A stretch of DNA of 64,000 nucleotides from Anaeromyxobacteraceae bacterium (GTDB lineage Bacteria > Myxococcota > Myxococcia > Myxococcales > Anaeromyxobacteraceae). Location of the stretch: the NCBI GenBank assembly GCA_047602405.1, contig JASGHJ010000001.1, forward strand, positions 224,001-288,000. Reading direction: 5' to 3'. Of the stretch, positions 1 to 64,000 are shown one piece after another (the first letter of the stretch is position 1; every line of letters starts with the position of its first letter). The notes below the pieces were generated by a model that was given only the letters and a program-made list of their open reading frames with translations, did not search any database and was not told the origin of the DNA. A program made the position numbers and the translations under genes.

Positions 1-64
1 CAACCAGCACGCCTACGACGGCACCGTCGACGTCGCGAAGCTCGCGCCCGGGAAGGAGGCCTAG
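1..64 (+). CDS. 3' end of upstream gene, probably the molybdopterin catalytic (alpha) subunit; partial
   Basis: Frame from base 2 reads NQHAYDGTVDVAKLAPGKEA*, stop 2 nt before the beta-subunit ATG; identity inferred from position only. Confidence 0.5.
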   Translation, partial: NQHAYDGTVDVAKLAPGKEA

Positions 65-66
65 CC

Positions 67-1134
67 ATGACCACGACCACGACGCCGGGCGGCGCGCAGC
101 GCCAGCTCGCGATGGTGATGGACCTCAACAAGTGCATCGGCTGCCAGACCTGCACGGTCGCCTGCAAGACGCAGTGGACCAACCGGAACGGCCGCGAGTA
201 CATGTACTGGAACAACGTCGAGACGCGCCCCGGTGACGGCTACCCGAAGAAGTGGGAGTCGCTCGGCGGCGGGTTCGACGCGGCGGGGCAGCTCAAGGAC
301 GGCGTCGTCCCCTCCCGCCACCTCGAGTACGGCACGCCCTGGGACTTCGACCTCGGCGCGGTCGCCGGCGGCGCCGAGGTGAGGCCGCAGGGCAGCCTCG
401 AGCACGGCGCGAACTGGGACGAGGACCAGGGCGCGGGCGAGTTCCCGAACTCGTACATGTTCTACCTGCCCCGCATCTGCAACCACTGCTCGAACCCGGG
501 CTGCCTCGCGGCCTGCCCGCGCAACGCGATCTTCAAGCGCACGCAGGACGGGGTCGTGCTCGTGGACCAGGAGCGGTGCGAGGGGCTGCGCTACTGCATC
601 GCCGCCTGCCCCTACAAGAAGATCTACTTCAACCCGAAGATCTCGAAGTCGGAGAAGTGCATCTTCTGCTTCCCCCGCGTCGAGAAGGGCCTGCCGCCGG
701 CCTGCGCGCAGCAGTGCGTCGGGCGCATCCGGTGGGTCGGGTACCTCGACGACGAGGCCTCCCAGGTCTCCCAGCTCGTGAACCGGTGGAAGGTCGCGCT
801 GCCCCTCCACCCGGAGTACGGCACGCAGCCGAACGTCTACTACGTGCCGCCGCTCCCCGGCCCGCCGAAGTTCGACGCGCAGGGGAAGCCCATCCCGAAC
901 TCCGAGCGCATCCCGCTCGCCTACCTCGAGTCGCTGTTCGGCCCCGAGGTGAAGCGGGTCCTCGGGGTCATCGAGGCCGAGCTGGCGAAGCGGAAGGCCG
1001 GCAAGCCGTCCGAGCTCCTCGACACCCTCATCGCGTTCAAGCACTCGGACATGTTCCGCCTCGGCGCGCCGGTCTCCGAGGGGCTCGTCCCGCTCGGCCG
1101 CCGCGGCGTGAAGTCGACGGAGGTGAAGGGATGA
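67..1134 (+). CDS. Type II DMSO reductase family Fe-S beta subunit (NarH/PcrB/SerB/EbdB-like)
   Basis: MDLNKCIGCQTCTVACK, YWNNVET, NWDEDQG, YLPRICNHCSNPGCLAACP, ALPLHPEYGTQPNVYYVPP motifs. Confidence 0.93.
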   Translation: MTTTTTPGGAQRQLAMVMDLNKCIGCQTCTVACKTQWTNRNGREYMYWNNVETRPGDGYPKKWESLGGGFDAAGQLKDGVVPSRHLEYGTPWDFDLGAVAGGAEVRPQGSLEHGANWDEDQGAGEFPNSYMFYLPRICNHCSNPGCLAACPRNAIFKRTQDGVVLVDQERCEGLRYCIAACPYKKIYFNPKISKSEKCIFCFPRVEKGLPPACAQQCVGRIRWVGYLDDEASQVSQLVNRWKVALPLHPEYGTQPNVYYVPPLPGPPKFDAQGKPIPNSERIPLAYLESLFGPEVKRVLGVIEAELAKRKAGKPSELLDTLIAFKHSDMFRLGAPVSEGLVPLGRRGVKSTEVKG

Positions 1135-2192
1135 TCACGCTCTGCTTGATGGCGGTGATGGCCGCGACGTCGCCGGACGCCGCCCTGGCCGCGGAGACCG
1201 TGCTCGTGAAGGACGTCCCCGGGCCGCTCACCGCGGACGCGGCGTCGCCGTCCTGGGACGCCCTCCCCGCCCTCGAGGTCGCGGTGGGGCCGCAGCAGAG
1301 CGTCCGGCTCGTCGACCGGATGGCCAACGCCGCGCTCGACGCGGCGAGGGGCCCGCGCGCCGTGAAGGTGCGCGCCGCCACCGACGGGAGTTCCCTCGCC
1401 GTCGTGCTCGAGTGGGCGGACGCCACCGAGGACCGCGCCGCGGGCGAGACCGACCAGTACGGCGACTCCGCCGCGCTGCAGTTCCCGGAGCGGTTCGGCG
1501 CCGGGCAGCGCCTGCCGTACGTCGGCATGGGCGATCCCGACCAGCCGGTCGCGCTCTACCTCGCGCGGGCCCGGAAGGAGGGCGTCGCCGTGCGCGAGGC
1601 GGTCGCCGCCGGCTTCGGCTCGACCACGCGCGCCGCGCTCGGCGGGGCGAAGGTCTCGATGCGCTTCAAGGACGGCGGGTGGCGCGCGGTCTTCGTGCGG
1701 CCGCTCACCGCGCCCGCCCACGACCTCGCGAGCGGGCTCGTCCCGTTCGCGGTCGCGGTGTGGGACGGCGCCCGCGCCGAGCGCGGCGGCAACAAGGCGC
1801 TGTCGAGCTGGAAGGTGCTCCGCGTCGAGCGCCTCCCCGCCGACGCCGCCTACGCGGCCGAGCTCGCCCGGGGCCGCCGGCCCGAGGACCAGGGCGACCT
1901 CGCGCGGGGGAAGCAGCTCGTGAACGGGAGCTGCATCGCCTGCCACCGGACGCCGGAGCGGAAGGTCGCCCGGGTGGGGATGGCGCCGGACCTCTCCGCC
2001 ATCGGCGTCATCTCGAGCCCGGCCTACCTGCGCGACTCGATCGTCTCGCCGAGCCAGGTGGTGCTGCAGCGCAAGGGCTGGTTCCGGAAGGACGCGTCCG
2101 GCAAGCTCGTCTCGACGATGCCGCCCTACGCCGCGCTGCCGCCGGCCGACGTGGACGCGATGGTCACCTACCTCATGACCCTCGGGAGATAG
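1131..2192 (+). CDS. Haem b gamma subunit (EbdC/SerC-like) fused to C-terminal cytochrome c
   Basis: ATGA overlap with beta gene; signal peptide; LEWAD, DSAALQFP, YVGMG, FAVAVWDG..ERGGNK motifs; CIACH and distal Met (TMP). Confidence 0.85.
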   Translation: MITLCLMAVMAATSPDAALAAETVLVKDVPGPLTADAASPSWDALPALEVAVGPQQSVRLVDRMANAALDAARGPRAVKVRAATDGSSLAVVLEWADATEDRAAGETDQYGDSAALQFPERFGAGQRLPYVGMGDPDQPVALYLARARKEGVAVREAVAAGFGSTTRAALGGAKVSMRFKDGGWRAVFVRPLTAPAHDLASGLVPFAVAVWDGARAERGGNKALSSWKVLRVERLPADAAYAAELARGRRPEDQGDLARGKQLVNGSCIACHRTPERKVARVGMAPDLSAIGVISSPAYLRDSIVSPSQVVLQRKGWFRKDASGKLVSTMPPYAALPPADVDAMVTYLMTLGR

Positions 2193-2196
2193 CCCC

Positions 2197-2625
2197 ATGC
2201 CCAGGAAGACCAGGCTCGCCACGCTCCTCGCCTCCTCGTTGCTCGCCGCCCCGCTGCTCGCCTCACCGACGGTCGCCGCCGCCGCCCCGGGCGACGAGGT
2301 CGAGGTCACCGCCGGCGTCGTCACCGGCCTGAAGTGCGCCCTCGACGCCAAGGAGAAGCACGACCTCAAGCTCCTCACCGCCTGCCCGCCCGCGGAGGCG
2401 ACGAAGGGGCTGGTGGTGTTCGACGTCGCCGAGAAGCGCATCTACGGCATCTCGACGAAGGCCGTCCGCCGCTTCGAGCTCGAGGCCGCGTTCGGCGGCG
2501 GGTCGATCGACTTCACCGGCAAGGAGGTGAAGAGCGACCCGAAGACCGAGGTCACCACGGTCGACGTCACGGAGTACTCGATCGCCCGCCGGCCGAAGCC
2601 GGGCGCCTTCAAGGGCTGCCTCTAG
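2197..2625 (+). CDS. Secreted hypothetical protein
   Basis: Signal peptide, host-like codon use, tight operon spacing. Confidence 0.7.
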   Translation: MPRKTRLATLLASSLLAAPLLASPTVAAAAPGDEVEVTAGVVTGLKCALDAKEKHDLKLLTACPPAEATKGLVVFDVAEKRIYGISTKAVRRFELEAAFGGGSIDFTGKEVKSDPKTEVTTVDVTEYSIARRPKPGAFKGCL

Positions 2626-3494
2626 TGACCTCCGGCCTCGTCCAGCTCGGGAAGGCGGGCCGCCCCGCGGCCGACCTCTCCTTCGGCCACACGCTCGCGC
2701 CGAACGATCGCGCCGCGTTCGCGCGGCACGTGCTGCTGTTCACGAGCGGCAAGGGCGGGGTCGGGAAGAGCACGGTCGCGGTCAACGTCGCGAGCGCGCT
2801 CGCCCAGCGCGGGCTCGCGGTCGGCCTGCTCGACGCCGACGTGCACGGCCCGAGCGTCCCGCGGATGCTCGGGCTCGCCGGCGAGCGGGTGCGCTGGGGC
2901 GACGACGACCGGATGATCCCGGCGGAGAACTTCGGCCTCAGGGTGATGAGCGTCGGGCTCACCACCCCCGAGGCCGACACGCCGCTCGTCTGGCGGGCGT
3001 CCGTCGCGACCTCGGCGCTCGTGCAGCTCGTCGAGGACGTCGCCTGGGGTCCGCTCGACGTGCTGTGCGTGGACCTGCCGCCCGGCACCGGCGACGTGCA
3101 GCTCACCCTGGCCCAGGAGCTCCGGGTCTCCGGGGCGATCGTGGTCACCACCCCGCAGGCGGTGGCCACCGACGACGTCCGCCGCGCGATCCGGATGCTC
3201 CAGGAGTCCAGGGTCCCCGTGACCGGGGTCGTCGAGAACATGTCGAGCTTCGTGACACCCGACGGCGGGGTTCACCATCCGTTCGGGCAGGGCGGCGGCC
3301 GCTTGCTGGCCGAGGCCTACGGGGTGCCGTTCCTGGGCGAGCTGCCGCTCGACCCCGGGATCCGGGAGGCGTCCGACGAAGGACGCCCCATCGCGGCAAC
3401 CGGAACGGAGGCGCAGAGGGTACACTTCGTCGCGCTGGCCTCGGCGATCGTCGCCGGGCTGGGGCTGACACCGAGGGAGGAACAGACACCATGA
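2625..3494 (+). CDS. mrp: Mrp/NBP35 (ApbC) Fe-S carrier ATPase
   Basis: SGKGGVGKST, DADVHGPS, DLPPGTGD, VENMS; GTG overlaps upstream stop. Confidence 0.9.
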   Translation: MTSGLVQLGKAGRPAADLSFGHTLAPNDRAAFARHVLLFTSGKGGVGKSTVAVNVASALAQRGLAVGLLDADVHGPSVPRMLGLAGERVRWGDDDRMIPAENFGLRVMSVGLTTPEADTPLVWRASVATSALVQLVEDVAWGPLDVLCVDLPPGTGDVQLTLAQELRVSGAIVVTTPQAVATDDVRRAIRMLQESRVPVTGVVENMSSFVTPDGGVHHPFGQGGGRLLAEAYGVPFLGELPLDPGIREASDEGRPIAATGTEAQRVHFVALASAIVAGLGLTPREEQTP

Positions 3495-3865
3495 AGAAGC
3501 TCATCGCCATGCTCGCCGTCGCCGCCGCCGCGCTGCTCACCGCCTCCACCGCCCGCGCCGCCGAGCCGAAGAAGTCGCCGGAGCTCGTCGCGAAGGGGAA
3601 GACCTCGTACGAGACCAACTGCGCGGCCTGCCACGGCGCGAAGGGCCTCGGCGACGGCGAGGCCGGCGCCGCGCTCGACCCGAAGCCCCGCAACCTCGTG
3701 AAGGACAAGTTCAAGAAGGGGGACAAGCCGGCCCAGGTCCACGCGATGCTGAAGACCGGCATCGACGGCTCCACGATGGTGTCCTTCGGCCACCTGCCGG
3801 ACGAGGAGCTGTGGGGCCTCACCTACTACGTGCTCGATCTCCGCGCCGCGAAGGGCAAGAAGTAG
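3491..3865 (+). CDS. Periplasmic monohaem cytochrome c
   Basis: Signal peptide, CAACH, PKPRNL, TMVSF. Confidence 0.9.
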   Translation: MKKLIAMLAVAAAALLTASTARAAEPKKSPELVAKGKTSYETNCAACHGAKGLGDGEAGAALDPKPRNLVKDKFKKGDKPAQVHAMLKTGIDGSTMVSFGHLPDEELWGLTYYVLDLRAAKGKK

Positions 3866-3884
3866 CCGCGCTCGCCCCCGGGCC

Positions 3885-4727
3885 ATGAGCTCCCCCCACC
3901 CCGCGGGCGCACGCGCCGCGGGCGCCCTCGCCGTGGCCGCCGCCCTCGTCGCGGCGGCCCCGGCGGGCGCCCAGACCGCCGCCCAGATCCGCCGCGCCGA
4001 GGCCGAGATCGGCGTCGAGGAGAGGCTCGGCGTCCTGGTGCCGCGCGCCGCGACGTTCGAGGACTCGGAGGGCCATCCCCTCGCGCTCACCGCGCTCGCG
4101 GGGCGGCCGCTGCTCCTCTCGTTCAACTACACCGGCTGCCCCCGCCTCTGCTCGGTGCAGCTCGCCGGGCTCGCCCGCGGGCTGCGCGACCTCGGCTGGC
4201 AGGGCGACCGCTTCGAGATCGCCACGGTCTCCATCGACCCCGCCGACGGGCCCGCCCAGCTTGCGAAGTACAAGGCGACCTACGTCGGGCAGGCGGGCGG
4301 CCTTCCCTCGATCGCCGCCGCGTGGCACTTCCTCCACGGGAAGAAGGAGGACGTGGACGCGCTCGCCGCCGCCGTCGGGTTCAAGTACCGCTACGACCCG
4401 AAGACGAACGAGTTCGCCCACCAGGCGACGGTCGTGGTCCTCACCGCCGACGGCCACGTGAGCGGCTACCTGCACGGCGTCACCTACGCCGCCGACGCGC
4501 TCCGCACCGCGGTCGGCCGCGCCGAGGCCGGCAAGATCGCCACCGCCGCGGAGCAGAAGGACCTCGGCGGCTTCCTCCTCTCCTGCATCGGGTTCGCCCC
4601 CGACGACCCCTTGCCGCTCGCGCTCAAGATCATGCGCTTCGGCGGCGTCGCCACCGCCCTCTTCCTGTTCGGCTTCCTCGCCTTCCAGATGCGCAAGGCC
4701 CGCACCTCCCCGAGGACCACCCCGTGA
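3885..4727 (+). CDS. SCO/SenC family copper chaperone
   Basis: YTGCPRLC (CxxxC), FAH, C-terminal TM helix; precedes cox genes. Confidence 0.88.
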   Translation: MSSPHPAGARAAGALAVAAALVAAAPAGAQTAAQIRRAEAEIGVEERLGVLVPRAATFEDSEGHPLALTALAGRPLLLSFNYTGCPRLCSVQLAGLARGLRDLGWQGDRFEIATVSIDPADGPAQLAKYKATYVGQAGGLPSIAAAWHFLHGKKEDVDALAAAVGFKYRYDPKTNEFAHQATVVVLTADGHVSGYLHGVTYAADALRTAVGRAEAGKIATAAEQKDLGGFLLSCIGFAPDDPLPLALKIMRFGGVATALFLFGFLAFQMRKARTSPRTTP

Positions 4728-5758
4728 CGAGACTCCCCCTGGACACCGTGACCGCCCTCGCGGCGGCCGCCCCCGGGTACCTGCCCGCCCGCGCCTCCAC
4801 GGCCGCGGGCGCGGTCGACTCGGTCTTCCTCTTCATCTTCTGGGTGAGCGCCTTCTTCCTCGCGCTCATCCTCTTCCTCACCGTCCTGTTCGTCGTGAAG
4901 TACCGCAAGCGCCCGGGCCGCGAGGCGCCCGAGGCGTCGCCGTCGCACTCGACGAAGCTCGAGCTTCTTCTGGTCGGTCATCCCGCTCGCGCTCGTCATG
5001 GCGATGTTCGTCATGTCCGCCCGCGCGTACGTGACGATGACCCGGCCCGAGGGCTCGACGAAGGGCGCGCTCAAGGTGGGCGTCACCGCGAAGAAGTGGT
5101 CGTGGTGGTTCGACCACCCGGAGGGCAAGGGCGCCCCCGACCTGCACCTCGTGGTGAACCGGCCGGCGGAGCTCGTGCTCTCGTCGATGGACGTCATCCA
5201 CTCGCTCTACGTCGCCGAGTTCCGGCTCAAGCAGGACGCCGTGCCGGGCCGGTTCACCCGGATGATCTTCACGCCGACGATGGCCGGCACCTACCCCATC
5301 CTCTGCACCGAGTTCTGCGGCACCGACCACTCGCGGATGCTCTCGCAGGTGGTGGTCCACCCCGACCAGGCCTCCTATGACGCCTGGGCGAAGGAGGGGA
5401 TGGGCCCCGACGTGAACGTCGTCGAGGCCGGGAAGAAGGTGTTCCTGCAGCGCGGCTGCGTCGCGTGCCACAGCACCGACGGGACCCGCAAGGTGGGCCC
5501 GACGGTGAAGGGGCTCTACGGGCACGACGTGCCGCTCGCCGACGGCACGACCGTGAAGGCCGACGACGAGTACATCCGTGAGTCGCTGCAGAAGCCGGGC
5601 GCCAAGGTCGTGGCCGGGTTCCCGAACGTCATGCCGCCCGCCGTGCTGCCCGACGGCGACCTGAAGGCCCTGATCGCCTACCTCGAGTCCCTCGCGTCCG
5701 ACGCCGCCAAGGGCGGCGAGGCCGCCCCCGTCCCCGCTGCTGCCCCCGGAGCCCATCC

Positions 5759-5762
<4 letters not shown>
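4724..5762 (+). CDS. coxB: Cytochrome c oxidase subunit II with C-terminal cytochrome c (caa3-type); one-base frameshift near 4965
   Basis: [17 protein letters not shown] (CuA), CVACH; removing one T at gagcttcttc restores KLELFWSVIP. Confidence 0.9.
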
Positions 5763-7417
<1,655 letters not shown>

Positions 7418-7421
<4 letters not shown>

Positions 7422-8099
7422 GCTCCAACGGCGACGCCGCGAACCCCAACCTCGCGGTCCAGTTCGACGACATGAAGTCGCAGATCTCGACCGGGCAGCT
7501 CGGGGTCTGGCTCTTCCTCGGCTCGGAGAATCCTGTTCTTCTCCGGCCTCTTCACCGCCTACGCCGTCTACCGCGCGAACCACCCCGAGCTGTTCCGGTA
7601 CGCGCACTTCTTCCTCGACTGGCGCCTCGGCATGACGAACACCTTCGTGCTCGTCAGCTCGTCGCTCACCGCCGCGTGGGCGGTGCGCTCCGCGCAGCTC
7701 GGCGACACGAAGCACCTGCGCCAGAACCTCCTCCTCACGATGGCGCTCGCGGCGGGGTTCCTCGTCGTGAAGTACTTCGAGTACTCGCACAAGCTGCACC
7801 ACGGCATCGGCTGGGGGGCGGCCTGCCACCCCTCCGAGGAGATCCTGGCGTCGCTCCCCGCGGCGGCCCACGCGCTCCCCATCCCGTCGAACCTCGGGAC
7901 GTTCTTCTCGATCTACTACCTGATGACCGGCCTCCACGGCGTGCACGTGGTGGTCGGGATCGGGCTCTTCGGCTGGCTGTTCAAGCGCGTGAAGCAGTTC
8001 GGGGCCGAGAACTGGGGCGCGGTCGACGGCGTGGCGCTCTACTGGCACCTCGTCGACCTCATCTGGATCTTCCTCTTCCCGCTCTTCTACCTCATCTGA
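7418..8099 (+). CDS. coxC: Cytochrome c oxidase subunit III; one-base frameshift near 7529
   Basis: GVWLFLGSE then [27 protein letters not shown]. Confidence 0.9.
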
Positions 8100-8110
8100 C
8101 GGAGCCGCCC

Positions 8111-8500
8111 ATGTCTGACGCTCTTTCCGCTCACCCCGAGCGTAGCGCCGCCGCAGGCGGCGCGGAGTCGAGGGGCCACTCCGGAACCCACGTCCTCTCG
8201 CCGAAGGTCCTCCTCACGACCGCGGGGGCGCTCTTCGGCCTCACCCTCCTCACGGTCGCGGTCTCGCTCGTCGACCTCGGCCACCTGAACATCGCGGTCG
8301 CCCTCGGGGTGGCGACCGTGAAGGCCATCCTCGTCGCGGGCTGGTTCATGCACCTGCGCTACGAGGGGCGCTTCAACCTCGTCGTCCTCGTCGGCTGCGC
8401 GCTGTTCGCGATCTTCATGATCGGGTTCATCGTGTTCGACACGACCGAGTACCAGCCGGACCTGCGCGCCCACGACGCGGCGCAGGTGCAGAAGAAATAG
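8111..8500 (+). CDS. coxD: Cytochrome c oxidase subunit IV
   Basis: Three TM helices, [15 protein letters not shown]. Confidence 0.85.
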
Positions 8501-8517
8501 GGGATACTGGCGGGCCG

Positions 8518-9549
8518 ATGGCCACGACGAAGAAGCCTCGCCCGGAGGCCCGCCTCCTCGCCCTCGCCTCCTTCATCCTCGCCCAGCGCGCGCCCGTGAC
8601 CCGGGCGCGCATCTACGAGCGCTTCCCCCGCGACTACACGGGCAAGGCGGCGGCGAGGGAGAAGAAGTTCACCCGCGACAAGGCCGACCTCGAGGAGCTG
8701 GGCTTCGTGCTCGTCGGCGAGCCGCTCGAGGGCAACGAGGAGGACCAGTTCGGCTACCGGATCGACGCCCGGGCCTCGACGCTCCCGGCCATCGGGCTCT
8801 CGGCCGACGAGGCCGCGGTCGTCTGGGCGGCCGGCACCTCCGCGCTGCGCCTCTCCGACCACCCGCTGCGCGACGCGCTCGAGAACGCGCTCCGCAAGCT
8901 CGCGATCGGCACCCGCACGCTGCCGCCGCGCGTGGCCGCGCCCGACCTCGACGAGCCCGAGGGCGCCCCCGCGCCCGACGGCGACGCGCTCCTCGACACG
9001 CTCGTCGGCGCCTGGCAGCGCCGCAAGCGCGTCACCCTCGAGTACTTCCGGGTCGCGTCGAACACCCTCTCGACGCGCGAGGTGGACCTCTACGGCTGGG
9101 CGCAGCGCCGCGGCGAGTACGTCTTCGTCGGCCACTGCCACCTGCGGAAGGATCTCAGGCTGTTCTACCTGTCGCGCGTCCACGGCGCGAAGGCGAACAG
9201 GAAACGGCCCGCCCAGCACGACTACGAGATCCCGGAGAGCTTCGACATCGGCGCATGGGCGCGCCAGGCGGTGTGGGACTACCGCGTCCACGCGCCGGTC
9301 GAGGCGCGCGTCCGGTTCACGGGCTCCCTCGCGCCCATCGCCCGTGACCTCGTCCCGGAGGCGACGCTCGAGAAGCAGCCCGACGGGGCGCGGCTCGCCT
9401 CGTTCCAGGTGCGCAACGTCGAGGGGCTCGCGCGGCAGGCGCTCGCGTGGGGCCCGGAGGCCGAGGTGCTGGCGCCGGACGAGGCGCGCGCGACCGCGCG
9501 CGCGCTCCTCGCGCGGCTCGCCGCGGGCCTCGAGGGAGGTGCCGCGTGA
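8518..9549 (+). CDS. HTH-WYL-WCX transcriptional regulator, PafB-like
   Basis: RLLALA..KKFTRDKADLEELG N-terminus, REVDLYG..YVFVGHC..RLFYLSRV WYL region, WGPEAEVLAP. Confidence 0.88.
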   Translation: MATTKKPRPEARLLALASFILAQRAPVTRARIYERFPRDYTGKAAAREKKFTRDKADLEELGFVLVGEPLEGNEEDQFGYRIDARASTLPAIGLSADEAAVVWAAGTSALRLSDHPLRDALENALRKLAIGTRTLPPRVAAPDLDEPEGAPAPDGDALLDTLVGAWQRRKRVTLEYFRVASNTLSTREVDLYGWAQRRGEYVFVGHCHLRKDLRLFYLSRVHGAKANRKRPAQHDYEIPESFDIGAWARQAVWDYRVHAPVEARVRFTGSLAPIARDLVPEATLEKQPDGARLASFQVRNVEGLARQALAWGPEAEVLAPDEARATARALLARLAAGLEGGAA

Positions 9550-10517
9550 ACCCGACGCTCTCCCGCCTGAGGCGGCTGCTCCTCGTCATCCCGGCGGCGG
9601 CGAAGGAGTCGCTCGCCGGCCGCGTGCTCCCGCTCGAGAAGGCCCGCCGGATCGCCGGCGCGACCAGCGTGCGGCAGGTCCTCGAGGACGTGGACGCCAT
9701 CAAGGAGCTCTACCTCGGCGCCGGCGTCGACGAGGACGACCCGCTCTGGGTCCAGGCCTCCGACGACGGCATCGAGGTCGTGTACGCGAGCGGCCTCGAC
9801 GCCCCCCTCGCGCTCTCGCTGCCGGAGGGCGCGATGCTGCTCGCCGCGCTCCGGCCCTTCGAGCGGACCGCCGGGCCGGCGGTGCGCGGCGCGGCCCGGA
9901 AGCTCCGCAAGGCCATCCCCGAGCCGCTCCGGCCCGCCGCAAATCAGCTCGTGCGCGGCGTGGACGTGGTGGCCCCGCCGCCGGCGCCGCACCTCGACGT
10001 GCTCCGCGACGCCGCGGACCGCAAGCGCGAGGTCACCCTCCAGTACCGCTCGGTCGCCGACGGCAAGGTCGCGCCGCGGGTGGTCGAGCCCCGCGTGGTG
10101 TTCCATCGTGACGGCGTCTGGTACCTCGCCGCCTTCAACGTGGCGAAGGGGGAGGAGCACCTCTTCCGCGTCGATCGCATGGCCGAGGTCGTCGTGGGCA
10201 CCCGCACCTTCGAGCGCCACCGCGGCCCGGACCCGGCCCGCTACGCGAAGCGGCGGCTCTACTTCGCGAGCGGCGCCGAGCGCGACGTGAGCTTGCGCCT
10301 CGACGGCGCCCCCGCCCGCCTCGCCCTCCGCCGCGGCGGCGGCCGGGTGACCGAGAACGGCGACGGGACCGCGACGGTCACGAAGCGCATGACCACCGGC
10401 AACCACCTCGCCTCGGTGGTGCTCGGCCACGGCGGCGACGTGACCGTCACCGCCCCGGAGGACGTCCGCGAGGACCTCCGCAAGCGGGTGGCGGAGCTCG
10501 GGAAGCTGTACCGGTAG
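9546..10517 (+). CDS. HTH-WYL-WCX transcriptional regulator, PafC-like
   Basis: GTGA overlap; [10 protein letters not shown] start, [28 protein letters not shown]. Confidence 0.88.
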
Positions 10518-10530
10518 CCGTGAAGCCTCT

Positions 10531-10636
10531 CGGCGAAGTGTCCCCCGGGCCAGAGGCCCGGGGACACGGAGCCGATCCAGGGGAGGGGCCCATCAGCTTC
10601 GCTGATGGGGAGGGGGGCCTACGGCCCCCCCTGAAA
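10531..10636 (+). repeat. Structured dispersed repeat, copy A
   Basis: Shares GCGAAG..GGAGCsGATCC..CAGCTTyGCTG..GGGGGC-TAC-GCCCCC..GAAA with 20611 and 61436 copies. Confidence 0.8.
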
Positions 10637-10637
10637 C

Positions 10638-13476
10638 TCAGAAGTCCTTCATCGGGAACAGGTCGTCCGCGTCCTTCACGGCCGGGGGCGGCATGGGGGC
10701 GGCCCTCGCGGCGGGGAGCGGCTTCGCGGCCCGCGGGGCGCCGGACGCCTTGCGCGGCGGGGCCAGGCGACCCTGCTCGGGCGCGCGGCCTCGCGCCTCC
10801 AGGTGGAACGCGCCGACCATCGCGGCGAGCTCCTCGGCCTGGCCCGACAGCTCGCTCGCCGCCGAGGAGGACTCCTCCGCCGACGCCGCGTTCTGCTGGG
10901 TGACCTTGTCCATCTCGCCGACCGCCTTGTTCACCTGCTCGATCCCGGCCGACTGCTCGTTCGACGACGCCGCGATCTCCGCCACGATGTCGGAGACCTT
11001 CTGGATCCCGGCCCCGAATCTCGCCGAGCTTCGCGGAGACGTGCTTCGCGGTCGTCTCGCCCTCGCCGGCCTCCTTCACCGACTGCCGGATGAGCTCCTC
11101 GGTCTTGGTCGCCGCCTCCTTCGCGCGGAGCGCGAGCGAGCGGACCTCCTCGGCGACCACCGCGAACCCGCGGCCCGCCTCGCCGGCGCGCGCGGCCTCG
11201 ACCGCGGCGTTGAGCGCGAGGAGGTTCGTCTGGAAGGCGATGTCCGAGACGTCCTTGATGATCTGCGAGGTCCCCTCGGCGGAGGCCTTGATCCGGTTCA
11301 TCACGCCCTGCATCTGATCGACCGCCTGCGAGCCGTCGGCCGCGGCGGTGCGGGCGTTCTGGGCGAGGAGGTTCGCCTGCTGGGCGCTGTCGGCGGAGTG
11401 CTTCGTGCGCTCGGCGAGCGACTCGACGGACGCGCCCGTCTCCTGCAGCGAGGAGGCCTGCTCGGAGGCGCCGGAGGCGACCGCCTGGGACGAGGCGGCG
11501 ATCTGGGTGGCGGCGGAGGAGACCTGGTCGACCGCGGCGGCGACCTGCTGGAGCGCCTCGTGGAGCGCCTCGCCGGTCGCGTTGACCGCCTCCTTGATGC
11601 GGGCGTGGTCGCCCTGGTAGTCGCCCGAGACGCGCGCGCGGAGGTCCCGCTTCGAGAGCTGCTCGAGGACCTTCACCGCGTCGTTCACCGGCGCGATGAC
11701 CGCGTCGAGCGTGCGGTTCACGCCCTCGACGATCTTCCGGAAGTCTCCCTGGTGCTTGCCGGCGTCGGCGCGGGTCGAGAGGCGGCCGCCGATGGCGGCG
11801 TCGACGAGCGCGGCCGCGTCGCGGGTGAGCGCGCGGACGGCCTCGGCGCTCCGCTCGATCGCCGCGGAGATGGTGGCGTACACCTGGCGGGCCTCTGCGG
11901 TGTCGCCGTCCGCCTCGGCGACGGCGACGTCCATGGCGAGGTCGCCCTTCGAGAGCTTCTCGAGCGCGGCGACGACCCGCTGCGTCTCTCTCGCCTGGTA
12001 GGCGGAGACCTTCTCGGCCTTGCGCATCGCGCGGCGGACCGCGGTCTGGTCGGTCACGACCTCGAGCGCGCCGACCACCTGGCCCCGTGCCCTGATCGGC
12101 ACGGCGTTGTAGTCGATCTCGACGCCCGCGGCGGCGAGCGCCGCGTTGCCCTTCGGGCGCGCCACGGTCTGGCCACCGGCCGGCGAGCCCGTCTGGATCG
12201 TCTTCGCGGTGGCGCAGCGCTCCGTGCCGCAGTCGCCCGTGCAGAAGGCCTCGCGGCAGGGCCCGCCCTGGAAGTCCTGCAGCGCACGGCCGCCGACCGA
12301 GGTGGCCGCCTTGTTCATCCACAGGACCTTGAGGTCGCGGTCCACGACCATGGCCGGGGCGGGCACCGCGTCGAGGTGGGCCACGATCGAGCCCACGGAC
12401 TCGTTCACGCCCTCGACGATGCGCCGGTAGGCGCCCTCGTGCGCGGCGGCGTCGGCGCGGGTGAGCAGGCGCCCGTGCACGAGCGCGTCGGCGAGCTCCG
12501 CCGCGTCCGCCTCGAGGCGCTGCAGGGTCGCGACGCTGCGGTTGAGGCTCTGCTTCACGCCGTCGAAGTCGCCCTGCCACTCCTCGGTGATCGGCTCGGG
12601 GAGGTCGCCCTTCGCGATCCGGTCGAGGGACTCCGCCGCCACGTGCACCGGGCGGTGGTACGCGCCGAGGATCTCGTCCATCCCGGCGAGCACCGGCCTC
12701 AGCTCCGGGGCGAGCCCCTGGGCGTTCGACCGCTCCGAGAGGCGGCCCGCGACGACGGCGTCGCGCAGGCGGCCGGCCTCCCTGACGAGCGCGGCGAGCA
12801 TCGCGCCGATGCTGCGCGCGAAGAAGACGCCGAGCGCGACGAGGGAGAACGCGCCGAACACGACCGCGGCGAGGATGAGGGTCATGCTCCTGTTCGCGGC
12901 CGCGGCGCCGCTCGCGTCGGCGGCGTCGGCCTCCGCCAGGACGGCCTTCTTCGCGTTCTCGAGCGCGTCCGCGGCCTCCGAGAAGGTGGTCCGGGAGGAC
13001 GCGTAGATCGACCACGCCCGCTCCTCCGCGGCGACGATCTCCGGATCCTCCTTGCCCTCCCCGAGCGCAAGGCGGGCCTCGATCGCGCCGCCCGCGGCGA
13101 CCGCGGCCTTGGCCCACGGGCCGTACAGGCGGCGCCAGGTCTCCCAGGCCTCCTTGACCTCGGCGGTGTGCGGCCTCGACTCGAGGATCTTCGCGCCCTC
13201 CTCGGCCTGGGCGAGCTTCGCCGTCATGGCCTTGATGGCGTCGCGGCGGACCGACGGATACTCCCGGCGGAAGAGCGCGCTCTCGAGGTTCGCGACCGCG
13301 GCCGCCTGGCCCTCGGCGCAGGCGGCGAGCGCGTTGAGCGTCGGGACCGTGTTGTCGTGGAGCTCGTCGAGGCGCGCCTCGATGCGGCCGGCGCTCCAGT
13401 ACGCGAACCCGCCGACGGCGGCGAGGAGGAGGGTCGAGGCGAGGAACGCGGCCAGGATCTTCTGTGCGGTGGTCAT
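10638..13476 (-). CDS. Methyl-accepting chemotaxis protein (TM-4HB-TM, poly-HAMP, PAS-like); one-base frameshift near 11018
   Basis: [38 protein letters not shown]-terminal part continues in ORF 10638..10985. Confidence 0.92.
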
Positions 13477-13724
13477 CGAGGAGCCCTTGGGATGGACGCA
13501 GCCGCCCATCCAGGAGCAGGGGGCGTGCCTGCGGACCCCGCGACATCCCGCCGCGCCCACGCCCAGAATCTGCCGTGACTACGGCTCGTTCGTCCCTGGA
13601 GCTGGTCCCCTCGCACCCCGGGGCCTCGCACCCTGGGTTCGTCCGACCCCGACCCTGGCGACCACCGCGGGTGGCCGATCGGGAGCCTCGGCGCTAGGAA
13701 GCCCACTCCCTCGCCGGAGCCACC

Positions 13725-14489
13725 GTGACCCCCACCCTCACGCGGATCGCCGCGCCGGAGCACCGCCTCGCGACCTTCAGGCACTTCCACGTGCTCGTGG
13801 TCGTCTACGTGACGGTGCTCCTGATCTCGAACCTGGTCGGGCAGAAGCTCACCGCGCTCGGCGGGCTGCGGGTCAGCGGCGCCCAGCTCCTCTTCCCGAT
13901 CACCTACGTCTTCTCGGACATCTTCACCGAGGTGTACGGCTACGCCGCCTCGCGGCGCGCGATCTGGCTCGCCTCGCTCGCGAACGTGCTCATGGCGGCG
14001 ATGGGGCTCTTCATGGTCTGGATCCCCGCCGCGCCGGAGTGGCCCGCCGAGAACCAGGCCGCGTTCGCGATCGTCTTCGGCAACGTGCCCCGGATGATCG
14101 TCGCGAGCCTGGTGGCGTTCTGGGCGGGCGAGTTCTCGAACTCCTACGTGCTCGCGAAGATGAAGGTGTGGACCGGCGGCCGGTGGCTCTGGACCCGCAC
14201 CGTCGGCTCCACGCTCGTCGGCCAGGCCTTCGACTCGCTCATCGTGACGACCGTCTTCTTCTGGGGCACGGTCCCCTTCACGACGATCATGATCGCCGCG
14301 GCGTCGGGCTACCTCGTGAAGGTCACCTACGAGGCGCTCGCGACGCCGCTCACCTACGCGATCGTGAACGGCCTGAAGCGCGCCGAGGGGCTCGACGTCT
14401 ACGATGAGGGCACCGACTTCAACCCGTTCGCCCGCGAGGGCGACGCGGCGCCTCCGGGCCCTACTTCTCCGGGAGCCCCAGCGCCGTGA
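13725..14489 (+). CDS. Queuosine precursor transporter, VUT/YhhQ family
   Basis: LFPITYVFSDIFTEVYGY, RMIVASLVAF, LWTRTVGSTLVGQAFDS. Confidence 0.9.
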   Translation: MTPTLTRIAAPEHRLATFRHFHVLVVVYVTVLLISNLVGQKLTALGGLRVSGAQLLFPITYVFSDIFTEVYGYAASRRAIWLASLANVLMAAMGLFMVWIPAAPEWPAENQAAFAIVFGNVPRMIVASLVAFWAGEFSNSYVLAKMKVWTGGRWLWTRTVGSTLVGQAFDSLIVTTVFFWGTVPFTTIMIAAASGYLVKVTYEALATPLTYAIVNGLKRAEGLDVYDEGTDFNPFAREGDAAPPGPTSPGAPAP

Positions 14490-15243
14490 GGAGCGCCCGC
14501 GCCTTCGCCTGGACGAGCCGCCCGTTCCGGGGTCCCATGCGCAGCAGGTGCTTCTCGACCGCGGGCAAGGCCTCGAGCTTCGGATCCGCGTAGGTGTAGA
14601 CGCCCGACTGGTCGACGAGCGCCACCTCGCCGTCCTTCACCGGCGCGTTCGCGATGCGACGGAGCGCCTTCCCGAGCGCGCGGTCGAAGGCGATGCCGGG
14701 GTAGCCGAGCATCCGGTAGGCGGTCTGGAGCGCCGGCCGCGCGACCCGCCAGGCGGCGGCCACGGCCTGCTCGTCGACCGAGGCCACCGCGTCGCCGAAG
14801 GCGTCGTAGCGCGCGCAGGACGCGGGCGAGATGACGAGCCCCGCGCCGGTCCGCGTCGCCTCGAACTTGCCCTCCGGGGCGAGGAACGCGAGCTCGCGCC
14901 GCGGCGTCACGCCCTCCGCGAGGTTGTCGACGACGACGACGACGCGGCGCACGACGTCGTTGCCGGAGAGCCCCTTCTGCACGAGCGGGTTCGCCGAGAC
15001 CTTCGGCAAGAGATCGGGCAGCTTCGCCTCGCCGGCCGCCGCCTGCTCCGGCGTGGGCTCGGGCTCGACCGGCGCGGGCGCCGCCTGCTGCGCGACCGGC
15101 GCGGGCTCCGCCGGCGGCGTGCGCAGCCGGAACCAGGCGTATACGCCGCCCGCGATCACGGCGAGGGCGAGCAGGATCCACGGGAGCGGGCTCGGCCGGC
15201 GCAGCGAGGTCTGCGGGATGGGCTCTTCGGTGCGGTCGTCCAT
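14461..15243 (-). CDS. DUF3014-like membrane-anchored protein
   Basis: N-terminal TM; RRVVVVVDNL, YTYADPKLEALPAVEKHLLRMGP. Confidence 0.8.
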   Translation of the reverse strand: MDDRTEEPIPQTSLRRPSPLPWILLALAVIAGGVYAWFRLRTPPAEPAPVAQQAAPAPVEPEPTPEQAAAGEAKLPDLLPKVSANPLVQKGLSGNDVVRRVVVVVDNLAEGVTPRRELAFLAPEGKFEATRTGAGLVISPASCARYDAFGDAVASVDEQAVAAAWRVARPALQTAYRMLGYPGIAFDRALGKALRRIANAPVKDGEVALVDQSGVYTYADPKLEALPAVEKHLLRMGPRNGRLVQAKARALLTALGLPEK

Positions 15244-15255
15244 GGTCCCTCGATC

Positions 15256-16215
15256 CTAACCCGCCGCCCGCGCCTCCGCGCGCGGGAGCCCCGAGACGGC
15301 CTCCCACACGGCGCGTCGCAGCGCCTCCTGGTGGAACAGCACGGCGGTGACGTGGCCGGCGTCGAGCCAGCGGAGCTCGGCGCCGAGGTGGCGCGCGACG
15401 GCCTCGAGGTTCGGCGGCGTGACGATGCCGTCGTTCTTGCCGCCCACGACGATCGCGGTCGAGCCCGGCGACGGGCGCGGGAACCTCGACACGTCGAAGC
15501 GCGCGAGCCGCCGGTGAAGCATCGCGCGCGCCGCGGGCCCGCCGCCGAGCGCGTCGAGGTCGACCGCGTGGCGGAGGTGCCCCTCGGCGAAGACCGACGC
15601 CGGCGTCGCCGCCGGCGCGAGCGCCGCGATCGCCACCGGGAACGGCAGCGTGCAGCCCACCATCGCCGCGACCTGCCCCCCCATGCTGTAGCCCGCGACG
15701 CCGACGCGCGCGTGGCCCCGCCCCCGGAGCCAGGCCGCGAGCGCGCGCCCCTCCCGCGTGGCGGCCGAGGCCATGAGGACGAGATCGGAGACCGTGCGCA
15801 CGGCGGCGCCCGCCTGCCCCGGCGGCCGGCGCGTGCCGTAGAAGGGGTTCTCGAGGAGCAGCACCGCGAGCCCGCGCCGCACGAGCGGCGCCGCGAAGGC
15901 CTCGCGCGCGGCGAAGCCCTGGTCCCCGGAGGACGCCAGCAGCAGCACGGCCGCCTCGGGCGCGCCCGTGACCGGCTCGAGGAGGCGGACCCGCGCGCGC
16001 CGGCCGGACGGCAGCCGCCGGTCGGGCGAGGCGAACGACCCGCTCCGCATCAGGACGCCCTCGCGCCGCTCCGGCGGGCCGAGCTCGACGTCGATGGCGT
16101 CCGGCGGCGCGTCCGCGACCCGCTCGCCCTCGACGAGCGCGAGATCGCCCCAGCCGGCCGCGAAGAACTTCGCGTGGCGCAGGGCGACGGAGAAGGCGAG
16201 GTCGAGCAGGTCCAC
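15256..16215 (-). CDS. Alpha/beta hydrolase (ABHD18/DUF2048-like)
   Basis: KFFAAGWGD, LENPFYGTRRP, GYSMGG nucleophile elbow, D and GH triad residues. Confidence 0.82.
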   Translation of the reverse strand: MDLLDLAFSVALRHAKFFAAGWGDLALVEGERVADAPPDAIDVELGPPERREGVLMRSGSFASPDRRLPSGRRARVRLLEPVTGAPEAAVLLLASSGDQGFAAREAFAAPLVRRGLAVLLLENPFYGTRRPPGQAGAAVRTVSDLVLMASAATREGRALAAWLRGRGHARVGVAGYSMGGQVAAMVGCTLPFPVAIAALAPAATPASVFAEGHLRHAVDLDALGGGPAARAMLHRRLARFDVSRFPRPSPGSTAIVVGGKNDGIVTPPNLEAVARHLGAELRWLDAGHVTAVLFHQEALRRAVWEAVSGLPRAEARAAG

Positions 16216-16383
16216 GGGCGCGCGCAACCTAGCAGGAACGGCCGGTTGCGTCGGGGTAGTGTGGGTGCGGCGCGGGTGCCGGACACACGAGGGCAGGGAC
16301 GCCCCTTCCGGGACGCGGCTGACGCTGTCACCGGGCGCGGCGGCGGTTCGTTGACCGGGCGAACCCTGGAAAGGAGCACACCG

Positions 16384-18735
16384 ATGACCACCGCCCTCGC
16401 CCACGCCACTGCCCCTTCGTCTCCCTCCGGCAACGAAGGCCGCCTCGTCGCCGTGGACGGCCGCGAGCTGCCGCTCGCCGGCGCCCGCCTGGAGGCCCGC
16501 GCGCGCGGCGGCCTCTGCCGCGCGGTCCTCGTCCAGACCTTCCGGAACCCGCACGCGGAGCCCCTGCGCGTCACCTACCTCCTCCCGCTCCCGCACGACG
16601 GCGCGGTGAGCGGCTTCGCGTTCACGGTGGGTGGCCGCCGCGTCACGGGCGAGGTCGACAAGGCGCGGAAGGCCCGCGAGCGCTTCGAGCGCGCCCTCGT
16701 CGAGGGCCGGACCGCCGCGCTCGTCGAGCAGGACCGCACGAGCCTCTTCACGCAGGAGCTCGGCAACGTCCCGCCCGGCGGCGAGGTCGTCGCGGAGCTC
16801 ACGGTGGACCAGCGGCTCGCGTGGCGCGCGGGGGCCTGGGAGTGGCGCTTCCCCACCACCATCGCGCCTCGCTACCAGGGCGCGCCCGGCCGCGTCCCCG
16901 ACGCCGGGAAGCTGGAGGTGCCCGTCGCCGACGGCCCGCTCGCCGTGCGGCTCACGCTCGCGCTCACCGTCGAGGACCGGCTCGCCGAGGGGGGCCGGCT
17001 CGAGTCGCCGTCGCACGCGCTCCTCGCGACCTCTGGCCCGGGCGGCCTCTCGGCCGCGCTCGAGGACGGCCGCGGCGTCCCGCTCGACCGCGACGTGGTC
17101 GTCCGCTGGCCGGTCGCGGCCCCGGAGCCGGGGCTGTCGCTCGCGGTGACGGGGCGACCGGGCAAGGGGGAGAAGGCGCGCGCCTTCGGCCTCCTCACGC
17201 TCGTGCCGCCGGCGCTGACGCCGCGCACCGCCCCGCGCGACCTCGTGCTGCTCTTCGACGTGTCCGGCTCCATGCACGGCGAGCCCATCGACCAGTCGCG
17301 GGCCGTCGCGCTCGCGCTCGTCGACGCGCTCGGCCCCGACGACCGCCTCGAGATGGTCGCCTTCTCGGACGCGCCCGTCCGCTGGCGCGCCCGCCCGGTC
17401 GCGGCCGACGCCGCCGGGAAGCGGGCCGCCGTGAAGTGGCTGAACGCGCTCGCCGCCGGCGGCGCGACCGAGATGCGCGAGGGGATCCGCGAGGCGCTCC
17501 GCCCGCTGCGCGAGGGCGCCGGCCGGCAGGTCGTCGTCTTCACCGACGGGCAGATCGGCTTCGAGCAGGAGATCGTCGCCGAGATCCTGGCGTCGCTCCC
17601 CGCGGGCTCGCGCCTCCACACGGTCGGCGTGGGCGACTCGGTGAACCGCTCGCTCACCGGGCCCGCCGCCCGGGCCGGCCGCGGCCGCGAGGTCGTCATC
17701 GGGCTCGGCGAGGCCCCGGCCCGCGCGGCCGCGCTCCTCGTCGCGCACACCGCGCTGCCGGTCGTGACGGAGCTCGAGGTGACGGGCTCCGCCGTGAAGG
17801 CGGTCGCCCCGGCGCGGCCGGGCGACCTCCACCAGGGCGCCCCGTCGCTCGTGGCGCTCGAGCTCCACCCGGCTGGCGGCGAGCTCGTCGTCCGCGGCCG
17901 CACCGCGGAGGGCGCGTTCGAGCACCGGCGCTCCGTGCCGGCCGCGGCGCCCGGCGAGGGCCCGGCCGCCGTGCCGGCGCTCTTCGCCCGCGAGGCGGTC
18001 GAGGACCTCGAGGCGCGCATCGCGTCGGGCGATCCGGACCACCGCCGGCTGGAGGCCGCCATCGAGAAGCTCGGGCTCGAGCTCCAGATCGCGACGCGGC
18101 TCACGAGCTGGGTGGCGATCTCCGAGGAGGCCACCGTCGACCCATCGTCGCCCACCCGCCGCGAGGTGATGCCGCACGCGCTGCCGCACGGGATGTCCGC
18201 GGAGGGGCTGGGGCTCCGGCACGCGCTGCCGGTGATGGCCGCGCCGGCGAGGTCGGTGGTGCTCTTCCAGCGCGCGCTGGTCGAGTCGGTCCAGCTTGAG
18301 GATGTCGAGGCCGCGCCGATGGACGCGGAGCCGTCCCTGAAGGAGGAGAAGGCGAAGCGGACGCGCGCCGCGAAGCCCTCGGCCCCGAAGGCGATGCCGC
18401 CCGCCTTCTCGATGGGCCCGCGGCCGGCGGCGCCGGCCGGCCGGGCCGCAGCACACCGGGCCCGGATCGTGCTGCGCGAGGGGAACCGGCTCGTGCTCGA
18501 GCTCACGCTCGGCAGCGAGGTGACCTGGGCGCCGCCCGAGAACGCGATGCTGAGCGACGGCGCGCGGCTGCCCGTCCTCGTGGAGGGCACGACGGGCGCG
18601 GGGACGTACGGCCCCGGCCTCGTGCTGCGCGTCACGCTGGAGACCACGGGTACCGTGCCCCCCGGGGAGCGCGACCTCGCGTACATCATCCTGTCCTTCC
18701 CCGGCGGCGGTACGCTCACCGCCACCCTCGGATGA
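16384..18735 (+). CDS. VIT + vWA domain protein
   Basis: RBS aaggag; QTFRNP..YLLPLP VIT motif; DVSGSM MIDAS, GGATEM, VFTDG. Confidence 0.88.
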   Translation: MTTALAHATAPSSPSGNEGRLVAVDGRELPLAGARLEARARGGLCRAVLVQTFRNPHAEPLRVTYLLPLPHDGAVSGFAFTVGGRRVTGEVDKARKARERFERALVEGRTAALVEQDRTSLFTQELGNVPPGGEVVAELTVDQRLAWRAGAWEWRFPTTIAPRYQGAPGRVPDAGKLEVPVADGPLAVRLTLALTVEDRLAEGGRLESPSHALLATSGPGGLSAALEDGRGVPLDRDVVVRWPVAAPEPGLSLAVTGRPGKGEKARAFGLLTLVPPALTPRTAPRDLVLLFDVSGSMHGEPIDQSRAVALALVDALGPDDRLEMVAFSDAPVRWRARPVAADAAGKRAAVKWLNALAAGGATEMREGIREALRPLREGAGRQVVVFTDGQIGFEQEIVAEILASLPAGSRLHTVGVGDSVNRSLTGPAARAGRGREVVIGLGEAPARAAALLVAHTALPVVTELEVTGSAVKAVAPARPGDLHQGAPSLVALELHPAGGELVVRGRTAEGAFEHRRSVPAAAPGEGPAAVPALFAREAVEDLEARIASGDPDHRRLEAAIEKLGLELQIATRLTSWVAISEEATVDPSSPTRREVMPHALPHGMSAEGLGLRHALPVMAAPARSVVLFQRALVESVQLEDVEAAPMDAEPSLKEEKAKRTRAAKPSAPKAMPPAFSMGPRPAAPAGRAAAHRARIVLREGNRLVLELTLGSEVTWAPPENAMLSDGARLPVLVEGTTGAGTYGPGLVLRVTLETTGTVPPGERDLAYIILSFPGGGTLTATLG

Positions 18736-19322
18736 GCGCCGCGCCGCACACGCTCGAGCTCCAGGCGATCGCCGCCGGCGACCGCGCCGCCTTCGCCCGC
18801 TTCCTCGCGCGGGCGGAGGCGGCCGTCCGCCGGCGGCTCTCGCCGTTCGCGCCGCACGTCGACACCGAGGCCGTCCTCCAGGAGGCGTTCCTCCGGGCCT
18901 GGCAGGTCGCGCCCTCGGTGAAGGGCGACGGCGGCGGCGATCCGCTGCTGCGCCTCACCCTCACCCTCGCGAGGAACCTCGCGCTCGACGAGACCCGCCG
19001 CTCCCGCCGCGTGAGCCCGGGCGAGCTCGAGGCGCTCGAGCGCGCGGCGGCGGAGGCCGACGGTGCGCCCGCCGGCGACGGCGCGCCGGATCCCCTGCTC
19101 CGGCGCCTCATCCAGGCCTGCCTGGCGCTCCTCCCCGCGCAGCCGAGGCGCGCGCTCGAGGCGCGCCTCGCCGCCGAGGGCGGGCGCCCGGACGCCTCGC
19201 TCGCCGAGGACCTCGGCATGAAGAAGAACACCTTCCTCCAGAACTTCGGCCGGGCGCGCAAGCTCCTCGCCGCCTGCCTGCGCGCGAAGGGCCACCCCGT
19301 CGACGCCCCGGAGGCGACGTGA
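18732..19322 (+). CDS. ECF-type sigma factor
   Basis: AGDRAAF, VLQEAFLRAW, ARNLALD, region 4-like RARKLL. Confidence 0.8.
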   Translation: MSAAPHTLELQAIAAGDRAAFARFLARAEAAVRRRLSPFAPHVDTEAVLQEAFLRAWQVAPSVKGDGGGDPLLRLTLTLARNLALDETRRSRRVSPGELEALERAAAEADGAPAGDGAPDPLLRRLIQACLALLPAQPRRALEARLAAEGGRPDASLAEDLGMKKNTFLQNFGRARKLLAACLRAKGHPVDAPEAT

Positions 19323-19543
19323 CCTCCCGTGAACACGACGCGCTCGTCGAGGAGGCCGCGACGGCCTTCCGCCCCCGCGACCCCGGCGGCCGCCTCCGCC
19401 CGCACCCGGCCTTCCTCGACCTCGACGCGGCCGGCCGTGCGGAGGCCCACGCCCGCGCGGCCACCTCCCGCGCGCTCGAGGCCGCGCTCGACCCCGAAGG
19501 GCTCTCCACGACCGCCCGGGCGATCCTCGCGCGGCTCGGCTAA
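19319..19543 (+). CDS. Small hypothetical protein (possible sigma partner)
   Basis: GTGA overlap with the ECF gene; host-like codon use. Confidence 0.6.
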   Translation: MTSREHDALVEEAATAFRPRDPGGRLRPHPAFLDLDAAGRAEAHARAATSRALEAALDPEGLSTTARAILARLG

Positions 19544-19553
19544 GCTCCCCCGG

Positions 19554-20186
19554 ATGCGCGCGCTCCCGCCCCTCGCCGCCCTCGCGCTCGCTGCCGCCGT
19601 CGTCGCGTGCGGGAGCGACACGCAGCCGGAGGGGCCCGGCTTCGGGCCGAAGCCCGACACCACCCCGCCCGCGCTCGTCACCGCGGCGCCGTCCGCGGGC
19701 CAGGCGGTGAAGCAGGCGTTCCAGGCCACGGCGACGTTCAGCGAGCCCGTCACCGTGAAGGCGGCCACGTTCCGCTCCGACCTCGAGCCCACGCCGCGGG
19801 CGGTGGCCGCGGCCGCCGCCGGCGCGACCGTGACGGTGGAGGTGCCGCTCGTGGACGCCTTCGGTTCGCGGGTGCACCTCGACGTCGAGGACGCCGCCGG
19901 GAACCCGGCGTCGGCCGACCTCGGCGACTGGTACGCGCAGCCGCTCTACGTGGAGTGGGGCCTGCCCGAGCTCGGCGGGCCGTTCTCCGGCACCATCCTC
20001 CTCCAGATCGCCTGGGCAGGGCCGCCGTCGCTCGACGTGAAGATCGACGACGTGCCGGTCGGCACGCTCGGGAAGGACCTCCCCATCGACACCACGAAGT
20101 TCACCGACGGGCCGCACACCTTCTGGTTCTACGCACCCGGCTACCAGCGGACCCCGCAGCCGTTCACCATCGACAACGCGCCGTAG
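19554..20186 (+). CDS. Lipoprotein with Ig-like beta-rich domains
   Basis: Lipobox VVAC; DTTPP and TFSEPV Ig-like motifs. Confidence 0.72.
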   Translation: MRALPPLAALALAAAVVACGSDTQPEGPGFGPKPDTTPPALVTAAPSAGQAVKQAFQATATFSEPVTVKAATFRSDLEPTPRAVAAAAAGATVTVEVPLVDAFGSRVHLDVEDAAGNPASADLGDWYAQPLYVEWGLPELGGPFSGTILLQIAWAGPPSLDVKIDDVPVGTLGKDLPIDTTKFTDGPHTFWFYAPGYQRTPQPFTIDNAP

Positions 20187-20204
20187 CCGCCCCCGGAGCA
20201 CGCC

Positions 20205-20561
20205 ATGCCCATCGCCCTCGCCGCGACGATCCTCGTCCTCGCCGCCGGCGCGCCGAAGCCCGCGGCGAAGGCGGCCGCGAAGCCCGCCCCGGAGGCCCGC
20301 AGGGTGATGTGCGTCGACGGGACGACCGCGCGCGAGGGCAAGGCCGCCTGCAAGGAGCACGGCGGCGTCGAGCGGACCGGACTCGCGCCGCGGAAGGCGA
20401 AGCCGGCGCCCGCGGCCGCCGTGCCCGGGCGGACGCAGGCGTTGAAGCCCGCGCCGGCCCTGCCGCTCACCACCCCGGGCCCGGGCGCCCCGGCCGCGCA
20501 GCCGACGCCGCCGTCCAAGGCCGCCGCGACGGGCGCGGCGGCGGCGAAGCGAAGGCGATGA
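20205..20561 (+). CDS. Secreted Pro/Ala/Lys-rich hypothetical protein
   Basis: Signal peptide; CVDGT..ACKEHGGV Cys pair. Confidence 0.6.
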   Translation: MPIALAATILVLAAGAPKPAAKAAAKPAPEARRVMCVDGTTAREGKAACKEHGGVERTGLAPRKAKPAPAAAVPGRTQALKPAPALPLTTPGPGAPAAQPTPPSKAAATGAAAAKRRR

Positions 20562-20610
20562 GCTTCGCTCGGCGGGGCAGCGGGCGCCGACGTAGCGCGA
20601 GCCACGCCCC

Positions 20611-20694
20611 CGCGAAGCGCAGCGGAGCGGATCCGGGGGTGGGGCCCCGATCCAGCTTCGCTGGTCGGGGCGGGGGGCTACGCCCCCCGTGAAA
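20611..20694 (+). repeat. Structured dispersed repeat, copy B
   Basis: Near-identical to reverse complement of 61436..61517. Confidence 0.85.
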
Positions 20695-20716
20695 TGCAGC
20701 CGAGCCCCCCGGAAAC

Positions 20717-21727
20717 TCAGTGCCCGATCTTCTCGAGCGCCTGCGACATCGGGAAGGTCGTCGAGTCCCGCGTGCCGAGGAACACGCGCCGGAGGCCGAG
20801 CGTCGGGAAGTCCACCACGTCGACCGTGCCCTTCGCCCAGGCGTCGCCGCCCGAGACGTAGGTGAGCTCCTCGTCGAGCGCGCGGGTGTCGTGCGCGACG
20901 CCCGCTGGGAAGCCGAGGAAGTCGCCCGGGCCGATCTCGACCTCGATGCCCGCGTGGCGCGCGAGCCCGCGGCCGGAGAGCACGTACATCCACTCCTCGT
21001 CGCGCGCGTGCGCGTGCATGACGTACGCGTCGCGCCTCGCCGGCAGGCGCGTGTGGACCACCGCGAGCCGCTTCAGGCCGGCGGGGCGCGAGAGCGCCGA
21101 GAGGAACACCTCCGAGCGCGGGTTCTGCGGGTGCTGGAACCGGCGCGCCTCGCCGCGCTCGGCCGCCTTCACGACGACCCGCGGGGGCGGCCCGGGCTGC
21201 TCCGCCTCGCCGCCGAACAGCGCGTCCGGCAGCTCGAGTGGCGTCGGTGCCCCGGGGAAGAACGGGACCTCCGCCTCGAACGGGAAGATGGAGATCTTCC
21301 GTCCGGTGCGGACCATGCGGCGCTTCAGGCGCGGGAAGTCGGCGACCTCCACGTCCTTGATCATCTCGCCGCCCTGCAGGAACCGCAGGTCGGCCGCGCC
21401 GGTGTTCCGGACGAGGTGCGCGACGCCGGGCGGGAAGCCGAGGAAGTCGCCCGGGCCCACCGCGACCTCGCGGTCGTCGGCGTCCACCGTGCCCTCGCCC
21501 TCGAGGACGTACAGCCACTCCTCCTCGCGGTGATGCAGGTGGTACGCGTACGACTCCTTGCCGGGCGGGATCCACGCGAGGCTCACGCCGAGCCGGGTGA
21601 GCCCGGCCGCCGTCCCGAGCATCCAGCCGTGGAGCTCGGAGCGCGGGTTCCAGGGGTGCTGCGCGCCGCCGGCCTCGCCGCGCTCGGTCGCGCGCACGAG
21701 GATGCGGGGGCCCGTGCCGTCGGCCAT
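20717..21727 (-). CDS. Tandem (bi-)cupin domain protein
   Basis: Two repeats of HxHxxxEEWxYVLxGxG..GPGDFLGFPxGVAH. Confidence 0.85.
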   Translation of the reverse strand: MADGTGPRILVRATERGEAGGAQHPWNPRSELHGWMLGTAAGLTRLGVSLAWIPPGKESYAYHLHHREEEWLYVLEGEGTVDADDREVAVGPGDFLGFPPGVAHLVRNTGAADLRFLQGGEMIKDVEVADFPRLKRRMVRTGRKISIFPFEAEVPFFPGAPTPLELPDALFGGEAEQPGPPPRVVVKAAERGEARRFQHPQNPRSEVFLSALSRPAGLKRLAVVHTRLPARRDAYVMHAHARDEEWMYVLSGRGLARHAGIEVEIGPGDFLGFPAGVAHDTRALDEELTYVSGGDAWAKGTVDVVDFPTLGLRRVFLGTRDSTTFPMSQALEKIGH

Positions 21728-21742
21728 GTCCTCTCCCCTCCG

Positions 21743-23032
21743 CTACAGCATCGCCCGCCGGAGGTCCGCGATCACGCCGGCGAGGTGGGTGACGAACCGC
21801 GCCGCCTGCGCGCCGTCGATGACCCGGTGATCGTACGAGAGCGAGAGCGGCAGCATGAGCCGCGGCTGGAAGGCCTTCCCGTCCCACACCGGCCGGGTGA
21901 CGGTGCGCGAGACGCCCAGGATGGCGACCTCGGGCGCGTTGATGATGGGCGTGAAGAAGTGGCCGCCGATCCCGCCCAGGCTCGAGATGGAGAAGGTGCC
22001 GCCCTGCATGTCGCCGGAGGCGAGCTTGCCGTCGCGCGCCTTCCTCGCGAGCTCGGCGGTCTCGGCGGCGAGCTCGAGGACGCCCTTCCGGTCCGCGTCC
22101 TTCACGACCGGGACCATGAGGCCGTTCGGCGTGTCGGCGGCGAAGCCGATGTGGAAGTACTTCTTGAGGACGAGCTCGTCGCCCTGCAGCGAGCTGTTCA
22201 TCTCCGGGAACTTCCGGAGCGAGGCCACGACCGCCTTCACGAGGAACGCGAGCAGCGTGACCTTCGGGCCGCCCGCCTTCTCCTGCTCCTTCGCGAGCGC
22301 CTGGCGCAGCGCCTCGAGGTCGGTGACGTCGGCCTCCTCGTGCTGCGTGACGTGCGGGATCATCACCCAGTTGCGGGCGAGGTTCGCCGCGGAGAGCTTG
22401 CGGATCCGGGCGAGCGGCTTCGCCTCCACCGGGCCGTACTTCGCGAAGTCGACCCTCGGCCAGGGGAGGAGGTCGAGCCCGGCGCCGCCGGCGGGGCGGT
22501 TCACGAGCTCCTTCACGAACCGCTGCACGTCCTCGTGGAGGATGCGGCCCTTCGAGCCGGTGCCGTCCACCTTCGCCACGTCCACGCCGAGCTCGCGGGC
22601 GAACTTCCGGACCGCGGGGGAGGCGTGACTGACGGTGGGGTGATCGGAGTCGGGAGCAGGAGCGGTGACGGGAGCAGGAGCGGGTGCAGGTGCTGCTGCC
22701 GGAGCAGGGGCAGAAGCGGCAGGGGCGGGAGCGGCCGGAGCTGCAGCGGCAGAAGCGGGAGTGGGCTTCTCCTCCACCTTGCCGGGGGCGGCCTCGGCTG
22801 CGTCGAGCGTCAGCACGATCGAGCCCTGCTTCACGCGATCGCCGACCTTGATCTTCACGTCCTTGATCGTGCCGGCGACCGGGCTCGGCACGTCCATCGT
22901 CGCCTTGTCGCTCTCCAGCGTGGCGAGCGCCTGCTCGGCCTTCACGGCCTCACCGGGCTTCACGTGGATCTCGATGACCGGGACGTCCTCGTAGTCGCCG
23001 ATGTCCGGGACCTTGACCTCGATGGCGCTCAT
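21743..23032 (-). CDS. aceF: Pyruvate dehydrogenase E2, single lipoyl domain
   Basis: LESDKATMDVPS, HASPAVRKFAREL, SYDHRVIDGA. Confidence 0.95.
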   Translation of the reverse strand: MSAIEVKVPDIGDYEDVPVIEIHVKPGEAVKAEQALATLESDKATMDVPSPVAGTIKDVKIKVGDRVKQGSIVLTLDAAEAAPGKVEEKPTPASAAAAPAAPAPAASAPAPAAAPAPAPAPVTAPAPDSDHPTVSHASPAVRKFARELGVDVAKVDGTGSKGRILHEDVQRFVKELVNRPAGGAGLDLLPWPRVDFAKYGPVEAKPLARIRKLSAANLARNWVMIPHVTQHEEADVTDLEALRQALAKEQEKAGGPKVTLLAFLVKAVVASLRKFPEMNSSLQGDELVLKKYFHIGFAADTPNGLMVPVVKDADRKGVLELAAETAELARKARDGKLASGDMQGGTFSISSLGGIGGHFFTPIINAPEVAILGVSRTVTRPVWDGKAFQPRLMLPLSLSYDHRVIDGAQAARFVTHLAGVIADLRRAML

Positions 23033-23036
23033 GTCG

Positions 23037-25700
23037 TCACACCGTCCAGGGGGCCGGCTTCTTCGGGTCGATGCCGTACTTCTTGATCGCCTCGGCCACC
23101 TTGCCGGCGGGCACGGCGCCCTCCTCGGCGAGCGACCGCAGCGCCGCGATCGTCACGTGGTGACGGTCGACCTCGAAGAACTTGCGCAGCTTCTCGCGGG
23201 TGTCGGACCGGCCGAACCCGTCGGTGCCGAGCACCGTGTAGCGGCGCGGCACGTACGGGCGGATCTGCTCGGCGAAGGCGCGGACGTAGTCGGTCGAGGC
23301 GACGACGGGCCCGCGGGTCTTCCCGAGGCACCGCTCGACGTAGGACGGCGTCTTCTTGCCCTCGGGGTGGAGCAAGGCCTCGCGCGCGCGGGCCTGGCCC
23401 TCGCGGCCGAGCTCGGTGAAGCTCGGGCAGCTCCACACGTCGGCGTCGACGCCCCAGTGCGACTTGAGGAGGTCGGCGGCGGCGATCACCTCGCGCAGGA
23501 TCGTGCCGGAGCCGAGGAGCTGGACGCGCGGCGCCTTGCCGTCGTCCTTCCCCGCGCCCTTGAAGAGGTACATCCCCTTCAGGATCCCCTCGGCGGCGCC
23601 CGCGGGCATCGCCGGGTGGACGTAGTTCTCGTTCATCACCGTCAGGTAGTAGAAGACGTCCTCCTGCTCCGCGACCATGCGGCGCAGGCCGTCCTGCACG
23701 ATGACGGCGAGCTCGTACTGGAACGTCGGATCGTAGGAGACGCAGTTCGGGATGGTGGCGGACACGAGGTGCGAGTGGCCGTCCTCGTGCTGCAGCCCCT
23801 CGCCGTTCAGCGTCGTGCGCCCGGCGGTGCCGCCGCACAGGAAGCCGCGCGCCCGCATGTCGCCGGCCGCCCAGGCGAGGTCGCCGATCCGCTGGAACCC
23901 GAACATCGAGTAGTAGACGTAGAAGGGGATCATCTGGACGTTGTGCGTGGAGTACGCGGTCGCCGCCGCGATCCAGTCGCACATGCCGCCCGCCTCGGTG
24001 ATGCCCTCCTGCAGCACCTGGCCCGCCTTGTCCTCGCGGTAGAACGCGAGCTGCGCGCGGTCCTCCGGCGTGTAGAGCTGGCCGACCGAGCTCCAGATGC
24101 CGAGCGCGCGGTACATGCCCTCCATGCCGAAGGTGCGGCCCTCGTCCGGGACGATGGGCACGATCCGCTGGCCGATGGCCTTGTCGCGCGCGAGCGTCTG
24201 GATCATCTGCACGAGCGCCATCGTGGTGGAGATCTCGCGGTCCTCGGTGGAGTCGAGGAAGCGCTTGAAGGCGTCGGGCCCCGGCACGGGCAGGGACGGC
24301 GTCACCTTGCGGCGGCGCTTCGGCCGGTCGCCGCCGAGCTCCTTGCGGCGGGCCTTCAGGTACTCGGCCTCGCGCGAGCCCTCCTCGAACCGGAGGAACG
24401 GCACCTTCTCGAGGTCGGCGTCGGCCACCGGGATCTGGAACCGGTCGCGGAAGCTCCGGATCGCGTCGGTGTCCATCTTCTTCTGCTGGTGCGTGATGTT
24501 CTGGGCCTCGCCGGCCTCGCCCATGCCGTAGCCCTTGATCGTCTTCGCGAGGATGACGGTGGGCTGGCCCTGGTGCTGCGAGGCCTCGTGGTAGGCCGCG
24601 TACACCTTGAACGGATCGTGGCCGCCGCGGTTGAGGCGCCAGATGTCCTCGTCGGAGAGGTCCGCGACGAGGTCCTTCAGCTCCGGCGTGTTGAAGAAGT
24701 GCTCGCGGACGTAGGCGCCGTTCTTCGACTTGTAGGTCTGGTAGTCGCCGTCGACCGACTCGAGCATCCGCTTCTGCAGGATGCCCTTCTTGTCGCGGGC
24801 GAGCAGCTTGTCCCAGTGCCGGCCCCAGACGACCTTGATGACGTTCCAGCCGGCGCCGCGGAAGACCGCCTCGAGCTCCTGGATGATCTTGCCGTTGCCG
24901 CGGACCGGGCCGTCGAGCCGCTGCAGGTTGCAGTTCACGACGAAGATGAGGTTGTCGAGCTTCTCGCGCCCGGCCATGTGCAGGGCGCCGGTCGACTCGG
25001 GCTCGTCCATCTCGCCGTCGCCGCAGAACGCCCAGACCTTGCGGCCCTTCGTCTCCACGATGCCGCGCGAGTCCAGGTAGCGCATGAAGCGCGCCTGGTA
25101 GATCGACATGATCGGCCCGAGCCCCATCGACACGGTGGGGAACTGCCAGAAGTCGGGCATCAGCCACGGGTGCGGGTACGACGAGAGCCCCTTCCCGTCG
25201 ACCTCCTGGCGGAAGCTCTCGAGCTGGGTGTCGCTGACGAGGCCGAGCAGGTACGCGCGCGCGTAGATGCCGGGGGCGGAGTGGCCCTGGATGTAGACGA
25301 GGTCGCCGCCGCGCTCCTCGGTCCACGCCTTCCAGAAGTGGTTGTAGCCGACGTCGTAGAGCGTCGCGGCCGAGGCGAAGCTCGCGATGTGCCCGCCCAC
25401 GTTGGTGGTGCGGTTCGCGCGCACGACCATCGCCATCGCGTTCCACCGGATGTAGTGGCGGATGGTCTGCTCGAGCGAGAAGTCGCCCGGGAAGCGCGCC
25501 TGGCGATCGACGGGGATGGTGTTGAGGTAGGCGGTGTTCGCGCTGAAGGGCAGCCACGCGCCCGACTTCCGCGCGCGATCGATCAGCTGCTCGATGAGGA
25601 AGTGGGCCCGCTCGGGCCCCTCGCGATCGAGCACGCCCTCGAGGGCTTCGAGCCACTCCGAGGTTTCCTGGGGATCGAGGTCGGCAGGCTTCTGGTCCAT
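23037..25700 (-). CDS. aceE: Pyruvate dehydrogenase E1, homodimeric type
   Basis: DLDPQETSEW, GGHIASFAS, QFPTVSMGLGP, GDGEMDEPE, GEGLQHEDG. Confidence 0.97.
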   Translation of the reverse strand: MDQKPADLDPQETSEWLEALEGVLDREGPERAHFLIEQLIDRARKSGAWLPFSANTAYLNTIPVDRQARFPGDFSLEQTIRHYIRWNAMAMVVRANRTTNVGGHIASFASAATLYDVGYNHFWKAWTEERGGDLVYIQGHSAPGIYARAYLLGLVSDTQLESFRQEVDGKGLSSYPHPWLMPDFWQFPTVSMGLGPIMSIYQARFMRYLDSRGIVETKGRKVWAFCGDGEMDEPESTGALHMAGREKLDNLIFVVNCNLQRLDGPVRGNGKIIQELEAVFRGAGWNVIKVVWGRHWDKLLARDKKGILQKRMLESVDGDYQTYKSKNGAYVREHFFNTPELKDLVADLSDEDIWRLNRGGHDPFKVYAAYHEASQHQGQPTVILAKTIKGYGMGEAGEAQNITHQQKKMDTDAIRSFRDRFQIPVADADLEKVPFLRFEEGSREAEYLKARRKELGGDRPKRRRKVTPSLPVPGPDAFKRFLDSTEDREISTTMALVQMIQTLARDKAIGQRIVPIVPDEGRTFGMEGMYRALGIWSSVGQLYTPEDRAQLAFYREDKAGQVLQEGITEAGGMCDWIAAATAYSTHNVQMIPFYVYYSMFGFQRIGDLAWAAGDMRARGFLCGGTAGRTTLNGEGLQHEDGHSHLVSATIPNCVSYDPTFQYELAVIVQDGLRRMVAEQEDVFYYLTVMNENYVHPAMPAGAAEGILKGMYLFKGAGKDDGKAPRVQLLGSGTILREVIAAADLLKSHWGVDADVWSCPSFTELGREGQARAREALLHPEGKKTPSYVERCLGKTRGPVVASTDYVRAFAEQIRPYVPRRYTVLGTDGFGRSDTREKLRKFFEVDRHHVTIAALRSLAEEGAVPAGKVAEAIKKYGIDPKKPAPWTV

Positions 25701-25894
25701 TGGGCTCGTACTCCTAACGGGGCGCGAGGTCAGGGTAAAGGATTCCTGCGGGGGCGCCGGGCCGGGGGATATCGCGTTCACCCGTGGTCTGGGTTGCCCC
25801 ACCCCGGGCAGCACACCCCACACCCGGGGCCCTTGACCCCCTCGTCGGGCGTTTGCGACATAGGGCGCTCACCCCCGCCGTACCAGGCCGCACC

Positions 25895-27139
25895 ATGAAA
25901 AGACCTCTCCGACTCGTCCTCACCGGCGTGGGGGCGCTCGCCCTCGCGATCGCCCTCGCGGCCGGCGCCGCCACCCTGTACGCGATGCGTCAGTTCGAGG
26001 CCCGGCACGCCCTCGTCCTGCCCGCCGCCTTCACGCCCGCCCGGAGCCCCGAGGCGCTCGCCCGCGGCAAGCACCTCTTCGACACCATCTGCGCCCAGTG
26101 TCACGTCGACGCGAAGGGGCTCGCCGCCGGCCAGCACATGGCCGACGTGCCCGAGTTCCTCGGCAAGTTCTACACGGCCAACATCACCCGTCACCCCGTG
26201 GGCGGCATCGGCGCCTGGTCCGACGCGGACCTCGTGCGCGTGCTCCGCACCGGCGTGAAGCGCGACGGCCGGCTCGCGGTGGTCATGCCGCAGTTCACGG
26301 GGCTCTCCGACGACGACCTCGCCGCGATCGTCGGCCACCTCCGCTCCGACGACCCGGCCTTCACGCCGGTCGCCGAGCGCCAGCCGCCGGTCGAGGGCAC
26401 CGTCGTCGGGAAGCTCATCCTCACCTTCGTCGCCGGCGCGGACCCGAAGCCGATGCCGGCGCACCCGGTCGTCGCGCCGCCGGTGGGGCCGACCGCCGAC
26501 TACGGCCGCTACCTCGTGAAGGACGTGCTCCTCTGCGGCGACTGCCACTCCCCGGGCTTCGCGGGCGACAAGTCGGAGGGCAAGGAGGCCTTCACCGGCG
26601 GCTTCGAGTTCGTGGGCGCGCGCGGGGAGAAGGTCTTCTCCGCGAACCTCACGCCGGACGCCGACACCGGCATCGGCCGGATGACCGAGGCCGAGTTCGT
26701 GCGCGCGCTCCGCGAGGGCGTGCGCCCCGACGGCACGACGCTCCGCCCGCCCATGCCCCCCTTCCGCACGCTCGACGAGGTGGAGGCCCGCGCCGTTTAC
26801 GCGTGGCTCCGCACGCTCGCCCCGGCGCACCACCCGGTACCCCGGCCCGCGGCGGACCCCCTGCCGCCGGAGGGCGGCGTGGCCGCGCGGTTCGTCACGC
26901 TCGGCTGCGTCGCGTGCCACGGCGAGGGCGCCGCCTTCCGCGAGAAGCTCCGGCCCGCCGCGGGCCAGCCGCTCGAGGAGGTCGCCGCGCGCATCCTCCA
27001 CCCCGAGCGCTTCAACCCGCGCTCGCCCATGCCGCCGTTCGCCGGCCGCATCGACGAGGCCGAGGCGCGCGCGCTCGCTGCGCACGTGCAGGAGCTCTCG
27101 CGCCGCCTGCCGCCGCCCGCCCAGGTGGCCGACCGCTGA
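25895..27139 (+). CDS. Membrane-anchored trihaem cytochrome c
   Basis: CAQCH, CGDCH, CVACH; ANIT/ANLTP repeats; N-terminal TM. Confidence 0.88.
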   Translation: MKRPLRLVLTGVGALALAIALAAGAATLYAMRQFEARHALVLPAAFTPARSPEALARGKHLFDTICAQCHVDAKGLAAGQHMADVPEFLGKFYTANITRHPVGGIGAWSDADLVRVLRTGVKRDGRLAVVMPQFTGLSDDDLAAIVGHLRSDDPAFTPVAERQPPVEGTVVGKLILTFVAGADPKPMPAHPVVAPPVGPTADYGRYLVKDVLLCGDCHSPGFAGDKSEGKEAFTGGFEFVGARGEKVFSANLTPDADTGIGRMTEAEFVRALREGVRPDGTTLRPPMPPFRTLDEVEARAVYAWLRTLAPAHHPVPRPAADPLPPEGGVAARFVTLGCVACHGEGAAFREKLRPAAGQPLEEVAARILHPERFNPRSPMPPFAGRIDEAEARALAAHVQELSRRLPPPAQVADR

Positions 27140-27167
27140 CTTCACCGCGGGCCCGAGGACCGCTACC

Positions 27168-27863
27168 ATGCGGCCCTTGGGCCCGCGCGACCAGCGCCCC
27201 GCCGGCGAGGATCCGGACGCCGCGCTCGTGGAGCGCGCGCGCGCCGGCGACGCCGCCGCGTTCACGGCGCTCGTGCGCCGGCACGGGCCCGCCGTGCAGC
27301 GGGTGGCCCGGCTGTTCGTGCGCGAGCCCGCCTCCGCCGAGGAGGTGGCCGCCGACGCCTGGCTCGCCGCGCTCGAGGGGCTGGCGCGCTTCGAGGGGCG
27401 GGCCGCGTTCCGCTCCTGGCTCCTCGGCATCACGGCCAACAAGGCGCGGACCCGCGGGGTGCGCGACGCCCGGGCCGTGCCGTTCTCCGCGCTCGCGTCG
27501 GCGGAGGCGCAGTCCCCCGCCGAGGACGTCCTCGCCGGCCGGTTCGACGGCGGCGGGCACTGGCGCACGTTCCCCGCGGAGTGGCACGAGGACTCGCCCG
27601 AGGCGCTGGCGCTCCGGCAGGAGACCCGGGGTGTGCTCGAGCGGGCGATCGGCCGCCTGTCCGAGGCCCAGCGGGCCGTCATCACGCTGCGGGACCTCGA
27701 GGGGCTGCCTTCCGAGGAGGTCTGTAATCTCCTGGGGCTCACGGAGACCAACCAGCGGGTGCTCCTGCACCGGGCCCGGACGCGCGTCCGGGCGGAGCTG
27801 GAGCGCCACCTTTCCGGGGACGCCGGAACCGGCGAGACTGACGCAGGGGAGAACGTGTCGTGA
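27168..27863 (+). CDS. ECF sigma factor (RpoE-like)
   Basis: AGDAAAF, FEGRAAFRSWL, NQRVLLHRAR. Confidence 0.9.
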   Translation: MRPLGPRDQRPAGEDPDAALVERARAGDAAAFTALVRRHGPAVQRVARLFVREPASAEEVAADAWLAALEGLARFEGRAAFRSWLLGITANKARTRGVRDARAVPFSALASAEAQSPAEDVLAGRFDGGGHWRTFPAEWHEDSPEALALRQETRGVLERAIGRLSEAQRAVITLRDLEGLPSEEVCNLLGLTETNQRVLLHRARTRVRAELERHLSGDAGTGETDAGENVS

Positions 27864-28105
27864 TGCTGGGCTGCCGCGACGTGACCGCGCTCGTGACCGA
27901 CTACGTCGAGGGCCGGCTCTCGCTCGTCGACCGGCTGCGGTTCCGGTTCCACCTCGTCGGCTGCCGCGGCTGCCGCGCCTACGTGCGGCAGATGGCGCTC
28001 ACCTCCCGCTCGCTCGGCGCCTTGCCGCCGCCGGCGCTCGACGCGCACGTGGAGGCGGAGCTCCTGCGCCGGTTCGAGGGGTGGAAGAAGTCGAGCGGGG
28101 GCTGA
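27860..28105 (+). CDS. zf-HC2 (ZAS) anti-sigma factor
   Basis: HLVGCRGC (HxxxCxxC), overlaps sigma stop. Confidence 0.88.
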   Translation: MMLGCRDVTALVTDYVEGRLSLVDRLRFRFHLVGCRGCRAYVRQMALTSRSLGALPPPALDAHVEAELLRRFEGWKKSSGG

Positions 28106-28124
28106 GATCCGGTAGATCCGGTAC

Positions 28125-28966
28125 GTGCCCGCGGAGTTCGACAGCGACGTCACGCGCCCGCTGGACCGGCCGAGATCGAGCGCCCGCGACGACCGCCGCC
28201 TGCTCTTCATGGGGACGGGCGTCCTCGTGTTCGTGGCGGTCGTCGACGCCGCCCTCGCGGGCCTGGGTCCGCGGACGCCGCTCTGGGCGGCGTGGATCGC
28301 GCTGTTCCTCGCGAGCGCCTGGGCGATGGGCGCTTCTCCGGGGCCGTCACCGCCGCCCTCGCCTACGTCCCCGGCCTCGGCGCGATCGTCTTCCTCACCG
28401 CGCTCGCCGCGGTGAGCGGTGGGGCCACCAGCCCGTTCCTGCAGTTCCTCCTCACGATCCCGCTCCTCAGCGCCATCGCCCGGCCCGGGCGCATCGTGGA
28501 GCCCAGCCTCTTCGGCGTCGCTTCGGTCGTGGCGGGGGCCACCCTGCTCGTCCTCGGCGGCGCCCCGGGGACGGACCTCGTGCTGTGGGTCGCCACGACC
28601 GCCGCCGCGGTGACCTTCGCGGTGGTCTCCGGCCGGCTCGAGGGCCGGCGCCAGGCGCGCTACCTCGAGTCGGAGCGCGAGCGCGCGGACGCGCTCGCCC
28701 GGCTCGCCGAGATCGAGCGGGCGCAGGCCGCCGCCCAGGCCTGGGTCGCGAAGGGCCAGCTCGCCGAGGAGGTCGCGCACGCGCTCAACAGCCCGCTCGG
28801 CGCGGCGCGCTCGTCGCTCGCGTACGCGCGGGCGGAGCTCGAGCAGGGCCGGATCGCCCCGGCGCTCGAGGCGATCTGGGACGCCGCCGAGTGCGTGGAG
28901 CGCATCCAGATCGCGATCGCGTCCTTGCAGGTGCTGCACCCGCCGCAGGCGGACCGCCGGACCTGA
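28125..28966 (+). CDS. Multi-TM protein ending in a HisKA-like segment without ATPase domain; frameshift near 28330
   Basis: Hydrophobic ORFs 28125 and 28292 join at gcgatgggcgc; GQLAEEVAHALNSPL H-box. Confidence 0.6.
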
Positions 28967-29003
28967 CTCGAAGGCCTCTGCGCGCCCGCGCTAGACTCCG
29001 GCC

Positions 29004-29204
29004 ATGTGGAACAAGTGCAGCGTCTGCAAGCAGCCGATCGCGTACGGCGCGCCGTACCTGAAGTGCGCGGTCTCCACCTGCAACCGGAAGAGCTTCCAGC
29101 TCTACTTCTGCTCCGACGCCTGCTGGGACGCCCACAACCCCGACCAGAACCATCGCAACCCGGCGTACACCGAGCACGTCGCGCCCAAGGCGCCGGGGGT
29201 GTGA
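29004..29204 (+). CDS. Small Cys/His-rich putative zinc-binding protein
   Basis: CSVC..CAVSTC..FCSDACWDAH; TAGACT -10 six nt upstream; strong GC3. Confidence 0.75.
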   Translation: MWNKCSVCKQPIAYGAPYLKCAVSTCNRKSFQLYFCSDACWDAHNPDQNHRNPAYTEHVAPKAPGV

Positions 29205-29305
29205 CGAAACGGCGCTCCGCACGGGCGCGGTTCTCGAAGCGGCCGGAGCCATCGCGGTGGTAGCCTCCGAGCTGCGCCAGCGGCGCCCGCGAGGGGAAGC
29301 GTCAC

Positions 29306-29770
29306 ATGAGCAAGTGGACGATCGGTGCGGTCCTGGCGGTCACCTCGCTCGCGGCGCCCGCCGCGGCGCGGGCGACGATCTTCTCGGACGAGCTCGGCAA
29401 GTGCATGGTGGAATCGACCACGCAAGCCGACCGCAACGCGATGGTGCGGTGGATGTTCGCCGCCGTCGCGAAGCACCCCGCGGTGAAGGACGTCGTCTCG
29501 GTCTCGCCCGAGCAGCTGGAGGCCGCCTACAAGGGGATGGCGGATCTCATGATGCGCCTGCTGACGAAGGACTGCCGCGAGAAGGCGAGGGCGGCGTTCA
29601 AGGCCGACGGCCCGAGCGCATTCCAGGGGAGCTTCCAGGTCCTCGGGCAGGTGGCGGGGCGCGAGATGTTCGCCGCCCCCGAGGTCGCCCAGAGCATCGC
29701 GGGCCTGACCCGGCATCTCGACGAGGGTCAGCTGAAGGCGCTCGTGCAGGAGACGCCGGCGGCGAAGTAG
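29306..29770 (+). CDS. Secreted hypothetical protein
   Basis: Signal peptide, Cys pair, RBS-like gagggg. Confidence 0.72.
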   Translation: MSKWTIGAVLAVTSLAAPAAARATIFSDELGKCMVESTTQADRNAMVRWMFAAVAKHPAVKDVVSVSPEQLEAAYKGMADLMMRLLTKDCREKARAAFKADGPSAFQGSFQVLGQVAGREMFAAPEVAQSIAGLTRHLDEGQLKALVQETPAAK

Positions 29771-29791
29771 CGCGCGCAGCGCACCGCGACC

Positions 29792-30469
29792 TCACCCGAA
29801 TGCGTCGGAGCGGGGATCCCAGAAGTCGCCCGACAGGCCCAGGCCCGAGAAGATCGCCCGCATCTCGTCCGGCTGGGGTCGCCTGGAGCTCTCCTCGAGG
29901 CGGGTCGCGTACCAGGTCGTCGCGAGCGTCCAGAGCTGGGGCATCGTCACGATCGGCCGCACCGGGCTCCCGGCCGCCTCGCACCACTCGTGAACCCGTT
30001 CTTCCGACCGGAAGAAGAGCATGTTCCTTCAGGTGAAGACGATGTCGTCCCACCACCTCGCCGCCGGGACGAGGCAGTGGAAGAGCCAGTCCGAGCGCGC
30101 GGGCCCGTCGGCCCCCACCTCGAGGTGGAGCGGCTCGCCCGACCGCTCGCAGCGGGAGTGGACCGTGCCCGGCCGGCGCAGCGCGGCGGGGACGCCCAGG
30201 GCGTCCCAGGCGCAGTTGGCGAAGTAGCGCACCCCGCCGGACTCGACGGCGTGCTGGGTCGGGACGCCCGAGAACGGGGAGGCCATCCGGATCGAGCGGC
30301 CGTCCGGCTCGAGGACGAGGAGGCGCTGGGCCCGGAGCCTCGGGTAGGCCTCGAGCACGTCCTCGACGTTCGTGCCGACCCGCCCGGCCACGTCCCCCGG
30401 AGACGGCGGCCCTCCCGTCTCCGCAAAGTGCCGGTAGATCGCCAGCTTCACCTGAACGTCGAAGTCCAC
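29792..30469 (-). CDS. MerB-like organomercurial/organometal lyase, probable selenoprotein (in-frame TGA at 30029-30031)
   Basis: PFSGVPTQH, ANCAWDA, SRCERSG, then FT-TGA-RNMLFFRS in the same frame; GTG start with gggagggg RBS. Confidence 0.85.
29999..30016 (-). promoter_or_regulatory. Candidate bacterial SECIS hairpin
   Basis: Minus strand TTCTTCC-GGTC-GGAAGAA, starting 12 nt after the TGA, G-initiated apical loop. Confidence 0.75.
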
Positions 30470-30596
30470 GGCCCCTCCCGGCGCGGCGCGCGACGCCAGC
30501 CTTCCACACCGGTCGAGGCGCGGCAACGGTGACGACGGGTTCGTGGGTCGGCGACGATCCCGAGATCTCGCGGGTCGCGTTCCGAGGGACGCGAGC

Positions 30597-31370
30597 TCAG
30601 CGCGCCTTCTTGCCGGTCACGTAGCCGATCTGCACCGCGCCCAGCGAGAGGATCCTCGGCAGCCAGGAGAGGAGCGTCTGCACGCTGCGGGCCGCGTCCT
30701 TCTCGCCGTCGAAGCCGGCGTCGCGCAGCGTCCTGGCGTACTGGCCGAGGTGCCGGACGTCGACGATCAGCACGCGCCCGCCGACCTTCAGCACCCGCGC
30801 GATCTCGCGCACGGCGGTCTCTCGCTCGCCGGCGTCGTAGATGTTGTGAATCGCCGCGCTGGAGAGCACGACGTCGAAGCTCCTGTCGTCGAAGGGCAGC
30901 TTGCGTGCGTCGGCCGTCTGCACCTCGACGCGCTCGGCCACGCCTTCGATCGCCGCGTTGTGCAGCGGCGCCGCCGGCTGGTTGCCGCTGAGATCCTCGG
31001 CTTGCCAGATGTCGATGCCGATGGCCCGGCCCGTGCTCAGGCGCCTCGCTGCCCCGACCAGGAACAGCCCGCGCCCGCAGCCGACGTCCAGCACGCGCTC
31101 GTCGCCGCGCCATTCGAGCAGGTCGAGATACGCCTCGCGCTCGCGGACCTTGCCGAACTTGCTCGACCAGATCATCCAGGCCGCCATCACGCCGCAGGAC
31201 AGGCCTGCCGAGATCAGCGGGCGGCCGAGCAGCGCGAAGGGCGACTCCCCGTTCCACAGACCCGCCGCCCGCGTGATCAAGGAGAGGATCCCGAGCGCGC
31301 CCACGATCAGCAGGTTGCGGACCACGGGCGGCGCATCGAGGCCGTAGTCGGCGCGCGGGGGTCTGGTCAT
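30597..31370 (-). CDS. Membrane-anchored class I SAM-dependent methyltransferase
   Basis: DYGLDAP, two TM helices, VLDVGCGRG, LPFDDRSFDVV, RVLKVGG. Confidence 0.88.
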   Translation of the reverse strand: MTRPPRADYGLDAPPVVRNLLIVGALGILSLITRAAGLWNGESPFALLGRPLISAGLSCGVMAAWMIWSSKFGKVREREAYLDLLEWRGDERVLDVGCGRGLFLVGAARRLSTGRAIGIDIWQAEDLSGNQPAAPLHNAAIEGVAERVEVQTADARKLPFDDRSFDVVLSSAAIHNIYDAGERETAVREIARVLKVGGRVLIVDVRHLGQYARTLRDAGFDGEKDAARSVQTLLSWLPRILSLGAVQIGYVTGKKAR

Positions 31371-31426
31371 CGCCGGCATCTTGGGACGGGCGTATCTGCG
31401 CTGACAAGGACCGTCCCTTCCGAAGA

Positions 31427-31688
31427 GTGAACCCGGAATCCGTAAGGTCATTCTCCGATGAAGTCCCTGCGGGGACGGCCGCGAGATGCCGAGCCCGATG
31501 GGCTCGCGCAGACGTTCTGCCCGCGTTCTCCGCCGTCTCTTCCATCCTGCGCATACGTCTGCGCCGCTTCGCGCACTCGCACCCGCCTGGCGGACACCTG
31601 ACTCGCCCCTCGAGCTTGAGGCGACGGCCGAGCTGCACGCCCCATCAGTTACACCACTGGTGGAGGGGCTTACGGATTCCGGGGTCAC
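31427..31688. mobile_element. MITE-like / internally deleted IS element
   Basis: 20-bp terminal inverted repeats, 1 mismatch: GTGAACCCGGAATCCGTAAG (31427-31446) and CTTACGGATTCCGGGGTCAC (31669-31688). Confidence 0.65.
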
Positions 31689-31732
31689 GCCAAGGAGTGG
31701 CTGGCCAGCGCCCGATTGGCGGGCCGGGCGTC

Positions 31733-31750
31733 GCTATCATATCTGATAGC
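31733..31750. promoter_or_regulatory. Palindromic operator-like site
   Basis: GCTATCA-TATC-TGATAGC, AT-rich perfect 7-bp inverted repeat upstream of the protease gene. Confidence 0.5.
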
Positions 31751-31869
31751 ACTTTCGCTCCCTGGGGAGCAGGGACACGTCGGGCGCGGCAGGTGGACTT
31801 GTCCCGGATGACGACGCGAGCGCGTGGTAGCCTGACGGGCTCTCAGCCTCGCACACCGGAGCCCGACCG

Positions 31870-32655
31870 ATGATCACCGGCCTCGCCTTGCTCGCCCTCG
31901 CCATCGCCCCGGCGGACGTCGCGTCCCTGTCGGAGCGAGCGCAGCCGACGGTGGTGAAGCTCGTCGCCGAGGACGCCCGCGGCCAGGAGGAATCGTCGGG
32001 CACGGGCTTCTTCGTCTCTGCAGACGGGCGCATCGTCACGAATCACCACGTCGTGGAGGGCGCCAGCCGGCTCGTGGCCCTCGTGCAAGGCGGACGGAGG
32101 CTCGCCGTCGTGGGCGTGCTCGCGCGCGACGAGGGCTCCGATCTGGCAGTGCTTCAGGCCGAGGCGGGCAGCTACCCGTTCCTGACGCTGGGAGGTGACG
32201 AGTCGCTCGTGGTGGGCACGCCCGTGGCAGTGATCGGGAGCCCTGTCGGCCTGGAGGGCACGCTCTCCACAGGCATCGTGTCCGCGATCCGCAAGAACGG
32301 GACGGATATCCACGGCGAGCAGAAGGCGAGCTGGCAACTGCAGATCACCGCCCCCATCTCGCCCGGATCGAGCGGCTCTCCGGTGCTGCTCGAGGACGGT
32401 CGGGTGGTGGCCGTGGCGGTCGGCAAAGTACTCGGCGGAGAAGGGTTGAACTTCGCCATTCCGGCGACGCTCGCGACGGCCTTGCTGGCCCGCGTGGCCC
32501 CGGGCGCGAAGCCAGAGCCGCTCCACGCGAGCACGGCGCTCGTCCGCAACCTGGCGATCTCGGCCGTGTTCTTCCTCGTCATCGCGGCCGGCTTCCGACT
32601 TGGTCGTCGGACAGGCAGGGGTCGCGACGAGACGAGGTCGACCGCGCGTCACTGA
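31870..32655 (+). CDS. Trypsin-like (S1C) serine protease with C-terminal TM helix
   Basis: GTGFFV, TNHHVV, DLAVL, ISPGSSGSP. Confidence 0.9.
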   Translation: MITGLALLALAIAPADVASLSERAQPTVVKLVAEDARGQEESSGTGFFVSADGRIVTNHHVVEGASRLVALVQGGRRLAVVGVLARDEGSDLAVLQAEAGSYPFLTLGGDESLVVGTPVAVIGSPVGLEGTLSTGIVSAIRKNGTDIHGEQKASWQLQITAPISPGSSGSPVLLEDGRVVAVAVGKVLGGEGLNFAIPATLATALLARVAPGAKPEPLHASTALVRNLAISAVFFLVIAAGFRLGRRTGRGRDETRSTARH

Positions 32656-32710
32656 TCCGCGCGTCCGAGGGACTTTCCGAGACACGCTCGCCCCCCCGCC
32701 CCCCCCACCC

Positions 32711-32732
32711 CGTCGGTCCCGCGCGCTAAGCT
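32711..32732 (+). promoter_or_regulatory. PafBC-type promoter motif upstream of xth
   Basis: CGTCGG-N10-TA-N3-T versus mycobacterial TGTCGG-N10-TA-N3-T; ends 6 nt before ATG. Confidence 0.5.
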
Positions 32733-32738
32733 CGGCCC

Positions 32739-33488
32739 ATGAAGGTCGTCACCTGGAACGTGAACGGGGTCCGCGCCCGCGAGGCGCAGGTCCTCGACCT
32801 CCTCGCCCGCGAGCGGCCGGACGTGCTCTGCCTGCAGGAGCTCAAGGCGCCGCCCGAGAAGATCCCCCCGGCGCTCCAGGCGCTCGAGGGCTACCACGGC
32901 ATCTGGCACGGCGAGACCGCGTACTCCGGCGTGAGCCTGCACGTTCGCGCCGAGCACTGCCCGGCGCCGCCCGCCTTCGTGCACCCGCCCTTCGACCTCG
33001 AGACGCGCATCGCGGCGGCCGAGGTGGCGGGCGTCACCTTCGCCTCGGTCTACGTCCCGAACGGCGGGAAGGACCTCGTGGCGAAGATGACGTTCCTCGC
33101 GGCGCTCGAGGCGTGGGCCGCCGCGCTCGCCTCGGAGGGGCGGCGCCTCGTCGTGTGCGGCGACCTCAACGTCGCCCTCACCGACCGTGACGTCCACCCC
33201 AAGGAGCGCAAGCCCGGCGTCATCGGCCAGCGCGAGGACGAGCGCGCGCTCCTCGGCGCGGTGATCGGGCGCGGGCTCGTGGACCTCGGCCGGGCCGCCG
33301 CGCCGGACGACGACGGCCTCTTCACGTGGTGGGCGCCGTGGCGGAACATGCGCCAGCGCAACATCGGCTGGCGCATCGACTACGTGCTCGCGAGCGCGGC
33401 GCTCGCGGAGGTCCCCCGCTGCCGGGTGATGGCCGACTTCGGGACGAGCGACCACGCACCGGTCGTGGCCGAGCTGCCCGCGCCCTGA
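32739..33488 (+). CDS. xth: Exodeoxyribonuclease III / AP endonuclease
   Basis: TWNVNGVRAR, LCLQELK, YVPNG, GDLN, GWRIDY, SDHAPV. Confidence 0.95.
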   Translation: MKVVTWNVNGVRAREAQVLDLLARERPDVLCLQELKAPPEKIPPALQALEGYHGIWHGETAYSGVSLHVRAEHCPAPPAFVHPPFDLETRIAAAEVAGVTFASVYVPNGGKDLVAKMTFLAALEAWAAALASEGRRLVVCGDLNVALTDRDVHPKERKPGVIGQREDERALLGAVIGRGLVDLGRAAAPDDDGLFTWWAPWRNMRQRNIGWRIDYVLASAALAEVPRCRVMADFGTSDHAPVVAELPAP

Positions 33489-33498
33489 GCCGCGTGGC

Positions 33499-33512
33499 TT
33501 GAGTGCGATCAA
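33499..33512. promoter_or_regulatory. FNR/Crp-family box
   Basis: TTGAG-TGCG-ATCAA, 9 of 10 positions match TTGAT-N4-ATCAA. Confidence 0.55.
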
Positions 33513-33702
33513 CTGGCGCGACGCATCGCGCCAATTGACATGCAATTGCGTCGATTCGTCGCAGCCCGATTGGCGCGCGGCGCATTGCCATTCCCGCGTG
33601 CGCGCGACTACCTTCGCGCCCGTTCCCGTCACCGCAGGCCAGCCACGCACGCCGCCTCTCCGAGCCCCGTGCGCGTGCGGCAGCCCCGCGCAGGAGAGCC
33701 CC

Positions 33703-35928
33703 ATGTCCACCGCCGCCACGAAGCCCGTCGCCGAGACCCTCCGCACCCTGCCGGGCGACGACGTCCGCCAGCTCATGTGGCGGTTCGCCGACCGTTACGA
33801 CCTCCAGATGCTCGTGCAGTCGGCGCGCGGCGTGGCGCGCGGCCCGGTCGCCCGGCTCGTCGCCGAGGGCGGCCGCAACGAGCACGACTGGACGGCGCGC
33901 AAGAACGAGCTCCTCGGCCACTACGACGCCTCGGGCATCACCGGCGCGTTCATGGAGCCGGAGGAGGGCGGCTTCATCGCGGGGCCGAAGAACCTCGCGC
34001 TCTCCCTCTCGGCCTTCGAGCTCGCCTGGGTCGACGCCGGCGCCGCCACCGGCGCGCTCGCCGGCTTCCTCGGCCTCTCGCCGATCCACGAGCGCGGCAC
34101 CGCCGAGCAGAAGCAGCACTACATGAGCCTCGCCGCCCCGCCGCAGCCGGGCGAGGACCGCAAGCCCTGGCGCGCCGCCTTCGCGCTCACCGAGCCCATC
34201 CCGTACGTGGGCGTCGACACCGGCATGCTGAACGGCAAGGTCCGCGTCGCGGAGTGGAAGGACGGCGAGGAGCCGATGCTGCAGGTGGAGAAGCGCGGCC
34301 GCTTCATCACCAACATGGGCTTCGCGAACTTCGTCACCGCGGCGGTCGACACCGACGATCCGCGGGTGAAGTCCTCCTGCCTCGTGATCCTGGAGGAGGG
34401 CGACCCGGGCACCTTCGACCGCGGCACGCCCACGAAGAAGCTCGTCCACCAGCTCTCCTCCACGAACGACCCGATCTTCAGCCTGCGCATCCCGGCGAGT
34501 CGGATCGTGGGCGGCTACACGGTGAAGGACGGCGTGATCGTCCCGAACTACGACCACTCCGAGGTGATCGAGGCCGTGTTCCGCCGCACCCGCGTCACGG
34601 TGGGCGTCATGACCGCCGCGAAGCTCCTCAGCGCGGTCGAGCCCATCATCCGCTACCAGCGCGGCCGCTTCCGCGGCGCGGAGCAGGCGGCGCCCGGCTC
34701 GATCCGCTACGAGCTCGGCATCCAGCAGCGCGCCGACGCGCTCCACCGGCTCGTCGAGGTGTGGGCCACCGGCGAGGCCGCCGCGTCCCTGGGCTTCCAG
34801 ACCGCCCGCCTCTTCGACGCGCTCGACCCGCTCGAGAAGCAGAAGGACGCGCTCCTGGCCGAGCAGAAGATCTCCGGCGCGAAGGCGACCTTGAAGTGGC
34901 TGAAGCTCGTCGAGAAGGGCGCGCTCGAGCTCCTCGAGCTCAAGGCGCACCCGCGCGGCCCCCGCGAGGACGCCCGCATCGCCGAGCTCGAGGCCGACGA
35001 GATGGTGCGCTTCATCCTCCTCGACTCCGCCGCGAACGTGCTCTGCCCGGCGACGAAGCTCTGGAACACCGGCGTCGGCGCGACCGTCATGCGCGAGGCC
35101 GTGTCGCTGATGGGCGGCTACGGCATCACCGAGGACTGCCCCGGCTTCCTGGGCCAGAAGTGGATGGACGCCCAGCTCGAGGCCACCTACGAGGGGCCGG
35201 AGGCGGTGCAGCGCCGCCAGCTGTCGGTGACGATGTCGAACCCGGTGTTCCTCGCGCAGCTGAAGTCCTGGCTCCGCGAGCTCCGCCACGTCGCCGGCAC
35301 GCACCCCGGCACCGGCGCCTGCGCGCTCGCCACCGCGCTCGACCTGTGGCTCTGGACCCACCGGCACCTCGAGGGCGCGAAGGACGCCGACGGCAAGGGG
35401 CTCATGCAGGCCCCGCGGCAGGGCGTCACCTTCAAGCTCGCCGACGCGCTCGCCTGGCTCGTCGCCGCGCGCGCGCAGGTGCTCGACGCGGTCGAGCTCG
35501 CCGATCACGGCCAGGCGATCCTCGGCGACGCGCACGCCTCGACCGCGCGCTTCTTCGCCGACCTCTGCCACGTGCAGATCGCGCGGGCGTCGGGCGAGGT
35601 CGGCCGCATCTGCGCCGAGCTCGTGCACGGCTACAACCGCCACCCGCAGTGGGACGACGGGGGGCGCGTGGCCTGCTGGTCGGCGAACGACGCCGAGGCG
35701 CTCGAGGGCATCGTGCCCGGGCTCGCGGGCTGCTCCTACGACGTCCTGCCCGACGGCAGCCACCCGGACAAGGAGGGCCCCTGCGCCTCCTGCCGCGGCA
35801 TCACCGACTTCCGCAACCTGCGCGCGAAGCTCGACGGCTGCCTCTCCGGCGCCGGGCTCTCGAAGGACCGCGCCGCCGAGGCCGTCTCGCGGGTGATGAT
35901 CCCCGAGGCGCTCGACTACCCGCGGTAG
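33703..35928 (+). CDS. Large acyl-CoA dehydrogenase family protein
   Basis: AFALTEP, GRFITN, MGGYGITED, ATYEGPEAVQ; RBS aggaga. Confidence 0.9.
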   Translation: MSTAATKPVAETLRTLPGDDVRQLMWRFADRYDLQMLVQSARGVARGPVARLVAEGGRNEHDWTARKNELLGHYDASGITGAFMEPEEGGFIAGPKNLALSLSAFELAWVDAGAATGALAGFLGLSPIHERGTAEQKQHYMSLAAPPQPGEDRKPWRAAFALTEPIPYVGVDTGMLNGKVRVAEWKDGEEPMLQVEKRGRFITNMGFANFVTAAVDTDDPRVKSSCLVILEEGDPGTFDRGTPTKKLVHQLSSTNDPIFSLRIPASRIVGGYTVKDGVIVPNYDHSEVIEAVFRRTRVTVGVMTAAKLLSAVEPIIRYQRGRFRGAEQAAPGSIRYELGIQQRADALHRLVEVWATGEAAASLGFQTARLFDALDPLEKQKDALLAEQKISGAKATLKWLKLVEKGALELLELKAHPRGPREDARIAELEADEMVRFILLDSAANVLCPATKLWNTGVGATVMREAVSLMGGYGITEDCPGFLGQKWMDAQLEATYEGPEAVQRRQLSVTMSNPVFLAQLKSWLRELRHVAGTHPGTGACALATALDLWLWTHRHLEGAKDADGKGLMQAPRQGVTFKLADALAWLVAARAQVLDAVELADHGQAILGDAHASTARFFADLCHVQIARASGEVGRICAELVHGYNRHPQWDDGGRVACWSANDAEALEGIVPGLAGCSYDVLPDGSHPDKEGPCASCRGITDFRNLRAKLDGCLSGAGLSKDRAAEAVSRVMIPEALDYPR

Positions 35929-35936
35929 GGGGCGCC

Positions 35937-37802
35937 ATGGGCACCGAGATCGACCCGGGCGCGCAGCCCGAGCGCGCCAGCCTCGCCGTGGACATCGCCT
36001 GCGTCGGCTTCGGGCCGGCGGCGGCGGGCTTCCTCACCACCCTCTCCCGCCGGCTCGCCGACGCCGGGAAGCCGCCGCTCGAGAGCCGGGCGTCGCCCGG
36101 CCTGCCGCTGCAGGTCGTGTGCTACGAGCGCGCCGACGACCCCGGCTTCGGCGTGTCGGGCGTCGTGACCCGCGGGCGCGGCATCTCCGCCGCGTTCCCC
36201 GATCTCGACGTCTCGCAGATCCCGATGGCCGCGCGCGTCGGCGAGGAGAAGGTGCTTTACCTCCTCGACCCCGTGGGCGCGAGCCGCCGCTCCGCCGCGA
36301 TGAAGGCGGCCGACGCCTCGGTCCGCGCCATGGGCGCGGTGCTCGGCCTCGCCGACCACGCGCTGGAGCTCCCCTGGACGCCGGAGTTCCTCCACAAGGA
36401 GGGCGGCTTCGTCTTCTCGATGGGCCAGCTCATGCAGTGGGTCGCCGGGCAGGTGCTCGCGACCGGCACGGTGCAGCTGTGGCCCGCCACGCCCGCCGCG
36501 GAGGCGTTGCTCGACGGCCGGCGCGTGCTCGGCGTGCGGCTCGCCGACCAGGGCGTCGACCGCGCCGGCAAGCCCGAGGCCGCGTTCATGCCGGGCATGG
36601 ACGTGCACGCGGGGCTCACCGTGGTGGCGGACGGGCCGGTCGGCGCGGTGGGGCGCCAGCTCGACGCCGCGCTCGGGATGCCCGCGGGGAACGCCCGGCG
36701 CGACTGGGCCGTCGGCATGAAGCTCGTCGTGGACCTCCCGGAGAAGTGCACGCTCGAGCCCGGGACCGTGCTCCACACCATCGGCTTCCCCGAGCCGGAG
36801 ATCTTCGGCTTCCTCTACGTGCACCCGGGCCGCGTCGCCTCGGTCGGCATCTTCGTGCCGAGCTGGTTCGAGTCGCCGGTGCGCACGAGCTACCGGTACC
36901 TGCAGCACTATGTCCGCCACCCGGCGCTGTGGAAGCACCTCGAGGGCGGGCGGCTCCGCTCCTGGGGCGCGAAGTCGATCCTCGAGTCCGGCCGCCGCGG
37001 CGAGCCGCTGCTCGCGGGCGACGGCTTCGCGCGCATCGGCGAGGGCTCCGGCGCGACGAACGTGCTCACGAACTCCGGCGTGGACGAGGCGTTCACGACC
37101 GGCACGCTGCTCGCCGAGGGCGTCATCGAGCTCCTCGAGGCGGGCAAGCCCTTCACGAAGGAGCACCTCGACGACGCCTACGTCGCGCGCCGCCGGGCGA
37201 GCTGGGTCGAGGCGGAGGGGCGCGTCGCCGAGAAGGCCCGCGACGGCTTCCAGAAGGGCACCGTGACCGGCCTCCTCGGGATGGCGCTCGCGGGGATCAC
37301 CGGCGGGAAGGTCGCGCTCGGCGAGGAGCCACCGCACCCGGCCGACGCGATCGGCACGGTCGAGGGCTTCTACCGGGGCCGGCTCGCGCCGGCGGAGATC
37401 GCGCGGATCCGCGCGGAGTGCGAGGCGAAGGCCGTGCCGCTCCACGACGCGCTCATGGACGCGGCCGGCTGGCCGCCGGTGGAGCTCGACGGGCAGCTCC
37501 TCGTGACCCAGCAGGACGCGCTCCTCATGGGCGGCAAGGTGCAGGCGCCCCCGGGCTACGCGGACCACGTCGTGTTCCTGAGGCCGGAGGTCTGCCGGGC
37601 CTGCGACCGGAAGGTCTGCTTCGAGATCTGCTCGGCGGAGGCGATCCGCCCGGGCGAGGGCGGCGTGCCGGCCTTCGACCGCGAGAAGTGCGTGCACTGC
37701 GGCGCCTGCCTGTGGAGCTGCACCGGCCGCCTCGACGGCACCGACGAGGTCAACCTCTCCTTCCGCGCCGGCGCGGGAGGGCTTCACTCAGCGGAGAATT
37801 AG
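35937..37802 (+). CDS. ETF:quinone oxidoreductase (FixC-like FAD domain + C-terminal 4Fe-4S)
   Basis: VGFGPA FAD motif, WGAKSI, CRAC..CFEICS and CVHCGAC. Confidence 0.87.
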   Translation: MGTEIDPGAQPERASLAVDIACVGFGPAAAGFLTTLSRRLADAGKPPLESRASPGLPLQVVCYERADDPGFGVSGVVTRGRGISAAFPDLDVSQIPMAARVGEEKVLYLLDPVGASRRSAAMKAADASVRAMGAVLGLADHALELPWTPEFLHKEGGFVFSMGQLMQWVAGQVLATGTVQLWPATPAAEALLDGRRVLGVRLADQGVDRAGKPEAAFMPGMDVHAGLTVVADGPVGAVGRQLDAALGMPAGNARRDWAVGMKLVVDLPEKCTLEPGTVLHTIGFPEPEIFGFLYVHPGRVASVGIFVPSWFESPVRTSYRYLQHYVRHPALWKHLEGGRLRSWGAKSILESGRRGEPLLAGDGFARIGEGSGATNVLTNSGVDEAFTTGTLLAEGVIELLEAGKPFTKEHLDDAYVARRRASWVEAEGRVAEKARDGFQKGTVTGLLGMALAGITGGKVALGEEPPHPADAIGTVEGFYRGRLAPAEIARIRAECEAKAVPLHDALMDAAGWPPVELDGQLLVTQQDALLMGGKVQAPPGYADHVVFLRPEVCRACDRKVCFEICSAEAIRPGEGGVPAFDREKCVHCGACLWSCTGRLDGTDEVNLSFRAGAGGLHSAEN

Positions 37803-37804
37803 CC

Positions 37805-38614
37805 ATGACCGGGTTCCACATCGTCGTGCTCGGCAGCGTCGTGCCCGACCCGCTGCAGGTGCTCGAGCCCGTCTCGACGCCCGCCGGGCCGGGGCTCAAG
37901 AACGAGGCGATGCTGCCGGCGGTGCTCGACCCGTGGGCGGCCAGCGCGCTCTACGAGGCCGCGGCGCTCGCGGCCGCGGCGCCGGGCTCGAAGGTGACCC
38001 TCGTCGCGCTCGGCCCGAAGGCGAAGCTGCAGCAGGTCATGATGGCGGTCGGGCAGAAGGTGCCGTTCGAGCTCGTCGCGCTCGACGGGCCGGCCGGCGG
38101 CTTCACCGATGCGCACGAGGTCGCCGCGAGGCTGGCCGCCGCCGTGAGGGCGCTGCCCGGGCTCGACCTCTCGCGGCTGCTCCTCTTCGGCGGCTGGGAG
38201 TCGGCCTCGCGCTCGGCGGGCGTGACGCTCCAGCTCGTGGGCGAGGCGCTCGGCCTCGCCGAGCAGTTCCAGGGCGTCGACCGCCTCGCGCTCCGGCCCG
38301 ACGGCTCCTTCGAGGTGCTCGAGCGCGTCGAGGGCGGCAAGCACCAGGTGTCGGTGTGCCAGGGTGCGCCCGCGGTGCTCGGCTGGGCGACCGGCGAGCG
38401 GCCCGAGCCCAAGAACAACCCGCAGGTCGGCATGGCCAACATGCGCGGCATCATGCCCGCCCTGCAGAAGGCGGCGGCCGCCCCGGTGGGCGTCGGCGGC
38501 CAGGCGTTCGCCACGGTGCAGGTGCCGAGGGTGACGCGCGAGACGAAGGTCGTGAAGGACGCCACCCCCGACGCCATCGCGGCGGAGCTCGCCGCGTGGA
38601 TCCGCCAGGACTGA
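37805..38614 (+). CDS. etfB: Electron transfer flavoprotein beta subunit
   Basis: VPDP, ALYEAA, VALGP, ERVEGG; operon context. Confidence 0.82.
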   Translation: MTGFHIVVLGSVVPDPLQVLEPVSTPAGPGLKNEAMLPAVLDPWAASALYEAAALAAAAPGSKVTLVALGPKAKLQQVMMAVGQKVPFELVALDGPAGGFTDAHEVAARLAAAVRALPGLDLSRLLLFGGWESASRSAGVTLQLVGEALGLAEQFQGVDRLALRPDGSFEVLERVEGGKHQVSVCQGAPAVLGWATGERPEPKNNPQVGMANMRGIMPALQKAAAAPVGVGGQAFATVQVPRVTRETKVVKDATPDAIAAELAAWIRQD

Positions 38615-38634
38615 GAGAGGACCGGAGACCCGCC

Positions 38635-39642
38635 ATGGAGAACGTGCTCGTCCTCGCCCACCCCGACGCCCAGGGCGCCCTCCCGAGGGCCGCGCTCGAG
38701 GCCCTGTCCGCCGCGCGCGTGCTCGCCGCCGGCGGCACCGTCACCGCCGCGGTCCTCGGCGCCGATCCCGCGGCCGCCGCCGCGACGCTCGCCGCCGCCG
38801 GCGTCGCGAAGGTGCTCGTCGCCCGCGACCCCGCCCTCGCGACGGCCCGGTACGCCACCGACGCGGCGGCCGCCGCGGCGCTCGTGAAGGCCTCCGGCGC
38901 CACCGTCGTCGTCGCCCCCGCCACCTCCCGCCTCGCCCGCGTCGCCGCCGGCGTGGCCGCCCGGGTCGGCGGCAAGGTCGACAGCCACGTCGCCGCCGTC
39001 ACGCCGGAGGGCGCCATCACCCGCTGGACGTACCGGCAGCGCATCGAGGCGACCTTGAAGCGGAGCGAGCGCCCGTGGCTGTTGCTGGTGGACCCCGGCG
39101 CGTTCCCGGCCGCCGCGCCGGCGGGCGGGGCCGCGCCCGTCGAGGACGTCGCGATCGCGCTCCCCGCGTCGCGGACCACCGTCGAGGGCGAGCGCGCGCC
39201 CGCCTCCGGCGAGCAGACCATCAAGCCCGACGCGAAGCTGCTGTTCGTCGCCGGCGCGGGGTGGACGAAGAAGCAGGCCGACGGCCAGCTGCACGCGGAG
39301 GAGGCCGAGGGGCTCGTGAAGGGCTTCCTCGCCGGGTCCGGCGCGTCGCTCGGCTCGTCGAAGTCGCTCGTGGACCAGGCCGGCGAGGGCCACCGGGTCT
39401 TCGGCTTCATGACGCACCTCAACCAGATCGGCCAGACCGGCGCGACGCCCCGCCACGCGAAGGGCCTCTCCACCTGCTGCCACGGCGAGGAGCCCCACGT
39501 GGTCGGCTGGCGCTTCATCCGCGAGCGGCGAGCGGTGAGCCTCGACGCGAACTGCGGCTGGGCGCGCGGCAAGGCCGACGTCGTCTACGTGGCGGACGCG
39601 TTCCAGGTGATCGCGAAGCTCAACGCGCTCCTCGGCAGGTGA
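38635..39642 (+). CDS. etfA: Electron transfer flavoprotein alpha subunit (divergent)
   Basis: LGSSKSLVD, QIGQTG, ADVVYVAD. Confidence 0.82.
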   Translation: MENVLVLAHPDAQGALPRAALEALSAARVLAAGGTVTAAVLGADPAAAAATLAAAGVAKVLVARDPALATARYATDAAAAAALVKASGATVVVAPATSRLARVAAGVAARVGGKVDSHVAAVTPEGAITRWTYRQRIEATLKRSERPWLLLVDPGAFPAAAPAGGAAPVEDVAIALPASRTTVEGERAPASGEQTIKPDAKLLFVAGAGWTKKQADGQLHAEEAEGLVKGFLAGSGASLGSSKSLVDQAGEGHRVFGFMTHLNQIGQTGATPRHAKGLSTCCHGEEPHVVGWRFIRERRAVSLDANCGWARGKADVVYVADAFQVIAKLNALLGR

Positions 39643-39760
39643 CCGGAGCGCGACCGGGTCTCGATGTGCCCTCGGTCCGGGCGGCCGCCGGCGCCGCGCG
39701 ACCGCGACCATGCGTCCGTTGCCCGGCCCGCGCGGCCCTGCTCTATCCGTGAGGGTGAGC

Positions 39761-41690
39761 GTGCAGCAGCACGAGGGCGACGACGCCCCGCGCAAGGCGG
39801 CCGGGCTCCCGGCCAGCGCGAAGTTCCGGCGGGCCCTCTTCACCGAGATCCTGGCGGGCGCGGGCATCCTGCTCGCCGCCGTCGCGGCGCTCGGCTGGCT
39901 GATCACGCGCGACGCGCTCGAGCGGCAGGCGTGGCTCCGCGCGCGCGAGGCCGCGGACCACCTCACGGGCGAGCTCGACCGCGAGCTCGAGGGCGTCGTG
40001 CACGTCGGGGAGACCCTCGAGACCTGGTGGCGCAGGGGCGACCTCGACCTCGACGCGCCCGAGCGGCTCGAGCGGCTCGTCCTCCCGCTGCTCGCCCGCC
40101 AGTCCTTCGTCTCCTCGATCAACTTCTGCCGCGCGGACGGCACCTCGGTCCTCCTCCTGCGCACCGGCGACGCTTGGAGCCGGCGCGTCATCCGCGACAC
40201 GGCGGAGGGCCACGCCGCCGCCTGGTGGCGCCGGGAGGGCCTGCGCGAGGTCATGGAGCCCTGGACGCCGACGTCCTACGACCCTCGCACGCGCGACTGG
40301 TACACCCGCGTGCGGGACGCCGGGGGGCCCCGCTGGTCGCCCCAGGCCTACCGCTTCATGACCACGAAGGATCCCGGGATCACCTTCTCGCTCCCGGTGC
40401 ACGACGAGGGCGTGCTCGCGGGCGTGATCGCGCTCGACGTCATGCTCGACGACCTGACCGGACGTGCGTGGTCGGCCCAGCCGACCCCGCGCACCCGGGT
40501 CACCATCGGCGACGCCGCCGGGCGGGCGCTGATCCTGCCGCGGCTGCCGGAGTATCTCTCCCGGGAGGCGCGGTTCCGCGACTTCCTCGAGCCGCTCGGC
40601 CCCACCCTGTCGCGCGAGCTCGCGGGGCTGCCCGGCGGCCTCGCCGCCGTGAGGGCGCCGGTCGAGGTGGCGTCCACCACGGCGGGCGAGCCCTTCTACG
40701 TCCTCGCGCGGCCGTACCGCGGCCCCGCGGGCCTGGACTGGCGGCTCGCCGTCGCGATCCCCGAGGCGGACATCCAGCAGGGCGCCGGCGCCCGCGGCGC
40801 CGGCGTGGTGGCGCTCGCCGCGCTCGGCCTCGCGCTCCTCGCCTGGCGCGCCCGCGCGGTCGCGGAGCGGTTCGGCCGGCCGCTCGACCGCCTCGCGGCC
40901 GCCCCCGCCCCCGAGGCCGCCCGGGGCGGGGGGCCCGGCCACGCGCCCACGCTCCCCGACGTGGCCCGCCTCGCCGACCGGTTCCTGGAGGAGCACGAGG
41001 CGCTCCGGGCGCGGCTGCGGGACAGCCAGCGCCGCGAGACGGTGGGGACGCTCGCGAGCGGGGTCGCCCACGACGTGAACAACCAGCTCACGGTGGTGCT
41101 CGCCCAGCTCGGGCTCGCCCTGGAGGAGCTCCCGCCCGGCCACCCCCTCGCCGCCGAGCTCCAGAATCGCCCGGGAGGCGGTGGTGCGGGGCGCGGAGAC
41201 CGCCCGCGCGCTCGTGTCCTACGCGCGCCCCACCCGCGGGGCCACGCCGGTGCCGATCAATCTCTCGACGCTCCTCGGGAACGTCGAGGTGCTGCTGTCG
41301 CGCGCGCTGCCGCGGAACCTCCGGCTCGAGCTCTCGGTGGAGCCGGGGCTCACGGTGCTCGGGCACGCCTCGCAGCTCGAGCAGGTCGTGGTGAACCTCG
41401 CGATGAACGCGCGGGACGCGATGCCCCGGGGCGGGGCGCTCTCGATCCGGGCGGCCGCGGACGGCGCCGGGTGGCTGCGCCTCGAGGTCCGCGACGAGGG
41501 CCTCGGCATGACGCCCGAGGTGATCGCGCGGGTGTTCGAGCCCTGGTTCACGACCAAGTCCGAGGGGCACGGCTCGGGCCTCGGGCTCCCGATGGTCCGG
41601 CACATCGTGCGCGACCACGGCGGACACCTCGCCCTCGAGAGCACCCCGGGCCAGGGCACCCGCATCGTGATCCGGCTGCCCCGCGCGTGA
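39761..41690 (+). CDS. Cache-type sensor histidine kinase; one-base frameshift near 41165; start approximate
   Basis: YDPRTRDWY, LASGVAHDVNNQL H-box; NLAMNARDAM, DEGLGM, FTTK, GSGLGL in ORF 41181..41690. Confidence 0.87.
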
Positions 41691-41749
41691 GCGGCCGCCC
41701 GACCGCCGGGGCCCGCCGTCCAGCCCGGGCCGGTGCTACCCTGCCACCC

Positions 41750-42547
41750 GTGGCCGGCCTCGACGACCTCGACCTCGGCGCGCTCTACCGGGCGCACATG
41801 GCGCGCACCACGCGCGGCGAGAAGCCACCCGCGGCCTGGGACGCGCGGGCGGCGGGCATGCGCGCCGCCGTCGAGGGGAGCGCCTACGCCGACGCGTTCC
41901 TGGCGCGGATGGACCTCGCGGGCTGCCGGACGCTCCTCGACGTCGGCTGCGGCCCGGGCACCCTCGCGCTCCCGCTCGCGCGGCGGCTCGAGCACGTCCA
42001 CGGGCTCGACCACAGCCCGGGCATGCTGGCCGCGCTCGCGGCGGGCGCCCGCGAGCGCGGGCTCACGAACGTCTCCGGCGTGCTGCGCGCCTGGGAGGAG
42101 CCCTGGGACGGCGTGCCGGTGTGCGACGTCGTGGTGGCCTCGCGGTCGATGCACGTCGCCGACATGGCGGACGCGCTCGCGAAGCTCGACGCCCACGCGC
42201 GCCGGCGCGTCTACCTCACCCACCGCGCCGGCGGCCGGCGCCTCGACGCCGCCGTGCTCGCCGCGCTGGGCAGGACCGTGGAGCCGCCGCCCGACTGGCT
42301 CTACGTGATCGCGCTGCTCCACCGGATGGGCGTCGCGCCGCGGCTCGACTTCATCGAGAGCCCGGGGAAGCTCGCGGGTTGCGCGGGGGCCGACGAGTTC
42401 GCGCGGCGCATGGAGTGGTCGGTCGGGCCGCTCGGCGAGGACGAGCGCGCGACGCTCCGCGGGCTGTGGGAGCGCGAGGGGCCGCGGCTCGTCGGCGAGC
42501 CGATCCGCTGGGCGTTCGTGGGCTGGGACGTCACGAACCCAGAGTAA
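41750..42547 (+). CDS. Class I SAM-dependent methyltransferase
   Basis: LLDVGCGPG, GLDHSPGM, DVVVASRS. Confidence 0.87.
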   Translation: MAGLDDLDLGALYRAHMARTTRGEKPPAAWDARAAGMRAAVEGSAYADAFLARMDLAGCRTLLDVGCGPGTLALPLARRLEHVHGLDHSPGMLAALAAGARERGLTNVSGVLRAWEEPWDGVPVCDVVVASRSMHVADMADALAKLDAHARRRVYLTHRAGGRRLDAAVLAALGRTVEPPPDWLYVIALLHRMGVAPRLDFIESPGKLAGCAGADEFARRMEWSVGPLGEDERATLRGLWEREGPRLVGEPIRWAFVGWDVTNPE

Positions 42548-43053
42548 ATCCATTGCAGGTTGCAGCATGTTCACGGTCGGTGTTCACGCGCAATCCGTGC
42601 GCGCCGACTCCACGCTGCGTCCGGGTTCCGTTCGAGCGGATGGGCGCTCCGAAGCGCTCGGAACCTGTACCGAATTCCTGGGACGCGCCAGATCGTCGCG
42701 CCGCCGGGAGGCCGTGCACCGCACGTAAAGCCGAGTGAATTCACGGTGAGACGCGGTCCCCCTGCGACAGCGTATCGCACCTAACCCCCCGCACGGCTGA
42801 GCGATTTCCACACAGTGAACCCGCTGTGTCCGCCACACCCATGAGGGACGAATGGTGCGCTGGTGTGGTTCTCGCGGAGTCGGGTACGCAAACCCTGCAT
42901 CACGCAGCAGGGACGTGACTCACGGTGCATCGCTGGGGCGATCGCGGTGGGTGACGGCAGGGCCGGGCGTCGATCCCGTTCGCTGGGGCGAGCGGGGGGC
43001 GAGGACCGGAAGACACGCCGCGCGGGCGAGAGGCCTGCGACGGAGGGGGATAC

Positions 43054-46000
43054 ATGAAGAGCAATCCAGCCCGCACGGGCAGCCGCGCGCTGCTCGTCGC
43101 ACTCGTGGCAGGTCTCGCCACCCAGGCGCACGCCGGACCGGGCAGCGTGCTCGATCCGCAGGGCGTCGCCCAGCCGACCTACTACGCGAACAGCCCGCAG
43201 CTCACGAAGTTCATCGACACGCTCCCGGGCCTCGGCCCTGCGGGCGCGAACAACCTCGGCAGCTACCTTCCGGTGGCGGTGCCCGACACCACGACGTACC
43301 CGGGCGCCGACTACTACGAGATCGCGATCGTCGAGTACACCCAGCGCCTCCACTCCGAGCTCGCGAAGCCGACGAAGCTCCGCGGCTACGTGCAGAAGAT
43401 CGCCGGCGTGAACGGGACGCCGATGTACCTCGGCCCCGTGATCGTCGCGCACCGTGACCGCCCGGTCCGCGTGAAGGTCTTCAACGAGCTCCAGACCGGC
43501 ATCCCGTTCTTCATCCCGGTCGACGCCACGGTCATGGGCGCCGGCAAGGGCAACCTGCAGGCCGACGGCGTCACCCCCTGCAATCCCCTCGATCCGGCCC
43601 AGGCGCCCCTCTGCGCGAGCTACTCCGAGCAGCGCGTCGGCGTGCACCTCCACGGCGGCCTGACGCCCTGGATCTCCGACGGCCTCCCGCACCAGTGGAT
43701 CGCCCCCGCCGGCGAGACCAGCCCGTACAAGGTGGGCGTCGGCGCGCGCGACGTGCCGGACATGGCGCAGGACCAGGTGAACTACCTGCCGTCCGGCGGC
43801 GCGATGTCGCTCTACTACCCGAACCAGCAGAGCGGCCGCCTGATGTTCTACCACGACCACGCGTACGGCCTGACCCGCCTCAACGTGTACGGCGGCGTGG
43901 CCGCGGGCTACCTGCTCCGCGACGACGTGGAGACCGCGCTCACCGCGGGCGTCGAGGACCTGCCGCTCGTCGTGCAGGACAAGTCCTTCGTCCCGTCCGA
44001 CATCGCCGTGCAGGACTCGAAGTGGGACCTCACGAAGTGGGGCCAGCCGGGCGACCTCTGGTTCCCGCACATGTACGAGGAGAACCAGGACCCGACCTGC
44101 TCCTGGGACATCAACTGCATGAACCCGCTGGGCCGCTGGGACTACGGCCCCTGGATCTGGCCGCCGGTGCAGCTGCCCGGTAACCCGGTCAACCCGTCCG
44201 CCGCCCTCACCGCGTCCATCGTCCCCGAGGCGTTCATGGACGTGATGATGGTGAACGGCACGGTCTACCCGAAGGCCGTCGTCCAGCCGAAGGCGTACCG
44301 CCTCCGCATCCTCAACGCCTCCAACGACCGCTTCCTGAACCTCCAGCTCTACTACGCGGTCGCGAACCCCACCTTCGACACCGTCCGCAAGGCGTACTTC
44401 GACCGCGTGACCGGCGATCGCTGCGAGGGCTCCAGCTTCGCGCCGTCCGCCTGCACCGAGGTCGCCATGGTGCCGCGCAACGGCGACACCTACACGACCG
44501 TGTGGGGCGACGACTCCACCGTCCCGTTCGATGGCCGCCCCGGCGGCGTCCCGAACCCGGTCAACGCCGGCCCGAAGATGTTCCAGATCGCGACCGAGGG
44601 CGGCCTGCTGCCCGCGGCCGTGCTCAAGAACGCGCCCCCGATCCCGGTCACCTACGACACCGACCCGAAGTCGATGACGGTCGGCAACGTGATCGACGGT
44701 ACGCTCATCCTCGGCCCCGCCGAGCGCGCCGAGGTGGTGGTCGACTTCTCGCAGGTGCCCGCGGGCTCGACCCTCATCCTCTACAACGACGCCCCGGCCG
44801 CGTTCCCCGCCGGTGATCAGCGGTACGACTACTACACGTTCGGTCCGGACTGGACCGACGCCGGCGGCGCGCCGTCGCCGCAGGTCGGCAAGGGCCCGAA
44901 CACCCGCACGGTGATGCAGTTCGTCGTCGACCCGGCCGGCACCCCGGCCGCGGCGTACGACTTCGCCGCCCTGCAGGCCGCCGTGCCCGCCGCCTACGCG
45001 GCGTCGCAGGAGAAGCCGCTCGTCCCCGAGCCGGACTACCGCGGCTCCTTCCCGGGCCAGCCGGTGAAGGGCCAGTACGCCCGCATCAACATGACCACCT
45101 CGTTCACCTTCACGGACGACGCGGGCGTGGTGCGCTCGCTCCCGATCCACCAGAAGGCGATCGCGGAGGAGTTCGACCCGGTGTGGGGCCGCATGTCCGC
45201 CGTCCTCGGCACCGAGGCGATGGTCACCGGCAACCAGGGCCAGAACACGTTCGGCTTCATGTACGTGGACCCGGCGACCGAGGTCGTGCCGCAGGGTGAG
45301 ACGCAGATCTGGAAGGTCACCCACAACGGCGTCGACACCCACGCCATCCACTTCCACCTCCTCAACGTCCAGGTCATCAACCGCGTCGACTGGGCCGGCG
45401 TCGTCAAGCCGCCGGATCCGAACGAGGTCGGCTGGAAGGAGACCGTCCGCATGAACCCGCTCGAGGACATCATCGTCGCCGTCCGGGCCATGCCGCCGAA
45501 GCTCCCCTTCACCGTCCCGACGTCGAAGCGCGTCCGCGACGTGACCCGCCCCACCGGCGTCGCCGCCATGGCGAACCTGATGAACTTCACGACGCCCTGG
45601 CCGTACGAGCAGCCCCAGGGCGCCACGCCGGCCGCCGACCCGGGCACCACCACGCTGAACGACGTCACCGACTACGGGTGGGAGTACGTGTGGCACTGCC
45701 ATCTCCTCGGCCACGAGGAGAACGACATGATGCGCCCGCTCGTGTTCACGAACGTCACCAACTACAACACCGCTGACGTGTTCGCGCCGACCATCACCGC
45801 CACCCCGGCGACCGGCGCGACCATCTTCGGCTCCACCGTCATCACGCTGTCGGTGACCGACGCCGCGGCCGGCCGTCCGAAGTACCTCGACACCGGCGTG
45901 GTCTCGTTCTCCTACTCCGTGAACGGCGGCGCCCCGGTGGTGGTCAACGGCACGACCGCGACGATCAACCCTCCGGCCGGCGGCTGGGCGGGTGACCTCG

Positions 46001-46719
46001 TCGTCACCGCGACGGCGATCGACGCCGCGGCGGTGCCGAACGTCGCGAACGCCACGTTCAGCTACACGCGGGCGACCCTGGCCTCCCCGACGCTCACCAC
46101 CCCGGTGAACCCGGTCACGGTCCAGGGCGCCACCCGCAACGTCACCATCCGCTGGACGTACCCGACGGGCCAGGGCCAGACCGGCTTCGCCGTCGAGCGC
46201 GCCCCGGTGGTCGGCGGCGTCGTCGGCGCCTTCGTGCAGGTCGCCGGCCCCGCCGTGACGAGCCCGTACACGCACCAGCTGCCCGCCATCCCGACCACGC
46301 AGGCGCTCGCCGTCCAGTGGGTGTTCCGTGTCGTGGCGCTCCAGAACGCGCTCAGGTCGCCTCCGAGCAACCTGTCCGCGCTCGTGACGCAGCTCCCGAT
46401 CGCGCCCACCTCTCCGAGCGGCGCGACCGCCACGGCCAACGCGGCGAACCCGCGGCAGCTGACGGTCGGCTGGAACGACCGCTCGCAGAACGAGGCCGGG
46501 TTCACGATCTGGCGGCAGGAGAGCGCCACCGGCAACGGCGGCTGGGCGGGTGACACCGCGTGGGACGTCCCGGCCGTCGCGGGCATCAGCCCGCCCGCCC
46601 GGACCTACGTCGACACGGGCCTCACCACCGGCCGCTACTACCGGTACCGCGTGCAGGCGTTCAACGCCGGCGGCTCCACCGCGTACACGGCCTACTCCAC
46701 GGCCACCCGCGCGCCGTAA
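43054..46719 (+). CDS. Secreted multicopper oxidase with C-terminal Ig/FN3-like domains
   Basis: HLHGG, YHDH, HAIHFH, WHCHLLGHEENDMM; FN3-like W..S.NE.GF and YYRYRVQAFN. Confidence 0.92.
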   Translation: MKSNPARTGSRALLVALVAGLATQAHAGPGSVLDPQGVAQPTYYANSPQLTKFIDTLPGLGPAGANNLGSYLPVAVPDTTTYPGADYYEIAIVEYTQRLHSELAKPTKLRGYVQKIAGVNGTPMYLGPVIVAHRDRPVRVKVFNELQTGIPFFIPVDATVMGAGKGNLQADGVTPCNPLDPAQAPLCASYSEQRVGVHLHGGLTPWISDGLPHQWIAPAGETSPYKVGVGARDVPDMAQDQVNYLPSGGAMSLYYPNQQSGRLMFYHDHAYGLTRLNVYGGVAAGYLLRDDVETALTAGVEDLPLVVQDKSFVPSDIAVQDSKWDLTKWGQPGDLWFPHMYEENQDPTCSWDINCMNPLGRWDYGPWIWPPVQLPGNPVNPSAALTASIVPEAFMDVMMVNGTVYPKAVVQPKAYRLRILNASNDRFLNLQLYYAVANPTFDTVRKAYFDRVTGDRCEGSSFAPSACTEVAMVPRNGDTYTTVWGDDSTVPFDGRPGGVPNPVNAGPKMFQIATEGGLLPAAVLKNAPPIPVTYDTDPKSMTVGNVIDGTLILGPAERAEVVVDFSQVPAGSTLILYNDAPAAFPAGDQRYDYYTFGPDWTDAGGAPSPQVGKGPNTRTVMQFVVDPAGTPAAAYDFAALQAAVPAAYAASQEKPLVPEPDYRGSFPGQPVKGQYARINMTTSFTFTDDAGVVRSLPIHQKAIAEEFDPVWGRMSAVLGTEAMVTGNQGQNTFGFMYVDPATEVVPQGETQIWKVTHNGVDTHAIHFHLLNVQVINRVDWAGVVKPPDPNEVGWKETVRMNPLEDIIVAVRAMPPKLPFTVPTSKRVRDVTRPTGVAAMANLMNFTTPWPYEQPQGATPAADPGTTTLNDVTDYGWEYVWHCHLLGHEENDMMRPLVFTNVTNYNTADVFAPTITATPATGATIFGSTVITLSVTDAAAGRPKYLDTGVVSFSYSVNGGAPVVVNGTTATINPPAGGWAGDLVVTATAIDAAAVPNVANATFSYTRATLASPTLTTPVNPVTVQGATRNVTIRWTYPTGQGQTGFAVERAPVVGGVVGAFVQVAGPAVTSPYTHQLPAIPTTQALAVQWVFRVVALQNALRSPPSNLSALVTQLPIAPTSPSGATATANAANPRQLTVGWNDRSQNEAGFTIWRQESATGNGGWAGDTAWDVPAVAGISPPARTYVDTGLTTGRYYRYRVQAFNAGGSTAYTAYSTATRAP

Positions 46720-46743
46720 CGGACCGCCGCAGGTAGTCTGAGG

Positions 46744-46780
46744 AGGGGAGGGGGGAAGGTCCCCCCTCCCCTTCGCTTTT
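46744..46780 (+). terminator. Intrinsic terminator-like hairpin
   Basis: AGGGGAGGGGGGA-AGG-TCCCCCCTCCCCT followed by TCGCTTTT. Confidence 0.7.
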
Positions 46781-46834
46781 GCGACACGTTTTCACTCGAT
46801 CTCGGTACCTCGGATTCGCGCCGCATCGGAGAAG

Positions 46835-47530
46835 ATGGAGACCATGAAGACCGCGCTCGCCCTCGCCGTGCTCCTCGCCGTGCCCGCCGCCGCCCGCGCA
46901 GGCGACGACCCCGCCACCTGGACCAAGAAGCAGTCCGGCTCGTACGCCTTCGGCGTCGACATGGGCCGCGGCTTCGCGAAGCAGGGCGTCGAGGTCGACG
47001 TCGAGCTCCTCGCCCGCGGCATCCAGGACGCCCTCGAGGGCAAGGCGCCGCCCATCACCGAGCGCGAGCTCGGGCAGGCCCTCGGGAAGTTCCAGGGCGA
47101 CCTCCGCGTGAAGCAGGAGATGACCCGCCGCCGCGATGCCGCCCAGAACCGGCTCACGAGCGACGCCTGGATGGCGGACAACGCGAAGAAGGCCGGCGTG
47201 ACCACGCTCGCGAGCGGCCTGCAGTACCAGGTGCTCGCCGCCGGGAGGGGCAAGCCCGCCGGCGACGTCGAGCTCGTCATCGCCCGCTGGCGGGCCACGC
47301 TCCCCGACGGCGCCGAGGTCGACTCCTCCGCCGCCCAGCCCGAGGGCGCCCCGCTCCGCGTCGCCGCCGCGGTCCCGGGCGTGCGCGAGGCCCTGAAGCT
47401 CATGACCCCCGGCGCGAAGTGGCAGCTCTTCGTGCCCCCGCACCTCGGCTACCAGGACAAGGGCCGCGGCCGCGAGATCCCGCCGAACGCCGTCCTCCTC
47501 TACGAGCTCGAGCTCGTCCGCGTCCCCTGA
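46835..47530 (+). CDS. FKBP-type peptidyl-prolyl isomerase (FkpA/Mip-like)
   Basis: SYAFGVDMG, SGLQYQVL, LFVPPHLGY, IPPNAVLLYELEL. Confidence 0.9.
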   Translation: METMKTALALAVLLAVPAAARAGDDPATWTKKQSGSYAFGVDMGRGFAKQGVEVDVELLARGIQDALEGKAPPITERELGQALGKFQGDLRVKQEMTRRRDAAQNRLTSDAWMADNAKKAGVTTLASGLQYQVLAAGRGKPAGDVELVIARWRATLPDGAEVDSSAAQPEGAPLRVAAAVPGVREALKLMTPGAKWQLFVPPHLGYQDKGRGREIPPNAVLLYELELVRVP

Positions 47531-47538
47531 GCCCGTCG

Positions 47539-48111
47539 ATGGCCACCCGGAAGTCGCTCACCTTCGCCGCCGCCGCCGTCCTCCTCCTCGCCGGCCTCGC
47601 CGGGTTCGGCGTGTGGTGGCTCACGCGCGAGGCGCCGCCCGCCGCGGCGCCGCCCGTGGCGGCCCTCCCCGCCCCGGCGGCGGAGCCGATCCCCGCGCCG
47701 GTGGCGCTGCCGGTCCTGCCGCCGGACCCCGGGCCCCCGGGCGTCGTCCCGCGCCCGACCGCGGCCGACCCGAAGCCGGTCCGCACCACCAACCTCGCCA
47801 ACATGGGCGTGGGCCGCTTCACCGGCGTGCCCTCCGACGTGTTCGGCGCGCTCCGGCCGCTCGGCCAGCGCGTCGCCCGCTGCGTGAGCCCGACCCCGCG
47901 CGCCGTCGCCGGCCCGCCGCACACCGTGACCCTCACGATGAAAACGCTCGACGGCAAGATCCGGGTCGTCGGCGCCGTCGCGCCGCGCGGCACGCCCGAC
48001 CACGAGGAGGTCACGCGCTGCGCGCGCGCCGAGCTCGTCGGGCAGGAGGTCGAGTCGGTGGACGCGGTCGCCGGGCGCACGTACAAGATGCCGTACCCGC
48101 TGCCCCGCTGA
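47539..48111 (+). CDS. Membrane-anchored Pro-rich hypothetical protein
   Basis: N-terminal TM, Pro linker, C-terminal domain with Cys pair. Confidence 0.65.
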   Translation: MATRKSLTFAAAAVLLLAGLAGFGVWWLTREAPPAAAPPVAALPAPAAEPIPAPVALPVLPPDPGPPGVVPRPTAADPKPVRTTNLANMGVGRFTGVPSDVFGALRPLGQRVARCVSPTPRAVAGPPHTVTLTMKTLDGKIRVVGAVAPRGTPDHEEVTRCARAELVGQEVESVDAVAGRTYKMPYPLPR

Positions 48112-48122
48112 GGAGCCGCTCC

Positions 48123-48953
48123 ATGCGCCACGCCCGCCTCGCCATCCTCGCCCTCGTCTGCGCCGCGGCCCGGCCCACCCTCGCCCAGCCCGCGGCAGCG
48201 ACGGCCCAGCCCGCGGCAGCGACGACGCAGCCCACGAGCCTCAAGGAGGCCGTCGCGGCCGCGGCCGCGGGCACCGCCGCGGGGCCGCTCCGGATCGCGG
48301 TGAAGCCGATGACGGCGTACGACCCGGCCCGCCAGGCCCTGCGGGCGCGGGTGCCCGCCGACGTGGAGACCGAGAGCCGGGAGGACGGCGAGAAGCGCGC
48401 CGTCACGGTCTACCGGCTCGCGCCCACCCGTCGCGAGGCGCTCGCGGTCGTCGAGACCACGGTGCCGTTCGGCGAGTCGAAGAAGGTGGTGGACGACCTC
48501 GAGCTCGTCGTGTCGTTCACCCTCGCAAAGCCGGGCCCGCAGGCGGTCCGCCGGGCCACCGCGAGGCACGCGCCCACGCGGGCCCAGCCGTGGGAGGGCT
48601 CGCTCGAGACGGTGGAGCTCCTCGTCGACGTCACCGACGTGCAGCTCGTGCGCCGCTCGACCGGCGCGGTCATGCCGCCGGTCGCGGCCGTGCAGCCGCA
48701 CGGCGAGACCGCCAACCGGCGGTTCCTCGACAACCAGGGGCGCCCGGGCTTCCGCTGGACCATGCGCTCGCAGGACGAGTACCTCGAGGTCTGCCGCTCG
48801 TCGCTCAAGGGCCAGGACTCGAACCTCTCCATCGAGCGCCGCTGCAAGTGCATGCTGATGCAGATGCAGGTGGCCTACCCGAAGCGCCCGCCGCCGGGCG
48901 GCGTGGACCCGAAGCGCGACCGCGAGATGCGCAAGGTCTGCTCGCCGCAGTAG
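48123..48953 (+). CDS. Secreted hypothetical protein with Cys-rich C-terminus
   Basis: Signal peptide, AQPAAAT tandem repeat (21 bp), C..CKC..C. Confidence 0.68.
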   Translation: MRHARLAILALVCAAARPTLAQPAAATAQPAAATTQPTSLKEAVAAAAAGTAAGPLRIAVKPMTAYDPARQALRARVPADVETESREDGEKRAVTVYRLAPTRREALAVVETTVPFGESKKVVDDLELVVSFTLAKPGPQAVRRATARHAPTRAQPWEGSLETVELLVDVTDVQLVRRSTGAVMPPVAAVQPHGETANRRFLDNQGRPGFRWTMRSQDEYLEVCRSSLKGQDSNLSIERRCKCMLMQMQVAYPKRPPPGGVDPKRDREMRKVCSPQ

Positions 48954-48957
48954 CCCG

Positions 48958-49020
48958 GCCCCGCTCGTCCTTCGACCTCGCCTGCCCTGAGCCCGTCGAG
49001 GGGCTCGGGATGAGCGGGGC
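48958..49020. repeat. REP-like hairpin between convergent genes
   Basis: GCCCCGCTCGTCC pairs with GGATGAGCGGGGC; inner CCTTCGAC/GTCGAGGG. Confidence 0.55.
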
Positions 49021-49021
49021 G

Positions 49022-50521
49022 CTACTCGAGCCCGTACTTCTTCGGATCGCCGCAGACCACCGCCGCCGCGAGCACGCGGGGGACGTAGTCGCGCGTCTCC
49101 TCGGGGAGCTTCTTCAGGCGATAGAGGTGCCAGAAGTCGCGCTTCTCCTTGCGGAAGCCGTCCTTCTCCTTCGCCACGTCCCGCAGCGCGCGCCGCACGC
49201 CGAACTCGCCGCGGTTGTAGCTCGCGAGCGCCAGCATGAAGGAGTCGGAGCCGAACTCGGCGAGGAGCGCGGCGAGCTTGCGCGCGGCGGCCCGCGTCTG
49301 CTTCGGCACGTCGAGCCGCTCGTCGACCTTGCCGTCCACGACGAGCCCGAGCTCCTTCGCGGTGCCGGAGGTCATCTGCCACATGCCCTTCGCGCCGGCG
49401 GGCGAGACGGCGTCCGGGTCGAAGCCGGTCTCGGCCCAGGCGATGTACGCCATCTCCTCGGGCAGGCCGAGCGCCGAGAACTCCTTCGTGATGAGCGGCC
49501 AGTGGCGGGAGCGGCGGTTGTAGACGAGGCGCAGGTTGCTCGCGCCCGCGAGCTTCTGCACCTCCTCGGCGAGCGCCTCCTTGAAGACCGGCGGCACCGC
49601 GTAGGTGCCCGCGTCGAACTTCCCGAGGATCCGCCGGATGGCCCGGTCGAGCTCGTCGCCGGACTCCTCGAGCTCCTTCGCCTTCGCGACGTCCTTCTGC
49701 GCGAGCTCGCCGAGCGCCGCCTGGGCGCTCCCGGTGAGGTCGGAGAGCCGCGACTCGAGGGCGGCGAGCTTCTCGGGGTCCGACTCGCCCTCCATCTGCC
49801 GCTGCACCGCGACGATGTCGGCGTCGTAGCCCTTCTTCTGCGAGACGAGCTGGGCAATCTCCCGCTGCTGGTACCAGATGACGGCGCCCATCACGATCGC
49901 GACGAGGACGCCCGCCCCGCCGACGGCGACGACCACCTTCTTCCAGCGCTCCCCGACGCGGAGCGAGGTGACCGCCTGCACCTCGGCCAGCGCCTCGGCG
50001 AAGAAGGCCATGGTCTTGCCGCTCGACCGGCCGCCCGCCCGGGCACGCTCCTGCGCGACCTTCTGCGTGGTCACGTCGGCGAGCCGCTGCGCGAGCGGAT
50101 CCGCGGCCGCCTGCTCGGCGTCGCCCGCGAGCGGGAGCGGCGTCCCCGGCATCGTGGACGCGACCAGGGTCCGGCGCCCGCCGGCCGCCGCGGCGGCGAC
50201 GGCCTCCTCGTCGACGTCGACCCGCACCTCGACGCCGTTCTCGCCGCCGAAGAGCACGACGTCGCCGTCGACGAGCCGGTGCTTCACGACCCGCTCGCCG
50301 TTCACCCAGGTGCCGTTCGTCGAGGCGGTGTCGAGGAGGACCCAGCCCTCGTCGTCGCGCACGAGCTGGGCGTGGTGGCCGGAGACCTCGCGGCCGAGCT
50401 CGTCGTCGAAGCGCAGGTCGCAGTCGGAGGCCCGCCCGATGGTGACGAGCTTCTTGCCGTCCCTGCCGAGCACGGTCTTCGTGCCCTCGAGGTGGCCCGT
50501 GAGAAAGCGGAAGATGACCAT
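49022..50521 (-). CDS. FHA domain - TM - lytic transglycosylase (MltD-like SLT) protein
   Basis: IGR..VSGHHA..STNGTWVNG; TM; AETGF..SPAGAKGMWQ, ASYNRGE, ETRDYVP. Confidence 0.9.
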   Translation of the reverse strand: MVIFRFLTGHLEGTKTVLGRDGKKLVTIGRASDCDLRFDDELGREVSGHHAQLVRDDEGWVLLDTASTNGTWVNGERVVKHRLVDGDVVLFGGENGVEVRVDVDEEAVAAAAAGGRRTLVASTMPGTPLPLAGDAEQAAADPLAQRLADVTTQKVAQERARAGGRSSGKTMAFFAEALAEVQAVTSLRVGERWKKVVVAVGGAGVLVAIVMGAVIWYQQREIAQLVSQKKGYDADIVAVQRQMEGESDPEKLAALESRLSDLTGSAQAALGELAQKDVAKAKELEESGDELDRAIRRILGKFDAGTYAVPPVFKEALAEEVQKLAGASNLRLVYNRRSRHWPLITKEFSALGLPEEMAYIAWAETGFDPDAVSPAGAKGMWQMTSGTAKELGLVVDGKVDERLDVPKQTRAAARKLAALLAEFGSDSFMLALASYNRGEFGVRRALRDVAKEKDGFRKEKRDFWHLYRLKKLPEETRDYVPRVLAAAVVCGDPKKYGLE

Positions 50522-50654
50522 GCGCCAGGCTCGACCTTACGACGCCCGGGCGGCGGGCGCACCACCTCCCTGCTCGCCCCCCTGACCGGGGTCCCACGCC
50601 CGCCGTCCGGTGCACCGGGGCGTACGCCGCGCGCGGCTCGTGCAGCGCCTCGCC

Positions 50655-51584
50655 TCAGAAGAGCGTGCCCTGGGCAGGCGGGGACCCGACCCGGGCCGGC
50701 GGCGCGGGGGCCGGCCCCTCCTCCGGCACCGCGTACGGCCCGAGCACCTTCGCGTAGCGGTCGAGGAGCGGCGCGGGCGCGCCCACCTTCTTCCCCCGCA
50801 CCATCGCCTCGAGCATCCGGGCGTTCGCGACGGCCTTCCCCTCGAAGTGGTTGTTCGTCACGACGTAGACGTCCGGGCGCGACGGGTCGGCGTCGAGCTC
50901 CTTCACGCGGGCCGCCCACGGGCGGAGCTCGTCGGCGCGGTAGAGGTAGTCGTAGCGGGCGTCGCGGCCGGCGCCCTCGCGGAACCAGTCCTTGAAGTTC
51001 CGGCCGTGCACGCGGACGTACGCCACCGGCGCGGTGACGCGCGCCGCGGGCGCGATCGAGCGCGAGAACATGGGCTGGTCCACGTTCACGATCCCGACCG
51101 CCCGCTCGGAGAGCTCCGCGAGGAAGTCCGGCGCCTCCCAGCTCGCGTGGCGCACCTCGAGGACGAGCGGCAGGCCGGCGAGCGCCTGGAAGACGCCCCG
51201 CAGCCACTCCTCGCTCCCGGGCGATCGCTTGAACGACCACGGGAACTGGACGAGCACGGCGCCGAGCCGCCCCGCCTCACGCAGCGCGTCGAGCGGCGCC
51301 CGGCCCGCGGCGACCTCCGCCGGCGTGGGCGGCGCCTCCCGCTCGTGCGTGAAGCGGCGCCAGGCCTTCACCGAGAAGCGGAACCCGGGCCAATCCTCCA
51401 CCCGCGCCGCCCACTTCAGCGCCGCGTCCGCCGTGAAGGGCCGGTAGAAGGTGGCGTTCACCTCGACCGTGTCGAACCAGGCCGCCAGCCACCGCAGCGG
51501 GTCGAAGCCCCGGGGGAGCGGGCGGGGGTACACCACCCCGGCCCAGTCCTTGTACTCCCAGCCCGCCGGCCCGTACCTGATCAC
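50655..51584 (-). CDS. DUF72 (YecE) family protein
   Basis: GWEYKDW, VEVNATFY, LVQFPWSF, EVRHASW, YVRVHGRN, NNHFEG. Confidence 0.9.
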   Translation of the reverse strand: MIRYGPAGWEYKDWAGVVYPRPLPRGFDPLRWLAAWFDTVEVNATFYRPFTADAALKWAARVEDWPGFRFSVKAWRRFTHEREAPPTPAEVAAGRAPLDALREAGRLGAVLVQFPWSFKRSPGSEEWLRGVFQALAGLPLVLEVRHASWEAPDFLAELSERAVGIVNVDQPMFSRSIAPAARVTAPVAYVRVHGRNFKDWFREGAGRDARYDYLYRADELRPWAARVKELDADPSRPDVYVVTNNHFEGKAVANARMLEAMVRGKKVGAPAPLLDRYAKVLGPYAVPEEGPAPAPPARVGSPPAQGTLF

Positions 51585-51687
51585 TCGTTCGTCGTACCCG
51601 CTATCGCCCCCCGGGGCACGTGATTCGTCGGGCGTCGAGGCGGTGGCTTCCACCCGGCCGCGCAGGCGCTACAATCACCCTCCACCG

Positions 51688-52677
51688 ATGACCGACTTCG
51701 AGGCCGAGCCCACCTGGACGGAGCTGCCGCGCGCGCAGGGGGCCTCCTCCCGGCGCCACGCGTTCCTCATCGTGCTCGCCGGCCCGCAGTTCGGCGACGT
51801 CTTCTCCCTGCAGCCGGGCAAGGACCTCGTCATCGGCCGCCGCGAGGACGCCGACATCCAAATCCGCGACGACGGCGTCTCCCGCCGCCACGCCTCGGTG
51901 CGCGTCGTGGGCGAGGGCGCCGAGTTCAAGGATCTCGGCAGCGCGAACGGCACGTTCGTCGACGGGCAGCGGGTGAACGAGGCGAGCCTGGTCGACGGCT
52001 CCCGGCTCACGATCGGCCTCGTCACGACGCTCAAGTTCGTCTACGCCGACGAGCTCGAGGCGCGCTGGCAGCTCAAGGTGGCCGAGGGCGCGCTGCAGGA
52101 CCCCCTCACCGGCCTCTACAACCGGCGCCACCTCGAGGAGCGGCTCTCCGCCGAGCTCGCGGCCGCGCAGCGGCACCAGCGGCTCGTGTCGGTGCTGATG
52201 GTGGACGTCGACCACTTCAAGCGCATCAACGACGACCACGGCCACATGGCCGGCGACGAGGCGCTCAAGATGGTCGCCTACGTGCTCCGCGGCGCGATCC
52301 GCAAGGAGGACGTGCTCGCGCGCTTCGGCGGCGAGGAGTTCGTGGTGGTGGCCCGCGAGACCGGCCTCGCCGGCGCCCGGGCCCTCGGCGAGCGCATCCG
52401 GCGGGCGGTGGAGCGGTCGCGCTGCCAGTGGCAGGGCCGCGACCTCGCGCTCACCGTGTCGATCGGGGTGACGGTCTCGATCGGCCTCACCGACTACGTC
52501 GCCGGCGAGACCGACCGCGACATGATCCAGTCCGCCGACCAGGCGCTGTACCTCGCGAAGCAGGCGGGCCGGAACCGCGTCATCGCGATCCCGGTCCAGA
52601 CCGCCGCGCAGCGGCAGCGCGAGGGCGGCGGGGCGGCCGGCGGCGGCGGCAACACCCCGCCCCCGACCGCCGGCTGA
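51688..52677 (+). CDS. FHA-GGDEF diguanylate cyclase
   Basis: IGR..VSRRHA..SANGTFV; DPLTGLYNRR, RKED I-site, GGEEF. Confidence 0.93.
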   Translation: MTDFEAEPTWTELPRAQGASSRRHAFLIVLAGPQFGDVFSLQPGKDLVIGRREDADIQIRDDGVSRRHASVRVVGEGAEFKDLGSANGTFVDGQRVNEASLVDGSRLTIGLVTTLKFVYADELEARWQLKVAEGALQDPLTGLYNRRHLEERLSAELAAAQRHQRLVSVLMVDVDHFKRINDDHGHMAGDEALKMVAYVLRGAIRKEDVLARFGGEEFVVVARETGLAGARALGERIRRAVERSRCQWQGRDLALTVSIGVTVSIGLTDYVAGETDRDMIQSADQALYLAKQAGRNRVIAIPVQTAAQRQREGGGAAGGGGNTPPPTAG

Positions 52678-52686
52678 GCCGGGCGC

Positions 52687-54013
52687 CTACTGCGTGATCG
52701 GCGCCTTCGCGCCGACCGCGAGCTGCACCTTCAGCGCCGCGATGCGCGCCGAGAGCTCGTCCGCCTGGGCGCCGAACTCCGCGGTGCGCAGCTGGGCCGT
52801 CGCGTCCGCCTGCTCGACCGCGGTCGCCGCGCCGGCCTTGTAGCTCACGTCCACGAGCCGCTGGTTCTCGGCGGCGAGGTCGCGCTGCTCCTTCGACTTC
52901 GCCGCGTTGGCGCGGGCGGAGTCGAGGTCGAGGAGCGACTGGCGCACGTCGTCCCGCACCTGGTTCTCGGCCTTCTTGAGCCGCGCCTCGGCCTCGTCGA
53001 GCTTGGCGCCGTTCTGGCGGATCTTCGACTCGCGCAGCCCGCCGTCGAGGAGGTTCCACGACGCCGAGAGCCCGATGAGCCAGGTCTCGGCGCCGCCGGC
53101 GAGCCCGGCGCTGTTCGCCCAGCTGTGCTGGCCGAAGGCCGCCACCGTGGGGAGGTACTCGGCCCACGCGGCGTTCCGGGAGGCGCGGTTGGCGTCCACC
53201 GTGGCGCGGGCCGCCGCCACCTCGGGGCGCTCGGCGAGCGCGCGGGTCTCGAGCGCGCCGGCGTCGCCCGGGACCGTGGGCTCCGGCGGCTCGACGAATC
53301 TCGAAGTCCACCGGCCGGTCGAGCAGCGAGGCGAGCGTGATGCGCATCGACTCGTGGCTGTTGCGGGCGCGCTTCAGGTCCTGCTCGGCCCGGGCGCGGT
53401 CGATCTCCGCCCGGAGCAGGCCGACCTTCGCGATCGTGCCGGCGTCGAAGCGGACCTTCGCATCCTTCTCCTGGCGCTGGGCGATCTCGAGGAGCCGCTC
53501 GGTGGCGGAGACCGCCCTCGCCGTCGCCGCGACGCCGTAGTAGGCCTGCGCCACGCCGAAGCGGATGGCGCGCCTCGCGCCCTCGAGCTGGGCGACGGCG
53601 GAGTCCTCCGCGCGGTGGGCGGAACGGATCGAGAACCAGAGCGAGGGCGCGAAGAGCACCTGGCTCGCCTCGATCTTCGCCTGCTGCGCGTGCAGCGGGA
53701 CGATCGGGATGTAGTCCGGGCCGAACACGCCGCCCGGGATGAACGAGGCCTTGTTGTTGCGCACCGCCTGGGCGGACGCCTTGACCTGCGGCAGCTGGTA
53801 CGACCACGCCTGCGCCGAGATCTCGTCGGCCTGGTCGAGCGCCGCCATGGCCGCCTTCATGTCGAGGTTGCGCCTCTCGGCCGCGTCGAGCGCCTCGGCG
53901 AGGGTCAGCTTCACCGTCGAGGCCGCCGCGGGCGTCGCCGGCTGCGTCGCCGGCTGGGCCGGGGGGGTCTGGGCCAGCGCGAGCGCGAGGGCCACCGTCG
54001 AAACCATGCTCAT
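52687..54013 (-). CDS. TolC family outer membrane protein; one-base frameshift near 53297
   Basis: Signal peptide, LTLAEAL, VAQAYY, RFDAG, SWNLLDGG; removing one base restores FEIVEPPEP. Confidence 0.87.
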
Positions 54014-54555
54014 GTCTCCTCCGTCTCCTTCCGGCGCCCGGCCCCCGACCTCGGAGGCGGGTGGGCGCCCGCGGCGTCCTCGACGCCGAGCTTCTGGATG
54101 ATCCGCTCCACGATGCGGAGCAGGGCCTTGCGATCGGTCGCGTCGAGGAGCGCCAGGAAGCGCTGGACGCTGCCGTGGATCTCCCCGTCGATGCGGCGGT
54201 AGACCTCCTCGCCGCGCGGCGTGAGCCGCGTCCGGACCACCCGGCGGTCGGCCGTGTCGCGCTCGCGGGCGAGGTGCCCGTCGCGCTCGAGGCGGTCCAC
54301 GATGCCGGTCACGGTCTTCTCGGTGACCGACACCCGGCGGGCGAGCTCGCCCATGGTGAGCGGGCCGTCCTCGCCCAGCCAGAGGAGGGCGTGGATCTGG
54401 GGCGGGGTGAGGGCGAGGTGCTCGCAGGTCGCCGCGAGCGGGTCCCGCAGCGGGCGCAGCCGCGCCAGCGCGAGGATGCGCTCCTCGAGCCGGTCGGCGT
54501 CCCGCCGCAGCGTCCCGGCGCGGGCCGAGTGCCCCTGGTCCCCGATATTCCGCAT
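54010..54555 (-). CDS. MarR family transcriptional regulator
   Basis: LTPPQ, TVTGIVDRLE, DRRVV..LTPRG. Confidence 0.9.
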   Translation of the reverse strand: MRNIGDQGHSARAGTLRRDADRLEERILALARLRPLRDPLAATCEHLALTPPQIHALLWLGEDGPLTMGELARRVSVTEKTVTGIVDRLERDGHLARERDTADRRVVRTRLTPRGEEVYRRIDGEIHGSVQRFLALLDATDRKALLRIVERIIQKLGVEDAAGAHPPPRSGAGRRKETEET

Positions 54556-54615
54556 CGCGGACTTTCTCTAGGGCAGACCGCCGGCGCGGTCAAGCGGATC
54601 CGGAGGGGTACCCTT

Positions 54616-57600
54616 TTACCTCCCCGCCCCTCCCAGGTCCTCGATCTCCGTCTCGATGTCCTTCTTCTCGTCGGCGTCGGGCTTGAGCTCGAGGAACTTC
54701 TTGAACTCCGCGACCGCCTTCTGCTTCAGGCCGCGCTCCTTGTACGCGAACCCCAGGTAGTAGTGGGGCATGGCGTTCGCCTTGTCGGCCTCGGCGGCCT
54801 TCTCGTAGAAGGGGAACGCCGCCCGCGCGCCCTGCGCCTCGTGGACGGCCCGGGCGAGCTTGTAGTGCACCGCCACCTCGGCGGGGTCCTGCTTGAGGAC
54901 CTCGCGGTACACCTTGAGCGCGTCGTCGTACTTCTTCATGCGGACCTTGCAGTCGGCGAGGCCGAGGCGGTAGCGGGAGACCTTCGGCGCGGCGACCACC
55001 GCCTTCTCGAAGACCGGCACGGCGAGGTCGCAGCGGCTGTTGCCCGCGTAGAGCAGGGCGAGGTGCTCGTGTGCGTCGGGCCGTCCGGGGGCGGCCGCGG
55101 CCGCGGCCTTGTAGGACTCGACCGCCTCCTCGAGCGCTCCGGACCGCTCGAGCCCGATGCCGAGCCAGAGCTGGTTGTCCGCCTCCTTCGGCGCGAGCTC
55201 CACCGCGCGGCGGAGCTGCGGGAGCGCGGTCGCGAGCTCGCCCCGGGCGAGCAGCGCGCGGCCGAGCCAGCGGTGCGCGTCGGCGAGGGTGGGCTCCTCG
55301 TTCGAGGCGGAGGTCAGCTGCCGCACCGCCCCGTCCGCGTCTCCCCGCTCGAGCTTCACCGCGCCGAGGCCGAGCAGCGCCTGCGCGCTGCGCGGCATGA
55401 GCTCGACGGCCTTCGCGAACGACGCCTCGGCGGGCTCGAGCTCGCCGCGCGCCCAGAGCAGCTTGCCCCGCAGGGTGTGGGCGTCGGCGTTGCGGGCGTC
55501 GATCGCGAGCGCGCGCTCGAGCCCGGCGGCGGCCGCGGCGGTGTCGCCGCGGGCGGCGGCGATGCGCGCGAGGCCGACCTCGGCGGGCGCGCTGTCCGGG
55601 TCGAGCTCGAGCGCGGTCCGGTACGCCGCCTCGGCCTTCGCCGCGTCACCGCTCGCGAGCGCGAGGTCGCCCGCGGCGACCTGCACGGCCGGGACCTTCG
55701 GTCCCTTCTCCAGGGCGGCGGCCACCTCCGCCGCGGCCTTCGTGAGGTCCCTCCTCGAGAGCGCCAGCCGCGCGAGGGCGAGGCGGGGCTCGTGGGAGGT
55801 GGGCGCGCGCGCGGCGGCGTCCTGGTACAGGGTCGCCGCCTCGTCGAGCCGGGACGCGGCCTCGAGCGCGGAGGCCTTCGCGAGGAGGACCCGCGGCTCG
55901 CCGGGCGTCGCGGAGAGCGCGGCGTCGGCGAGCGAGGTCGCGTCGAGCGCCCGGCCGGCGGCCGCGAGCGCCCGCACGCGCAGCGCGGCCACCTGCGGGT
56001 CGGAGGCGGCGCTCGCCGCGAGCGGGTCGAGCGCGGTCACGGCCTTCACCGCGTCGCCGCGCCGGATGCGGAAGGCGGCGAGCGCGAGCCGGGCCTCGGC
56101 CGCGCGGGGATCCACGTCGAGGGCCTTCGACCACGCCGCGTCGGCCTCGGCCGCGGTGGCGGCCTTCCGGGAGAGCAGCGCCGCCCGGAGCGAGAGCGCC
56201 CGGGCCTGCTCGAGGGGCGCAAGCTTGTCGGCGCTCCGGTCGAGCAAGGTGGCGAGGAGCGGCTCCGCCTTCGCGGCGTCGCCCGCCGCCACCTCGAGCG
56301 CGGCGAGCTCGAGGGTGGTGGCGAGGTCGCCGGCGTCCCGCCCGAGCGCCTTCTGGAAGGCCGCGCGGGCGGCGGCGACGTCGCCCTTCCGGGCCGCGGC
56401 GACGCCGACGCCGGTGGGGCCGCGGGTGCCCTTCGGCTCCGCGGCGTCGAGCCGGCCGTACACGGTCGCGGCGCGGGCGGAGTCGCCGCGGGCGAGCGCG
56501 GCGCGGCCGAGCAGGGCGAGCACCTCGGTGTCGGGGGCGCGCTTCGCCCAGGCCTGCTCGACCTCGGCGTCGCGCTCCGGCCCGGACTTGCCGTCGAGCA
56601 GCGCCACCCCGAGGCGGGCGACGGCCGTCTCCGGCTCGCCCTTCGCCTCGGCCTCGAGCTTCGCGGCCGCCTTCCGGGCGAGCTCGAGGGCGGGGCCCGG
56701 CGCGCCGTGGACCGCGTCGAGCGCCTGGACCGCCATCACCTGGAGCGCGAGCGCCGGGCGCGAGCGCGGCGCGGCGTCCACCGCCTGCCGGGCGAGCTCG
56801 GCGGCGGCCTTCGCGTTCGTGAAGTCGTTCTCGGCGAGCGCGGCGCGCGCGCGGGCCGCGAAGTTGGCCGACTCCTTCGGATCGCCACCGCGCAGGAGCC
56901 CGGTGAAGAAGTAGCCGTACGGCGTGAAGAGGCCGGCCGCGACGCCTCCGCCGACCACGAGGACGAGGGCCGCCGCGATCGAGCCGCCGACCAGGAGCTG
57001 CTTCCTCGACGGGCGGAGCCGGCTGCCCTCGGCGCCGGTGGACTCGGTCACCCGCTCGGCCGCCGCCATGCGGTCGCCGAACACGGCCACGGCCTTCTTG
57101 CCGGTCACCGGCGGCGGGGTGCCGCCGGTCACCTTCCGCATCGTGTCCGAGAACGCCTCGACCTGGCCGATGGGCTTCCAGCCCTCCGAGCCGACCTCGG
57201 CGACGTCCTCGTTGCCGAGGAGCTCGCCCTTCTCGAGCATCTCGGTGATCTGCGGCACCTCGAACGGGCCGAAGATGCGGCCCGAGCGGCGGCGCACGCG
57301 CCAGCCGGAGAGCTTCTTCGCGGGCGCGTCGCCGAACAGGTTCTCGAGCTCCTCGCCGTCCGCGGGCGCGCCGGCCGCCGGTATCGGAGGCGGCGGCGGG
57401 GCGGAGGTCGCGATGGCCGCGAACGGATCCTCCTCGGGCGGCGCGGGCGGCGGCGGCGGCGGCGCAGGCGGGGCGGCCGGGAGGTCGTCGTCGAAGGAGA
57501 TCTCGCCGAAGCCGAGCGGCGTCGGGGAGGCCGGCGGCGGCGCGGCCGGCACCGGCGGGGGCGCCGCCGCGAACGGGGACGGGTCGGGCGGCGCCTCGAA

Positions 57601-58059
57601 CGAGGCCGGGTCGCTCGCGGCCGGGTGGTCCTCGAAGCCCTGCGGCGGGGCGTCGAACGGGCTCGGGGCCGGCGCGGCGCCCGGATCCCCGAAGGGCGAC
57701 TCCTCGGCCGCCGGCGCGTAGCCGGCGTCGCCGAACGGCGAGTCGGCCTCCGGCGGGACGACCGGCGCGGGCAGCGGCACGCCGGCGGTCGGCAGCGGGG
57801 GCGGAGGAGGTGGTGCGGCGTACGCGGGCGCCGGCGCGGGCGGCGCGAGGGGCGGCGGCGGGAGCGGAACGCCGCCGGTCGCGTTCGGGCGCGGCATCGA
57901 GCCGGGCAGCGGGACGGCGCCGGCCGGCGCGGCCGGCTCGCCCGGCCGGACCGGGAACGTCTGCTGGCACTTCGGGCAGCGGACGGTCAGGCCCGTCGGC
58001 GGGACCTTCCTGTCGTCGACGTTGTACGCAGCTGTGCAGTGCGGGCAGACCACCCTCAT
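54616..58059 (-). CDS. Zinc-ribbon + Pro-rich + GYF-like + TM + TPR protein
   Basis: CPHC..VRCPKC; WRVRR..FGPF..GWKPI; TM; many TPR-like repeats. Confidence 0.85.
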   Translation of the reverse strand: MRVVCPHCTAAYNVDDRKVPPTGLTVRCPKCQQTFPVRPGEPAAPAGAVPLPGSMPRPNATGGVPLPPPPLAPPAPAPAYAAPPPPPPLPTAGVPLPAPVVPPEADSPFGDAGYAPAAEESPFGDPGAAPAPSPFDAPPQGFEDHPAASDPASFEAPPDPSPFAAAPPPVPAAPPPASPTPLGFGEISFDDDLPAAPPAPPPPPPAPPEEDPFAAIATSAPPPPPIPAAGAPADGEELENLFGDAPAKKLSGWRVRRRSGRIFGPFEVPQITEMLEKGELLGNEDVAEVGSEGWKPIGQVEAFSDTMRKVTGGTPPPVTGKKAVAVFGDRMAAAERVTESTGAEGSRLRPSRKQLLVGGSIAAALVLVVGGGVAAGLFTPYGYFFTGLLRGGDPKESANFAARARAALAENDFTNAKAAAELARQAVDAAPRSRPALALQVMAVQALDAVHGAPGPALELARKAAAKLEAEAKGEPETAVARLGVALLDGKSGPERDAEVEQAWAKRAPDTEVLALLGRAALARGDSARAATVYGRLDAAEPKGTRGPTGVGVAAARKGDVAAARAAFQKALGRDAGDLATTLELAALEVAAGDAAKAEPLLATLLDRSADKLAPLEQARALSLRAALLSRKAATAAEADAAWSKALDVDPRAAEARLALAAFRIRRGDAVKAVTALDPLAASAASDPQVAALRVRALAAAGRALDATSLADAALSATPGEPRVLLAKASALEAASRLDEAATLYQDAAARAPTSHEPRLALARLALSRRDLTKAAAEVAAALEKGPKVPAVQVAAGDLALASGDAAKAEAAYRTALELDPDSAPAEVGLARIAAARGDTAAAAAGLERALAIDARNADAHTLRGKLLWARGELEPAEASFAKAVELMPRSAQALLGLGAVKLERGDADGAVRQLTSASNEEPTLADAHRWLGRALLARGELATALPQLRRAVELAPKEADNQLWLGIGLERSGALEEAVESYKAAAAAAPGRPDAHEHLALLYAGNSRCDLAVPVFEKAVVAAPKVSRYRLGLADCKVRMKKYDDALKVYREVLKQDPAEVAVHYKLARAVHEAQGARAAFPFYEKAAEADKANAMPHYYLGFAYKERGLKQKAVAEFKKFLELKPDADEKKDIETEIEDLGGAGR

Positions 58060-58880
58060 GATGCCTTCCTTCCGCCGTCGTCGGCGCCGAACCGCCTGCG
58101 CAGAGCCTGGTACTCGTCCCACTCCGGCGCGTCGAACCCGCGCTCGGAGCCCTCCGCCCCGAGCCGCACGCCGAGCAGCTCCGGCGCGAACGTCGCGCCC
58201 TCCTCGCCGAGCGCCGCGACCTCGTCGAGCGCACCGGCCGAGAGCGCCTCGAAGCGCGCGCGGAGCTCGGTGTACCGGAGGTACGCCTCCACCACCTCGG
58301 GCGGCGCGAGCTCCGCCCGGTCGCCGACCTCGCGCACGAGCCGGGCCGCGCGCAGCCGCCGCCACACCTCGGTCGAGTCCATCGCGGGCGTCGTCGCGAC
58401 CCGCGCTGGCCCGACGTCCTCGGGGATCGGCCGGAAGCCGTCGTCGCCGGGCGGGCCGCACAGCGCCTTCAGCGCCTCGACCGCGCGGCCCATCGCGTCC
58501 GCCGAGAGGAAGTTGCGGATCTGCCGGTTCGCCTCGCGCAGGCGCGCCGAGAGGCGGCGCAGCAGGCGCAGGGCGACCTCGCCGTTGCCCTTCACGAGGT
58601 CGGCGAACGCCGCCTGGTCGATCTCGAGGATCCGGGCGTCCCGCTCGACGACCGCGCTCGCGGAGCGGGGCTGCCCCTCGAGGAGCGCCATCTCGCCGAA
58701 CGCCTCGCCGGGGCCGAGCACCGCCAGGGTCACCCGGCCGGCGCCCGCCTGCTTCTCGATGCGGACCTCGCCCGCCTGGATGACGTACATCCGGCTGCCG
58801 GGGTCGCCCTCCTCGAAGAGGACGGAACCCGCCGGGAAGTCGCGCCCGTAGATGTCGGCGGCGGTGCGGTCCGAGGACAT
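58056..58880 (-). CDS. Crp/Fnr family cNMP-binding protein
   Basis: FEEGDPG..YVIQAGEV, FGEMALL, PRSASA. Confidence 0.87.
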   Translation of the reverse strand: MSSDRTAADIYGRDFPAGSVLFEEGDPGSRMYVIQAGEVRIEKQAGAGRVTLAVLGPGEAFGEMALLEGQPRSASAVVERDARILEIDQAAFADLVKGNGEVALRLLRRLSARLREANRQIRNFLSADAMGRAVEALKALCGPPGDDGFRPIPEDVGPARVATTPAMDSTEVWRRLRAARLVREVGDRAELAPPEVVEAYLRYTELRARFEALSAGALDEVAALGEEGATFAPELLGVRLGAEGSERGFDAPEWDEYQALRRRFGADDGGRKAS

Positions 58881-58984
58881 GGGGCGGCCGGCCCAAGGGA
58901 AGCCGGGCCCAGGGGCGGGTGCAGCGAAAGTACCACCCGCCCAGCGGCCCATTCAAGAAAGGGGCCCCGTGCTAAACCTCCCAC

Positions 58985-59839
58985 ATGTCCGAGCTGTCGG
59001 ACCTGGTGCGCGAGCGGCTCAAGTCCTGGACCTTCTCCCTGGGTGGACCGGGGACGAGGGCCCGCCTCGACAAGATCACGCCCCCCGCGAACGAGTTCGG
59101 GGTCGACCCCTACGGCTTCGACCTCGAGTACGCGGTGGCCGCGGTCGCGCCGTTCCTCTGGCTCTACCGCAAGTACTTCCGCGTCCAGCTCGACGGGCTC
59201 GAGCACGTGCCGGGCGAGGGGCGCGTCGTGCTCGTCGCGAACCACTCCGGCCAGCTGCCGTTCGACGCGGCCATGATCGCGGTGGCGCTCCTCGTGGAGA
59301 AGGACCCGCCGCGCGTCGTGCGGGCGCTCGTCGAGCGCTGGGTGCCCACCCTCCCCTTCGTGTCGACCTTCATGGCCCGCATCGGCCAGATCGTCGGCAC
59401 GCCCGAGAACTGCCGGCGGCTGCTCGCCGCCGACGAGGCCATCCTCGTCTTCCCGGAGGGCGTGCGCGGCCTCAACAAGCCCTTCAGCGAGCGCTACCGG
59501 CTGCAGGGCTTCGGGGCCGGCTTCATGCGGCTCGCGCTCGAGTCGAACGCGCCGGTGCTGCCGGTCGCGGTGGTGGGCGCCGAGGAGCAGTCGCCGAACC
59601 TCCTCGACCTGAAGCCCCTCGCCAGGGTGCTCGGGATGCCCGCCTTCCCGCTCACCCCGACCGTCCTCCCGCTGCCCTTGCCGACGCGCTACCGCATCAT
59701 CTTCGGCGAGCCGCGCCGCTTCACCGGCTCGCCCGACGACGACGACGCCGTGATCGAGCGGAAGGTCCGCGAGGTGGAGCGCGACGTGAAGGCGCTCATC
59801 GATCGCGGCCTCGCCGAGCGGACGAGCATCTTCTTCTGA
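58985..59839 (+). CDS. Lysophospholipid/glycerol acyltransferase (PlsC family)
   Basis: ANHSGQLPFD, VFPEG, GFMRLAL. Confidence 0.9.
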   Translation: MSELSDLVRERLKSWTFSLGGPGTRARLDKITPPANEFGVDPYGFDLEYAVAAVAPFLWLYRKYFRVQLDGLEHVPGEGRVVLVANHSGQLPFDAAMIAVALLVEKDPPRVVRALVERWVPTLPFVSTFMARIGQIVGTPENCRRLLAADEAILVFPEGVRGLNKPFSERYRLQGFGAGFMRLALESNAPVLPVAVVGAEEQSPNLLDLKPLARVLGMPAFPLTPTVLPLPLPTRYRIIFGEPRRFTGSPDDDDAVIERKVREVERDVKALIDRGLAERTSIFF

Positions 59840-59857
59840 GAGGCCTCGAGAGCGCCC

Positions 59858-60808
59858 GTGCCCGTCCCGCCGCCCATCACCTTCCCCGGCCTGCCGCGGA
59901 CCGTCCTCGTGACGGGCATCGCCGGCAACCTCGGGCGCACGCTCGCGAAGCTGCTCCACACCGAGACGCAGGTGGTCGGCATCGACCGCCGCCCGTTCGC
60001 GGGGAAGCCCAAGGACATCGCCCACTACGAGGTGGACATCCGCAAGGCGCGCGCCGAGGAGGCGTTCCGCCGCCACCCGATCGAGGCGGTCATCCACATG
60101 GCGATCGCGCACGACCCGCGGATGCCGCGGGCCGAGGCGCACTCCTTCAACGTGATCGGCACGCACAAGATCCTCGACCTCTGCGTCCGCCACGGCGTGA
60201 AGAAGGTGGTGGTGCTCTCCTCCTCGAGCGTCTACGGCCCGCGCCCGGACAACTCGAACTTCCTCCCCGAGGAGACGCCGCTCATGGCGGCCGAGCGCTT
60301 CAACGACATGTCCGACCTCATCGAGCTCGACATGTACGCGCAGTCCTTCATGTGGAAGCACCCGGAGATCGAGACGGTCATCGTACGGCCCGTGAACATC
60401 GTGGGGCCGACCGTGAAGAACGCCCCGTCCGGCTACCTCCGGATGCAGCGGCCGGTCACGGTGATGGGCTTCGACCCCATGGTGCAGCTCATCCACGAGG
60501 AGGACGCCTGCCGCGCGATGGTGCTCGCGCTCAGGCCCGGGCTGCGCGGCGTCTTCAACGTGACGGGCCCCGGGCAGGTGCCCCTCTCGACGATCATGAG
60601 GGAGCTCGGGCGGACGACGATCCCCATCCCCCATCCGGTCATCCGGGGGGTCGCGAAGCGCCTCTTCGACGCGCGCATGTCCTCGTTTCCACCCGAGGAA
60701 GTCGACCACATCCAGTACCTGTGCGTCGTGGACGGGTCCCGGTTCGTCCGCGAGGCGGGCTGGTCCCCGCTGTACTCGCTGCGGGACACGATCCAGAGCG
60801 TGTGCTGA
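59858..60808 (+). CDS. NAD-dependent epimerase/dehydratase (SDR)
   Basis: VLVTGIAGNLG, NVIGT, SSSSVYG, QLIHEED. Confidence 0.9.
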   Translation: MPVPPPITFPGLPRTVLVTGIAGNLGRTLAKLLHTETQVVGIDRRPFAGKPKDIAHYEVDIRKARAEEAFRRHPIEAVIHMAIAHDPRMPRAEAHSFNVIGTHKILDLCVRHGVKKVVVLSSSSVYGPRPDNSNFLPEETPLMAAERFNDMSDLIELDMYAQSFMWKHPEIETVIVRPVNIVGPTVKNAPSGYLRMQRPVTVMGFDPMVQLIHEEDACRAMVLALRPGLRGVFNVTGPGQVPLSTIMRELGRTTIPIPHPVIRGVAKRLFDARMSSFPPEEVDHIQYLCVVDGSRFVREAGWSPLYSLRDTIQSVC

Positions 60809-60836
60809 GCCCGACCGCCCCGGTTAGACTCCTGGC

Positions 60837-61430
60837 ATGGCCTCCCCCCTCCGCGCCGCCGTCCTCCAAGCCTCGGCCCTCGCCGCCCTCGTCGTCGCGC
60901 TGCCCTCCGCCGCGCAGACCGCGACCGACTCGAACTTCCAGGCCACCGGGGAGGTCCGCTTCCGGGTCCAGGGCGGCATGTCGACGAGCGCCTCCTACAA
61001 CGCCGCCCGGGTGGTGGGCCCGGCGGTCAACGTCTCGCGCCGCGACGACGGCACGTGGGCGGGCGACCTCCTCGCCGGCAACCTCGACCTCCACTCGGTC
61101 GAGGGCAAGGACAAGGACCTGAAGGTCGAGGGCGCGGGCTTCACGCTCGTCCAGCGGCAGGTGAAGGACGGCCACGAGCTCGAGGGGCTCTTCAACGGCG
61201 TGCGCTTCCGCGCGACCGTCGAGGCGAAGCGGGTGAAGGCCCGCTTCGGAAACTGCTCGATCGACGTGGAGAAGAAGGGCACGGTCTACCGCGGCGACGT
61301 CGGCTGCCTGCAGGAGGGCCAGCCGCTCCCGGTCACCGGTCGCGCGGTGCTCGACCTCATGGGCGACGCGCTCGAGCGAGGGCCCTTCCCCCAGCTCGGC
61401 CTCGCGCTCATGGCGGTGCTGCCGCAGTAG
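60837..61430 (+). CDS. Secreted beta-rich hypothetical protein
   Basis: Signal peptide, TAGACT -10 six nt upstream. Confidence 0.7.
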   Translation: MASPLRAAVLQASALAALVVALPSAAQTATDSNFQATGEVRFRVQGGMSTSASYNAARVVGPAVNVSRRDDGTWAGDLLAGNLDLHSVEGKDKDLKVEGAGFTLVQRQVKDGHELEGLFNGVRFRATVEAKRVKARFGNCSIDVEKKGTVYRGDVGCLQEGQPLPVTGRAVLDLMGDALERGPFPQLGLALMAVLPQ

Positions 61431-61435
61431 CCGTG

Positions 61436-61517
61436 TTTCGCGGGGGCGTAGCCCCCGCCCCGACCAGCAAAGCTGGATCGGGGCCCCACGCCGGATCGGC
61501 TCCGCTTCGCTTCGCCG
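61436..61517 (-). repeat. Structured dispersed repeat, copy C
   Basis: Reverse complement matches 20611..20694. Confidence 0.85.
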
Positions 61518-61544
61518 GGTGACATGGGGCCCGCGCCCGGGTAG

Positions 61545-62453
61545 ATGAGGCACCTCATGCCTCACCCGGACCACCTCAGCCGCGGCCTCGTCCCGCGGTC
61601 CGGCCTGCGCGCGAGCTTCGTGCGCATCTCCGACACCGCCCGCATGGCCCGCGTGCTCCACGGGCTCTACCCGGCGGCCGCGCTCGTCTTCGGCGAGGCG
61701 CTCGCCGCCGGGGCGCTCCTCGGCTCGCTCCAGAAGGACAGCGGGCGGATCAACCTGCAGCTCGAGTGCGACGGCCCGCTCGCCGGGCTGCTCGTCGACG
61801 GCGACGCCGACGGCAACGTCCGCGGCTACGTGCGCCGGCCCGAGGTGCACTTCGTGGGCGACGCCGCGGCCGGGGCCCGCGCGGCGCTCGGCCAGTCGGG
61901 CTTCCTCTCGGTCATCCGCGACCACGGCGGCGGCCACTTCTACCGGAGCTCGGTGAAGCTCGAGGCCATGGACCTCGCGGGCGACCTCCGCCGCTGGTTC
62001 GAGAGCTCCGAGCAGGTCGCCACCGCGTTCGACCTCGCCGTCGTGCCCTCGGCCGACGGCGCGGAGCCGCTCGGCGAGGTCGCGGGGCTCGTCATCCAGC
62101 GCCTGCCCGACGGCGACGACGCCGCGGTCGCGGCCGCGCGCGCCCGGCTCGCGGCGGGCGCCCTGCCCGCGGCGCTCCGCCGGGGCGCGACGGCCCACGA
62201 GATCCTGACCGAGGTGGCCGGGAACCCGTTCGAGCTCCTCGCCGACCAGGAGGTCGCGTACCGGTGCGGCTGCTCGAAGCAGCGCGCCCGCGTGGCGGTG
62301 TCGTCGCTCGGCGTGGACGGCATCGCGGACGTGCTCCTGAACGAGAAGCAGGCGGTCATCACCTGCGAGTTCTGCCGCGAGCGCTACGTCATCGACGAGG
62401 CGGAGCTCCGGGAGATCTCGGCGAAGCTCTCCGAGCAAGCGGCCGATGGCTGA
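61545..62453 (+). CDS. hslO: Hsp33 redox-regulated chaperone
   Basis: DGPLAGL, GNVRGY, SEQV, CGCS..CEFC zinc motif. Confidence 0.92.
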   Translation: MRHLMPHPDHLSRGLVPRSGLRASFVRISDTARMARVLHGLYPAAALVFGEALAAGALLGSLQKDSGRINLQLECDGPLAGLLVDGDADGNVRGYVRRPEVHFVGDAAAGARAALGQSGFLSVIRDHGGGHFYRSSVKLEAMDLAGDLRRWFESSEQVATAFDLAVVPSADGAEPLGEVAGLVIQRLPDGDDAAVAAARARLAAGALPAALRRGATAHEILTEVAGNPFELLADQEVAYRCGCSKQRARVAVSSLGVDGIADVLLNEKQAVITCEFCRERYVIDEAELREISAKLSEQAADG

Positions 62454-63924
62454 GCGCCCCGGCTCCGCCGCCGGGCGGGAGACCAGCCGGCGCCTCACGG
62501 TCGTGTCGCTCCTCATGGCGGTCTTCCTCGCCGCGATGGAGATGACCGTCGTCGCGACCGCGATGCCGACCGTGGTGGGCGAGCTCGGCGGGCTGCACCT
62601 CTACGCCTGGGCCTTCGCGGCCTACATGCTCGCGAGCACGGTCACGACGCCGATCTGGGGCAAGCTCGCCGACCTCCGCGGGCGCCGCCCGGTGCTGCTC
62701 GCCGGGCTCGGCCTCTTCGTGCTCTCGTCGCTCGCCTGCGGCGCGTCCGCCACCATGGGCCAGCTCATCGGCTTCCGCACGGTGCAGGGGCTCGCGGCGG
62801 GGGCGGTGCAGCCGATCGCGCTCACCATCGTGGGCGACCTCTTCGACGTGCGCGAGCGCGCCCGGCTGCAGGGCGTGTTCGGCGCGGTGTGGGGCGTCGC
62901 CGGCATCGCCGGGCCGCTCCTCGGCGGCGCGATCGTCGCGACCCTGGGCTGGCGCTGGATCTTCTGGTTCAACGTGCCGGTCGCGCTCGGCTGCGCCGCG
63001 ATGTTGCTCGTCGCCTACCACGAGCGGCCGGAGCACCACCCGCACCGGCTCGACCTCGCCGGCGCGGCGCTCCTCGCGGTGACCGTCGTCTCGGCGCTCC
63101 TCGCGGCGCGCTCGCCCGCCTCCGGCGCCGTCGCCATCCCGGTGGCCGTGGTGGGGCTCGCGCTCTTCCTCCTCGTGGAGCGCCGCGCGGCGGAGCCGCT
63201 CCTCCCGCTCGACCTCTTCGCCCGCCGCGGCATCGCGGTGGCCTCCGGCGTGGGCGCGCTCGTCGGGGCGGCCATGCTCGCGATGGTCACCTTCGTGCCG
63301 CTCTGGGCGCAGAGCGTCCTCGGCGCGACGCCCACCGCCGCCGGCGCCAGCATCGCGCCGCTCGCGATCGGCTGGCCGATCATGAGCACGATCTCCGGAC
63401 GGCTCCTCCACCGGGTCGGCTACCGGCCGCTCATCTCCGGCGGGCTCGCGATCGTCGCCGTCGCCGCGGTCGCGCTCCTGTTCGCGCTCCGCCCGGGCGT
63501 GCCGCTCGGGGTCGTGTCCCTGATCACCTTCCTCTTCGGCGCCGGCCTCGGCTGCGCGAACACGCCGCTCCTCATCTCGGTGCAGACGAGCGTGCCCTGG
63601 AACCGCCGCGGGGTCGCGACCGCGAGCACGATGTTCTTCCGCACCATCGGCGGCACGCTCTCGGTCGGCCTCCTGGGCGGCGTGCTCGCCCACGCGCTCG
63701 CCGGCGCGGGCGCGGGCGACGTGGCGGACAAGCTGCTCGGGCCGGAGCGCGCGCTCCTCCCGCCGGACGTGGTGGCCGGGCTCTCCGGCACGCTGCAGGG
63801 TGCGCTCGGGGTCGTGTTCGTCGCCGTCGCGATTGTCGCGGCAGCGGCGTTCCTGACCTCGCTCCTCTTCCCGGCGATGGCGGTGCAGCGGGCGGGCGAG
63901 CGGGCGCCCGAGGCGGAGGGGTAG
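62446..63924 (+). CDS. DHA2-type MFS drug transporter
   Basis: FLAAMEMTVVATAMPTVV, WGKLADLRGRR, GPLLGG, WRWIFWFNVP. Confidence 0.92.
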   Translation: MAERPGSAAGRETSRRLTVVSLLMAVFLAAMEMTVVATAMPTVVGELGGLHLYAWAFAAYMLASTVTTPIWGKLADLRGRRPVLLAGLGLFVLSSLACGASATMGQLIGFRTVQGLAAGAVQPIALTIVGDLFDVRERARLQGVFGAVWGVAGIAGPLLGGAIVATLGWRWIFWFNVPVALGCAAMLLVAYHERPEHHPHRLDLAGAALLAVTVVSALLAARSPASGAVAIPVAVVGLALFLLVERRAAEPLLPLDLFARRGIAVASGVGALVGAAMLAMVTFVPLWAQSVLGATPTAAGASIAPLAIGWPIMSTISGRLLHRVGYRPLISGGLAIVAVAAVALLFALRPGVPLGVVSLITFLFGAGLGCANTPLLISVQTSVPWNRRGVATASTMFFRTIGGTLSVGLLGGVLAHALAGAGAGDVADKLLGPERALLPPDVVAGLSGTLQGALGVVFVAVAIVAAAAFLTSLLFPAMAVQRAGERAPEAEG

Positions 63925-63929
63925 GGCTT

Positions 63930-64000
63930 CGTTCGCGGACGGTCATGGGTTCCGTTCGAGGACGCCGAGATGCCGTTCGCGGGCGGTCATGGGTTCCGCT
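63930..64000. repeat. Start of a degenerate tandem repeat, truncated by the window edge
   Basis: CGTTCGCGGACGGTCATGGGTTCCG recurs 44 bp later with one change; subunits of 21-23 bp. Confidence 0.65.

Follow-up and report, generated by a model that had tools for sequence, protein, structure and literature searches.

A myxobacterial type II molybdoenzyme operon with sulfur-transfer partners and an accessory caa3-type oxidase: a candidate for Sox-independent sulfur oxidation

A type II molybdoenzyme operon that continues directly into the genes of a caa3-type oxygen reductase raises the question of what the enzyme acts on and in which direction its electrons flow. The locus lies at the start of the window, a stretch of 64,000 nucleotides from an Anaeromyxobacteraceae bacterium (JASGHJ010000001.1, positions 224,001-288,000); the stretch L001 (G000:C1:206001-226000) overlaps the window start and extends upstream of it. 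The initial annotation proposed either a periplasmic chain that oxidises an unknown substrate and passes electrons via c-haems to O2, or an oxyanion reductase with an O2-scavenging partner. We consider it moderately probable that the operon encodes a periplasmic type II molybdoenzyme that oxidises sulfane sulfur held on a cysteine arm and delivers the electrons to O2 together with an accessory caa3-type oxidase, a reading that draws on observed gene content, conserved residues, synteny, the tree and the sharing of the oxidase cassette with sox genes, and on a predicted docking.

The window holds, at positions 1..8500, eleven co-directional genes on the + strand, as had been claimed from overlaps or gaps below about 20 bp; the successive gaps from alpha to coxD are 2, -4, 4, -1, -4, 19, -4, -4, -4 and 11 bp. 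The 3' end of the alpha subunit gene (1..64; whole gene L001:15143-18064, 973 aa) is followed by genes for the beta subunit (67..1134; TIGR03478 at 518 bits, above the cut-off of 480.7), a gamma subunit with a fused cytochrome c (1131..2192; PF09459, PF00034), a secreted OB-fold-like protein, here called the FKGCL protein (2197..2625; no Pfam or NCBIfam match), an Mrp/ApbC Fe-S carrier ATPase (2625..3494; PF10609) and a small secreted monohaem cytochrome c (3491..3865; PF00034), which opens the oxidase cassette. The cassette continues with a SCO1/SenC copper chaperone (3885..4727; PF02630), CoxB with a CuA motif and a fused cytochrome c (4724..5762; PF00116, PF00034; +1 frameshift near 4965), CoxA of the A2 type (5759..7421; TIGR02891 matches both halves; +1 frameshift near 6580), CoxC (7418..8099; PF00510; +1 frameshift near 7529) and CoxD, the caa3-type subunit IV (8111..8500; TIGR02229 at 61.6 bits, above the cut-off of 37.25). 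These genes are only the tail of the operon, whose first gene begins some 6.4 kb before the window. Five further genes on the + strand precede alpha and encode an ArsR-rhodanese (L001:11628-12398; NF033788 above cut-off), the secreted rhodanese Rhd2 (L001:12395-13333; PF00581 twice), a YeeE/TsuA channel (L001:13343-14473; PF04143), a 44-aa membrane protein (L001:14483-14617) and the membrane rhodanese Rhd3 (L001:14614-15076; frameshifted, C-terminus GGGCL). Divergent genes on the - strand encode SQR-like (L001:9762-11216; NF049943, 60 of 525 bits) and SorA-like (L001:8127-9365; NF052245, 425 of 600 bits) proteins and a SorB-like cytochrome (L001:7756-8115).

A promoter or terminator between cytochrome c and SCO had been named as evidence that would speak against a single unit; a sequence scan of this junction (3865-3885) found no terminator-like or sigma70-like site, and all three terminator-like matches in 1-10700 are intragenic (shuffled sequences gave 2.4 +/- 1.6). 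Misassembly at the junction was rejected, a single 6.3-kb contig of run X2 covering 3400-6543. Tight spacing by itself does not define the unit, since a WYL gene at 8518, 17 bp past coxD, adjoins the operon in just 1 of 51 loci. The extra bases in coxB and coxC are absent from the related locus L002 and from contigs of all four sequencing runs, and that in coxA is absent from L002 and two of the four runs (the other two do not show the site); on sequence comparison, errors of assembly are the probable cause of all three cox frameshifts. Pseudogenes were rejected as an explanation, the genes being intact in L002, synonymous to non-synonymous changes standing at 27:1 and 21:5, and +1 indels being present beyond the operon as well.

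The alpha subunit carries a Tat motif, and its FS0 ligands (H76, C80, C84 and C120) and D216, which aligns with PcrA D170, are invariant in 77 aligned sequences. We take PcrA D170 to be a Mo ligand. An Asp at the Mo-ligand position is the definition of type II (PMC6650914). TIGR03479 matches over the full length with 728.7 bits, below its curated cut-off of 984.75, and alpha is, judged from its sequence, a divergent branch of the type II DMSO-reductase family. The 15 Cys of the beta subunit fall into four clusters (three with a 4Fe-4S pattern and one with a 3Fe-4S pattern), and gamma combines an EB_dh haem b domain, in which M133/K222 are invariant including in the ClrC alignment, with a C-terminal cytochrome c (C268-x-x-C271-H272, M330). 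Gamma subunits with Met/Lys haem b serve reductases too, as the alignment of ClrC illustrates. Placement in a DMSO-reductase phylogeny had been suggested as a check: in a quick LG+G4 tree (truncated L045 and 16 more rows left out), alpha lies inside type II as its own clade (support 100), sister to DMS-dehydrogenase-labelled proteins (SH-aLRT 98), to which it is 36% identical and whose "Ddh" labels are automatic source names. The references were ClrA, haloarchaeal NarG, the NarG of this genome and labelled proxies, standing without characterised PcrA, SerA, DdhA, EbdA or NxrA. DMS dehydrogenase (DdhABC) oxidises a sulfur atom and donates electrons to cytochrome c. According to PMC8840923, it shares with the module the Tat-exported alpha with His/Cys FS0 and an Asp ligand, the four-cluster beta and a soluble Met/Lys haem b gamma; the module differs, apart from that low identity and its separate clade, in the gamma-cytochrome c fusion, in lacking a delta chaperone and in its fixed rhodanese, YeeE and Cys-tail partners.

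The substrate, initially described as unknown, is not fully open, because the fixed partners, which lie upstream of the window, are sulfur-transfer proteins. Rhd2 has three invariant cysteines (C73, C79, C268) and weakly matches ExtH, the rhodanese of selenite/tellurite operons (57.6 bits, cut-off 200). In the YeeE channel, C99 and C321 occur in 51/51 loci and C103 in 49/51; the TsuA equivalog model gives 39.5 of 400 bits, and Cys 99/103/321 may be counterparts of the three TsuA positions. Rhd3 ends in GGCL in 50/50 loci (tail pLDDT < 50), and the FKGCL protein ends in the invariant tail from which we name it, with Cys141 encoded at 2617-2619; across 62 aligned FKGCL proteins, C47, C63, Y83, G108 and F138-L142 are invariant. 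Two unrelated proteins thus share a flexible C-terminus with an invariant penultimate Cys, and both tails may be likened to the GGCGG tail of SoxY. The FKGCL protein is modelled by AF2 with a pLDDT of 85 (tail 61); a fold search of this model returned OB-type folds, none telling (best Z 7.1, rmsd 3.1, 77 aligned), and an Atlas search gave unnamed clusters only, the nearest named one being DUF5818 at 0.86, below the bar. From its sequence features, we propose that the FKGCL protein is a sulfur carrier.

The synteny set (80 stretches retained out of 328, making up 51 loci and weighted to close relatives) retains a seven-gene core in order in 44/51 loci. By gene, beta is present in 51, Rhd2, YeeE and Rhd3 in 50 each, the FKGCL protein in 46 and Mrp in 31. 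The order rhd2-alpha-beta-gamma-FKGCL is also kept in a branch of about 50% identity, in which, by a positional rule, an FKGCL ORF follows gamma in 49/50 loci, the missing one being recovered by HMM. YeeE and Rhd3 occur in only 1 and 3 of 69 scanned loci, all of the Myxococcota type, and the Campylobacterota-type branch is without both. Of the 301 Myxococcota genomes sampled, 34 carry the module according to a carrier search (two matches partial), and records from Bdellovibrionota, Aquificota and Pseudomonadota have it too. In Thiovulum, which lacks sox and dsr by the authors' own search, both alpha and the FKGCL protein belong to the single-copy core (6/6 genomes), and the module has been filed as a nitrate reductase; the operon is transcribed there at 278-1907 TPM (atpD 2711/1056, ccoN 794/268), the rhodanese at as high a level as alpha, and the tables of that study give Sulku_2491/2492 as the best hits (PMC9938260). 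In the literature searched (subscription journals outside its coverage), no description of the module was found, and passages of PMC13609358, PMC10045233, PMC12998232 and PMC6397845 do not describe it.

A complex model of alpha 73-964 and the FKGCL carrier 35-142 gave an ipSAE of 0.86 (best of three controls 0.00), against a mark that is passed by 116/157 solved and 2/215 mismatched pairs and serves as a rough guide here, the alignments being home-made. The runs concur in at least 80% of contacts, with a partner pLDDT of at least 84. The interface is large and formed mostly by carrier body residues 61-69 and 87-100; it also includes residues 133 and 135-139 of the carrier together with residues 509-513 of alpha, a contact that is taken from two residue lists rather than residue pairs. 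Within it, alpha W510 aligns with W461 of PcrA, a tunnel gate residue (PMC6650914); other members of the clade have F or M at this position. The carrier is thus predicted to dock on alpha with its tail at the tunnel gate, in a model that is without the Mo cofactor and in which Cys141 lies outside the confidently placed contacts.

In the mechanism that we propose, Rhd2 would load its Cys268 with sulfane sulfur drawn from thiosulfate or polysulfide and pass this sulfur to Cys141 of the FKGCL protein, while the membrane-tethered GGGCL arm of Rhd3 and the YeeE channel might provide exchange with the membrane and with the ArsR-rhodanese sensor. The loaded carrier would dock on alpha, as predicted, with its tail threaded past the tunnel gate, and Mo would oxygenate the terminal sulfur from water, two electrons at a time, in the way that DMS dehydrogenase acts on a thioether. 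The product may be released as sulfite and completed to sulfate by SorA/SorT-type enzymes, SoxB being absent, and the electrons would run via FS0, FS1-4, the Met/Lys haem b, the fused cytochrome c, the small cytochrome c and CuA to O2. Should the enzyme instead be a dehydrogenase for free sulfite, thiosulfate, DMS or a thiol that feeds the oxidase, the FKGCL protein would be a fourth, structural or gating subunit; the sister position to DMS-dehydrogenase-labelled proteins and the large interface formed by the carrier body agree with this, and the oxidase cassette speaks to direction, not to substrate. We nevertheless regard it as unlikely: a structural subunit needs no invariant Cys on a low-confidence tail, let alone one that recurs in a second protein, and sulfite is already handled by linked SorA/SorT in 13/51 loci.

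With regard to the oxidase, the YSHPxVY signature that had been taken to mark the A2 type was located as YSHPAVY at 6527-6547 (the YS motif of helix VI), and with CuA, a cytochrome c fused to subunit II and subunit IV, the enzyme is by its motifs an A2-type caa3 oxidase; haem A synthase is encoded at C1:1962974 (PF02628 above cut-off). The same sco-coxBACD order and YSHPxVY are found in the ACIII-linked caa3 (A2) oxidases of Myxococcota, including a copy in this genome (L138). Window CoxA is 53% identical to that copy and falls in its own clade (97/99; truncated L010 was left out of this tree, and L015 is less than half filled), and by this comparison the window cyt c-SCO-caa3 cassette is an accessory paralogue that, unlike the ACIII-linked copies, stands behind periplasmic donor modules. 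Accessory coxA (called at >=70% identity to the L002 copy) is present in 20/20 alpha-positive and 12/72 alpha-negative Anaeromyxobacteraceae genomes, which is not an independent test because family genomes are kin; in 16 of the 20 module-bearing genomes both genes lie on the same contig within 10 kb. A survey of synteny, likewise suggested at the outset, showed the juxtaposition of module and oxidase to be conserved within Anaeromyxobacteraceae. Over the 51 loci the oxidase is found at 14 and is absent from 26 of the 40 with enough downstream DNA, and the P0003 scan matched it in 0/69 loci; it is an add-on specific to Anaeromyxobacteraceae, unlinked to the module outside that family. In congeners without alpha (G006, G007, G012), cyt c-sco-coxBACD directly follows a complete soxCDYZ-AXB-H; the small cytochrome c of the window is 65% identical to that behind soxH in L132, and G006 CoxA is nested among module-linked CoxA (95/93). 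In G050, another congener without the module, the cassette is flanked by pqq genes on one side and by a PQQ dehydrogenase on the other; in G078 it stands behind an unrelated 678-aa Mo enzyme, and in G059 and G061 it has no donor module. The oxidase link points to an oxidative direction of electron flow, and the initial proposal of a dehydrogenase chain via c-haems to O2 gains from the 16/20 linkage and from the cassette following sox and PQQ genes in relatives, with the reservation that the oxidase belongs to one family's version of the module.

The other initial proposal, a reductase of an S, Se, N or Cl oxyanion that is fed from the cytochrome c pool, with the caa3 oxidase scavenging O2 or being a mere neighbour, has lost ground, and we find it quite improbable. 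Sequence comparison indicates that alpha is none of Pcr, Clr, Nar and Ebd. Its best PDB match is PcrA (343 bits), in which the gate residues F164/Y165/W461 correspond to I210/A211/W510, two of the three being changed. ClrA (34% identical) falls outside the group formed by the alpha clade and the Ddh-labelled proteins; pNarG and NarG are distant, the narG model gives 203 of 1084 bits, and the genome encodes a NarG apart from alpha, in a narGH cluster; the ebdA model gives 305 of 2000 bits, the best EbdA-like proxy (P0049) lying in a different clade, and NxrA 7b04 matches partially with 96 bits only. With ClrABDC, SerABDC and PcrAB the module has the alpha-beta(-gamma) plan in common, which for Clr counts in favour of a reductase, as do the weak ExtH match of Rhd2, the published label Nar, a Ttr/Phs-like set downstream of the module in L046 and the genome's ACIII, which could reduce cytochrome c. 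It differs from these enzymes in its separate clade (SerA being outside the tree), the loss of F164/Y165, the absence of ClrD and the link to a terminal oxidase. A search for chlorite dismutase, also advised initially, gave no PF06778 match in this genome (98.4% complete; control positive in 7/14). Moreover, the operon has no quinol-oxidising subunit, an oxidase on a shared cytochrome c would drain electrons from the reductase, and the identified partners of the cassette elsewhere (sox, PQQ) are oxidative.

A parallel search for a TorD-type chaperone found none in the operon, the sole PF02613 match of the genome lying beside narGH (C1:2353489). This absence, Mrp as a maturation factor, the predicted approach of the tail to the tunnel and the existence of sulfur-delivery proteins for other Mo-bisPGD enzymes would suit a periplasmic maturation or repair relay, in which the rhodaneses, YeeE and Cys-tail proteins bring sulfur to the Mo centre or cap the tunnel of an enzyme with another catalytic substrate, but we hold this to be very improbable, for several Campylobacterota-type loci have an FKGCL protein plus a TorD-like gene, the relay proteins bear signal peptides whereas Mo cofactor loading precedes Tat export, and the Thiovulum rhodanese is transcribed as highly as alpha.

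Oxidation of carrier-bound sulfane sulfur invites comparison with SoxYZ/SoxCD, which is likewise periplasmic, has a C-terminal Cys-arm substrate of the kind proposed here and passes electrons from a Mo enzyme to cytochrome c, with the same cyt c-SCO-caa3 cassette placed behind Sox and behind the module within one genus. The enzymes are non-homologous, SoxC belonging to the sulfite-oxidase family and alpha to the DMSO-reductase family; the carrier is OB-fold-like rather than SoxY, and loading by rhodanese is proposed in place of SoxAX/SoxB. Neither soxYZAXB nor dsrA is present in this genome: PF13501 (SoxY) gave 0 matches, and tblastn with the L132 Sox proteins found no Y, Z, A, X, B or D and soxC hits of 29-31% only. 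Whether the module as a whole is a Sox-independent periplasmic sulfur oxidation system, with a rhodanese-loaded OB-fold carrier arm, oxidation by a DMSO-reductase-family enzyme and an oxygen cassette shared with Sox, seems to us evenly poised; it is likely a second, Sox-unrelated bacterial way to oxidise sulfur with oxygen. The module is not always a Sox substitute, as two of the five distant genomes checked have SoxY besides it. The matter bears on the route by which a number of abundant sulfur bacteria that use neither SoxCD nor Dsr nor sHdr oxidise sulfane sulfur. If the proposal is correct, it would explain sulfur oxidation in Thiovulum and other bacteria without sox and dsr, many Campylobacterota genes would have been called "narG" in error, and Anaeromyxobacteraceae, along with other myxobacteria, would gain aerobic sulfur oxidation. 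For the DMSO-reductase family, action on a protein-bound substrate would be a new mode, of which the literature searched contains no description, and the link to the oxidase makes a simple assay possible, with loaded carrier, enzyme and cytochrome c. Seven genomes of the family, three of them alpha-positive, contain weak SoxY-like matches (E 1e-10 to 1e-14), which may be PQQ-type carriers.

The eleven genes at the start of the window and their spacing are as first described, and the operon extends further upstream on the same strand into the stretch L001 (G000:C1:206001-226000). There it comprises an ArsR-rhodanese regulator (L001:11628-12398), a secreted two-domain rhodanese (rhd2, L001:12395-13333), a YeeE/TsuA channel (L001:13343-14473), a 44-residue membrane protein listed between YeeE and rhd3, a membrane-anchored rhodanese-fold protein (rhd3, L001:14614-15076) and the 973-residue alpha subunit (L001:15143-18064); SQR-like and SorAB-like genes in L001 are divergent from it. 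Relative to the 94% identical locus L002, a single extra base is present in each of coxB, coxA and coxC. Those at 4965 and 7529 are missing from the contigs of all four public runs, and that at 6580 is missing in two of the four (the site is not shown by the remaining two). The two halves of coxA differ from L002 by 27:1 and 21:5 synonymous to non-synonymous changes, and comparable +1 indels occur beyond the operon (comparison with genome G031). We read the three extra bases as probable assembly errors. A large chemoreceptor-like ORF (window 10447-13560, minus strand) loses its frame close to its end, and its +1 indel at 11018 (compared with G031) fits this error pattern. A PafB/PafC-like WYL/WCX protein pair (window 8518-10517, plus strand) begins 17 bp after coxD and adjoins the operon in only one of 51 loci (from the best 80 of 328 stretches). 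Upstream of alpha, at a distance of 14 kb, there are two ORFs for multihaem cytochromes c (G000:C1:204003-207397, plus strand), of which the second has a C-terminal membrane portion.

Conservation was assessed in these 51 GTDB loci from the best 80 of 328 stretches, chiefly of Myxococcota, with Bdellovibrionota, Aquificota and Pseudomonadota among the titles. Beta was found in all 51 loci, rhd2, YeeE and rhd3 in 50 each, gamma in 47, and the secreted OB-fold-like protein encoded at window 2197-2625 (a proposed sulfur carrier, hereafter the carrier) in 46; the seven core genes (rhd2, YeeE, rhd3, alpha, beta, gamma, carrier) were complete and in order in 44. ArsR-rhodanese matches (32), Mrp (31), coxBA (14) and a SorA/SorT-like gene (13) completed the counts. 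Every rhd3 ended in GGCL (50/50) and every carrier in FKGCL (46/46). In L052 (15955-17565) the carrier gene is directly followed by a fusion of a SorT-like sulfite dehydrogenase with a SorU-like cytochrome c, and in six loci (L063, L082, L093, L100, L113, L120) a divergent trio is kept upstream of rhd2, consisting of a protein of about 190 residues (with LRV repeats in L063), a protein of about 120 residues without assigned function, and Mrp. A second branch was represented by 69 metagenome loci retrieved with P0003, a related alpha-type protein (53% identical); rhd2 was matched in 52 of them, rhd3 in three, YeeE in one and coxA in none. Where there is room behind gamma (50 loci), an FKGCL ORF comes next in 49, and the missing one was recovered by HMM. 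Because they match Thiovulum sequences, most of these loci are probably from Campylobacterota.

We predict, with fair confidence, that the operon oxidises carrier-bound sulfane sulfur and passes the electrons to O2. Between the branches the carriers are only 20-28% identical, but C47, C63, Y83, G108 and FKGCL are invariant. The carrier is modelled as an OB-like fold whose tail has low confidence; the tail of rhd3 is likewise disordered, and rhd3 lacks the catalytic-loop Cys. SoxY has a C-terminal arm too (GGCGG in the sox locus L132). A complex of alpha 73-964 with carrier 35-142 was modelled with an ipSAE of 0.86, the highest of three controls scoring 0.00 (the mark used was reached by 116 of 157 solved pairs and by 2 of 215 mismatched ones, a rough calibration here); at least 80% of contacts agreed between runs, and the partner pLDDT was at least 84. 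The predicted interface involves carrier residues in 61-69, 87-100, 133 and 135-139 and alpha residues in 381-397, 500, 509-515, 771-796 and 949, and the alpha loop 509-513 contains W510, at the position of W461 in PcrA (perchlorate reductase). The fold search returned no solved structure closely related to the carrier, so that a docking score owed to memorised structures seems unlikely. As the named contacts do not include Cys141 and the model holds no cofactor, we only infer that the tail may enter the active site of alpha. A carrier docked in this way could also be a structural fourth subunit of an enzyme acting on a free sulfur substrate, which we regard as unlikely; the dispensability of YeeE and rhd3 in one branch was counted against carrier-bound sulfur.

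Alpha carries a Tat motif and the residues H76/C80/C84/C120; its D216 is aligned with D170 of PcrA. It scores below all curated cut-offs (TIGR03479 729/985, ebdA 305/2000, narG 203/1084). The initial annotation had placed it in a known family of both reductases and dehydrogenases, within which the enzyme forms a new branch. In a quick-search tree of 43 rows, built on proxies only and with Ddh (DMS dehydrogenase) labels taken from the sequence sources, it has its own clade (support 100), joined outward by P0005 (99), a group with source-labelled DMS dehydrogenases (98) and then the group of ClrA, chlorate reductase (100). Alpha shares 34% identity with ClrA and 36% with a Ddh-labelled protein. 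P0007, a 943-residue clade member on a long branch, no longer has the His/Cys ligands of FS0 and may be a degenerate or non-catalytic paralogue. The gate of PcrA, F164/Y165/W461 (sections consulted of PMC6650914), corresponds to I210/A211/W510 in alpha, which suggests a wider tunnel than in PcrA. The Met/Lys ligands of haem b are conserved in gamma, which also has an added cytochrome c; for this haem type, potentials of +256 mV in EbDH and +324 mV in DMS dehydrogenase are given in the relevant part of PMC8840923. That the enzyme is a reductase, as the initial annotation had allowed for an oxyanion, appears improbable to us. The same gamma type also occurs in reductases, and in the Aquificota locus L046 (15949-22585) the module is followed by a Ttr/Phs-like set, in order an Fe-S protein, NrfD, a 1095-residue Mo enzyme, a TorD-like chaperone and a ferredoxin; both were counted against the oxidation of carrier-bound sulfur. 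Chlorite dismutase, looked for as a mark of such a function, is absent from the genome (98.4% complete), and its single TorD-like gene adjoins narGH and not this operon. A role of the sulfur proteins as a maturation relay is very doubtful.

The favoured oxidation of carrier-bound sulfur follows a logic that resembles Sox, with no parts in common. Neither SoxY nor dsrA is in the genome (98.4% complete); the presence of SoxY alongside the module in two of five distant genomes was counted against this reading. In sulfur oxidisers, SoxT proteins of YeeE type serve in the import of sulfur and in signalling (PMC11582611), roles that fit YeeE beside ArsR-rhodanese in the operon. No description of the module was found in the literature searched. 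Excerpts of a Thiovulum study (PMC9938260) report sox, dsr and apr as absent and describe a six-gene operon with rhodanese genes, ‘narG’, ‘narH’, a cytochrome c and an unannotated gene, interpreted by its authors as a nitrate reductase. In the sequence tables of that paper, ‘NarG’ bears the motifs of alpha's clade, ‘NarG’ and an FKGCL protein are single-copy core genes in all six genomes (five rows each), and in the Movile strain the two lie three genes apart. The tables also give TPM values of 1907/1525 for alpha, 1737/1884 and 919/278 for the rhodanese ORFs, 1435/1836 for gamma, 837/666 for beta and 567/432 for the hypothetical protein (for comparison, atpD 2711/1056 and ccoN 794/268).

The genome has three CoxA copies, that of the window, one linked to alternative complex III (ACIII; 53%) and a third (40%). 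Alpha is present in 20 of 92 family genomes, and the accessory CoxA (at least 70% identity to the L002 copy) in all 20 of these versus 12 of the 72 alpha-negative ones, the genomes being kin and not independent. The juxtaposition of enzyme and oxidase genes seen initially holds within the family, where 16 of the 20 alpha-positive genomes have alpha and coxA on one contig within 10 kb (in G013, G020, G029 and G068, all draft assemblies, they are on separate contigs). It does not hold elsewhere: among the 51 loci (best 80 of 328 stretches), no cox was found in 26 with at least 5 kb after the carrier gene, and 11 were too short. In three genomes of this genus without alpha (G006, L132:2650-15326; G007, L141; G012, L142) the cassette cyt c-sco-coxBACD stands directly behind a complete sox operon (soxC-D-Y-Z-orf-A-X-B-H). 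No other family genome gives a strong SoxY match; SoxC, Y, Z, A, X and B of G006 exceed the NCBIfam cut-offs, and the CoxA of G006 nests with the module-linked copies (95/93), separate from the ACIII-linked copy. In G050 (L136:792-10249) the cassette is flanked by pqq biosynthesis genes on one side and a PQQ alcohol dehydrogenase on the other. Occurring as it does with the module, with sox and with PQQ genes, it is a portable sink whose identified partners are oxidative. G059 and G061 have it without a donor module, and in the remaining five of the 12 alpha-negative genomes it is on short or partly read stretches. In G078 (L133:8161-15342) it follows a 678-residue Mo-bisPGD enzyme below all curated cut-offs, with no beta subunit seen at the locus. 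Aerobic thiosulfate oxidation in Anaeromyxobacter could readily be modelled on the sox-caa3 loci of G006, G007 and G012. In the genome paper of A. dehalogenans 2CP-C (PMC2330069, in excerpt), the legend of a figure names sox genes among those drawn with oxidase clusters.

Follow-up and report, generated by a model that had tools for sequence, protein, structure and literature searches.

A predicted Thr-selenocysteine subfamily of stand-alone MerB-fold proteins, encoded by genes in which an in-frame TGA occupies the MerB Cys159 position

The organomercurial lyase MerB (EC 4.99.1.2; PDB 3F0O, 3F2G and 1S6L) breaks bonds between mercury and carbon; it uses Cys96, Asp99 and Cys159 as its catalytic residues and has a further, structural cysteine, Cys117. 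In MerB2 of Bacillus (PDB 5C17), which is part of a mer operon, there is Ser at the Asp99 column, and the second cysteine is preceded by Thr. A related protein containing selenocysteine (Sec) has been published as SaoL, where Sec is found at the Cys159 column as a CU motif, in a nine-gene SAO locus of strict anaerobes (Haft & Gwadz, bioRxiv 10.1101/2022.07.06.499078, accessible text). Among the 119 families in a 2026 inventory of prokaryotic selenoproteins, which counts differing Sec motifs as separate subfamilies, SaoL is the sole MerB-like entry (PMC13188914). An 'organic mercuric lyase MerB2' is also named in PMC7435645 (accessible part) and in the supplement of PMC5029168, for 17 organisms. 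This catalogue 'MerB2' is apparently SaoL, because one accession, WP_238493467.1, is common to two reviews, being the MerB-like entry in the accessible part of PMC9312934 and labelled SaoL in that of PMC13188914. The accessible parts of PMC2398784, PMC12013277 and PMC13326102 do not mention MerB. No description of a MerB-like selenoprotein with a Thr-Sec (TU) motif was found in the literature and catalogues searched, a set that stops short of the BSepDB family list and of some supplements.

The gene described here lies in a stretch of 64,000 nucleotides from an Anaeromyxobacteraceae bacterium (contig JASGHJ010000001.1, positions 224,001 to 288,000), referred to below as the window, whose own numbering is used for the gene. 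A sequence-only reading of this DNA had proposed that ORFs 30029..30526 and 29792..30022 are parts of one Sec-containing protein of about 225 residues. Both ORFs are on the minus strand in a single frame, and translation with TGA read as U gives an unbroken protein that runs through the junction WWDDIVFT-U-RNMLFFRSEE and terminates at a TGA at 29794-29792; the same junction can be written WWDDIVFT-TGA-RNMLFFRSEERVHEWC, with the TGA at 30031-30029. The start is likely to be GTG 30469 rather than TTG 30526, since a GGAGG motif precedes it and most homologs start at the same column. This start gives 225 residues with U at position 147, in agreement with the length first proposed. The features are as follows.

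30474..30478, minus strand: GGAGG Shine-Dalgarno-like motif, 4 nt 5' of GTG 30469 (from the sequence)
29792..30469, minus strand: read-through gene from GTG 30469 to TGA 29792, 225 codons plus stop if TGA147 is selenocysteine
30284..30469, minus strand: predicted winged helix at the N terminus (residues 1-62), a domain that MerB also has (secondary structure of the model; LexA/DtxR-type matches)
30203..30214, minus strand: Cys86-Ala-Trp-Asp89, equivalent to MerB Cys96 and Asp99 (alignment to 3F2G)
30149..30151, minus strand: Cys107, equivalent to the structural MerB Cys117 (alignment to 3F2G; kept in 79 of 80 homologs)
30029..30031, minus strand: in-frame TGA, codon 147, aligned with MerB Cys159 and preceded by Thr, the TU motif (alignment and homolog conservation)
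29999..30016, minus strand: SECIS-like hairpin with a 7-bp stem, the GGUC loop starting 20 nt past the UGA (sequence and conservation)
29795..30028, minus strand: coding segment after the TGA, 78 codons, with the remaining MerB domain and a Trp/Arg-rich conserved tail (Pfam and invariant columns)

By score and predicted fold the protein is a member of the MerB superfamily (PF03243). The Pfam MerB profile matches the read-through protein at 87.8 bits, against a gathering cut-off of 27, over positions 1-125 of 126, with positions 1-80 matching before the TGA and 87-125 after it. The AlphaFold2 model, calculated from 69 read-through sequences, has a pLDDT of 95.9, and all of its 11 Foldseek matches at E<=0.001 are MerB or MerB2. 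VIA-align likewise places it closest to 5C17 (Z 18.6, rmsd 3.1 over 187 residues), followed by 3F2G (Z 14.8) and then by winged helices, those of LexA, DtxR and MntR matching residues 1-62 with Z of 7-9. In the sequence alignment C86, D89, C107 and U147 fall on MerB C96, D99, C117 and C159, and the assignment to Cys96, Asp99 and Cys159 made at the outset therefore holds by sequence as well as structural alignment. The structural alignment to MerB ends at residues 192-195; the tail beyond it (approximately residues 193-225) is conserved, and this tail and eight invariant Trp residues are absent from canonical MerB.

Despite the shared fold (TM 0.62-0.64), the equivalents of Cys96, Asp99 and Cys117, and a second ligand at column 159, the protein is not a canonical MerB. 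It has about 22% identity to MerB, Sec in place of Cys159, the extra C-terminal tail and no merA, merR or merT; it falls well short of the canonical MerB cut-offs (53.9 against 193 bits for NF009710, 44.9 against 200 for NF033555); and MerA was above cut-off in only 3 of 50 homolog hosts, with at most 25 candidates scored per genome. Bacillus MerB2 is the best match in both sequence (E 4.6e-10) and structure and shares the Thr before the second Cys, but it has Ser at the Asp99 column and a mer operon, where the protein described here has Asp and Sec. Nor is it SaoL. The two have in common the MerB fold, the retained Cys and Asp, Sec at the Cys159 column and truncation in databases, whereas the present protein has TU rather than CU, is encoded alone with no conserved locus, is found in hosts that are not the strict anaerobes of SAO, and reaches only 38.1 bits with the SaoL model NF040728 against a cut-off of 140. 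A SaoC profile search of the genome was blank, and its control was likewise without signal. The 69 aligned members match only NF009710, NF033555 and NF040728, with a best E of 3e-13 for SaoL, and no NCBIfam model covers the subfamily at its cut-off. What we describe is thus a large stand-alone Thr-Sec subfamily absent from the catalogues searched, the principle of a Sec-containing MerB being already known from SaoL. The sequence-only reading had rightly pointed to Sec-containing MerB relatives in other lineages.

Relatives were collected by a scan of GTDB genomes, which gave at least 503 confirmed relatives among 600 candidate stretches. The best 80 of these loci were kept; they come from 79 genomes and, judged by record title, from at least ten phyla. 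Every one of the 80 shows TGA at the MerB Cys159 column with Thr immediately 5' of it, and all 80 conserve Cys86 and Asp89. The terminal stops of the same genes are mixed, with 32 TGA, 26 TAA and 22 TAG. Because the TGA is common to all 80 homologs, sequencing error is very unlikely as its source. Protein databases reflect the same codon: when 150 representatives were taken after clustering at 50%, 71 stop exactly at the residue preceding the TGA, while 38 have Cys across the column, 3 have Trp and 5 some other residue; the rest are C-terminal pieces (4) and other partial matches (29). Of the 120 closest database proteins, 116 stop at the Thr before the UGA (one at Ala) or are otherwise cut there, and the clusters retrieved from the ESM Atlas consist solely of these 146-residue truncated proteins. 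At the DNA level, Cys counterparts are represented by seven TGC loci in the sampled genomes of Gemmatimonadota. Homologs thus show TGA or Cys here, and the similarity extends to either side of the column. Asp89 is retained in 69 of the 71 truncated (presumed Sec) clusters, compared with 20 of the 38 Cys clusters. Three DNA sequencing runs (shares 0.06-0.09) contained short pieces of relatives only, the runs X1 and X2 resembling one data set, and no evidence is drawn from them.

The sequence-only reading had pointed to a perfect 7-bp stem with a GGTC loop, beginning 12 nt past the TGA. It is present as described, with TTCTTCC (30016-30010) facing GGAAGAA (30005-29999) across the GGTC loop at 30009-30006. 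Across four windows its stability is ordinary compared with shuffled sequences (z from -1.32 to +1.03), and in the minimum-energy folds of the 82-nt and 99-nt windows its bases have other partners. On the other hand, genome-wide only 443 of 89,125 TGA triplets (0.5%) have a Watson-Crick stem of at least 7 bp with a G-first loop 16-24 nt downstream. What is decisive against chance is conservation, namely the TGA in 80 of 80 homologs together with synonymous sites that are frozen at hairpin codons 152-155: TTC in 80/80, TTC in 80/80, CGG in 79/79 and TCG in 79/80. At conserved residues with four- or sixfold degenerate codons elsewhere in the gene, the commonest codon accounts for 74% at most across the 80 homologs. 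The sole exception among the frozen codons, in locus L060, is a double change that turns the closing C-G pair into A-U and retains the stem. In 33 chosen sequences the stem is paired in 97.8% of cells, against 48-74% in slid control structures; covariation in the same sequences is thin, with 22 of 500 shuffles reaching the observed level.

The hairpin recurs in most of the 25 further TGA loci from the Gemmatimonadota sample, where 21 have GGTC in register with 4-9 pairs and in the remaining four the GGUC tetraloop is replaced, as judged by eye, by a loop of 6 nt on a 6-bp stem. Three of the seven TGC loci likewise form 5-7 pairs, but with other loops. In the Cys forms the R-S-E residues encoded here are relaxed, being kept in only 13, 19 and 15 of 38, which suggests that the RNA constrains these residues in the TGA forms. 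The hairpin resembles the fdh-type bacterial SECIS in its short stem and apical GGUC about 19-20 nt past the UGA, and the three fdh genes of the host that have an in-frame TGA show a GGUC or AGUC stem-loop 18-19 nt past the UGA. It differs in being encoded by F-F-R-S-E-E codons and in having a tetraloop, whereas two of the host fdh genes fold with a loop of 5 nt. The hairpin of the host selD has a different appearance. A bacterial SECIS search had been proposed as a check on the hairpin; the hairpin is under synonymous selection, and Rfam gives no SECIS match here. In the surroundings of the gene, scans with Rfam and for promoters, terminators and tRNAs returned nothing relevant.

The host genome (98% complete) has selA, selB, selD and tRNA-Sec (selC), all above cut-off, so that the Sec machinery anticipated for it is present; selD itself has an in-frame TGA. 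The contig with this gene also carries selB (C1:301733-303655) and selA (C1:314866-316233, genome G000), at distances of about 47 and 60 kb and just outside the window, and this nearness is probably coincidence. Homolog hosts were tested in 50 of the 79 genomes, chosen favouring longer contigs. SelA is above cut-off in 44 of these 50 and tRNA-Sec in 42, with neither found in two metagenome-assembled genomes; a general bacterial rate of 21.5% is available for comparison (PMC5029168). Co-occurrence with SelA is however a weak discriminator in these lineages, because SelA is above cut-off in 161 of 201 sampled genomes of Gemmatimonadota anyway, which greatly exceeds the bacterial average (the sample includes one unpublished genome, G468). 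The TGA form is carried by 23 of the 201 genomes, all with SelA, these being kin and hence non-independent; four carriers have TGC forms only, and two of those are without SelA.

On this comparative evidence TGA147 is very likely recoded as selenocysteine in the host, and the non-Sec readings are very unlikely even when combined. The only serious alternative is re-initiation. Here the TGA would be a true stop, leaving either a pseudogene or a coupled gene pair with re-initiation at ATG 30022. An ATG is indeed found three codons past the TGA in 78 of the 80 close homologs, the host copy has AGGA just 5' of ATG 30022, and gene callers annotate such C-terminal ORFs. However, among the 80 homologs the codon is always TGA and never TAA or TAG; the ATG is replaced by an Ile or Leu codon (ATC, ATT or CTC) in 11 of the 25 further TGA loci and in four loci of the host's family; and a Shine-Dalgarno-like motif precedes codon 150 in 3 of 80 cases, compared with 34 of 80 for the true starts. 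A split at this point would moreover delete the catalytic residue itself, and the Cys orthologs are continuous. We therefore regard a true stop as highly improbable. Reading of the UGA as Trp or Cys, through an altered code or leaky read-through, is less probable still: the W at this column in 3 of the 150 representatives and in P0005 would fit it, but these cases are probably gene-caller code-4 calls, the tRNA-Sec is the only tRNA with a TCA anticodon found in the host, the gene itself ends in TGA, as do 32 of the 80 homologs, and Trp would remove the catalytic ligand.

A Pfam MerB search shows this to be the only MerB-domain gene in the host genome. No MerA was found in the host above cut-off (the control was detected), and HgcA was not found there. 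The absence of merA, merR and merTP remarked upon for the window extends to the homologs, where no mer genes are present among the 146 nearest ORFs searched with Pfam; the neighbours are a scatter of unrelated families. This set goes back to 152 nearest ORFs, chosen heuristically, from which six that were redundant or overlapping were left out. There is no conserved neighbourhood, the largest shared neighbour cluster being found in 7 of 81 loci. In the host, a SAM methyltransferase gene of the same orientation lies upstream, separated from this gene by 128 nt, and on the other side a gene for a 154-residue hypothetical protein is convergent with it. The methyltransferase is of class I (window 30597-31253, minus strand), and its best NCBIfam matches are ArsM-type and far below cut-off. 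A link to arsenic through this upstream gene was considered and rejected, because of these low scores and because the methyltransferase falls outside the recurrent neighbour clusters.

Lineage-specific novelty, which the sequence-only reading had suggested, was not borne out. Judged by its homologs, the gene belongs to a large subfamily that spans phyla and is seldom seen in that of the host, where 4 of 201 genomes have any match; among 92 genomes of the host's family the clade is in the host only, the next best match having 35% identity. Subfamily hosts belong to Acidobacteriota, Gemmatimonadota, Verrucomicrobiota, Chloroflexota, Eisenbacteria and others, and are mostly soil-type bacteria. 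In a quick tree of 108 rows, constructed without SaoL, the protein is in a clade with SH-aLRT 98, its nearest rows coming from Acidobacteriota, Planctomycetota and Gemmatimonadota, and nine mer- or MerR-linked MerBs are separated (SH-aLRT 98); Cys and truncated forms are interleaved with weak support. Horizontal acquisition by the host is likely.

By analogy with MerB, on which the lyase mechanism is modelled (PMC10114901, accessible text, where selenium-mediated chemical demethylation is also described), the stand-alone 225-residue protein is rather likely to cleave the metal-carbon bonds of an organometal or organometalloid. SelB would bind the GGUC hairpin, and Sec-tRNA would decode the UGA. 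In the folded protein, the Cys86 thiolate would bind R-M+, the Sec147 selenolate would act as second ligand and weaken the M-C bond, and Asp89 would protonate the leaving carbon to give R-H. Given that MerA is usually absent, the freed metal might be passed to small thiols or retained as a metal-selenolate, steps that are weakly indicated. A selenolate would raise the affinity for soft metals, and would aid capture of a soft-metal substrate present in traces; Hg-Se bonds would, on the other hand, be hard to turn over. If the protein is a lyase, methylmercury or an aryl-mercury is the leading named substrate candidate, a tentative choice. Against a lyase, the identity to MerB is only 21-24%, and where MerA is lacking, harm is to be expected from the Hg(II) released (PMC8261052). 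It is more speculative again, and in our view doubtful, that the Thr-Sec MerB-fold subfamily constitutes a mer-independent, selenium-dependent demethylation route for trace methylmercury and related organometals.

The same residues could serve other functions. The selenoprotein may be a stoichiometric trap or chaperone for soft metals (Hg, Cu, Ag, Cd) instead of a multi-turnover lyase: most hosts lack a MerA partner, binding of further metals, Cu among them, is described for MerB variants (bioRxiv 2022.07.06.499078 and PMC8261052), MerB2 is the nearest structure, and Cys replaces Asp in 12 of the 38 Cys clusters. We consider this unlikely, in that all 80 close homologs and 69 of the 71 truncated clusters keep the catalytic Asp, and genes for metal transport or metalloregulators are not among the recurrent neighbours. 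Equally unlikely is a role in which Cys86 and Sec147 form a selenenylsulfide redox pair, or supply a nucleophile, for a non-metal substrate in a Trp-rich pocket. A redox function is presumed for the majority of bacterial selenoproteins (PMC13188914), the eight invariant Trp and the C-terminal tail are not those of a canonical MerB, and the gene is widespread in bacteria without mer context; yet the full MerB catalytic signature is kept, including the Asp and the structural Cys, and there is no recurrent thioredoxin-like or reductase partner (two AhpC/TSA proteins among the 146 neighbours). Finally, the match of residues 1-62 to the LexA/DtxR/MntR winged helices, with a weak match to Sigma70_r3, would be compatible with a metal-sensing DNA-binding protein. 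MerB structures align across this same N-terminal region, however, and no conserved target gene is adjacent, and a regulator is accordingly very improbable. The MerB-like lyase is thus the function that we prefer.

The TU subfamily would be an addition to the 2026 inventory, since SaoL is the only MerB-like entry there and differing motifs are counted separately; the surprise is limited by the fact that Sec at this site of the MerB fold is already published for SaoL. Surveys of merB discard sequences without Cys159 (PMC8261052 and PMC12874090, accessible text), and annotated products of this clade end one residue before that column. The clade is therefore filtered out, and mercury-gene surveys would likely miss these genes. 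The authors of the same two surveys describe MerB without MerA as unexplained and still to be tested, and a stand-alone Sec-MerB in soil phyla would allow this to be examined on a concrete protein that can be expressed. In addition, the natural Sec/Cys pairs permit a direct test of the role of selenium in metal-carbon cleavage.

It is worth adding that other MerB-like forms were encountered. Three genomes of the host's family contain a different MerB-like gene (L013:1501-2100 in G072, L014 reverse in G019 and L017 reverse in G045) that has TGA at both the Cys96 and Cys159 columns and keeps the Asp. Another single-TGA MerB-like branch, of about 25% identity and long in the tree, is present in two genomes of the same genus (L011:1495-2154 in G035 and L012:1501-2136 in G031); it has Glu at the Asp column (CGFE) yet the same GGUC hairpin. 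An intact Cys form of the wider family (CAWC, TC) is found on megaplasmids of the Ralstonia solanacearum complex (L099:4995-5672) with no mer genes nearby; there are 98 plasmid records by genus, and the record that was fetched annotates fragments.

Two other ORFs of the window may be mentioned. The 66-residue ORF at 29004-29204 (plus strand) has CxxC, CxxxxC, CxxxC and HxxxxxH motifs and no NCBIfam match near cut-off, and could possibly be a small metal-binding protein. The ORF at 31870-32655 (minus strand), by eye a trypsin-like serine protease, has a GC3 of 0.72 compared with 0.92-0.99 for its neighbours, and is possibly a recent acquisition.
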